From: Candidatus Brocadia sp.
GTDB lineage: Bacteria; Planctomycetota; Brocadiia; Brocadiales; Brocadiaceae
Length of the DNA stretch: 32,000 bases
Assembly: GCA_021650915.1 (NCBI GenBank)
Contig: CP091279.1
Coordinates: forward strand, 540,001-572,000
Direction: 5' to 3'
Below the pieces are notes generated by a model. The model searched no databases and was not told where the DNA came from. It worked only from the letters and a program-made list of their open reading frames with translations. The position numbers and the translations under genes are program-made. The stretch's first letter is position 1. Each line of letters begins with the position of its first letter. Of this stretch, positions 1 to 32,000 are shown piece by piece.

Positions 1-2781
1 ATAAATCCGGAAATCGGCACAGAAGAGGAATACAACGAAATGATCCGTGAACTCCGGAAATATGGGATGGGACAAATTCTCGATATTGTTCCCAACCACA
101 TGTGCATTACCAGTAACGAGAATAGCTGGTGGATGGACGTCCTTGAGAATGGGCCAAGTTCCGTCTATGCTGATTTCTTTGACATAGACTGGGAACCCGT
201 AAAGATTGAGTTAAAAAATAAGGTGCTTATCCCTATTTTAAACGATCAGTATGGTAATGTGCTCGAAAGACAGGAATTGCAGCTTGCCTTCGAGAACGGC
301 GATTTCTTCCTTTCTTATTTTCAGCATAAATTCCCCATAAGGCCAAAGACATATAGAGACATACTACAGCATGGCATCGATAGGCTGAAAAATCATCTCT
401 CTCCTGAAGACCCTAATTTGAATGAGCTTTTAAGTATTATCACGGCATTAAATCACTTGCCCCCATACACGGAGAAGGATCAGGAAAAGATTGCTGAACG
501 ATACCGCGAGAAGGAAATTATAAAGAAACGATTATGGAATCTCTATCGTGAAATTCAGGAGATTCAGGCATTCATAAATGAAACGGTAAAAATGTTTAAT
601 GGAGTAAAGGAAAAGTCCGAAAGCTTTGATCCTCTGGACCATCTCCTTAATCAACAGATATACAGACTCTCAAAATGGAGCGTAGCTACTGAGGAAATAA
701 ACTACCGGAGATTCTTCGATATCAATGACCTTGCAGCTATCAGAATGGAAAACCCGTTTGTTTTTAAAGAAACCCATACCCTGATTTTTAAACTTATCAG
801 GAATGGGGCGGTTACTGGCTTGAGAATTGACCATCCTGACGGACTCTATAACCCTTCGGAATATTTCCGCAGGTTGCAGAGAAACTGTTTTCTTCATAAA
901 AGACTGAATCTTACCGGAACTCTAGCGGAAACTCCCGATGGAGAGACTGCGCTACTGAGGCAATACCAGGAGCTTCTATCAAAAGATTCCCAGATGAAGG
1001 CCTTTTATATCGTTGGCGAAAAAATCTTTATCAAAGGAGAAAAGATGCCTGAAGACTGGCCCATCTTCGGCACGACAGGGTATGTCTTTTTAAACTCCCT
1101 GAATGGCATCTTTGTTGAGACCACGAATGCAAAAATATTTGACGATATATACGGCAGATTTATCAGGTCAAAGGTCGTTTTTCAAAAGGTTGTTTATGAA
1201 AAGAAAAAATTAATTATGGAAGTGATCATGTCGAGTGAAGTCAATACCCTGGGGCATTACCTGAACCGGTTGTCGGAAAAAAACCGGCTTACAAGAGATT
1301 TTACCCTGAACAGCCTCACAAACGCTATAAAGGAAGTCATCGCCTTCTTCCCGGTGTACAGAACCTATATAAAACCATCCGAGGTGACAGAAAGGGACCG
1401 GCGGTATATTGAGATTGCCGTGTCAAAGGCAAAAAGAAATAATCCTGCTATGAGCGAATCAGTTTTTGACTTTCTCAAAGACGTTCTTTTGTTGAAATAT
1501 CCTGAAAATTTTAAGGATGCCGATCAAAAAGAATGGCTTGACTTCGTCATGAAGTTTCAGCAGGTCACCGGACCGGTCACAGCGAAAGGGCTTGAGGATA
1601 CGACCTTTTATATTTATAACCGTCTCGTTTCTCTCAACGAAGTGGGAGGAAGTCCGGAAAGATTTGGCGTACTCATGGAGACCTTTCATGGACAAAACAT
1701 AGAAAGATGCAAGTTCTGGCCTCACACCCTTATTGCCACCACCACCCATGACTCAAAACGCAGTGAAGATGTGCGGGCAAGGATTAATGTCTTGTCGGAA
1801 ATTCCTGATGAATGGAGATCCTGTTTAACGCGGTGGAGACGACTAAACAAAAAAAATGCCGTCGTTGCAGAAGGCCAGACGATACCGGATCCGAATGAGG
1901 AATACCTGCTGTACCAGACCCTTGTAGGTGCATGGCCCATTGAACCAATGACCATATCGGGATACGAGATATTCAAGAAACGGATTAAAGATTACCTGGT
2001 AAAGGCGCTGAGGGAGGCAAAGGTCAACACAAGCTGGATAAATCCCAATGCAAATTACGAGAATATCGTGATAAGCTTTATCGAGGCCATCTTGAACAAT
2101 ACGCGAAGAAATAAGTTTCTGAAAGATTTTCAGATATTTCAGAAGAAGATTGCCCATTGCGGCATATATAACTCGCTCTCCCAGACATTGCTGAAAATAA
2201 CCTCCCCAGGAATCCCTGATTTTTACCAGGGAACTGAGTTGTGGGATTTCAGTCTCGTTGATCCAGACAACCGCCGGCCTGTTGATTACAACGTAAGAAT
2301 CAAGATGCTGGAGGAACTGAAAAAGAACGAGCAGGAAGTGGCGCCGTCAGCGCTTGCCAGGGAATTGACTATCAACAAAGATACCGGAAAGATAAAGCTC
2401 TACCTGGTGTATAAAGCCCTTAATTACCGAAAAATAAACCGGGAAATATTTGAGCGCGGAGAATATACCCCTCTTGAAGTTATGGGAGAAAAAGCCATAC
2501 ATGTTTGTTCGTTTGCCCGGAAATTAGACAATTCTACGGTACTGGTTGTTGTCCCCAGATTTTTTACACGGCTTGCGCAGCAACCCGATAGCATGCCCTT
2601 GGGCAATGAAGTATGGAAAGACTCGTTTATTATTCTACCAGATGAAGGAATAGGGAAAAAATATCGAAATATTTTTACCGGGGAAGTTGTTGTTTCTTCA
2701 CATCACAAAGGATCGACCATCTTGTATTTATCAGAAATATATGCTCATTTTCCCGTGGCTCTCTTGGAAAGGATCGCCTGA
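1..2781 (+). CDS. treY: malto-oligosyltrehalose synthase (TreY), 5' end outside window
   Basis: Frame 1 is open from nt 1 (INPEIGTEEEYNEMIRELRKYGMGQILDIVPNHM...). It has the GH13-type DIVPNHM motif and an RIDHPDGL catalytic-region motif. Length and colinearity are typical of TreY. The listed ATG at 40 is internal. Confidence 0.9.
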   Translation: MNPEIGTEEEYNEMIRELRKYGMGQILDIVPNHMCITSNENSWWMDVLENGPSSVYADFFDIDWEPVKIELKNKVLIPILNDQYGNVLERQELQLAFENGDFFLSYFQHKFPIRPKTYRDILQHGIDRLKNHLSPEDPNLNELLSIITALNHLPPYTEKDQEKIAERYREKEIIKKRLWNLYREIQEIQAFINETVKMFNGVKEKSESFDPLDHLLNQQIYRLSKWSVATEEINYRRFFDINDLAAIRMENPFVFKETHTLIFKLIRNGAVTGLRIDHPDGLYNPSEYFRRLQRNCFLHKRLNLTGTLAETPDGETALLRQYQELLSKDSQMKAFYIVGEKIFIKGEKMPEDWPIFGTTGYVFLNSLNGIFVETTNAKIFDDIYGRFIRSKVVFQKVVYEKKKLIMEVIMSSEVNTLGHYLNRLSEKNRLTRDFTLNSLTNAIKEVIAFFPVYRTYIKPSEVTERDRRYIEIAVSKAKRNNPAMSESVFDFLKDVLLLKYPENFKDADQKEWLDFVMKFQQVTGPVTAKGLEDTTFYIYNRLVSLNEVGGSPERFGVLMETFHGQNIERCKFWPHTLIATTTHDSKRSEDVRARINVLSEIPDEWRSCLTRWRRLNKKNAVVAEGQTIPDPNEEYLLYQTLVGAWPIEPMTISGYEIFKKRIKDYLVKALREAKVNTSWINPNANYENIVISFIEAILNNTRRNKFLKDFQIFQKKIAHCGIYNSLSQTLLKITSPGIPDFYQGTELWDFSLVDPDNRRPVDYNVRIKMLEELKKNEQEVAPSALARELTINKDTGKIKLYLVYKALNYRKINREIFERGEYTPLEVMGEKAIHVCSFARKLDNSTVLVVVPRFFTRLAQQPDSMPLGNEVWKDSFIILPDEGIGKKYRNIFTGEVVVSSHHKGSTILYLSEIYAHFPVALLERIA

Positions 2782-2918
2782 TGCAGAAACTTTTTATTCT
2801 TTGCTTATTGTTATCTCCTTATATTTTTGAAGAACTCTGATTCTTATGCGGTCAAAGTATTTACAAAAATAAGAAACACCATTGCCCAACAGGAGATAAC
2901 CATGATGAAAGAATCGTC

Positions 2919-3152
2919 ATGCAGCATTCAATCCTCATGCAGGTATGGTGGTCACTGACGCCGGGCGCGTGCCTTGGCGGAAACGGCTCGCCGGTTGGCG
3001 CATCCGCCAAGGTGATTACCCTGGGGCTGGCGAATAAGGCGGGATGCCCAATATCATTCAAAAAATTCATTGTTTATGCTGTGCCCATTACCGTTGAGTC
3101 GATTATCATATCAACGCTTTATATCTGGTTACGATATTATCTCTTTATGTAA
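2919..3152 (+). pseudogene. C-terminal remnant of an ArsB/NhaD (anion permease) family transporter
   Basis: The 77-aa ORF ends ...LGGNGSPVGASAKVITLGLANKAGCPISFKKFIVYAVPITVESIIISTLYIWLRYYLF. This matches the conserved last hairpin and TM of ArsB/NhaD/CitMHS-type permeases (GGNxTxIGASANV...G..ISF..F.K.G.P). The roughly 350 aa that should precede it are absent, because treY ends at 2781. Confidence 0.55.
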
Positions 3153-3178
3153 CGTGGGCAATACCTTGTGAATAACAG

Positions 3179-5275
3179 ATGCTCGTTACCAAAATAGGAA
3201 CAAATACATCGTCACCGCCCGCATTACATCAGTCCGTTCAATATCTGAAAGGCGTCGGGCCAAGGCGAAGTGAAATCTATGGAAAGCTGGGAATCCATAC
3301 GATACGTGACATGCTCTTTTATTTCCCAAGGGATTACAAAGACCGCAGCCGTGTACAAAAGATTTCCGAGGCCAGGATAGGGTCAGAAATTACCATTTTC
3401 GGAAGAGTGCTTGGCGTTCAAACAAGGACGGCAAGAAGCCGGAAGAACATTCTGGAGGTCTTTGTCGGAGATGGAACCGGTTCAATTGCTGCGACCTGGT
3501 TTAATCAACCGTTTCTCGCAAAGAAATTTCATGTGGGCAACCGTGTCCTTCTGCATGGCAAGGTGGGGGCATATAAATATCTCCAGGTATTAAGTCCCGA
3601 ATATGAAATCATCCAGGATGAGGAAATGAATGTGAAGGATGGGGGCATCCTGCCAGTTTACCCGCTTACCGAACATATGAGTCAGGGTCATTTCCGAAAG
3701 ATCATGAAGGATGCGGTGTGCCATTTTGCCGGTGCTGTTGATGAAATACTCCCGACAGAGATTATCAGGAAAAATCAGTTGCTTTCCCTACGCGATGCAA
3801 TAGCAAATATCCACTTCCCTGAGACGCCTGAGCTCCTGAAGCAGGCAAGATTCAGACTGGTTTACGATGAATTGTTTACCCTTGAAGTGGCGATGGCTCT
3901 GAGAAAGCGCGGCATTCAGGCGGAAACGGGAATTTCGTTCAAGATCGGAGCCAACGTCGATGCGCATATCCGCAAGCTTATCCCTTTCCCCCTGACAAAT
4001 GCGCAGGAACGGGTAATTCGGGAAATTACTGAAGATATGCGCGGCAGCAAGCCCATGAACCGATTGTTGCAGGGTGACGTTGGTTCGGGGAAGACCGTTG
4101 TGGCAATGTATGCCATCCTTGCCGCCATTGCCAACGGTTACCAGACCGCTCTTATGGCGCCTACGGAAATACTGGCAAAACAGCATTTCCAGACTATACA
4201 GAAATACCTCCTTCACTCTCATGTCAGGACACACGTGCTGATAGGAGACACCAATCTTCGGCAGAGAAAGGACACCCTTGATCGCATCAAAACGGGGCAG
4301 GTCGATCTCGTTGTCGGAACGCATGCCCTTATCGAAGAAACGGTTCAGTTTCACCGGTTGGGTCTTGTGGTGATAGATGAACAGCACAAATTTGGCGTGG
4401 TGCAACGTCTGAATTTAAAAAAGAAGGGGGGGGCTCCCGACGTGCTGATCATGACGGCAACGCCCATTCCCCGCACCCTTTCTCTTACCTTATTTGGCGA
4501 TCTGGACTTTTCCCTCCTGGATGAAATGCCGCCTGGCCGCTCTCCGGTGAAGACCCTCTGGATCACCAAAGAAAAGGAGCTGGGCTCCTATCGTTTTATT
4601 CATGATGAAATTGTGAAGGGGCGGCAGGTGTTTATCGTCTATCCTCTTGTTGAAGAATCGGAATCCTTTGACCTGAAAGCAGCCGTTACCGAGGCGAAAA
4701 GACTGCAAAGTGAAGTCTTTCCGTCACACCGGGTGGGTTTGCTTCATGGCCAAATGAAGTCTTCCGATAAAGATAAGGTTATGGCGGATTTCAAGGAAAA
4801 AAAATATGATATTCTGGTCTCTACGGTGATCATTGAAGTAGGCATCGACATCCCTAACGCCACGGTAATGGTTATCGTTCATGCGGAACGGTTTGGCCTC
4901 TCCCAGCTCCACCAGTTACGCGGACGCATTGGGCGGGGAAGCGAGCAGTCGTATTGCCTGCTCTTTGGAAATCCCACCAGTTCCGTGTCGAACGAGCGGC
5001 TTAAGATTATGGCCATGACCAGTGATGGATTCAAAATTGCCGAGATGGATTTCAGGTTAAGGGGGCCAGGCGAATTTTTTGGGACACGTCAGCATGGATT
5101 GCCTGAGCTGAGAATCAGTGACCTCATAAAAGACTTTCCCATCCTCAAAAAAGCCCGCAGCGATGCCTTTGAGCTCGTATCGAAAGATCCTCAGCTTACG
5201 ATGGAAACCCACATCAGGATAAGAGAGCGGGTATTGGAAACCTTTAAAGACCGGTTAGAGCTCATGAACATTTGA
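3179..5275 (+). CDS. recG: ATP-dependent DNA helicase RecG
   Basis: N-terminus LQYLKGVGPRR...FYFPRDY is typical of RecG. An OB/wedge region follows. Helicase motifs are GDVGSGKT, DEQHKFGV, MTATPIPRT and QLHQLRGRIGRG. Confidence 0.95.
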   Translation: MLVTKIGTNTSSPPALHQSVQYLKGVGPRRSEIYGKLGIHTIRDMLFYFPRDYKDRSRVQKISEARIGSEITIFGRVLGVQTRTARSRKNILEVFVGDGTGSIAATWFNQPFLAKKFHVGNRVLLHGKVGAYKYLQVLSPEYEIIQDEEMNVKDGGILPVYPLTEHMSQGHFRKIMKDAVCHFAGAVDEILPTEIIRKNQLLSLRDAIANIHFPETPELLKQARFRLVYDELFTLEVAMALRKRGIQAETGISFKIGANVDAHIRKLIPFPLTNAQERVIREITEDMRGSKPMNRLLQGDVGSGKTVVAMYAILAAIANGYQTALMAPTEILAKQHFQTIQKYLLHSHVRTHVLIGDTNLRQRKDTLDRIKTGQVDLVVGTHALIEETVQFHRLGLVVIDEQHKFGVVQRLNLKKKGGAPDVLIMTATPIPRTLSLTLFGDLDFSLLDEMPPGRSPVKTLWITKEKELGSYRFIHDEIVKGRQVFIVYPLVEESESFDLKAAVTEAKRLQSEVFPSHRVGLLHGQMKSSDKDKVMADFKEKKYDILVSTVIIEVGIDIPNATVMVIVHAERFGLSQLHQLRGRIGRGSEQSYCLLFGNPTSSVSNERLKIMAMTSDGFKIAEMDFRLRGPGEFFGTRQHGLPELRISDLIKDFPILKKARSDAFELVSKDPQLTMETHIRIRERVLETFKDRLELMNI

Positions 5276-5282
5276 ATTTACG

Positions 5283-5430
5283 TAACACTTTAGTTTTTGA
5301 AAAATCCCAATAAAGGCGATGTTTACCATACCGTGCAGGGGCGAAGCATTTGCCATACATTGGCACACAGGTATTCACACCCCAGTCAGGCAAATGCTTC
5401 GCCCCTACCTTTTCAAAAACTAAAGTGTTA
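5283..5430. repeat. 148-bp nested inverted-repeat (MITE-like) element
   Basis: Perfect 21-bp outer arms: taacactttagtttttgaaaa (5283-5303) and its reverse complement (5410-5430). Perfect 18-bp inner arms: aggggcgaagcatttgcc (5337-5354) and its reverse complement (5389-5406). A TA dinucleotide lies at both termini. Confidence 0.75.
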
Positions 5431-5618
5431 TGATTTTTATCATCTTATTTTTAAAAGGCTGGATAATATGAAACGGTAGTATGAGCCATAAAAATCCCCT
5501 TTAATAAGGGGGCAAGGGGTTGTAAAATAGCCCTGAAAAGAAAAACATAATCTCGCTTTGCTAAGGGGGGATTAGCTTAACTTTGCAAAGAAGAGTAAAT
5601 GGGATGGATTCGTGAAGG

Positions 5619-5660
5619 CGTATCAGCGTATCAGAAGGGATATGATACGCCGTATATAAT
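5619..5660 (+). promoter_or_regulatory. candidate operator plus -10 box upstream of the TIR-STAND gene
   Basis: The 8-mer GCGTATCA occurs twice in tandem (5619-5626, 5627-5634) and once inverted (TGATACGC, 5643-5650). A consensus TATAAT follows at 5655-5660, then AAGGA (5674-5678) and ATG 5687. I see no good -35 box. Confidence 0.3.
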
Positions 5661-5686
5661 GAAATTTTCTGACAAGGAATGTGCAT

Positions 5687-7933
5687 ATGGAGTACGACAT
5701 TTTTTTCAGTTATCCGCATAAAGATGCGAAAGAAGTGCAGCATATCTTGCAAGCGCTTCAGGCTGAGGGATTGAATGTCTGGATAGATAAGAGCGAGATC
5801 CGCGACTACGAGAGCATCACCAGATCCATCGTTGGAGGGCTTGCGCATGCAAAAGTCCTTCTGGCATATTATTCCCTCAACTACTGGCGCTCCCGTGCAT
5901 GTCAGTGGGAGCTGACCGCAGGATTTCTTGCTGCGCAGCGCGAGGGTGATGCACGAAGGCGCATCCTGGTCATCAATCCGGAAGAGAAGGCAGGGCACAT
6001 CCATCCTGTGGAACTTCGGGATGAGCTCTTCCAGAAAGCGCCAGCGGATGCCGAAGCTCTGAGAAAGCTTGTCCAGAGCGTGAAAGCGCACGTCTCCGGG
6101 ATCAAAAACACGATCGGAGCGATCTACGCCCTCACACAGCCCCGCTGGTACGGCAGGAAAGGCGCAGGTTCGAACAGGTTCGTGGGGAGACTTCCCGATA
6201 TGTGGCGCATCCATTCGGCATTACATTCATCAGGAGTACCCGTAATAACCGGCGCTGTGGCAAGCGCGGTCGTCCAGGTGCAGGGTATGGGCGGTGTGGG
6301 AAAATCGCTCCTTGCCGAGGAATATGCCCTTCGCTATGCAGCGGCATTTCCAGGCGGTGTGTTTTGGCTCAGGGCGCTGGGGAACGATGATACAAAAACT
6401 GCAATGGGAGAGGAGCGTGAGGCAGAGCACATAAGGCAGATCTCGGATTTTGCCGTAAGCTTTGGCATATTTGTTAAGGACAGGAGCCCGGAGGAGATAG
6501 AAGCGGGTCTTGCAAGAGAGCTTGAGCGCAGAGGGCTGCCTTATCTATGGATTGCGGATGATGTCCCCTCAGGAATGGAAAGAGAGGCGCTGCACAAGTG
6601 GCTAGCGCCGCATCCCTCTGGAAAGACCCTTATCACCACGCGCACAAGGGAGTATAACGCACTGGGAACGCTCATTCCCCTGGGTGTCCTTGCGCCCGAA
6701 GAAGCGTATGAACTTCTGACCTTACGGCGTAAACCCGCAGGAAAGACGGAAGAAGACGCTGCACGTATGCTGACAGAGGATCTGGGGTATCATGCACTGG
6801 CTGTGGACGTTGCCGGCGCGCTGCTTGATGCAAAAAAAGGTTTAGAGTCTTTTGCTGAATTCAGAAAGAAACTTGTTGACACCCAAAGGGACGAACTGGA
6901 ATACGCCTCAAAACTGAAGGAAATTCTTCCAACCGGGCACGAGAAGAGTATCGCCAGCACCCTCCTTCGCAGTATCCGGCAACTTGAACCTGAGGGGCTT
7001 GATTTCCTGCGTCTGGCCTCTGTACTCGCTGTGGCTCCGATCCCTGCTTCTTTAGTTTCCGCAGTATTTTCAAAGGCAGATAATCTGGATGAAGAGGCAG
7101 GCAAGCATCGTGCAATGTTTGCCTTCGATCAGGTGGAGAATCTCTCTCTTGCAGAAGGGTCTGATGAGGAATCGGGAGCCAAAACCGTACACACCCTGGT
7201 CTCACGCACCGTGCGGTTTCACGAAACGATGCCTGATCGGATAGATTTAATTCAGGCTGCGGCGGTCAGTGTTCTCACTGATGGACTTTCAGTGATAGCA
7301 GACGGCAGAATCCACAGCGAACTCAAACTCGAAGTCGCACATGCAAGGCAGCTTGTGAACCGTGGTGATGACATTCCAACAGCGAACATTACAGGCTGGC
7401 TTGCAGGGTACGATCATCTGTATGGCGCATACCGATCTGCAGAAATGCTGCTTCGCAGGGAGCTGGACATACGAAACCGCATACTGGGCGATGTGCACCC
7501 GCATACGCTTCGCACCATGAACAACATTGCAGAAACGCTCAGGGCCCAGGGCGATCTTGCCAGCGCGCACAAACTCAACGAGCAGGTGCTTGAAATAAAG
7601 CGAAAGATACTGGGCGACGAGCACCCGGATACGCTTATGACCATGAACAACCTTGCTGAAATGCTCAGTGATCAGGGCGATCTTGCCGTCGCGCGCAAAC
7701 TCGAGGAACAGGTGCTTGAAAAAAGGCGAAGGATACTGGGTGATGAGCACCCGGATACGAGTCTTTCCGCATGGAACCTCGTTGTGACGCTTCTTCATAT
7801 CGGTGATGCTGCAGAGGCTATGGAGATTCTCAGCAAACATCTTCTCTGGCTGCTTTCTCGTGACCCTGCCACGCTTGAAGCGAACCAGCAGAAGATACGG
7901 GAGATGATCATTGAGAGTATACCAAAGAAGTAA
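5687..7933 (+). CDS. TIR / NB-ARC / TPR STAND NTPase (NLR-like candidate immune protein)
   Basis: The ORF track starts at GTG 5681; ATG 5687 has the better RBS spacing. TIR region: YDIFFSYPHKD...VWIDKSEI...YYSLNYWRSRACQWEL, with a Glu codon at 5909-5911 in the catalytic-Glu position. Walker A GMGGVGKS is at 6284-6307 and Walker B is LWIADDV. LITTRTRE is RNBS-B-like, LGYHALAVDVAG is GLPLA-like, and DFLRLASVLA is winged-helix-like. The C-terminus has three or more 42-aa KLC-type TPRs (ILGDxHPDTLxxMNNLAxxL). Confidence 0.9.
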   Translation: MEYDIFFSYPHKDAKEVQHILQALQAEGLNVWIDKSEIRDYESITRSIVGGLAHAKVLLAYYSLNYWRSRACQWELTAGFLAAQREGDARRRILVINPEEKAGHIHPVELRDELFQKAPADAEALRKLVQSVKAHVSGIKNTIGAIYALTQPRWYGRKGAGSNRFVGRLPDMWRIHSALHSSGVPVITGAVASAVVQVQGMGGVGKSLLAEEYALRYAAAFPGGVFWLRALGNDDTKTAMGEEREAEHIRQISDFAVSFGIFVKDRSPEEIEAGLARELERRGLPYLWIADDVPSGMEREALHKWLAPHPSGKTLITTRTREYNALGTLIPLGVLAPEEAYELLTLRRKPAGKTEEDAARMLTEDLGYHALAVDVAGALLDAKKGLESFAEFRKKLVDTQRDELEYASKLKEILPTGHEKSIASTLLRSIRQLEPEGLDFLRLASVLAVAPIPASLVSAVFSKADNLDEEAGKHRAMFAFDQVENLSLAEGSDEESGAKTVHTLVSRTVRFHETMPDRIDLIQAAAVSVLTDGLSVIADGRIHSELKLEVAHARQLVNRGDDIPTANITGWLAGYDHLYGAYRSAEMLLRRELDIRNRILGDVHPHTLRTMNNIAETLRAQGDLASAHKLNEQVLEIKRKILGDEHPDTLMTMNNLAEMLSDQGDLAVARKLEEQVLEKRRRILGDEHPDTSLSAWNLVVTLLHIGDAAEAMEILSKHLLWLLSRDPATLEANQQKIREMIIESIPKK
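7481..7800 (+). repeat. 126-bp tandem repeats encoding the TPR units of the STAND protein
   Basis: Units start at 7481, 7607 and 7733, each beginning atactggg(c/t)ga. My hand alignment of units 1 and 2 gives 105/126 identical nucleotides. Confidence 0.8.
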
Positions 7934-8014
7934 TTAGCCTGAGCAGCAGCAGTAAGTAATGTAGTATCTTCTAAAAACAATTTTGACATTTTTAACAAAA
8001 ATATGAATAAAATT

Positions 8015-8047
8015 AACCCTGTCAGGGTTTTAAACCCTGACAGGGTT
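8015..8047. repeat. 33-bp perfect dyad (15-bp stem, 3-nt loop)
   Basis: aaccctgtcagggtt (8015-8029), tta, aaccctgacagggtt (8033-8047). Unit 1 is the exact reverse complement of unit 2, and each unit is also internally palindromic. A second imperfect hairpin, cctgtgcgtg-atcg-cacgcagacagg, lies at 8067-8092. Confidence 0.7.
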
Positions 8048-8181
8048 GACTCGCGAATTCCGCCTGCCTGTGCGTGATCGCACGCAGACAGGTGCTTCGG
8101 ACTTTGTCTTTTCCGACTTGTTCGGGTTAGAGATCACCCATTTATTTTCAGTGGCATGCAATTGACGGCAGAACGAGGTTT

Positions 8182-8213
8182 TTTGGTGGATTCGCTCCGC
8201 GTAATCCACCCTT
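8182..8213. repeat. REP-like hairpin (GGTGGAT...ATCCACC family)
   Basis: ggtggatt (8185-8192) pairs with aatccacc (8203-8210) around the loop cgctccgcgt. It is the same family as the three copies at 11489-11678. Confidence 0.7.
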
Positions 8214-8309
8214 ATATAGTATTACCGTATAAAATCTTTCTTTTTTTGCAAGTTTTTTTCCAACCCTATTTACCCTTTATCAGAAGTTGCAGTTTGTTTA
8301 TGAGAGAAG

Positions 8310-8469
8310 GATTGCTTCGCTTCGCTCGCAATGACAACGTACAATATGTCATCGGAGGCATAGCCAGTGTCATTGCGTGTGTAAATGTGCTGATTGCTGT
8401 GTAATGGAGGAACAGTATTGCATCAACGACATAGCCAGTGTCATTGCGAGGGTCTTGTCCGAAGCAATC
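8310..8469. repeat. inverted-repeat element (gattgcttcg...ctcgcaatgaca / tgtcattgcgag...cgaagcaatc) with internal 19-bp direct repeat
   Basis: The left arm (8310-8336) and right arm (8439-8469) are imperfect reverse complements. catagccagtgtcattgcg is repeated directly at 8359-8377 and 8430-8448. Translation gives the ...LLRFARNDN... type junk peptide seen in the track ORFs. Confidence 0.65.
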
Positions 8470-8550
8470 TCCCGCTTTCACAACGGAGAATTGGTTACGA
8501 CGGTACCGCGCCATGCATTGTTGGCAGGGGCAGAGAGTTATGACCGCATG

Positions 8551-11118
8551 TTATATCAATCCCCGTTCATAATTTCCCATCGTTGCGTATTTCATTGTCG
8601 TCCTGTTTTGAATGCCGGAGAATATGTCCTCTATCATTTCAGGCGTATAATCCCGCCAACACAAATCGATCCTGAAATCCCGTTGTCCTGCCTCAAGGAG
8701 TTTTGGAATACGGTGGATGATGGAAAATGGCCTTTCGCCAATGACTACGGTCTTGCATCGGTCATTGATGGCGACAAATCGGTCGCCATGTTCATTTTCG
8801 ACCGTTACCTGCCTGAAACCACACTCGGATATGCCGGGGCATCTTCTTTTCATATTCGCCCACACACAGGTCTCGGAGATAAAAAGGGGGGTGTCCTGGT
8901 AGATAATGAGATCGGCATCTGCGGAATACAGTGTTTGGAGGTTTTCTTTATCATCCTCCGGAGATAAGGTATACCGGCAAAAACCTAATTTCCTGAGTTG
9001 TGCAGCAGAAAGCGGATTCAGACAATACAGCGGGTAATCGGCATACCATAGCACGTCTTTTGTCTCAAAGATATCCAAAGCGCCCAGATTAGAAAGCTGG
9101 AACTGCCGAAAACCCAGCGCCATCAGCTTCTGCACGATTATTTTTATATCCCCAAACGTTTCAAGCCCATTCCCTCTGTCGCGCATAATGACCGGCAATG
9201 AAAATACAATCGTGTCTTGTAACGGTAACAAGGTATTTATGACATCGTATGCTTCTGTTGAGCCGGTAGCAGTTTCAACCGGCAACAGCTTTTTCAACAC
9301 TGCTTTGTCACTTCCTTTGGGAGAGGCAGAGAGAAGGGGAGACATATCAGTTTTTTTTGTTGACCCAAGGGCCATGAGAACTTCACGTGACAATACCACA
9401 TAGATCTTATAAATCTTTTCTAAAGGAACGTGATTCAAATACTGCAATTTATCTATCTTCAGGGATAACCTGATCCCATCTTCTCCTGAAAATCTCTTGC
9501 ATGGATTGCGGTATTCAAGAGTTACTTCCTTTATCCAGTTTTTTATGCCATGAGACATTCCTTCTTTCTCCTTCTGGTACGCTACGGACAGATTCTGGAA
9601 AAAATCTCTCCGAATTTCGTTCAACGTACTGAAGGGGATAAAGAGTTTTTCAGAGACATCGGTATGAATATCCCTGAGCTCAAACGGTGTTGCTCCCAGA
9701 CGGGAAAAGGCGTCTCTGATATGCTCCTCTCCAATTGCCCAATGAATACCCTGCTCCAGTTTTACCGGGTAATCCTTTGTCAGGGTGACATGCCTCGTTA
9801 TTCCCTTTATCGATACACCATGAGGTCTTATCTTCACTTCCAAATTCACCGGTATCCTGGTGGGAATAAGCTTTTTCGGAACTTTTAGACTCAGCGTCTC
9901 CCTGACCTTTTGCGAAGAGATTAGATAGAGTTTTGCTCCTGGCATAAAACGTTGTTCTGAACCAATGGCTGCGATATCGCCCGCGTGTATTTCAAAGACA
10001 CGCCTTCCGTCAATTTCAAGGCTTTTAACATGCAGCAGCGATGGTTCTGCCTGAGAATTATCAAACACCTGCAACAAATCCCTCACACCAATATCGTTAT
10101 CTGCCCGTATCACAACTTTTCCCCTTCTCGTGTCGATTACTTCACCGGCATAGGAACCGACATTTGCGGGATATGATGGGTTAATGGTGTCTGTTGACTT
10201 GACCTGATACTGTGTACCGTTTTTGGTCTTCCGGGAATCTTCAGGAAATACATACGCATGGGTCGTTTCCCTGCTGAATACGGTCCTTATCCTGTGCATG
10301 GTCTCATCTAAGCCGGGCAGCCTGCCGTCAATCGCCTGCCGGTAGGCGTGTGTTACAACGGCGACGTATTCGGGCGATTTCATACGGCCTTCTATCTTGA
10401 ATGCATGGACACCCGCAGCTATCAGCTTGTTAATCTGTGAAATGGTGAGGAGGTCTTTCATAGAAAAAAGATAGCCACCATCACCCGATGACGTTTTGTA
10501 CCGCATCCTGCAGGGCTGGGCGCACCTGCCGCGATTTCCACTCCTGCCGCCGGTCATACTGCTGAAAAAGCAGAGACCCGAATAGGAATAACACAAAGCC
10601 CCGTGGACAAAGACCTCTGTCTCCATCGCGGTATTCCGGGCAATATTCGTTATTTCATCCATCGGCAATTCACGGGCAAGAACAACGCGCTGAAAACCCA
10701 TCCGTTCCAGTTGTTTCACTCCTGCAAGATTGTGGATGGTCATCTGCGTGCTGGCATGAAGGCTGAACTGCGGGAATCGGGATTGTAGTAAAAAGAGCAG
10801 CCCAAGATCCTGGAGTATCAGGGTGTCGGGCTGAAGTTCTTCCACCGCGATTAAGAGGTCGACAATCTTTTCCAGTTCCTGGGTTTTCATGAGGGTATTA
10901 AAGGCAATATAAATCTTAACCGCCCTCTTGCGGGCATGGGCAATGGCCTTGCTGGCGTCTTCAAGGGTAAAATTCTCCGCCGCTGCGCGGGCGCTGAAAT
11001 CCGGCAAACCAAAATAGATGGCATCGGCCCCGTTTTCAAGGGCGGCAAAAAAGCACTCCATATTGCCTGCCGGTGAGAGTAATTCAGGTTTTTTTTGTTG
11101 GGTATTGGGGGAGGACAT
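8551..11118 (-). CDS. peptidase U32 family protein, long form
   Basis: N-terminus ELLSPAGNMECFFAALENGADAIYFGL..FSAR is the canonical start of the U32 family. It contains the E..VHGALC.SYSG.C and GRSGNRG.C.QPCR motifs. The roughly 450-aa C-terminal extension is typical of long U32 proteins. Confidence 0.9.
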   Translation of the reverse strand: MSSPNTQQKKPELLSPAGNMECFFAALENGADAIYFGLPDFSARAAAENFTLEDASKAIAHARKRAVKIYIAFNTLMKTQELEKIVDLLIAVEELQPDTLILQDLGLLFLLQSRFPQFSLHASTQMTIHNLAGVKQLERMGFQRVVLARELPMDEITNIARNTAMETEVFVHGALCYSYSGLCFFSSMTGGRSGNRGRCAQPCRMRYKTSSGDGGYLFSMKDLLTISQINKLIAAGVHAFKIEGRMKSPEYVAVVTHAYRQAIDGRLPGLDETMHRIRTVFSRETTHAYVFPEDSRKTKNGTQYQVKSTDTINPSYPANVGSYAGEVIDTRRGKVVIRADNDIGVRDLLQVFDNSQAEPSLLHVKSLEIDGRRVFEIHAGDIAAIGSEQRFMPGAKLYLISSQKVRETLSLKVPKKLIPTRIPVNLEVKIRPHGVSIKGITRHVTLTKDYPVKLEQGIHWAIGEEHIRDAFSRLGATPFELRDIHTDVSEKLFIPFSTLNEIRRDFFQNLSVAYQKEKEGMSHGIKNWIKEVTLEYRNPCKRFSGEDGIRLSLKIDKLQYLNHVPLEKIYKIYVVLSREVLMALGSTKKTDMSPLLSASPKGSDKAVLKKLLPVETATGSTEAYDVINTLLPLQDTIVFSLPVIMRDRGNGLETFGDIKIIVQKLMALGFRQFQLSNLGALDIFETKDVLWYADYPLYCLNPLSAAQLRKLGFCRYTLSPEDDKENLQTLYSADADLIIYQDTPLFISETCVWANMKRRCPGISECGFRQVTVENEHGDRFVAINDRCKTVVIGERPFSIIHRIPKLLEAGQRDFRIDLCWRDYTPEMIEDIFSGIQNRTTMKYATMGNYERGLI

Positions 11119-11132
11119 AAATATCTTGATGG

Positions 11133-11197
11133 GGGGGGAAGCATTTGCTATCCGGGATATAAGGTTGCGTTCAAATTGTCAGCAAATGCTTCGCCTC
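11133..11197. repeat. hairpin repeat of the GAAGCATTTGC family
   Basis: gaagcatttgct (11138-11149) pairs with agcaaatgcttc (11181-11192) around a 31-nt loop. The arms are near-identical to the inner arms of the 5337-5406 element. A G8 tract at 11131-11138 abuts it. Confidence 0.7.
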
Positions 11198-11212
11198 TAC
11201 GTATGATCGCAA

Positions 11213-11254
11213 ACAAAGTTGCCGAAGGTCTAATTTAATGTTAAGGAATTTCAA
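11213..11254. repeat. dispersed intergenic repeat (copy of the 28532-28575 unit, opposite orientation)
   Basis: acaaagttgccgaaggtctaatttaatgttaaggaatttcaa aligned by hand against the reverse complement of 28532-28575 gives 36/42 identities. Confidence 0.65.
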
Positions 11255-11459
11255 TTACCGAAAATTGGCTGCTCAAAATACAACAATGATCACGACCTGG
11301 ACAAGCAACGATTGCCACGGAAATCCATTCATGAGGAAAGGCCATGCGTCGCGTTTCCAATAATACCTGACAGATAAACATTCCCTGATCATCTGTTCCA
11401 TAAAACCATTTTTGAAGGCGACTTTTGTAAGGTATCTCCGGAGTTTGCTTCGGGTACAC
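11241..11459 (-). CDS. hypothetical small ORF (72 aa), doubtful
   Basis: It is the only ORF in a 600-bp repeat-rich gap. It has a GTG start, I recognise no motif, and it overlaps repeat sequence at its 3' end. Confidence 0.15.
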   Translation of the reverse strand: MYPKQTPEIPYKSRLQKWFYGTDDQGMFICQVLLETRRMAFPHEWISVAIVACPGRDHCCILSSQFSVIEIP

Positions 11460-11488
11460 CTCTTGTAAAAGGAGACGATTCAGATTTT

Positions 11489-11678
11489 ATTTGGTGGATA
11501 CGCTCCGCTTTATCCACCCTACATTATTACCTTGCCACATGGACAATCGGGTAGGGTGGATTAAGGCGATTGCCTTGTATCGCCGTATCCACCAGCCCTT
11601 TCTTAATCCACAGACATTTCTTTACTCCCTTGCCGGATTATTTTATTTGGTGGATGCGCTCCACTTAATCCACCCTAC
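11489..11678. repeat. cluster of three REP-like hairpins (BIME-like arrangement)
   Basis: Copies lie at 11489-11522 (ggtggata/tatccacc), 11551-11597 (gtagggtggattaaggcgat...atcgccgtatccacc) and 11645-11678 (ggtggat/atccacc then ctac). Orientation alternates -,+,-, and each copy carries a GTAGGGTGGAT head. Confidence 0.75.
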
Positions 11679-11717
11679 CACAAATCCGCATACATAAAAT
11701 GAAAATTTCTGTACAAT

Positions 11718-12497
11718 TTAGTTGTTTTCCCTGACTACACGGCCCGACACATGCTGGATCGGCCTTGCGTCATACTTAAATAATGAACGAAACTTATGCA
11801 ATCCCACCGCTGATACCTCAATGGGAGTCTTGAGGATTAACCAGGTCACATTTTCCGTACACGGCGGTGTTGTGAGCGAACCAGGATAGGTATAATAGGC
11901 CGTGGTATTCCTGGGAAGGAGCTGACTCGCACAAATCTTTACATCATGGACAATATGTTCCTGTCCCACGTCTTTCGGAAAGTTGCTCCACAGGGTTTTT
12001 ATGAATGCATTTTCTTTGCCTTCCCCAATGAGTACGGCGACAACGGCGATATGTTCATGTTCCCCCTTGTGTACCAGATGCGCCTCCATTTCGTAATGTT
12101 TTCCGTGTATGACGTGTTCACTCGGCGTATGAAAGTGAAACTGTACGAGGTCGTATTTCTTATGGCCAATCGTGATGAAGCTTCCCTTTTCATAGTTGAT
12201 CTGGATGGTATGACCGTTGTTTATGATCTTCAAAGGGACTGGGTAGTAATGAAAGACAATCTCGTCCAGTTTGGCCTTTTCCGTTACGGAAATACCGATC
12301 GGTGATTGCATATCACCTATTTTACAGTGCCATTGTTCGAGAACCAGCTTGTCCCAATGATCAGGGCCAAGGTCGCCTTCGTAATCCCAGTGGGGTGAAC
12401 TGGTATGCTCAGCGGCAACAGCGGGCTGAAAGGCAGATGCAAGTAATGGAAGGAATACGAAAACCGGTGTGATAAGAATATATTGAAAAATCTTCAT
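11718..12497 (-). CDS. alpha-class carbonic anhydrase, secreted
   Basis: It has a signal peptide. Motifs: HWDYEG..GP..W, QSPI, Zn ligands in QFHFHTPSEH...MEAHLVH, and YYTYPGSLTTPPCTENVTW. Confidence 0.93.
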   Translation of the reverse strand: MKIFQYILITPVFVFLPLLASAFQPAVAAEHTSSPHWDYEGDLGPDHWDKLVLEQWHCKIGDMQSPIGISVTEKAKLDEIVFHYYPVPLKIINNGHTIQINYEKGSFITIGHKKYDLVQFHFHTPSEHVIHGKHYEMEAHLVHKGEHEHIAVVAVLIGEGKENAFIKTLWSNFPKDVGQEHIVHDVKICASQLLPRNTTAYYTYPGSLTTPPCTENVTWLILKTPIEVSAVGLHKFRSLFKYDARPIQHVSGRVVRENN

Positions 12498-12626
12498 TTT
12501 GCCTCCGTTATTTAGGGGTTTAATGAATAGAATAAATGCATATATTCGTTATTAAGCAGTATTATATAGCATTGCTGAGGTTTCCTGTCAATTGAGAAAT
12601 TGCGCAAATGAGAGAGGAGTTATATA

Positions 12627-12655
12627 TTGACAGCTGGTACATGATCTACTATGAT
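12627..12655 (+). promoter_or_regulatory. sigma70-like promoter candidate
   Basis: TTGACA (12627-12632), an exact 17-nt spacer, then TATGAT (12650-12655). It lies about 275 nt upstream of the peptidase start codon. Confidence 0.4.
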
Positions 12656-12930
12656 TCAAAATGTTTCTGTACGCAGGTTTAATGCAATGGAATTTCGAAC
12701 GTTTTGCCCTCGCCTTACCCACTCATAATCCCCTTGTTCGACTGAGATCACTACAAAGTCCTGATAGGGGGTATGCGGGTATTTCTCCTTAAGAAAGGGG
12801 GCAAGGGGGGCGTTTATAACCGGCATTTGACGTGTAACTAAAAGCTGTTGTTGAAGTCAGCCTGACTTTTTTACCCATAGGTTCTTACGCAATTACAATT
12901 GATGTCAAGGAGGGGGGAAGACGATTGTTT

Positions 12931-15900
12931 ATGAGGAAAATACTTTCTATGCTTATGATTTTCGGACTCATGCTTGTGATGTGTTTTGACAGTGGGGTGG
13001 CGCATGACAACCGAACCGAAAAGGGGGAAGGGCAATTTTTGACAAACATCAGGCAACTGACCATCCAGGGAAAAAGCGCCGGAGAGGGTTATTTTTCTCA
13101 GGATGGAAAATTTTTAATCTTTCAGAGTGAACGTGACCCGGAAAACCCGTTCTACCAGATTTATATGATGAATTTAGAGAGCGGGGATACTCACCGGGTG
13201 TCATCGGGCGTAGGGAAGACGACATGTTCCTTTTTCAGGGCAAATTCCGACGAAGTGCTCTTTGCCTCAACGCATCTTGATCCCGACGCAAAAGCAAAAC
13301 AGCAGGCGGAAATTGAGTTCCGCGCTTCGGGCAAAAAACGCCGTTTCACGTGGGATTATGACGCCCATTACGACATTTTCTCAACGAAACGGGACGGAAG
13401 CGCATTACAGCGTTTAACTACCGCAATCGGTTATGATGCAGAGGGTGCCTATTCACCTGACGGTAGTAAAATTGTGTTTTGTTCACTACGGGATGCCTAT
13501 CCCACCGAAAAGCTTTCGCCAGAAAATCAGAAACGGATGGAAACGAATCCCGGTTATTTTGGTGATATCTATCTGATGAATGCCGATGGCTCTGATCAAA
13601 AACGGTTAACCACCAGGGATGGCTATGACGGCGGGCCTTTTTTCAGCCCTGATGGTGAACGGATTATCTGGAGGCATTTCAGTGAAGATGGTATGCTGGC
13701 AGATATCTACACGATGAAACTTGATGGATCAGATGTCCGCAGGTTAACCGACTTCGGGTCAATGTCATGGGCCCCGTACTATCATCCATCGGGCGAGTAT
13801 GTCATCTTTCACTCAAATAAGCAGGGATTCACGAATTGTGAATTATTTCTTGTTGACACCCGTGGGGAAAAAGAGCCTGTGCGTGTGACGTTTACAGACC
13901 GGTTTGATGGTTTGCCGGTATTTTCACCCGATGGAAAACTGCTTGCCTGGACTTCCGGGCGCACCGCGAACGGTGATTCTCAATTGTTTCTGGCGGACTG
14001 GAATCATGAAGCGGCACGAGAGGCCTTAAAATTATCCGGCAGCAGGCCTGGTCCACAGACAACAGAAACACCTTTTTCTCCCGACATGATGAAGCAGGGT
14101 GTCGGGACTGACCCTGCCCGTAAACAGCCAGAAACGGGCAGAAACGAAACGCATCGGTTTTCACCGGAAATTACTCCCGATGACCTTCGTGCGCAGGTGC
14201 ACTATCTGGCTTCTGACGAATTGGAAGGCAGGATGACCGGTAGCCGGGGCACACAAATGGCCGCTCATTTTATCGCCGGCTATTTTAATGAGATTGGTTT
14301 AAAGCCGCTCGGTGATAAGGGCAGCTACTTTCAGGAATTTCCTTTCGTCTCGGGATCAAGATATATCCCCGAACAAAACTCCTTGCACCTGATAAAAGAG
14401 GGAAAAGGAACAGAAACGGTATCATTTGAGGTGGAAAAGGATTTTCTCCCCCTGGCGTTCAGCGCCAACGGCAAGGTTGAAGGGCAGGTGGTTTTTGCCG
14501 GTTATGGACTGTCCGTTTCAGGAAACGAAAGGAATCGATACGATTCATATGCTGGTATTGACGTAAAGGATAAAATTGTTTTGGTTCTTCACCACGTTCC
14601 TGAAAAGGTTGATATGAAAAGACACCTGGAACTCAGCAGACACGCGGGGTTGCGTTATAAGGCAATGCTGGCGCGTGAGCGCGGGGCAAAGGCATTGTTG
14701 ATTGTTCAGGGGCCGAAGTCTTCCGAGTCAGGAAAATTGATCCCTCTTTCCGGTGATAAGGCGTCCGCGGACTCGGGAATCAGCGTGGTCTCCATCAGCG
14801 ACAAGGTAGCGGATGCCCTCTTTGCTGGTTCCGGCAGGAATCTTGAAGCTGTTCAAGCGGAATTGGACGTGGAAAATCAGCAGAGTGAGGGGAGTTTTCC
14901 CTTGCCACTGGTAAGGGTAAAAATTGCCATGGCGGTTGAACAGATAAAGGGAGCCGACCGTAATGTCCTTGGTTTCTTACCGCCCGGTGAAGGAAGTGAT
15001 AGCGCTGAGTGTATCATCGTTGGCGCTCATTATGACCATATCGGGTACGGTGGCGTCGATTCGCTGGCGCACAAAGGCGAAGAAGGCCAGATACACAATG
15101 GCGCCGATGACAACGCGTCTGGTGTCTCCATCGTACTGGAATTAGCGTCTTCCCTTGCTGAAGAACGAAATAAAAACCCGAAGGCCTTTAAACGCGGAAT
15201 TGTGTTTGCCCTCTGGTCTGGAGAAGAGCTGGGGTGCCTTGGTTCTTCCTATTTTGCCGCCCACCCAAAGGTACCTCTGAAAAATGTCATTGCCTATATG
15301 AATTTTGATATGGTGGGGCGGCTGCGGGATAACAATCTGATTGTCGAAGGCACTGGTTCCTCCAGCGCCTGGAGTCGTCTCATTGAAAAAGCCAATGTAA
15401 AGGCTGGATTCCAGCTAAAGCTTCTCCATGACCCATACCAGCCGAGTGATGTTGCTTCATTCTACCCGAAGGGTATCCCGGTAATCCATTTCTTTACCGG
15501 TGCGCATGAGGATTATAACCGGCCCACGGATGACCCCGTAACCCTGAATTATGATGGTATGGCGCGAATTGCAGGGTTTTCACGATCCCTGTTGGTTGAT
15601 TTGGTTCAGCAGGCTGAACGCCCTGCTTACGTGCAGGTAAGACAGCAGGAAGGGCAGAGGACAGAGAACGTCACCAGAAGGACTTCCTGGGGAACGATAC
15701 CTGACTTTACCGTTGAAATAAAGGAAGGGATAAAGATCAATACCGTAAAAAAGGATGAACCGGCTGATAAGGCGGGCATGAAAGACGGAGATATCATTGT
15801 TGAAATTGCCGGGAACAAGATTACGAATCTGTATGATTATAATTATCTGATGGATATCGCGGGGTTTGGTAAACCGGTTGAAGTAATCGTACTTAGAAAC

Positions 15901-15945
15901 GGAAAGCGTGAAAAATTAACCATCGTGCCGGTTGCGCGAAAGTAG
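12931..15945 (+). CDS. secreted multidomain peptidase: TolB-like beta-propeller (PD40 repeats) + PA + M28 aminopeptidase + PDZ
   Basis: It has a signal peptide. Repeated PD40-type SPDG..I.F blocks are present. The PA-like region is VVFAGYGL...IDVKDKIVLV. M28 metal-ligand motifs are GAHYDHIG, NGADDNASG and SGEELG..GS. The PDZ region is KKDEPADKAGMKDGDIIVEIAG. ATG 12931 is preferred over TTG 12925, with RBS aaggagggg at 12907-12915. Confidence 0.85.
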   Translation: MRKILSMLMIFGLMLVMCFDSGVAHDNRTEKGEGQFLTNIRQLTIQGKSAGEGYFSQDGKFLIFQSERDPENPFYQIYMMNLESGDTHRVSSGVGKTTCSFFRANSDEVLFASTHLDPDAKAKQQAEIEFRASGKKRRFTWDYDAHYDIFSTKRDGSALQRLTTAIGYDAEGAYSPDGSKIVFCSLRDAYPTEKLSPENQKRMETNPGYFGDIYLMNADGSDQKRLTTRDGYDGGPFFSPDGERIIWRHFSEDGMLADIYTMKLDGSDVRRLTDFGSMSWAPYYHPSGEYVIFHSNKQGFTNCELFLVDTRGEKEPVRVTFTDRFDGLPVFSPDGKLLAWTSGRTANGDSQLFLADWNHEAAREALKLSGSRPGPQTTETPFSPDMMKQGVGTDPARKQPETGRNETHRFSPEITPDDLRAQVHYLASDELEGRMTGSRGTQMAAHFIAGYFNEIGLKPLGDKGSYFQEFPFVSGSRYIPEQNSLHLIKEGKGTETVSFEVEKDFLPLAFSANGKVEGQVVFAGYGLSVSGNERNRYDSYAGIDVKDKIVLVLHHVPEKVDMKRHLELSRHAGLRYKAMLARERGAKALLIVQGPKSSESGKLIPLSGDKASADSGISVVSISDKVADALFAGSGRNLEAVQAELDVENQQSEGSFPLPLVRVKIAMAVEQIKGADRNVLGFLPPGEGSDSAECIIVGAHYDHIGYGGVDSLAHKGEEGQIHNGADDNASGVSIVLELASSLAEERNKNPKAFKRGIVFALWSGEELGCLGSSYFAAHPKVPLKNVIAYMNFDMVGRLRDNNLIVEGTGSSSAWSRLIEKANVKAGFQLKLLHDPYQPSDVASFYPKGIPVIHFFTGAHEDYNRPTDDPVTLNYDGMARIAGFSRSLLVDLVQQAERPAYVQVRQQEGQRTENVTRRTSWGTIPDFTVEIKEGIKINTVKKDEPADKAGMKDGDIIVEIAGNKITNLYDYNYLMDIAGFGKPVEVIVLRNGKREKLTIVPVARK

Positions 15946-16009
15946 TTCCCGTATCTCCCGCAAATTCACGGGTAATTTTCTGATAACAGTCTCAAAAAAG
16001 AGAGTCTGT

Positions 16010-16038
16010 TTGCTATTTCCCGCCAGGGGTGCTAGAAT
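16010..16038 (+). promoter_or_regulatory. sigma70-like promoter candidate with extended -10
   Basis: TTGCTA (16010-16015), a 17-nt spacer ending in TGC, then TAGAAT (16033-16038). It lies about 65 nt upstream of ATG 16103. Confidence 0.45.
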
Positions 16039-16102
16039 GTTTATCAAATCCCTCTTAATACCCACAGACTGAAAATTTATTTGTCGTTTGGAGGAGCATG
16101 AG

Positions 16103-16669
16103 ATGAGAAATATACTGATGGTAAATCTTATTGTAATCGGCCTGGCGAACATAGCCGGACCCGTTTCTGCAGGGTGGCTCCCGTCCGTGTCGGAAAATGC
16201 GAAGGACCAGGATGCCGATATCACACACTCACAGGTGTCGAAGGTCATTGCTGATTTTAAAAATCACTACCCGTATCTGGATATCTATTTTGAGAAGGCT
16301 CACGGTTATGCAGTCTTCCCAACGATAACGAAAGGGGGGCTGGGGATAGGGGCGGCTCATGGCAAGGGAGAGGTCTATGAGCAGGGAAAATTCATTGGCA
16401 CGGCGGATGTGAAACAGATAACTTTTGGCGCACAATTCGGTGGCCAGCAATACAGTGAGATTATTTTTTTCAAGGATAAGGCCACCCTTGAAGACTTCAA
16501 GGCCAGTAAGATGAAATTAGGGGCGCAGGCGTCTGCGATAGCAGCAACCTCAGGGGTTTCAGCAGACGCGGCATACAGTGAAGGCGTGGCAGTTACTACC
16601 CTGGCAAAAACGGGTTTAATGTACGAAGCAACGATAGCAGGGCAAAAATTTACCTTTAAACCAAGGTGA
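16103..16669 (+). CDS. SYLF (Ysc84/DUF500) lipid-binding domain protein, secreted
   Basis: It has a signal peptide, and the sequence GYAVFPTITKGGLGIGAAHGKGEVY...ITFGAQFGGQQYSEIIFF...KLGAQASA is typical of the SYLF domain. ATG 16103 follows GGAGGA (16090-16095). Confidence 0.8.
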   Translation: MRNILMVNLIVIGLANIAGPVSAGWLPSVSENAKDQDADITHSQVSKVIADFKNHYPYLDIYFEKAHGYAVFPTITKGGLGIGAAHGKGEVYEQGKFIGTADVKQITFGAQFGGQQYSEIIFFKDKATLEDFKASKMKLGAQASAIAATSGVSADAAYSEGVAVTTLAKTGLMYEATIAGQKFTFKPR

Positions 16670-16795
16670 TCATGTTCGATCACTTTGGAAACAATCTCGC
16701 CATATCCGAAACATAAAGACCCTTCCTCCTCAAGGGGATTTTTTGTCAATATTCTGAGGGGTGTGATGTTAAACTTTTTTTACGAGGCGGTTTCC

Positions 16796-18481
16796 ATGAG
16801 TAATCAACCGGATAAAATTATCTATTCCATGTACCGTGTAAGCAAACATTATGAAAAGAAAGCCGTATTGAAAGATATCTCCCTTTCGTATTTCTACGGG
16901 GCGAAGATCGGAGTACTGGGCTTAAACGGGTCAGGAAAAAGTTCCCTCCTTCGCATCCTTGCCGGAGCAGACAAGGACTTTAACGGACAAGTAACCCTTT
17001 CCCCCGGTTACACGGTGGGATTTTTGGAGCAGGAACCTCACCTGGACGATACAAAAACGGTGCGTGAAATAGTAGAAGAAGGGGTGCAGGAATTGGCAGA
17101 CCTCCACAAGGAGTACAATCGGATCAATGATCAGTTTTCCGAACCGATGTCAGATAACGAGATGAACAAGCTGATAGAGCGGCAGGGGGAAGTACAAGGA
17201 AAGATCGATGCGCTGGGCGCATGGGACCTGGATGCCCGCCTGGAAATGGCAATGGATGCCCTGCGTTGCCCTGAGGGGAATACACCGGTAAAGGTGTTGT
17301 CCGGAGGAGAACGCCGTCGCGCGGCGTTGTGCAGGTTATTACTCCAAGAACCTGACATTTTGCTGCTGGATGAACCAACGAATCACCTTGACGCAGAAAC
17401 CGTTGCCTGGCTGGAGCACCATTTGCAAAGTTACGAAGGTACGGTCATCGCCGTGACCCACGATCGTTATTTTCTCGATAACGTGGCAGGCTGGATCCTG
17501 GAACTGGACAGGGGGTATGGAATTCCCTGGAAGGGGAATTATTCGTCATGGCTTGAGCAAAAACAACAGAAACTGCAGCAGGAAGAAAAGCAAGAGACCG
17601 AACGCCAAAAGACGTTGCAACGTGAGCTTGAATGGATCAGAATGACCCCCAAGGGCAGGCATGCAAAATCGAAGGCGCGGATTAAGTCTTACGAGTCGCT
17701 TCTTGACCAGCAGGGTGAAAGCCGAATAAAGGATTTGGAAATCTACATACCAGCCGGACCGCGGCTGGGGAATCTGATCATTGAGGCGGAGAAAGTCACC
17801 AAGGCATATGGAGACCGCATCCTCGTGGATGGAATGACGTTTTCTCTGCCGCGCGGTGGGATTGTGGGCATCATTGGCCCGAATGGCGCCGGAAAAACTA
17901 CGCTCTTCCGTATGATTACCAATCAGGAAAAACCGGATGCCGGCTCCATTCGGGTCGGAGAGTCGGTTAAGCTTGCTTATGTTGACCAGAGCCGCACAAC
18001 TCTCGATCCCAAAAAGACAATCTGGGAAATAATTTCAGGGGGACGTGACACCATCAAGCTTGGCAGCAGGGAAGTTAATTCACGCGCCTATGTGGCGCGT
18101 TTTAATTTTTCCGGCGCCGATCAGCAAAAACCGGTAAGTACGCTGTCGGGGGGAGAGCGAAACCGGGTGCATCTCGCCTGCATGCTAAAGGAAGGAGCCA
18201 ACCTGCTTCTGCTCGATGAACCTACGAACGATCTCGATGTGAATACCATGCGGGCGCTGGAAGACGCCCTGGAAAATTTCTCCGGTTGCGTGCTGGTGAT
18301 TACGCATGATCGCTGGTTTTTAGACCGAATTGCCACACATATCCTTGCCTTTGAGGGAGACAGCAAGGTTTTCTGGTTTGAGGGAAACTATTCCGATTAT
18401 GAGGCAGACAGAAAAAGACGTCTTGGCGTTGCGGCCGATCAACCCCACCGGATAAAATACCGTCATTTGACACGGGTTTGA
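16796..18481 (+). CDS. ettA: ABC-F ATPase, energy-dependent translational throttle EttA
   Basis: The protein is colinear with E. coli EttA as I recall it: IYSMYRVSKHY..., GLNGSGKSS, LSGGERRR, LLLDEPTNHLD, ITHDRYFLDNVAGWILELDRG.GIPW.GNYSSWLEQK, then a second cassette GPNGAGKTT / LSGGERNR. The true start is ATG 16796; the track ORF extends spuriously to 16685. Confidence 0.93.
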   Translation: MSNQPDKIIYSMYRVSKHYEKKAVLKDISLSYFYGAKIGVLGLNGSGKSSLLRILAGADKDFNGQVTLSPGYTVGFLEQEPHLDDTKTVREIVEEGVQELADLHKEYNRINDQFSEPMSDNEMNKLIERQGEVQGKIDALGAWDLDARLEMAMDALRCPEGNTPVKVLSGGERRRAALCRLLLQEPDILLLDEPTNHLDAETVAWLEHHLQSYEGTVIAVTHDRYFLDNVAGWILELDRGYGIPWKGNYSSWLEQKQQKLQQEEKQETERQKTLQRELEWIRMTPKGRHAKSKARIKSYESLLDQQGESRIKDLEIYIPAGPRLGNLIIEAEKVTKAYGDRILVDGMTFSLPRGGIVGIIGPNGAGKTTLFRMITNQEKPDAGSIRVGESVKLAYVDQSRTTLDPKKTIWEIISGGRDTIKLGSREVNSRAYVARFNFSGADQQKPVSTLSGGERNRVHLACMLKEGANLLLLDEPTNDLDVNTMRALEDALENFSGCVLVITHDRWFLDRIATHILAFEGDSKVFWFEGNYSDYEADRKRRLGVAADQPHRIKYRHLTRV

Positions 18482-18486
18482 TACCT

Positions 18487-18517
18487 GGTTTCGTCCAGGT
18501 GTAACGAAACCAATTTT
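18487..18517 (+). terminator. possible intrinsic terminator after ettA
   Basis: ggtttcgt (18487-18494) pairs with acgaaacc (18504-18511) around a 9-nt loop, followed by aatttt. The U-tract is weak. Confidence 0.35.
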
Positions 18518-18760
18518 GTACGCCTGATTGTCCCTTCTTGTCTTACCCACATCTGAAGCATGCTTACCAGCAAGTTACACATGATAAAATGCCAAATTTT
18601 TTAAGGGTTTTGATTTCATTATTTATGACAAATTGAAGGCATCAAACAAAAGAATTTTCTTTTCTGGATTGTGTTTTGCATATTCTTGTTCCTCAACACG
18701 TGTTTGTAGTGAAAGGCCTTCAGGTGGTTATTTTTAAAATTTTTTAGGAGGAGATGGAAT

Positions 18761-19120
18761 ATGCGTGAAGCCAAGAAATTATTATGTGCGGTAGTTTTTT
18801 TGTTTGCAATTGCTTTTGTCTGTCAGGCACACACGGGTTTTTGTGGAGCGCAGATCGAGGGAAAGGTGAATATCAATACGGCCACCGAAGACCAGATTTC
18901 TATCTTGCCGGGTGTTGGTCCAAAATTGGCTTCTGAAGTGGTAAACTATAGAAAAATAAATGGAGATTTCAAGGAAGTGGAAGAGATCAAGAACGTAAAT
19001 GGTGTGGGTGATAAGAAATTTGAGAAGATGAAAGATTTTATTGCAGTAGAAGGCGATACCACCATTACTTCAACGAAGGTTGCAAAAGGTGAAAAGGTGA
19101 AAAAGGGAGACATGAAGTAA
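18761..19120 (+). CDS. ComEA-like helix-hairpin-helix DNA-binding protein, secreted
   Basis: It has a signal peptide, and the sequence INTATEDQISILPGVGPKLASEVVNYRKINGDFKEVEEIKNVNGVGDKKFEKMKDF is the ComEA HhH pattern. Confidence 0.8.
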   Translation: MREAKKLLCAVVFLFAIAFVCQAHTGFCGAQIEGKVNINTATEDQISILPGVGPKLASEVVNYRKINGDFKEVEEIKNVNGVGDKKFEKMKDFIAVEGDTTITSTKVAKGEKVKKGDMK

Positions 19121-19152
19121 GTTAAAGGTACCGTTAACGTAGTCGGTTTTCA

Positions 19153-19196
19153 AGAGAGGATAGACTCAAAAAGTCTATCCTCTCTTTTTTGTTTTT
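19153..19196 (+). terminator. rho-independent terminator after the comEA-like gene
   Basis: A perfect 14-bp stem, agagaggatagact (19153-19166) with agtctatcctctct (19172-19185), encloses a 5-nt loop and is followed by tttttgttttt. Confidence 0.8.
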
Positions 19197-19244
19197 CATG
19201 GTCAATGGTCTTATATCGCATGGAAAAAATTTGGTAGAGTAGAA

Positions 19245-20608
19245 AAAGAGAGACTTGGTTAAAGAAAAAGCCCTCCAAATATGGTAAAAAATAGTTTTGA
19301 TACAAGAAACTAAACCATAAAGAAAAGGAGGGCTATATGGGAGCAACCCCATGCACAGATGGTATCACAATAGAATTTGGTTGTTAAATTCGGGTTGAAT
19401 TAAAGGACGGCAGCCTGGAGTCGATTCTCAAGGCATTTTGCAAGATACTGCCGGAGATATTAAGGGATTTTATTCAGAAGATCGTGGTTGGTTTTGGTGA
19501 GAGTGCGATGGCGCAATCACGGAAGCCATTTTGCTGCGACGAATGTGGGAATGACAAGGAGTTTATCTGGAAGACGAGGCATGGAAAAGAGACGAAGATA
19601 CTGACGGTCTTTCAGTGGTTGAGATTAGAGCAGTTGCAGGTGCAGTGCAAGAGGTGCGGTCATAAGATGTATATAACGCGAAAGCTTCTGGGGATGGAGC
19701 GGATGAAGCGAATACCACCGGAGACGTATCGGAAGCTTGGGCTGGTAGGATCGTTAACGACCTACCGGGTAGCGAAGAAGATCGTGTCGATGTTTGGCTG
19801 GACAGTAGACAAGATGACGATATGGAAATCGGTACAAAAGACGGCAGCAGAGATAGATTTTCAACTCGACGAGAAGGGACTTCCCCTGGGAGAAGCAGAC
19901 GGGACAGGGGTAGGGATTAAGGGGATAGCCAAACGAGGCAAGGAACTCAAGGTCTTTGTGCAATACAAGAGCGGTGGAGGGGTGAGAGTGGCAGGGCTTG
20001 ACATAGGGGATTACAACGGTAGTTGGGATACGCTGTTTGGTAAGAGTGTTAAGGTGTTCAGGAAGTTTTCCCAGTTTCTTTTGATAACCGATGGCGACAC
20101 CTCTATTTTGGATAGTTTGAAAGGTAAGATCAAGGTGCTTGTACAGAGATGTTTGTGGCATATTCCGTATCAGGCAAAGTATGTATTGTGGCAAGATGGG
20201 GTCAAGAGCAAGGGGAAAGAATGGCTGGAGGTGATGTCGGAGCTTATGGAGGTCTGTGCGATACGGCCATTGGTTGATTGTCAGAAGACCATCGAGAAAA
20301 TGATAGAGTCCAAGAGGAAACGATTGGATGCGGTGATTCAGCATTGTTTGTCGAAGGGATATACTCATACCGCATCCTATCTTGAGAATGCCAGGCCTGA
20401 TATGTTTACGGCGATAGAAAAGAGGCTCAATGGCAGAACGACAAGTAAAGTAGAGCGCGTCATGCGTACGGTTAACCTGCGGGTGAATGTGAGCAAATGG
20501 AGTGTTGCCGGGGCGCTGAACGTTACCAAAATTCGGCTTGCCTATTACTACAACGGCTTTGATGCGTGACAACTATACATTGGAGGACTTTTCTCAGGTC
20601 TCCACTTG
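19245..20608 (+). mobile_element. insertion sequence, ISKra4/ISLre2 (UPF0236)-like; boundaries approximate
   Basis: It contains a single transposase ORF. Imperfect terminal inverted repeats are gagac..gaaaaagccctccaaatatgg (about 19249-19284) and the reverse complement of cattggaggacttttctcaggtctcc (about 20578-20603). Confidence 0.5.
19484..20569 (+). CDS. DDE transposase (ISKra4/ISLre2-like), possibly inactivated
   Basis: A zinc-ribbon pair CCDECG...CKRCG is followed by acidic candidates ADGTG and ITDGD, then a C-terminal TTSKVERVMRTVNLR helix. The same frame is open upstream to a strong RBS and ATG at 19337, but is interrupted by TAA at 19385-19387. Confidence 0.7.
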   Translation: MVGFGESAMAQSRKPFCCDECGNDKEFIWKTRHGKETKILTVFQWLRLEQLQVQCKRCGHKMYITRKLLGMERMKRIPPETYRKLGLVGSLTTYRVAKKIVSMFGWTVDKMTIWKSVQKTAAEIDFQLDEKGLPLGEADGTGVGIKGIAKRGKELKVFVQYKSGGGVRVAGLDIGDYNGSWDTLFGKSVKVFRKFSQFLLITDGDTSILDSLKGKIKVLVQRCLWHIPYQAKYVLWQDGVKSKGKEWLEVMSELMEVCAIRPLVDCQKTIEKMIESKRKRLDAVIQHCLSKGYTHTASYLENARPDMFTAIEKRLNGRTTSKVERVMRTVNLRVNVSKWSVAGALNVTKIRLAYYYNGFDA

Positions 20609-20714
20609 ACAACGCTACTAAAAATTTTCGTTTAAAAAACACCTTTTTTCTATATAATATATTTTTGTTATGTGTCTTAGTTCTTTTATAAGGAAAGAGG
20701 AGATAATAATAACC

Positions 20715-22148
20715 ATGCGTTTAAATGTTAAATTCACATTATCATTCCTGGCTGGTTTGTTTCTTGTAACTCTGAACGTTGCTTACGCAAGTGATCCCAG
20801 GGAATGGTCTCCTACCAGAAAACTCCCTGAGACAAAGAGGCCGAATAATATTCTGGATTTGCCGATCACCATCCCTGGCGATGTAAGGGCAAGTCAGTTT
20901 TTTAGCCCGATATCATGCGGGGCTTGTCATCCTGAGATATACAAAATGTGGAGTGGTTCTACCCATGCAAATGCCTGGAGGAATCCACTTTTTCAGGCCC
21001 TGTATCAGCTAGGGAAGAAGACTGCAGTAGGGGAGTCGGAGAAAAAAAATATAGAATCCTGTGTGCGCTGTCACGTTCCGATAGGTCATAGTAGCGGAGA
21101 TGAAAATCTGCCGTCGCCTGATGACGAAAAGGGGGGGGTTATTTGTGATTTTTGCCATTCGGTTAAAGCAACCAGCGGTATTGGAAATGCTCCCTATATA
21201 CTAAGTCCCGGGAATGCCGCGGCGATGGAAGGCGGCACGAAATATGGCCCTTTCGACGATTGTCCTGAAACAATTCACCAAAGTAAATTTTCGGAACTCC
21301 ACACCCGATCAGAATTCTGCGGAGGCTGTCATGATGTATCACATGCAGGAAATGCGATTCTTATTGAACAAACCTATACCGAGTGGGAGCAGAGCCCTTA
21401 TAATACCGGCGATCCAAAAACATCGGTGCACTGTCAGGACTGCCACATGAGGCAGCGTCCTGGTTTTCCCAGTACGGGCAGCACCGAGCGGCCAGACAAT
21501 CCCGGTTTCGCGTCTCCTGAAATTATGGGTGGAAAAAAGCGTCCGCATATCTGGACACACTACTTTGTTGGTGGGAGCACGAATCCGGTATCACTGCCAT
21601 CCGGGGCGGATATAAACAAGCAGTTAGCAACAGACCGGCTGAAAAATGCGGCAACCTTGGAGCTTTCGCTCGCGCCGGGATATAAAAAAGGTGATGTGCT
21701 CAATTTTGATGTCATAATTAAAAATACGGGAGCTGGACACTATCTACCAACGGGGTTGACTGAATTGCGGCAAATGTGGTTAAGTGTTTCGATAACGGAT
21801 GCGGAAGGAAAACAGTTGTATCAGAGCGGAAAGGTGAACGAAAAAGGGGTCATTGATCCCAATACCTCAGTTTATCATACCGTCTTTGGTGACAAGGACG
21901 GAAAGCCGACACTCCATGTGTGGTCTGCCACACAAATTTTGTCCGATAACCGTGTTCCGCCAAAAGGTCAAAAGACCGAGAGCTTTACCTGCTTGATTCC
22001 CCAGGATGCCAAATCGCCGCTCAGGTTAACAGCCGTGCTGAATTACCGAAGCGCACCGCAGGAAGTAGTTGACGCCCTTTTAGGAGATAAATCGGTAAAA
22101 TTTCCCATCGTTGATATGGCTGAAATATCAAAGGAAATTAGCCTGTAA
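20715..22148 (+). CDS. pentahaem c-type cytochrome, secreted
   Basis: It has a signal peptide and five CXXCH motifs: CGACH (nt 20916-20930), CVRCH, CDFCH, CGGCH and CQDCH. ATG 20715 follows aaggaaagaggag. Confidence 0.85.
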   Translation: MRLNVKFTLSFLAGLFLVTLNVAYASDPREWSPTRKLPETKRPNNILDLPITIPGDVRASQFFSPISCGACHPEIYKMWSGSTHANAWRNPLFQALYQLGKKTAVGESEKKNIESCVRCHVPIGHSSGDENLPSPDDEKGGVICDFCHSVKATSGIGNAPYILSPGNAAAMEGGTKYGPFDDCPETIHQSKFSELHTRSEFCGGCHDVSHAGNAILIEQTYTEWEQSPYNTGDPKTSVHCQDCHMRQRPGFPSTGSTERPDNPGFASPEIMGGKKRPHIWTHYFVGGSTNPVSLPSGADINKQLATDRLKNAATLELSLAPGYKKGDVLNFDVIIKNTGAGHYLPTGLTELRQMWLSVSITDAEGKQLYQSGKVNEKGVIDPNTSVYHTVFGDKDGKPTLHVWSATQILSDNRVPPKGQKTESFTCLIPQDAKSPLRLTAVLNYRSAPQEVVDALLGDKSVKFPIVDMAEISKEISL

Positions 22149-22209
22149 GAGGGAATAAACAGGGTAAATTCAACCTGCTGTTATTATGCGGTTAAAATAT
22201 CGTATACCT

Positions 22210-22297
22210 GTAGAGCGACGAGCCTCGTCGCTCTACAATCATTTGTTCTTGAGAACAAATCATGCATTGTTCCAGCACTTTGAAATTCCTTTATGTT
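22210..22297. repeat. GTAG-headed REP hairpin plus conserved CTTTGAAATTCCT module
   Basis: gtagagcgacga (22210-22221) pairs with tcgtcgctctac (22225-22236). An AT-rich hairpin, atttgttc/gaacaaat, lies at 22241-22260. gcactttgaaattcctttatgtt (22275-22297) recurs at 28528-28551, 28611-28634 and, inverted, near 11233-11254. Confidence 0.65.
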
Positions 22298-22561
22298 CCG
22301 GAGGCAGCTACCTATTTATCCTGTTTTGCGCATTTCCTCAAATACCTTCACTGGTAAAAGTTTATATGCCCGCCAGAAAAGAAAATGCAATCCCCGCATC
22401 TCGCAGCACGGTATTATTCCAACCCAATCTCGTTTAAAAAGAGGTCAAGGGGTTGTAAAACACGTGTGAAATAATATCCTCATGAAACTGGTCTTTGCGA
22501 AAACGGGGAATGGAGAAAAAAAGGTTTTACACGAGACTATTATAACCAGAAAAGGATAAAC

Positions 22562-23374
22562 GTGAACATCGCTGTCATTACCCTAACGGATGATGGGCTA
22601 AAAACTGCACGAAGAATTGGTTCGGGTTTTCATCCACTGCCTTCGACCTATGTATTTACAAAAACCGGAGAGGGCATAAATGCCATTACTAAGAATACAA
22701 CCGATCCGCATATCGTCCTTTTTACCGAACCACTTCAGCATCTGGTAAACCGAATCTTCAAACAATATGACGGCCTTGTCTTTATTATGGCCATGGGGAT
22801 TGTCGTAAGGGTGATTGCCCACAATATTCAGGATAAATACACCGATCCTGCGGTGGTCGTAGTTGATGATGTGGGGCGTTTTGTCATCAGCTTACTTTCA
22901 GGTCATGAAGGGGGCGCCAATCTGCTGGCCCATCGTATCGCTGCCATCCTGCATACCGATGCGGTAATTACTACCGGTACAGAGGCAAAGAAGGATCTTA
23001 TTATTGGTATTGGTTGTAAAAAAGGGGTCAGTTCAGAGGCCGTGAAACAATCCATTTTTCATGCCCTTCATATGGTCAATCTCCCGTTAGAACGGATCAG
23101 ACTGCTTGCTACTATTGATATTAAGTCTGAAGAACCAGGTTTATTACAGGCGGCTGAGGAATTAGGGATCCCGTTAAGAATTGTTTCCCGCCAAGAAATT
23201 GCAGTATGTGAAAAAAAGCACGATAAATCAAATTTTGTCAAGGAAAAGATAGGGGTATGGGGGGTGTGTGAACCCACGGCCCTTCTTTCGGGGAGGAAGA
23301 CCCAATTATTACTAAAAAAACAGAAATATCCGGGAGTGACAGTAGCCATTGCTCAGGAAAACTTTATGTGGTAG
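22562..23374 (+). CDS. cbiG: cobalt-precorrin-5A hydrolase CbiG
   Basis: It has the CbiG N- and C-terminal pattern: LVFIMAMGIVVR, SLLSGHEGGAN, and LIIGIGCKKG...ATIDIKSEEPGLLQAAEELGIPL. It is adjacent to and overlaps cbiH. Confidence 0.85.
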   Translation: MNIAVITLTDDGLKTARRIGSGFHPLPSTYVFTKTGEGINAITKNTTDPHIVLFTEPLQHLVNRIFKQYDGLVFIMAMGIVVRVIAHNIQDKYTDPAVVVVDDVGRFVISLLSGHEGGANLLAHRIAAILHTDAVITTGTEAKKDLIIGIGCKKGVSSEAVKQSIFHALHMVNLPLERIRLLATIDIKSEEPGLLQAAEELGIPLRIVSRQEIAVCEKKHDKSNFVKEKIGVWGVCEPTALLSGRKTQLLLKKQKYPGVTVAIAQENFMW

Positions 23375-24084
23375 GCATTGGCCCCGGCGCACGGAACGAG
23401 ATAAGCCAGAGGGCATTAGATGCTCTAAAAAATTCTGAGACGATTGTTGGCTATAAACTCTATGTCGATTTGGTAAAAGACATTATAGGGACGAAACAAG
23501 TCATTGCCACTGCGATGCGCAAGGAGATTGAACGCGTAGAAATAGCAATTCAGGAAGCCCTGTCGGGGAAGACGGTATCAATCATCAGCAGTGGTGATCC
23601 GGGTGTTTATGGCATGGCAGGACTCGTGCTGGAGGTGATTGCTCAGAAAAACATTGAGTTGTCGCTGGAGATTATTTCAGGCATCCCCGCTGCCAATGCC
23701 GCTGCCGCCGTTTTAGGTGCGCCTCTTATGCATGACTATGCCGTTATCAGCCTGAGCGACCTGCTTACACCGTGGGAGACCATTGAAAAACGCGTGAAAT
23801 GTGCGGCTGAAGCAGATTATGTTATCGTGTTATACAATCCAAAGAGCGCTCAGAGGGAGTGGCAGATTGAGAAAACTGCCCACATCATCCGTCAGCACAA
23901 ACCACCGACTACCCCCGTAGGCATCGTGAAAGACGCTTCGCGTGAGAATGAATCGGTTATTATTACGACACTTGACAAAATGATTTCCTGTCCGATTGAT
24001 ATGACAACGGTCATTATCATTGGCAACTCGACCACCTTCCGATATCGAAATTATATGATCACAAAGCGTGGATATCACGTGTAA
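23368..24084 (+). CDS. cbiH: cobalt-factor III / precorrin-3B C17-methyltransferase CbiH
   Basis: It has tetrapyrrole methylase motifs: VGIGPG, SSGDPGVYGMAG, and the Y.PKS motif (LYNPKSAQR). The GTG start overlaps the cbiG stop (atGTGgTAG), which suggests translational coupling. Confidence 0.85.
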   Translation: MVGIGPGARNEISQRALDALKNSETIVGYKLYVDLVKDIIGTKQVIATAMRKEIERVEIAIQEALSGKTVSIISSGDPGVYGMAGLVLEVIAQKNIELSLEIISGIPAANAAAAVLGAPLMHDYAVISLSDLLTPWETIEKRVKCAAEADYVIVLYNPKSAQREWQIEKTAHIIRQHKPPTTPVGIVKDASRENESVIITTLDKMISCPIDMTTVIIIGNSTTFRYRNYMITKRGYHV

Positions 24085-24461
24085 GGTATCTTTGTATCGC
24101 GATAAAAATACAAAAAGCGAAAGCAGGTGTTGTGTGATCATCATGCGCCGAAGAAGCCAGCCTTAATCTTCCGGCATAACCCACTCAATTCAGGAAAGAT
24201 CAACAATTCGCTGATGCCTGAGATCGCCAGCTCTCTGCGGATGGTTGGAACCTGGATGTTCGTAATCACCATCCTCCGCAGACAGGAGCGGTCTTTTCCG
24301 CTTTGGCGTGACAAACGATCCAAGGCAGAGCGTTCATTGCCTGTTACTGCATTGAACAATCGGATTAAGCCATGTGCAGCGATGGATTGACCCGATTTTT
24401 GACAGCCGGGTCAGAAGCGCAAAATCTATGACCTGTTTGTTATTTCTGCGGGGAAACTGCC

Positions 24462-25880
24462 TTAACAAACCCTCATGAGATTGGTAGAGCCTGGTTCCCA
24501 GACCGGGACGCCGCCGGTAATAACAACCTTTTCCCCCTCGCTGATATAGCCAGCTTCCCGGGCGGCTTCAATGCTCTTCTTCATCATGTCGTCGGTATTT
24601 TTCAAGGGTTCTGTAATCATGGGAATGACGCCCCAAACCAGCGCAAGCCTTCGGTAAGTCTTCAGGGACGGGGTGGCGGCAAGGATAAGGTGCTGGGAAC
24701 GATGCCGGGAAATAAATCGCGCCGTGCTTCCGGTTTGTGTGGGGGTGATAATTACATTGATATGGAGATTGCCAGCCACCTGACAAGTAGCAATGCTTAT
24801 AGCATCGGGTACGGTAATGGGGTTATTGGCGAAACGCAATGTTTCAAAATCGGTTTTCCTGGCTACACTCGGCTCTGTTTCCCGGGCAATCTTCGACAGC
24901 ATCCGAACCGCTTCCACGGGATATCTGCCTTTGGCCGTTTCTTCTGACAGCATGACTGCGTCGCTTCCGTCAAAAATGGCGTTGGCCACATCAGTAATTT
25001 CAGCGCGGGTAGGCCGGTAATTATTGACCATGGATTCCAGCATTTGTGTTGCGGTAATAACGGGTTTGCAATACCGGTTGGCAATCTGAATGATCCTCTT
25101 TTGAACGAGGGGGATTTGCTCCAGGGGTATTTCAACGCCCAAATCTCCTCGGGCTACCATGATGGCGTCTGCTGCTTTTATAATATCTTCAAGGTGATCG
25201 AGCGCTTCATGCTTTTCAATCTTGGCAATAACGGGGATATCTTTGTTTTTTTCCCGTAAGAGCTCCTTGAGTTGTAGGACGTCATCGGCATTTTTAACAA
25301 ACGACAGGGCAACATAATCCACATCGTGCTCGATCCCGAAATCAAGATCCCTTTTATCCTTCTCGGTGAGAGAAGGTATAGGCAGACTTCTCGTTGGTAT
25401 GTTGATACCCTTGCGGGCGGTTAGTACCCCGCCAACAATAACCTGACAAACGATATCGGTAGTATCCTTACGAACAACCTTTAGTTCGATTTCGCCGTCA
25501 CAAAGCAGAACAGTGTCTCCGACGAATACATAGCTTGGTAAAAGAGGATAGGTAACGGACACCCTCGTTTCTTCTCCTTCAATGACTTCGTTAGTTAGGG
25601 TAAATTCATTACCGGCTTTTAAGAGGATCGATTCCTGAGATAATGTCCCGATTCTAATCTTCGGACCGGATAAATCCTGGATAATGGCAACGGGCTTTTT
25701 TAGTCGTGAAGAAGTGAGACGGATATTGCTGATATTGAGCTCATGGTCCGACAAGGTGCCGTGAGAAAAGTTCAGTCGAGCTACACTCATTCCCGCTGTG
25801 ACCATCTCTTCCATCACGGCAGGTGAATTGCACGCAGGACCTATGGTACAAACGATTTTTGTTTTTGAAAACGTATCCAT
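24462..25880 (-). CDS. pyk: pyruvate kinase
   Basis: Motifs: TKIVCTIGPA, ARLNFSHG, DLSGPKIR, MVARGDLGVEIP, ATQMLESM, and GSDAVMLSEETA. Confidence 0.95.
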   Translation of the reverse strand: MDTFSKTKIVCTIGPACNSPAVMEEMVTAGMSVARLNFSHGTLSDHELNISNIRLTSSRLKKPVAIIQDLSGPKIRIGTLSQESILLKAGNEFTLTNEVIEGEETRVSVTYPLLPSYVFVGDTVLLCDGEIELKVVRKDTTDIVCQVIVGGVLTARKGINIPTRSLPIPSLTEKDKRDLDFGIEHDVDYVALSFVKNADDVLQLKELLREKNKDIPVIAKIEKHEALDHLEDIIKAADAIMVARGDLGVEIPLEQIPLVQKRIIQIANRYCKPVITATQMLESMVNNYRPTRAEITDVANAIFDGSDAVMLSEETAKGRYPVEAVRMLSKIARETEPSVARKTDFETLRFANNPITVPDAISIATCQVAGNLHINVIITPTQTGSTARFISRHRSQHLILAATPSLKTYRRLALVWGVIPMITEPLKNTDDMMKKSIEAAREAGYISEGEKVVITGGVPVWEPGSTNLMRVC

Positions 25881-25927
25881 TCGGTAAATTCAGTTGTTAA
25901 TTTATAAAGAAATAGAGAATTGAGAAA

Positions 25928-26410
25928 TTATTCAGACTTTTCCACGGGAAGGCCTTCGGCTTTCCACTGCTTAATCCCTCCCTCAACATTGCACAATTCC
26001 TTTAACCCCTTGTCCTTCAGCATCGCACAGGCTTTAGCGCTGCGTTTCCCTGATGCACAATGAACAACGATGATTTTGTCTTTGGGAATCTTACTGATAT
26101 TTTGTTCAAGTTCCTGAATGGGAATAAGGTTCGCCCCCTTAAGATGAGATTCATTATATTCCTCCTTTGTTCTCACATCCAGGATGTACGCATCTTGTGA
26201 CTTTTCCAGAATCTCCCTGGCCTGTCCGGGAGAGATATTCCTTACGGTCGTTTGTGTCTGTGCCCCTGTTTCCGCTGCGCAGCATCTGTTGAAATTGAAG
26301 GTGACTGATGCACTCGTTATAAAAATAAGTACTGCGGTAAATCGCATCACAACACTAATACCTCGTGACTTCCTCGGCATACTCATATCTTTACCCCTTT
26401 CATTTTTCAA
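25928..26410 (-). CDS. single-domain rhodanese (sulfurtransferase) with signal peptide or membrane anchor
   Basis: Rhodanese fold pattern: ILDVRTKEEYNESHLKGANLIP, with the active-site loop HCASGKRS. The N-terminal segment MRFTAVLIFITSASV is hydrophobic. The start is ambiguous, with several ATGs between 26347 and 26410. Confidence 0.85.
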   Translation of the reverse strand: MKNERGKDMSMPRKSRGISVVMRFTAVLIFITSASVTFNFNRCCAAETGAQTQTTVRNISPGQAREILEKSQDAYILDVRTKEEYNESHLKGANLIPIQELEQNISKIPKDKIIVVHCASGKRSAKACAMLKDKGLKELCNVEGGIKQWKAEGLPVEKSE

Positions 26411-26442
26411 ATGAAGATTAGCTCAGCGCGCTCAGTGCTGGC

Positions 26443-27255
26443 CTATGAATTGCGGATCTGACAAAATTCCTCATAATCAATGAGTTCCCTGATCGTAGCC
26501 TTTTCACTGCATATCGGACAGACAGGATTTCTGTGTATCCGGACCTTTTTAAAGTCCATTGACAGGGAATCGTACATGAGCAATTTTCCCTTCAAAACCT
26601 CTCCTTTCCCCAGAATCAGCTTTACTACCTCTGTTGCCTGAATAGAGCCAATCACACCGGGCAATACCCCAAGGACTCCCGCCTCCTGGCACGAAGGCAC
26701 GAGGCCAGGGGGGGGAGGGATTTCGTAGAGACAACGGTAACAGGGACCCTCAAAGGGTATGATAGTCGTGACTTGCCCTTCAAACCGGAAAATGGATCCA
26801 TGAGAAAGCGGCTTTTTGAGGAAGACACAGGCGTCGTTCACAAGGTACCTTGTTGGAAAATTGTCAGTACCGTCAAGGATGACGTCATAGTCCTTAATGA
26901 TATCCATAATATTTCCTGAATTTAAACGGTCGGTATACGGGACTACCTCAATGTCGGGGTTTAAGGCCTCCAGCGTCTCCTTGGCGGAGAGCGCCTTGGA
27001 ACGGCCAACGTCGTTGGTGGAATGGAGGATTTGCCGTTGCAGATTCGAATGGTCCACGCAATCATTATCGGCAATGCCAATTTTTCCGATGCCTGCAGCG
27101 GCAAGATAAAATGCCGCCGGAGAACCCAAACCGCCTGCGCCTACCAAAAATACCTTTGCGCTAAAAAGCTTTTGCTGTCCCTTTCCACCAACCTCCGGAA
27201 GGATGATATGTCGTGAGTACCGCTTTATCTGCTCTTCTGTAAATGATAATGACAT
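26443..27255 (-). CDS. MoeB/ThiF-family E1-like adenylyltransferase
   Basis: Motifs: YSRHIILPEVGGKGQQKL, GAGGLGSP, and DNDCVDHSNLQRQ. Two CxxC zinc pairs are present (CYRC, CPIC). Confidence 0.9.
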   Translation of the reverse strand: MSLSFTEEQIKRYSRHIILPEVGGKGQQKLFSAKVFLVGAGGLGSPAAFYLAAAGIGKIGIADNDCVDHSNLQRQILHSTNDVGRSKALSAKETLEALNPDIEVVPYTDRLNSGNIMDIIKDYDVILDGTDNFPTRYLVNDACVFLKKPLSHGSIFRFEGQVTTIIPFEGPCYRCLYEIPPPPGLVPSCQEAGVLGVLPGVIGSIQATEVVKLILGKGEVLKGKLLMYDSLSMDFKKVRIHRNPVCPICSEKATIRELIDYEEFCQIRNS

Positions 27256-27397
27256 CGTATTCCCTTAATTAAGTTTGTAGTTACCAGAATTCCTGATCGT
27301 ATTCATAAACGGGGAAAAAACCTCGATCGAATCCCCTGGTGAGGGGGCAAAGAGGAAATAAAATATCCGAAACATAGAAATATTTTACACGGTAATA

Positions 27398-28429
27398 TTA
27401 TATCTGTACCACATTTATTTCTGATAGGTCGTCAACTCCCAGACCTAACGTAGCGGCGGTTGTAATATATTTTGGTTCCCGGTTTGCCTGTTTTAAAGAA
27501 GGAAGTTTTATCTCCTTTCGTTTTTCCTCAATGATGGTATGGCATATCCGGTCCATGGCCACAGGATCCTTGCTAACAATAATTCCGTTGAAATTCCACG
27601 TCCATTGCGGCTTATAACCGGGGCCTCCATGGTACTGGGCAAGAAGCGCATCACAAATGTTGAGACGCACCTTCTTCGCTAGGTAGGGATGGGTATTGAG
27701 CTCAGCAATAAAAGGGTTGCAATTGTTGCCGTGATATTTATTGGGATTGTGAATAACGCCAAAAAAATTCTTCATGGCAACGCTTATGCCAGCAAGATCG
27801 TGATCCTTCAGGACGGGAACGTTAACGATGGCTGTGCAGAGACGGGAGACAATTTTACTGAAACAGGTTCCCACGCTGCCAGCGAAAGCCGGTTCGGCCT
27901 CATAGCCGCCACCCGGAAGTTCATCCGTGCCGAAACATTGGATGCCTTCGGTCATGCGACGGACACGGAACCCTGCGGCTTCAAGCTCACGATTGAAACG
28001 TTCAAAGACAATAATATTTTTATCCTTCAATCCTGCCAACTTTAAACCGTTTATGATAGAGTCGACCACCTCAACATGGGGAGACATCGTCTTTCCTGAG
28101 AGGCAATTCAACTTTAAACCGACAATCTCATCCGGACGAAAGAGGGATTGCCATGCCTTTTCCGGTGATGGAGCGCTTGTCAATTGCATGACGGCCTTAT
28201 GGAGTAAAGAAGAAACCGTCTTCTCTCTTATCTTGCCAGTTGCGTCAAACAAATGGTCATCCCGTGCCATAATTACCGCGGATGGGATGGGCGCCACATC
28301 ATCTGCCCCCCACGCGACAGGGAAAGGATAATTCAGGAGATGTTTTCCCATAAAAGCAGCGGTGCAAGCGCCACTTCCCAGAGACAGCGCTTTTTTAAGA
28401 AAGAGCCTGCGTTCCTTGTTTATTTTCAT
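27398..28429 (-). CDS. DUF362 domain protein with twin-arginine (Tat) signal
   Basis: The N-terminus ERRLFLKKA matches the Tat consensus RRxFLK. DUF362-like blocks are IVGLKLN...HVEVVDSIINGLKLAG and VPVLKDHDLAGISVAMKNFFGVI. Confidence 0.7.
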   Translation of the reverse strand: MKINKERRLFLKKALSLGSGACTAAFMGKHLLNYPFPVAWGADDVAPIPSAVIMARDDHLFDATGKIREKTVSSLLHKAVMQLTSAPSPEKAWQSLFRPDEIVGLKLNCLSGKTMSPHVEVVDSIINGLKLAGLKDKNIIVFERFNRELEAAGFRVRRMTEGIQCFGTDELPGGGYEAEPAFAGSVGTCFSKIVSRLCTAIVNVPVLKDHDLAGISVAMKNFFGVIHNPNKYHGNNCNPFIAELNTHPYLAKKVRLNICDALLAQYHGGPGYKPQWTWNFNGIIVSKDPVAMDRICHTIIEEKRKEIKLPSLKQANREPKYITTAATLGLGVDDLSEINVVQI

Positions 28430-28496
28430 AGAAACTTATCATAGAGACAAACGATGAAATTGTCAATTAAATTAGGCCTTCTGCGACTCTCCCAAT

Positions 28497-28634
28497 GGAG
28501 AGCGGCGAGCCCTGTCTCCCTACAATAGCAACTTTGAGGTTCCTTAACATTGAATCAGGCCTTCGACAACTTTGTATCTGTCGGGAGACGCGGCTTGTCG
28601 CTCTGCAACCGCTGCTTTGAAATTCCTGCATATT
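28497..28634. repeat. two degenerate REP hairpins interleaved with CTTTGA(R)(R)TTCCT modules
   Basis: ggagagcggcgagccctgtctccctac (28497-28523) and gggagacgcggcttgtcgctctgc (28583-28606) are degenerate versions of the 22210 hairpin. The module gcaactttgaggttccttaacatt is at 28528-28551 and gctgctttgaaattcctgcatatt is at 28611-28634. Confidence 0.6.
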
Positions 28635-28742
28635 AAAATACCCTCTTGCAATACGCTACCTCTTGTGCTTTAATTAAACTGCAATAACCTGTATTTTGGG
28701 AAAGAGAAGGTATCTCTGTATTTATTTTGAGATTGTTTTCTT

Positions 28743-30401
28743 ATGAAAAATAAGGTAGTCCATTTCACGCGGATTTTCATTTTCCTCTTACTGGCCATCT
28801 TCATCGGGTGTACCACGGTAAAATATTATCCCGTTAATTTTATTGAATCGCTTCAACATCCTACAAAATTCCCGGAAGTCTTTTCATCTAACGTGCAAAA
28901 CATTGAGGAGATTGCCAGCAAAAATCCGCTGAGTGAAAATGAAGATATAAAGATTACGACTGTTGGTGAAAATAAAAATTCAAGCATGCATCTTATCCAG
29001 ATTCGTGAAAATGGAGAGTTGCTCCCGCATTACCATAAACGACACGATGAAGTTATCTATGTAAAAAAAGGGAGTGGCATTGCCACGCTTGATGGCACAC
29101 GATATCTGGTAAAGTCTGGATCTATCCTGCAAATTCCTGGTAAAACCGTGCATAAATTTATCAATACGGGTGATGAGCCATTTATTGCGGTATCGATCTT
29201 TTCTCCGCCCTTTGACGGAAGAGATGAAAAATTCATTAAGGGAAAAAAGAAGACGCCCAGGGGCAGAAAAGAAGAGAAAAGGCTTGCAACGAAAACACCG
29301 GAAAAGGAGTCTGAACAAGACCAGACGTCATCAGAGAAAGAAGTTGATGAGGAAGAAATCCAAACTACTGCGGCAAAATCACAGCGGGTTGCAGACAACA
29401 AACGAAAGGAATATCGTCCTGAAGAAATAATTTCGGCGACAGAAGAATCGTCTGCACTTTTCGACAAAAACAAAATAGCCGGAAAGAAAAGGCAGCCAAA
29501 GGAAACACCTTCTCCTGAAATGCCTTCAATCGATATCAAGGATCTGCATGAATCACTTACACGCTTATTGAATCTTAAAGAAGAAGGGACAATCTCCGCG
29601 GAAGAATATGAGGAAAAGAAAGATGCCCTTATGAAGGGCAATGACATTGGTGTACTTCCTGAATCAAAAGGATATGTAAAAAAGAAAATACCCCTGGAAG
29701 ACGAGGAAGTTATACCACCGCTGGTAAAGTCCGGATTTGTGGACAAAGATTTCTCTGACGAAACGCAGAACAGAATGACGGATACACCATCTGTATCTGG
29801 CGTAAAGGAACCCGTTGTGCATGAATATCCAACGCAAGGAGAGGAATTATCATCCGAAGACAAGCTCAAACTTTTGGAAGAAATGAAACAGGAAGGCTTG
29901 ATTACCGAGGAGGATTTTGAAAACAAGGAAAAAGAGTTATCCGGCACAATGAAAGAGAAAACAGAACCCGTGATGCCGAAAGGCATCTCTGAAGACGAAC
30001 GGATAGCAGAATTAAAAGAACTCTATGACGAGGGGCTTATAACAGAAGATGATTATAAGCATAAGCTGGAAGAGATTACCGATGGTCAACCGGGGAATGG
30101 TTTAACCGCCGGCGCTCCCCATGAGGAGGAAGGTGACTCCGCGCTATCTGACGGGACTCCTGACAACGAAAAAGTCAAAGATCTGAAAGAACTCTACGAC
30201 GACGGACTTATCACGGAAGAAGACTATCATTTCAAGCTGAAAGAACTTTTTGGTGAAGAAAAAAAGGGTTCCTCTCTCGGTTTTTTCCCTGAAAAGGGCT
30301 TAGAAAATGACAAACTCTCAGAATTAGAGGAAATGAAAAAAGAAGGACTTATTTCAGATGAGGACTATGAATTTAAAAAGTCGCAATTGCTAGACAATTA
30401 A
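28743..30401 (+). CDS. probable lipoprotein: cupin domain + long acidic linker + five SHOCT repeats
   Basis: Lipobox-like LAIFIGC. Cupin motifs are HYHKRHDEVIYVKKGSG...GSILQIPGKTVHKFINTG. Five copies of L.E(L/M)(K/Y).EGLI(T/S).E(D/E)(Y/F)..K(K/L)..L lie between nt 29541 and 30398. Confidence 0.75.
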   Translation: MKNKVVHFTRIFIFLLLAIFIGCTTVKYYPVNFIESLQHPTKFPEVFSSNVQNIEEIASKNPLSENEDIKITTVGENKNSSMHLIQIRENGELLPHYHKRHDEVIYVKKGSGIATLDGTRYLVKSGSILQIPGKTVHKFINTGDEPFIAVSIFSPPFDGRDEKFIKGKKKTPRGRKEEKRLATKTPEKESEQDQTSSEKEVDEEEIQTTAAKSQRVADNKRKEYRPEEIISATEESSALFDKNKIAGKKRQPKETPSPEMPSIDIKDLHESLTRLLNLKEEGTISAEEYEEKKDALMKGNDIGVLPESKGYVKKKIPLEDEEVIPPLVKSGFVDKDFSDETQNRMTDTPSVSGVKEPVVHEYPTQGEELSSEDKLKLLEEMKQEGLITEEDFENKEKELSGTMKEKTEPVMPKGISEDERIAELKELYDEGLITEDDYKHKLEEITDGQPGNGLTAGAPHEEEGDSALSDGTPDNEKVKDLKELYDDGLITEEDYHFKLKELFGEEKKGSSLGFFPEKGLENDKLSELEEMKKEGLISDEDYEFKKSQLLDN

Positions 30402-30864
30402 ACCCCCCAGCCCTGTTGCAATTCTCCAGTCAATAGTGCTCAATTTTCCCATACGCCTCCCTGCCGATTTCGAATTACCGCAATATCGTCCTTATCAAAA
30501 TTTGTTCTGGCACGTGTTTCGCTCTGTTTTTATTAACATTTCTTTATATGTTAAGACAATCGTAGAAACAGGGAATTTTCACTTGATATTTTCAGTTAAA
30601 TAAACTATATATATCCCAAAATATCAGTACGAAGCAACTGGTAGCCATAGATAAGACTCCAGTGCATTATAGACGCATGATGGTTATGGAACCAGAGGGA
30701 CGATGGAGATACCTTAACAAAAAGTGAAGAATATTTGGCTTAATGGCTGAAACTGTGCGCCAGTGAGAATTGTGAATAATTTGTTTATTTTACCGTAGAC
30801 ATTTAGAAACATCATGTGTTGACATCATACACCATTATTTTTGCAGGAAAAGGAGGGCAATCAG

Positions 30865-32000
30865 ATGGCAGTAAGAAGGGTTTTGGGTTTGTGCGTGGGG
30901 CTATGCCTTGGCCTTATAAGTATTGGAGCAATAGGGCACAGCTATGGCGCAGAAACCTTACAGCAGCAATCACTGGATCATGCGGTGTTTTCAATCACTG
31001 AAAACCAGGGTGATGCGCACGCGTGGTCATCGATAGAGCAGGCAGGAGGGATGGATGCCGAACGGCATACCCTTCTCCTTGCCAGCAACAGCGGAGAAAG
31101 TCAAACAACAGGCAAGGCAGAACCAGTTCCTGTTCAGGGGGGAGTTCATGGGGGAGGCGTTACGAAAGCCATGGAGGATTTTCTTGAATTGGCAAAATAC
31201 GGCAAGGCCATTCATGTCATGGCCATGCTGATGGTCGGTTTCGGATTTTTGATGGTTTTCGTGAAAAGGTATGGTTACGGCGCAGTCACGGCAACGTATG
31301 TTGCCGTAAGCATTGTTCTCCCGTATTACATGTTTCTCAAGAAAATGCATATTTTCGGAGAGCCTGCAGAATTAACCATGGATCGTTTGATCCTGGCTGA
31401 ATTTTGTGCTGCTAGTATCCTGATTGCTACCGGCGCTTTCCTGGGAAGATTAAAGATGTCCCAATACATTATTATGTCATTGATATTCGTCCCTTCGTAT
31501 ATGCTGAATGAATGGATTATGTTAGACAACGGCATGGGCCTTATCCCAAAGGGGCAGTTGATCGACACCGGCGGTTCCATTGTTATTCACCAGTTTGGTG
31601 CTTATTTTGGACTCGGTGTAATCGTCCGGATGACCACGAGTGAGGATTTTAACAAAAAAATCGAATCTGATAAGATCAGTAATCAATTCTCCATGCTGGG
31701 GAGTATGGTGCTGTGGATATTCTGGCCTTCCTTCTGTGCCGCGCCGGCAGAGATTTCCAAGATGCCAATGGCCGCAGTAAATACCGTCCTTTCGCTCTGT
31801 GGCGCAACCGTATCCACCTACATCGCAAGCACCATGATTCGGAAAAAAATTGCGATAGAAGATATGGCCAATGCAGCCCTTGCCGGTGGCGTTGCGATCG
31901 GTTCATCATGCGCCCATACCACGCCAAAAGCTTCTCTTGCGCTGGGTTTTATTGCCGGTATTTTGAGCGTCGTTGGTTTTGCCCTCATTCAACCAAGGAT
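30865..32000 (+). CDS. Rh-type (Rh50-like) ammonium/CO2 channel, 3' end outside window
   Basis: It is absent from the ORF track because no stop lies inside the window. ATG 30865 follows aaaggaggg. My translation shows HVMAMLMVGFGFLMVF, DTGGSIVIHQFGAYFGLG, and SMLGSMVLWIFWPSF, which are Rh-family signatures. An N-terminal signal-like segment and about 100 extra residues precede TM1. Confidence 0.85.
   Translation, partial: MAVRRVLGLCVGLCLGLISIGAIGHSYGAETLQQQSLDHAVFSITENQGDAHAWSSIEQAGGMDAERHTLLLASNSGESQTTGKAEPVPVQGGVHGGGVTKAMEDFLELAKYGKAIHVMAMLMVGFGFLMVFVKRYGYGAVTATYVAVSIVLPYYMFLKKMHIFGEPAELTMDRLILAEFCAASILIATGAFLGRLKMSQYIIMSLIFVPSYMLNEWIMLDNGMGLIPKGQLIDTGGSIVIHQFGAYFGLGVIVRMTTSEDFNKKIESDKISNQFSMLGSMVLWIFWPSFCAAPAEISKMPMAAVNTVLSLCGATVSTYIASTMIRKKIAIEDMANAALAGGVAIGSSCAHTTPKASLALGFIAGILSVVGFALIQPR

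Follow-up and report, generated by a model that had tools for sequence, protein, structure and literature searches.

Near-identical 42-aa units of kinesin light chain (KLC) type, polymorphic in number, follow the NB-ARC domain in the fungal NB-ARC-TPR NLRs (Podospora; PDB 4y6c/4y6w), eukaryotic proteins with a role in allorecognition or immunity whose N-terminal domains are usually HET, HeLo, PNP_UDP or the like. Polymorphism in repeat number is typical of the fungal allorecognition NLRs. The plant TNPs (or XTNX proteins, e.g. maize ZmTNP-IIa) have the order TIR, NB-ARC and TPR; ZmTNP-IIa causes a cell death that depends on its Glu and is independent of EDS1, and a TTR motif has been described for the NB-ARC domains of plant TNPs and TNLs alike (PMC9806590). 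Plant TNLs such as RPP1 and Roq1, which form resistosomes, sense through LRR and C-JID domains, and their EDS1/helper-NLR pathway is absent from bacteria. In actinobacteria, a TIR-AP-ATPase-TPR protein belongs to the FxSxx-COOH system (FxsT, NF040586); Kaur et al. (2020; PMC7159879) described its gene as coupled to FxSxx peptide processing, and such systems as enriched in aggregate-forming bacteria, including planctomycetes. Avs1-5, Avs7-21 and bNACHT likewise unite an effector, a STAND NTPase and a TPR-like sensor in one protein. TIR is among the effectors used, and TIRs that are fused to Avs proteins or stand alone are treated as NAD-depleting effectors (bioRxiv 10.64898/2025.12.03.692087); the characterised antiviral STANDs bind phage proteins directly and are thereby activated (PMC13581612). 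Finally, the STAND-TPR protein PH0952 of Pyrococcus horikoshii has no TIR effector, and Apaf-1 carries CARD and WD40 domains.

Anammox bacteria drive nitrogen removal from wastewater and, to our knowledge, their interactions with phages are almost unknown. Here we analyse a TIR-NB-ARC-TPR gene of Candidatus Brocadia. Our reading, to which we give a probability of roughly 60%, is that it encodes a functional NLR-like conflict sensor made of a single polypeptide, a STAND NTPase of the AP-ATPase/NB-ARC branch, and that it is accessory and strain-variable in this genus. If so, it would join the first defence or cell-death systems to be reported from anammox bacteria, and its TIR-NB-ARC-TPR logic would be that of the plant TIR receptors that are most conserved and least understood in function. 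Should the mechanism proposed below hold, bacterial proteins of 750-1,200 aa would offer a compact one-gene model for NLR and TNP biology.

Gene and domain architecture

The gene was found in a window of 32 kb, which is the whole stretch of DNA that was analysed. Its complete coding sequence (5687..7933, +) specifies a TIR-NB-ARC-TPR STAND protein of 748 aa plus stop. The ORF (5681/5687-7933) is intact, and its ATG at 5687 has a Shine-Dalgarno-like AAGGAA (5675..5680, +) 6 nt upstream. An identical protein (P0002 / UJS21207.1, Candidatus Brocadia sp.), labelled by NCBI as 'TIR domain-containing protein', occurs on 24 contigs from many samples. A first-pass annotation had proposed a TIR, an NB-ARC and KLC-type TPRs for this ORF, and the ORF list and Pfam profiles bear this out, with all three domains recovered above cutoff. 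The residues and coordinates given there are all correct (Glu75 at 5909-5911, GMGGVGKS at 6284-6307, Lys206 at 6302-6304), and the motifs DIFFSY, CQWEL, LWIADDV, LITTRTR and LGYHALAV are all present in the translation. Its phrase 'plant-TNL domain order' needs to be amended: the bacterial TIR-NB-ARC order stands, but the TNL label does not, since TNLs carry LRRs and a protein with TPRs corresponds to a TNP. As was also noted then, the architecture has already been catalogued (Kaur 2020, PMC7159879; Johanndrees 2022, PMC9806590; Lee 2026, PMC13581612).

The AF2 model (pLDDT 85, pTM 0.74) was matched by Foldseek, with probability 1.00, to 6mfv, 7dfv, 3shf/3sfz, 8jol, 9h2l and 9cc8. It resembles the STAND-TPR protein 6mfv, the RPP1 resistosome 7dfv, Apaf-1, CED-4, NRC resistosomes and kinesin light chain TPRs, so that the comparison suggested earlier, with the NB-ARC domains of Apaf-1 and TNLs, gave matches to Apaf-1, CED-4 and RPP1. 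PH0952 (6mfv, 5.2e-12) and Apaf-1 (3shf, TM-score 0.40 when normalised to the query) are the top neighbours of the NOD plus TPR part in structure and in sequence. With the plant TNL resistosomes the protein has TIR and NB-ARC in common (RPP1 7dfv, E=1.3e-11 in Foldseek); whole-protein TM-scores against them are low (0.24) because the domains match and the whole assembly does not.

The TIR domain

The TIR domain comprises aa 1 to ~138 (5687..6100, +) and is supported by Pfam, by sequence matches in the PDB and by the AF2 model, in which it adopts a flavodoxin-like beta/alpha pattern. TIR_2 matches aa 5-127 (E=6.9e-18, 65.7 bits against a cutoff of 28), and the expected motifs can be followed along the chain: D4-I-F-F-S8-Y9 in beta-A, W32-x-D34, and R70-A-C72-Q73-W-E75-L-T in alpha-C. 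Sequence matches in the PDB include the NADase TIRs Cat1, PdTIR, AbTIR and Roq1; NADase activity is ascribed to the nearest solved TIRs (PMC9806590). The first-pass annotation had assigned the glutamate encoded at 5909..5911 (+) to the catalytic position, and alignment to known NADase TIRs agrees: the column of this putative catalytic Glu75 is that of the Glu in 'NYEL' of AbTIR (8g83), 'KEL' of PdTIR (3h16) and 'DEL' of Cat1 (9mud), as well as in 7uwg/7uxr, and Roq1 shares it too. Glu75 is kept in 119/119 homologs and, in a set that reaches down to ~39% identity, in 48/49.

The NTPase switch

Ahead of the P-loop lies F165-V-G167-R168 (6179..6190, +), in which F165 and G167 are invariant among the homologs and R168 is found in at least 90%; we take this to be the 'hhGR' motif known from this position in STAND NTPases (Leipe 2004). 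The nucleotide-binding domain proper (aa 195-335; 6269..6691, +) is delimited by the Pfam NB-ARC match, motif conservation and profile matches, and contains Walker A, Walker B and the TTR sensor-1. NB-ARC is matched over aa 194-413 (profile positions 19-238/248) with E=3.4e-9 and 36.8 bits against a cutoff of 23.5. Walker A is G200-M-G-G-V-G-K206-S (aa 200-207; 6284..6307, +), with K206 in 120/120 homologs; Walker B is L287-W-I-A-D291-D292 (6545..6562, +), with D291 in 120/120 and D292 in 119/120; and the RNBS-B / sensor-1 'TTR' is T317-T318-R319 (6635..6643, +), with R319 in 120/120. There follow the ARC helical domain and winged helix (aa 336-512; 6692..7222, +), recognised from motif conservation, the AF2 model (helices 337-485, beta-hairpin 489-501) and Foldseek matches to Apaf-1, CED-4 and RPP1. 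This part includes a GLPL-like L366-G-Y-H369-A-L-A372, in which Pro is replaced by His369 (present in 119/120 homologs), and in the winged helix an MHD-like V501-H502-T-L (aa 501-504), with H502 in 119/119. A helical linker (aa 513-560; 7223..7366, +; AF2 helices 516-557) leads on to the TPR array, and its H552 is invariant in the 61 sequences of alignment A1. A family profile searched against the PDB retrieved Roq1 (2e-16), AfsR (1.3e-9) and Apaf-1 (1.2e-8); profile and fold thus uphold the earlier placement of the NTPase in the NB-ARC/Apaf-1 branch. The dN/dS of the TIR-NOD part is 0.22, which indicates purifying selection.

The closest plant analogue is the TNP, with its identical domain order. 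P-loop, TTR, Walker B, GLPL-like motif, MHD-like His and catalytic Glu are common to both, on the TNP side by description (PMC9806590). Nonetheless, orthology with plant TNPs is unproven, because bacterial and plant proteins resemble each other in the NB domain but in neither the TIR nor the TPRs (PMC9806590). Moreover, unlike a plant TNP, the Brocadia protein carries consensus repeats of 42 aa and KLC type, in varying number. By analogy, an oligomerisation-activated TIR NADase logic is likely to be common to the Brocadia protein and plant TNLs, with sensing through a TPR array in place of LRR and C-JID.

From this architecture we infer how ligand, oligomerisation, NADase activity and immune outcome might be connected. 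At rest the protein would be a closed monomer, presumably ADP-bound. A ligand, most likely a protein or peptide of a phage or another invader, would dock on the C-terminal KLC-type TPR array and release autoinhibition, upon which the NOD (K206, D291/D292, R319, H502) would swap its nucleotide and oligomerise. The oligomer would bring the N-terminal TIRs together into composite active sites, where Glu75 would cleave NAD+; the resulting NAD+ depletion may then arrest the growth of the infected cell or kill it (abortive infection).

Family and distribution

The protein belongs to a large family, with 757 clusters (50% identity) at E<=1e-30 that are colinear over TIR and NOD. Homologs occur in bacteria and in Methanoperedens/ANME archaea; viral contigs yielded no member, and we found no experiments on any member in the searchable literature. 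TIR_2 was detected in 47, NB-ARC in 40 and TPR_10 in 48 of the 49 members scanned, and Glu75, Lys206, Asp291/292, Arg319 and His502 are kept in 119-120 of 120 homologs. The TIR-NOD part is 48-68% identical between Brocadia, Competibacteraceae and archaea, and across domains of life, proteins of methane-oxidising archaea share 60-68% identity with those of anammox bacteria. The close homologs in Methanoperedens/ANME archaea bear on the horizontal spread of NLR-like genes between domains of life.

One may go further and see here a large prokaryotic NLR clade, built of TIR, NB-ARC and KLC-type TPRs, in which a modular sensor diversifies as strains acquire or lose complete 42-aa units, as in the fungal NB-ARC-TPR NLRs. 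Such a clade would have been exchanged between anammox bacteria and methane-oxidising archaea, and plant TNPs and fungal NB-ARC-TPR receptors could have in it their prokaryotic counterpart or source; its ligand is perhaps not a phage protein. We offer this broader picture tentatively and consider it rather doubtful in its entirety.

Genomic context

The neighbours in the window are RecG, a U32 peptidase, a carbonic anhydrase and other housekeeping genes. The absence of a partner gene noted at the outset is confirmed by PADLOC and by annotation of the neighbours: no ThsA, SIR2 or nuclease gene is adjacent. Nor is there any other defence gene in the 32-kb window, which therefore provides no guilt by association. 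Family members are always solo, with no shared neighbour over the nine distinct loci that were examined; toxin-antitoxin, Abi, transposase, restriction-modification-type or other conflict genes lie near six of the seven non-Brocadia loci (raw count). The gene does not behave as a conserved syntenic housekeeping gene: it is missing beside recG in five other anammox/Brocadia-like lineages, and the B. carolinensis homolog (80%) sits in a different locus. PADLOC gave only weak matches, all to the TIR part (PDC-S66 1.1e-9, SAVED_TIR 2.6e-7, ThsB about 1e-4). None of the models of NTPase-containing systems in PADLOC-DB 2.0, Avs and bNACHT included, matches (Avs7-21 lie outside that model set), and PADLOC assigned the gene to no named defence system.

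These surroundings bear on the output of the TIR. Rather than depleting NAD+, it could generate a signal, for instance a cADPR isomer or another ADPR-derived messenger, that switches on an effector encoded elsewhere, as in Thoeris or the TNL-EDS1 pathway. Indeed, AbTIR, the producer of 2'cADPR, is among the nearest solved TIRs, as are TIRs of plant TNLs. The Pfam family ThsB_TIR is matched weakly, its 21.2 bits just reaching the cutoff of 21.2. Near the homolog at one locus (L178) lie a patatin-like gene, a second TIR fragment and a TPR-S/MAP3K_TRAF_bd gene, and for the TPR domain of the Thoeris effector ThsI a role in bacterial TIR signalling was predicted earlier. However, signalling TIRs are normally linked to their effector in an operon, whereas no ThsA-like, SLOG, SAVED or Macro effector is adjacent in the window or in eight of the nine loci, no neighbour is conserved, and the window contains neither ThsA nor any other Thoeris effector gene for a Thoeris pairing. 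We consider a messenger-producing TIR distinctly improbable.

The same housekeeping flanks, with no defence island in the window, might instead suggest a role outside conflict: a STAND regulator of NAD metabolism or stress (cf. SARM1, which senses metabolites), or a scaffold whose TIR does no more than mediate interactions. Regulators are common among bacterial STAND proteins, an example being the AfsR retrieved by our profile, and the TIR-NOD part is strongly conserved across phyla. Yet the TIR is the sole output domain, Pfam finds no DNA-binding domain, and the glutamate at the catalytic position is near-invariant. Moreover, the location of the gene varies, down to its absence at the recG locus of related species, and both the divergence hot spot and the polymorphic sensor repeats described below are atypical of housekeeping regulators. 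We give a purely physiological role very little credence, and the conflict sensor remains our preferred reading.

TPR array and repeat-number variation

The C-terminal KLC-type TPRs announced by the first-pass annotation form an array at aa 561-725 (7367..7861, +), defined by TPR_10 (2.6e-33), TPR_12 (1.5e-31), the repeat register (repeats spanning about aa 560-725) and a PDB match to KLC1 (2.4e-23 with the single sequence, 2.5e-41 with a profile). Three 42-aa 'LGDxHPxT' units start at aa 600, 642 and 684, the last being the conserved C-terminal cap. The units are near the KLC consensus and more alike within a protein (71%) than between proteins (60%). At the DNA level they are encoded by a 126-nt tandem repeat (7481..7759, +; 2.2 copies, 84% match; repeat search, family D1, and Tandem Repeats Finder), which is the substrate for gain and loss of TPR units. 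Indeed, orthologous alleles at the same recG-U32 locus of near-identical Brocadia strains have 3, 5 or 7 exact 42-aa units, while their first 575 aa are 97.6% identical. Together with its orthologues of 5 and 7 units, the short Brocadia allele of 3 units constitutes a natural allelic series that would allow unit number to be related to ligand specificity or autoinhibition. Across the family the range is 1-14 units (median 6-7), which puts the 748-aa allele at the low end.

The NTPase falls in the AP-ATPase/NB-ARC clade, unlike that of Avs and bNACHT, and the sensor is a short regular KLC-type array as opposed to a large irregular TPR domain. Because its units are near-consensus KLC-type and differ in this from the large irregular Avs sensors, it does not imply a phage protein as ligand. 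Alternatively, the TPRs could sense a cue of endogenous or conspecific origin (a peptide processed as in FxSxx systems, a factor from kin or competitors, or damage) and control altruistic death or dormancy in dense anammox aggregates, comparable to the fungal NB-ARC-TPR allorecognition NLRs or to the multicellularity-linked systems of Kaur et al. 2020. The units resemble the TPR repeats, nearly identical to each other, of a putative kinesin light chain from Podospora (PDB 4y6c/4y6w), and the polymorphism of repeat number between alleles fits this idea as well. Additionally, the best NCBIfam match is the FxSxx-COOH system TPR protein (NF040586; 204.3 bits, aa 163-510, profile positions 6-328/830), a match in the NOD of a protein with the same architecture. 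Nevertheless, this score falls short of the curated equivalog cutoff of 300 bits. Unlike FxsT, its gene has no radical-SAM/SPASM maturase, vWA-MoxR partner or plausible FxSxx-COOH precursor nearby: the only ORFs that end in FxSxx are chance ones within other genes, and the intergenic regions on either side of the gene contain none. Control of cell fate by such a cue seems to us an unlikely function, and an invader-derived ligand of a conflict sensor is what we favour.

The low unit number could also mean that the 3-unit allele is a weakened sensor, as it may be, or, in a stronger form, that the gene in the sequenced strain is decaying, its sensor cut by repeat loss and its ligand recognition gone. 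Three units compare with five and seven in the orthologous alleles and with the family median, and broken copies exist in other assemblies (see below). Against decay, the ORF is intact and retains the conserved C-terminal cap and all catalytic residues, and the same 748-aa sequence recurs across the 24 contigs. Short arrays are also found elsewhere: 15 of the 121 sequences counted have <=3 anchors, eight of them exactly three, and the B. carolinensis homolog has a short array as well. A decaying allele is therefore very unlikely in our judgement, and we retain the reading as a functional sensor.

Strain-level divergence

Comparison of near-identical Brocadia strains revealed a sharply bounded island of divergence (5001..8500) that consists of the gene and both flanking intergenic regions. 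It contains 84 strain differences, against 16 in the remaining ~12.5 kb that were compared. Nucleotide identity between strains is 99.4% in recG, 99.8% in the U32 peptidase gene and 99.9% in the carbonic anhydrase gene; inside the gene it is 98.0% in the TIR-NOD region and about 88% in the TPR array. Recombination alone, without immune selection, can produce such a hot spot. The gene is split by a frameshift in the draft assembly of B. fulgida, where 1 nt is deleted at 6327, and the cluster members P0264 and P0269 + P0268 are broken within the repeat array. The breaks in these other assemblies sit in repeats or in a homopolymer, where assembly errors are common.

Domain organization and predicted fold

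The ORF list and translation give 748 uninterrupted codons on the forward strand (window 5687-7933), beginning with ATG at 5687, which has AAGGAA ahead of it at 5675-5680; GTG at 5681 is another candidate start. Pfam profiles recovered the three domains called in the first-pass annotation, namely TIR_2 (aa 5-127, E=6.9e-18), NB-ARC (aa 194-413, E=3.4e-9, 36.8 bits, cutoff 23.5) and TPR_10 plus TPR_12 (~aa 560-720, 2.6e-33 and 1.5e-31), and its motifs lie exactly where they had been placed: Glu75 at 5909-5911, the P-loop GMGGVGKS at 6284-6307 and Lys206 at 6302-6304. A confident AlphaFold2 model (pLDDT 85, pTM 0.74) was obtained from an alignment of 61 sequences. The predicted fold is closest to the archaeal STAND-TPR protein PH0952 (6mfv, 5e-12) and also matches the resistosome of the plant TNL RPP1 (7dfv, 1e-11), with Apaf-1, CED-4 and the wheat and NRC resistosomes as further PDB matches and kinesin light chain matching the predicted TPR part. 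Apaf-1 and a TNL, against which comparison had been suggested, are thus among the best matches of the model. When PDB sequences were compared with the family profile, KLC1 (2.5e-41), Roq1 (2e-16), AfsR (1.3e-9) and Apaf-1 (1.2e-8) were recovered. The plant-TNL domain order attributed to the protein needs correcting: the right plant analogue is TNP rather than TNL, since TNP has the TIR-NB-ARC-TPR order in common with the Brocadia protein.

Conserved residues and proposed mechanism

The nearest solved TIRs by sequence are Cat1, PdTIR, AbTIR and related bacterial TIRs, plus Roq1, and in every one of these alignments Glu75 is paired with the glutamate known to occupy the catalytic site, as had been proposed. 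Across 120 homologs (44-80% identity), the stretch R70-A-C72-Q73-W-E75-L76-T77 is nearly invariant, with E75 present in 119/119, and E75 is still found in 48 of 49 sequences once members down to ~39% identity enter. Equally well kept are Walker A K206 (120/120), Walker B D291 (120/120) and D292 (119/120), R319 of the TTR motif (120/120), the GLPL-like His369 (119/120) and the MHD-like His502 (119/119). Judging by these residues, the protein would seem to lack nothing that an active NADase TIR driven by a working STAND switch would need.

The best-supported reading, to which we assign a probability of about 0.6, is that the gene encodes a one-protein NLR-like sensor. A trigger would bind the TPR array, after which the NB-ARC module would swap its nucleotide and oligomerise; the clustered TIR domains would then cut NAD+ via Glu75, and the outcome would be growth arrest or death. 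This sequence of events is suggested by the anatomy of the protein together with the established behaviour of Avs proteins, TNL resistosomes, SARM1 and a plant TNP, for which Glu-dependent cell death was shown (PMC9806590). TIRs in Avs or standalone proteins are currently treated as NAD+-depleting effectors (bioRxiv 10.64898/2025.12.03.692087).

Relation to known systems

PADLOC returned weak matches to the protein itself, limited to the TIR, and assigned no system, in line with the first-pass annotation, which could not place it in a named, experimentally characterised defence family from sequence alone. Thoeris membership failed in the same analysis, and the Avs and bNACHT models were not matched. 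Another conceivable relative is the FxSxx-COOH system, whose TPR protein FxsT leads to a different reading of the array: it might answer a non-viral or endogenous cue, in the manner of the TIR-AP-ATPase systems linked to FxSxx peptides that Kaur et al. 2020 described (PMC7159879). FxSxx_TPR is indeed the best NCBIfam match, but it scores below the cutoff and the accompanying peptide and maturase genes are missing near the gene; we rejected membership and regard such a cue as fairly unlikely.

TIR-NB-TPR architectures have been described in bacteria more than once (PMC9806590, PMC7159879), so the first-pass annotation was right to call the architecture already catalogued. A 2026 survey (Lee et al.) distinguished 589 prokaryotic STAND clades, AP-ATPases included, and called a clade defence-associated if an effector domain is present in most of its members or if the clade is enriched beside known defence systems (PMC13581612). 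Our literature search found no experimental work on the TIR-NB-ARC-TPR family. To this the present analysis adds evidence for accessory status, for a divergence island, for an allelic series in unit number and for spread across domains.

Distribution and genomic context

An identical protein, UJS21207.1 of Candidatus Brocadia sp. (annotated as 'toll/interleukin-1 receptor domain-containing protein'), is present on 24 contigs. Over 12 kb, the window and Ca. Brocadia fulgida LAQJ01000035 share 99.99% identity, the sole difference being a 1-nt deletion in the B. fulgida draft, in a CCC run at window 6327. The deletion breaks the gene into two ORFs, KKO20972.1 (annotated 'TIR') and KKO20971.1 ('kinesin light chain KLC'); a sequencing error is the probable cause, although a real frameshift variant is possible.

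Residues 1-545 (TIR and nucleotide-binding/oligomerisation part, NOD, without the TPRs) served as the query for an exhaustive HMMER search against 1.84 billion cluster representatives. It yielded 757 proteins at E<=1e-30, the best 150 of which are all colinear over TIR and NOD. Named members include proteins from Brocadia, Competibacteraceae and other Pseudomonadota, and, at 60-68% identity, from the archaeal Methanoperedens, Methanomarinus (ANME-2) and Methanosarcinales. The Methanoperedens homolog P0020 (63% identical, on a 72-kb contig) adjoins GHMP kinases, a polyprenyl synthase and an AA_kinase (Pfam), which we read as an archaeal-type mevalonate pathway; since these genes lie on the same contig, the distribution over bacteria and archaea is taken as real. 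The locus points to transfer between the two domains in common anaerobic nitrogen- and methane-cycling habitats. No family member turned up on IMG/VR viral contigs in a motif scan for RACQWEL and the P-loop pattern.

The gene is flanked by recG (3179-5275) and by a U32 peptidase gene on the minus strand (8551-11118), and the rest of the window is housekeeping in nature (amylase-like, carbonic anhydrase, M28 peptidase, ABC-F, cytochromes c, CbiG, pyruvate kinase, ThiF); PADLOC detected no defence system among these neighbours. Conserved synteny of a housekeeping kind, named earlier as grounds for abandoning an immune reading, was not found: the 80% homolog of B. carolinensis is located among unrelated genes, and five other anammox/Brocadia-like lineages (RecG 69-79% identical, from genome and metagenome contigs) have no TIR-NB-ARC-TPR gene beside recG. 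Their recG neighbourhoods also lack the U32 and amylase genes of the window; the whole locus is rearranged, so no clean 'empty site' was identified. A look-up of the exact RecG sequence returned matches from the same species only.

At seven further homolog loci the gene stands solo every time, without a conserved neighbour, and in six of them conflict-type genes lie within 8-10 kb, including toxin-antitoxin pairs, AbiEi, IS110 or Y1 transposases and a DNA methyltransferase. A regulatory role outside conflict appears very improbable. It is quite unlikely, too, that the TIR makes a signal for an effector encoded at an unlinked site. At the locus of homolog P0065, the gene is followed by an ORF for a TPR fragment and by genes for a MAP3K_TRAF_bd/TPR-S protein, a patatin-like protein and a muramidase, with another, small TIR_2 ORF as well; this group looks like a conflict-system cluster and might hold a receptor for a TIR signal.

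TPR unit number and strain divergence

Alleles of three lengths (748, 837 and 921 aa) fall in the 90%-identity cluster of the protein, all at one locus (amylase-recG-[gene]-U32-carbonic anhydrase-M28). Their first 575 residues are 97.6% identical, and their lengths step by exact 42-aa increments, corresponding to 3, 5 or 7 'LGDxHPxT' TPR units; the DNA that encodes the array is a tandem repeat with a 126-nt period. The 748-aa form occurs on 24 contigs and the 921-aa form on six, the latter in two GenBank assemblies, and because each recurs in independent assemblies, assembly collapse is unlikely. Members of the family carry between 1 and 14 units (median 6-7), a spread against which the three-unit gene could be viewed as a weakened short allele; we consider this improbable. 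Units are more similar inside one protein (71%) than among proteins (60%), and per-position entropy marks positions 3, 10, 17, 20, 26, 30 and 39 as variable. Some MAG records assign the 921-aa allele to an 'Anaerolineales bacterium', yet the contig on which it lies has the amylase-recG-U32 locus of Brocadia (99% identity) and looks mis-binned.

Compared with the 921-aa strain, the window shows nucleotide identities of 99.4% in recG (dS 0.021, dN 0.002, dN/dS 0.09), 99.8% in the U32 peptidase gene (dS 0.003, dN 0.002, dN/dS 0.44) and 99.9% in carbonic anhydrase (dS 0.006, dN and dN/dS ~0), against 98.0% in TIR-NOD aa 1-575 (dS 0.050, dN 0.011, dN/dS 0.22) and ~88% in the TPR array. In 500-nt bins, 84 differences fall in 5001-8500 versus 16 in the other ~12.5 kb, so that the gene and both intergenic regions form a sharply bounded divergence island. 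Most of the differences lie in the 617-nt intergenic region that separates the gene from the U32 peptidase gene (34 in 8001-8500). The island is compatible with exchange of alleles or with allelic lineages that have persisted for long, as at immune-receptor loci, and does not prove immune selection.

Repeats and other features of the window

The same intergenic region contains a 42-nt direct repeat (8341-8382 and 8412-8453, 79% identical, 71-nt spacing) and, 82 nt past the stop of the gene, a perfect 16+16-nt palindrome (AACCCTGTCAGGGTTT/AAACCCTGACAGGGTT, 8015-8047) that is terminator-like on the minus strand and at which short-read (Logan) contigs stop. Logan contigs with the gene begin inside a second structure, directly 3' of the recG stop, where two nested perfect inverted repeats (21-nt outer arms at 5283-5303 and 5410-5430, 18-nt inner arms at 5337-5354 and 5389-5406) make a 148-nt hairpin at 5283-5430 (RNA MFE -70 kcal/mol, z = -12). 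Upstream of the U32 peptidase gene, at 11132-11198, lies a related hairpin with the same 18-mer (2-3 mismatches). The two may be large terminators or belong to a REP/MITE-like family of repeats; the window holds only this one related copy, and as it does not bracket the gene, a MITE-bounded cassette is unsupported.

Farther along, a 361-aa ORF (19484-20569) without a Pfam match lies within the strongest GC-skew segment of the window (0.35) and scores 183.6 bits against an ISH6-family transposase model (cutoff 240). ISH6 is an IS family named from haloarchaea, and an archaeal-type IS in Brocadia is worth noting given that the TIR-NB-ARC-TPR family is shared with archaea. Finally, the 552-aa protein encoded at 28743-30401 has an unusual architecture, in which a Cupin_2 domain occurs together with three SHOCT motifs and a GvpG-like segment.
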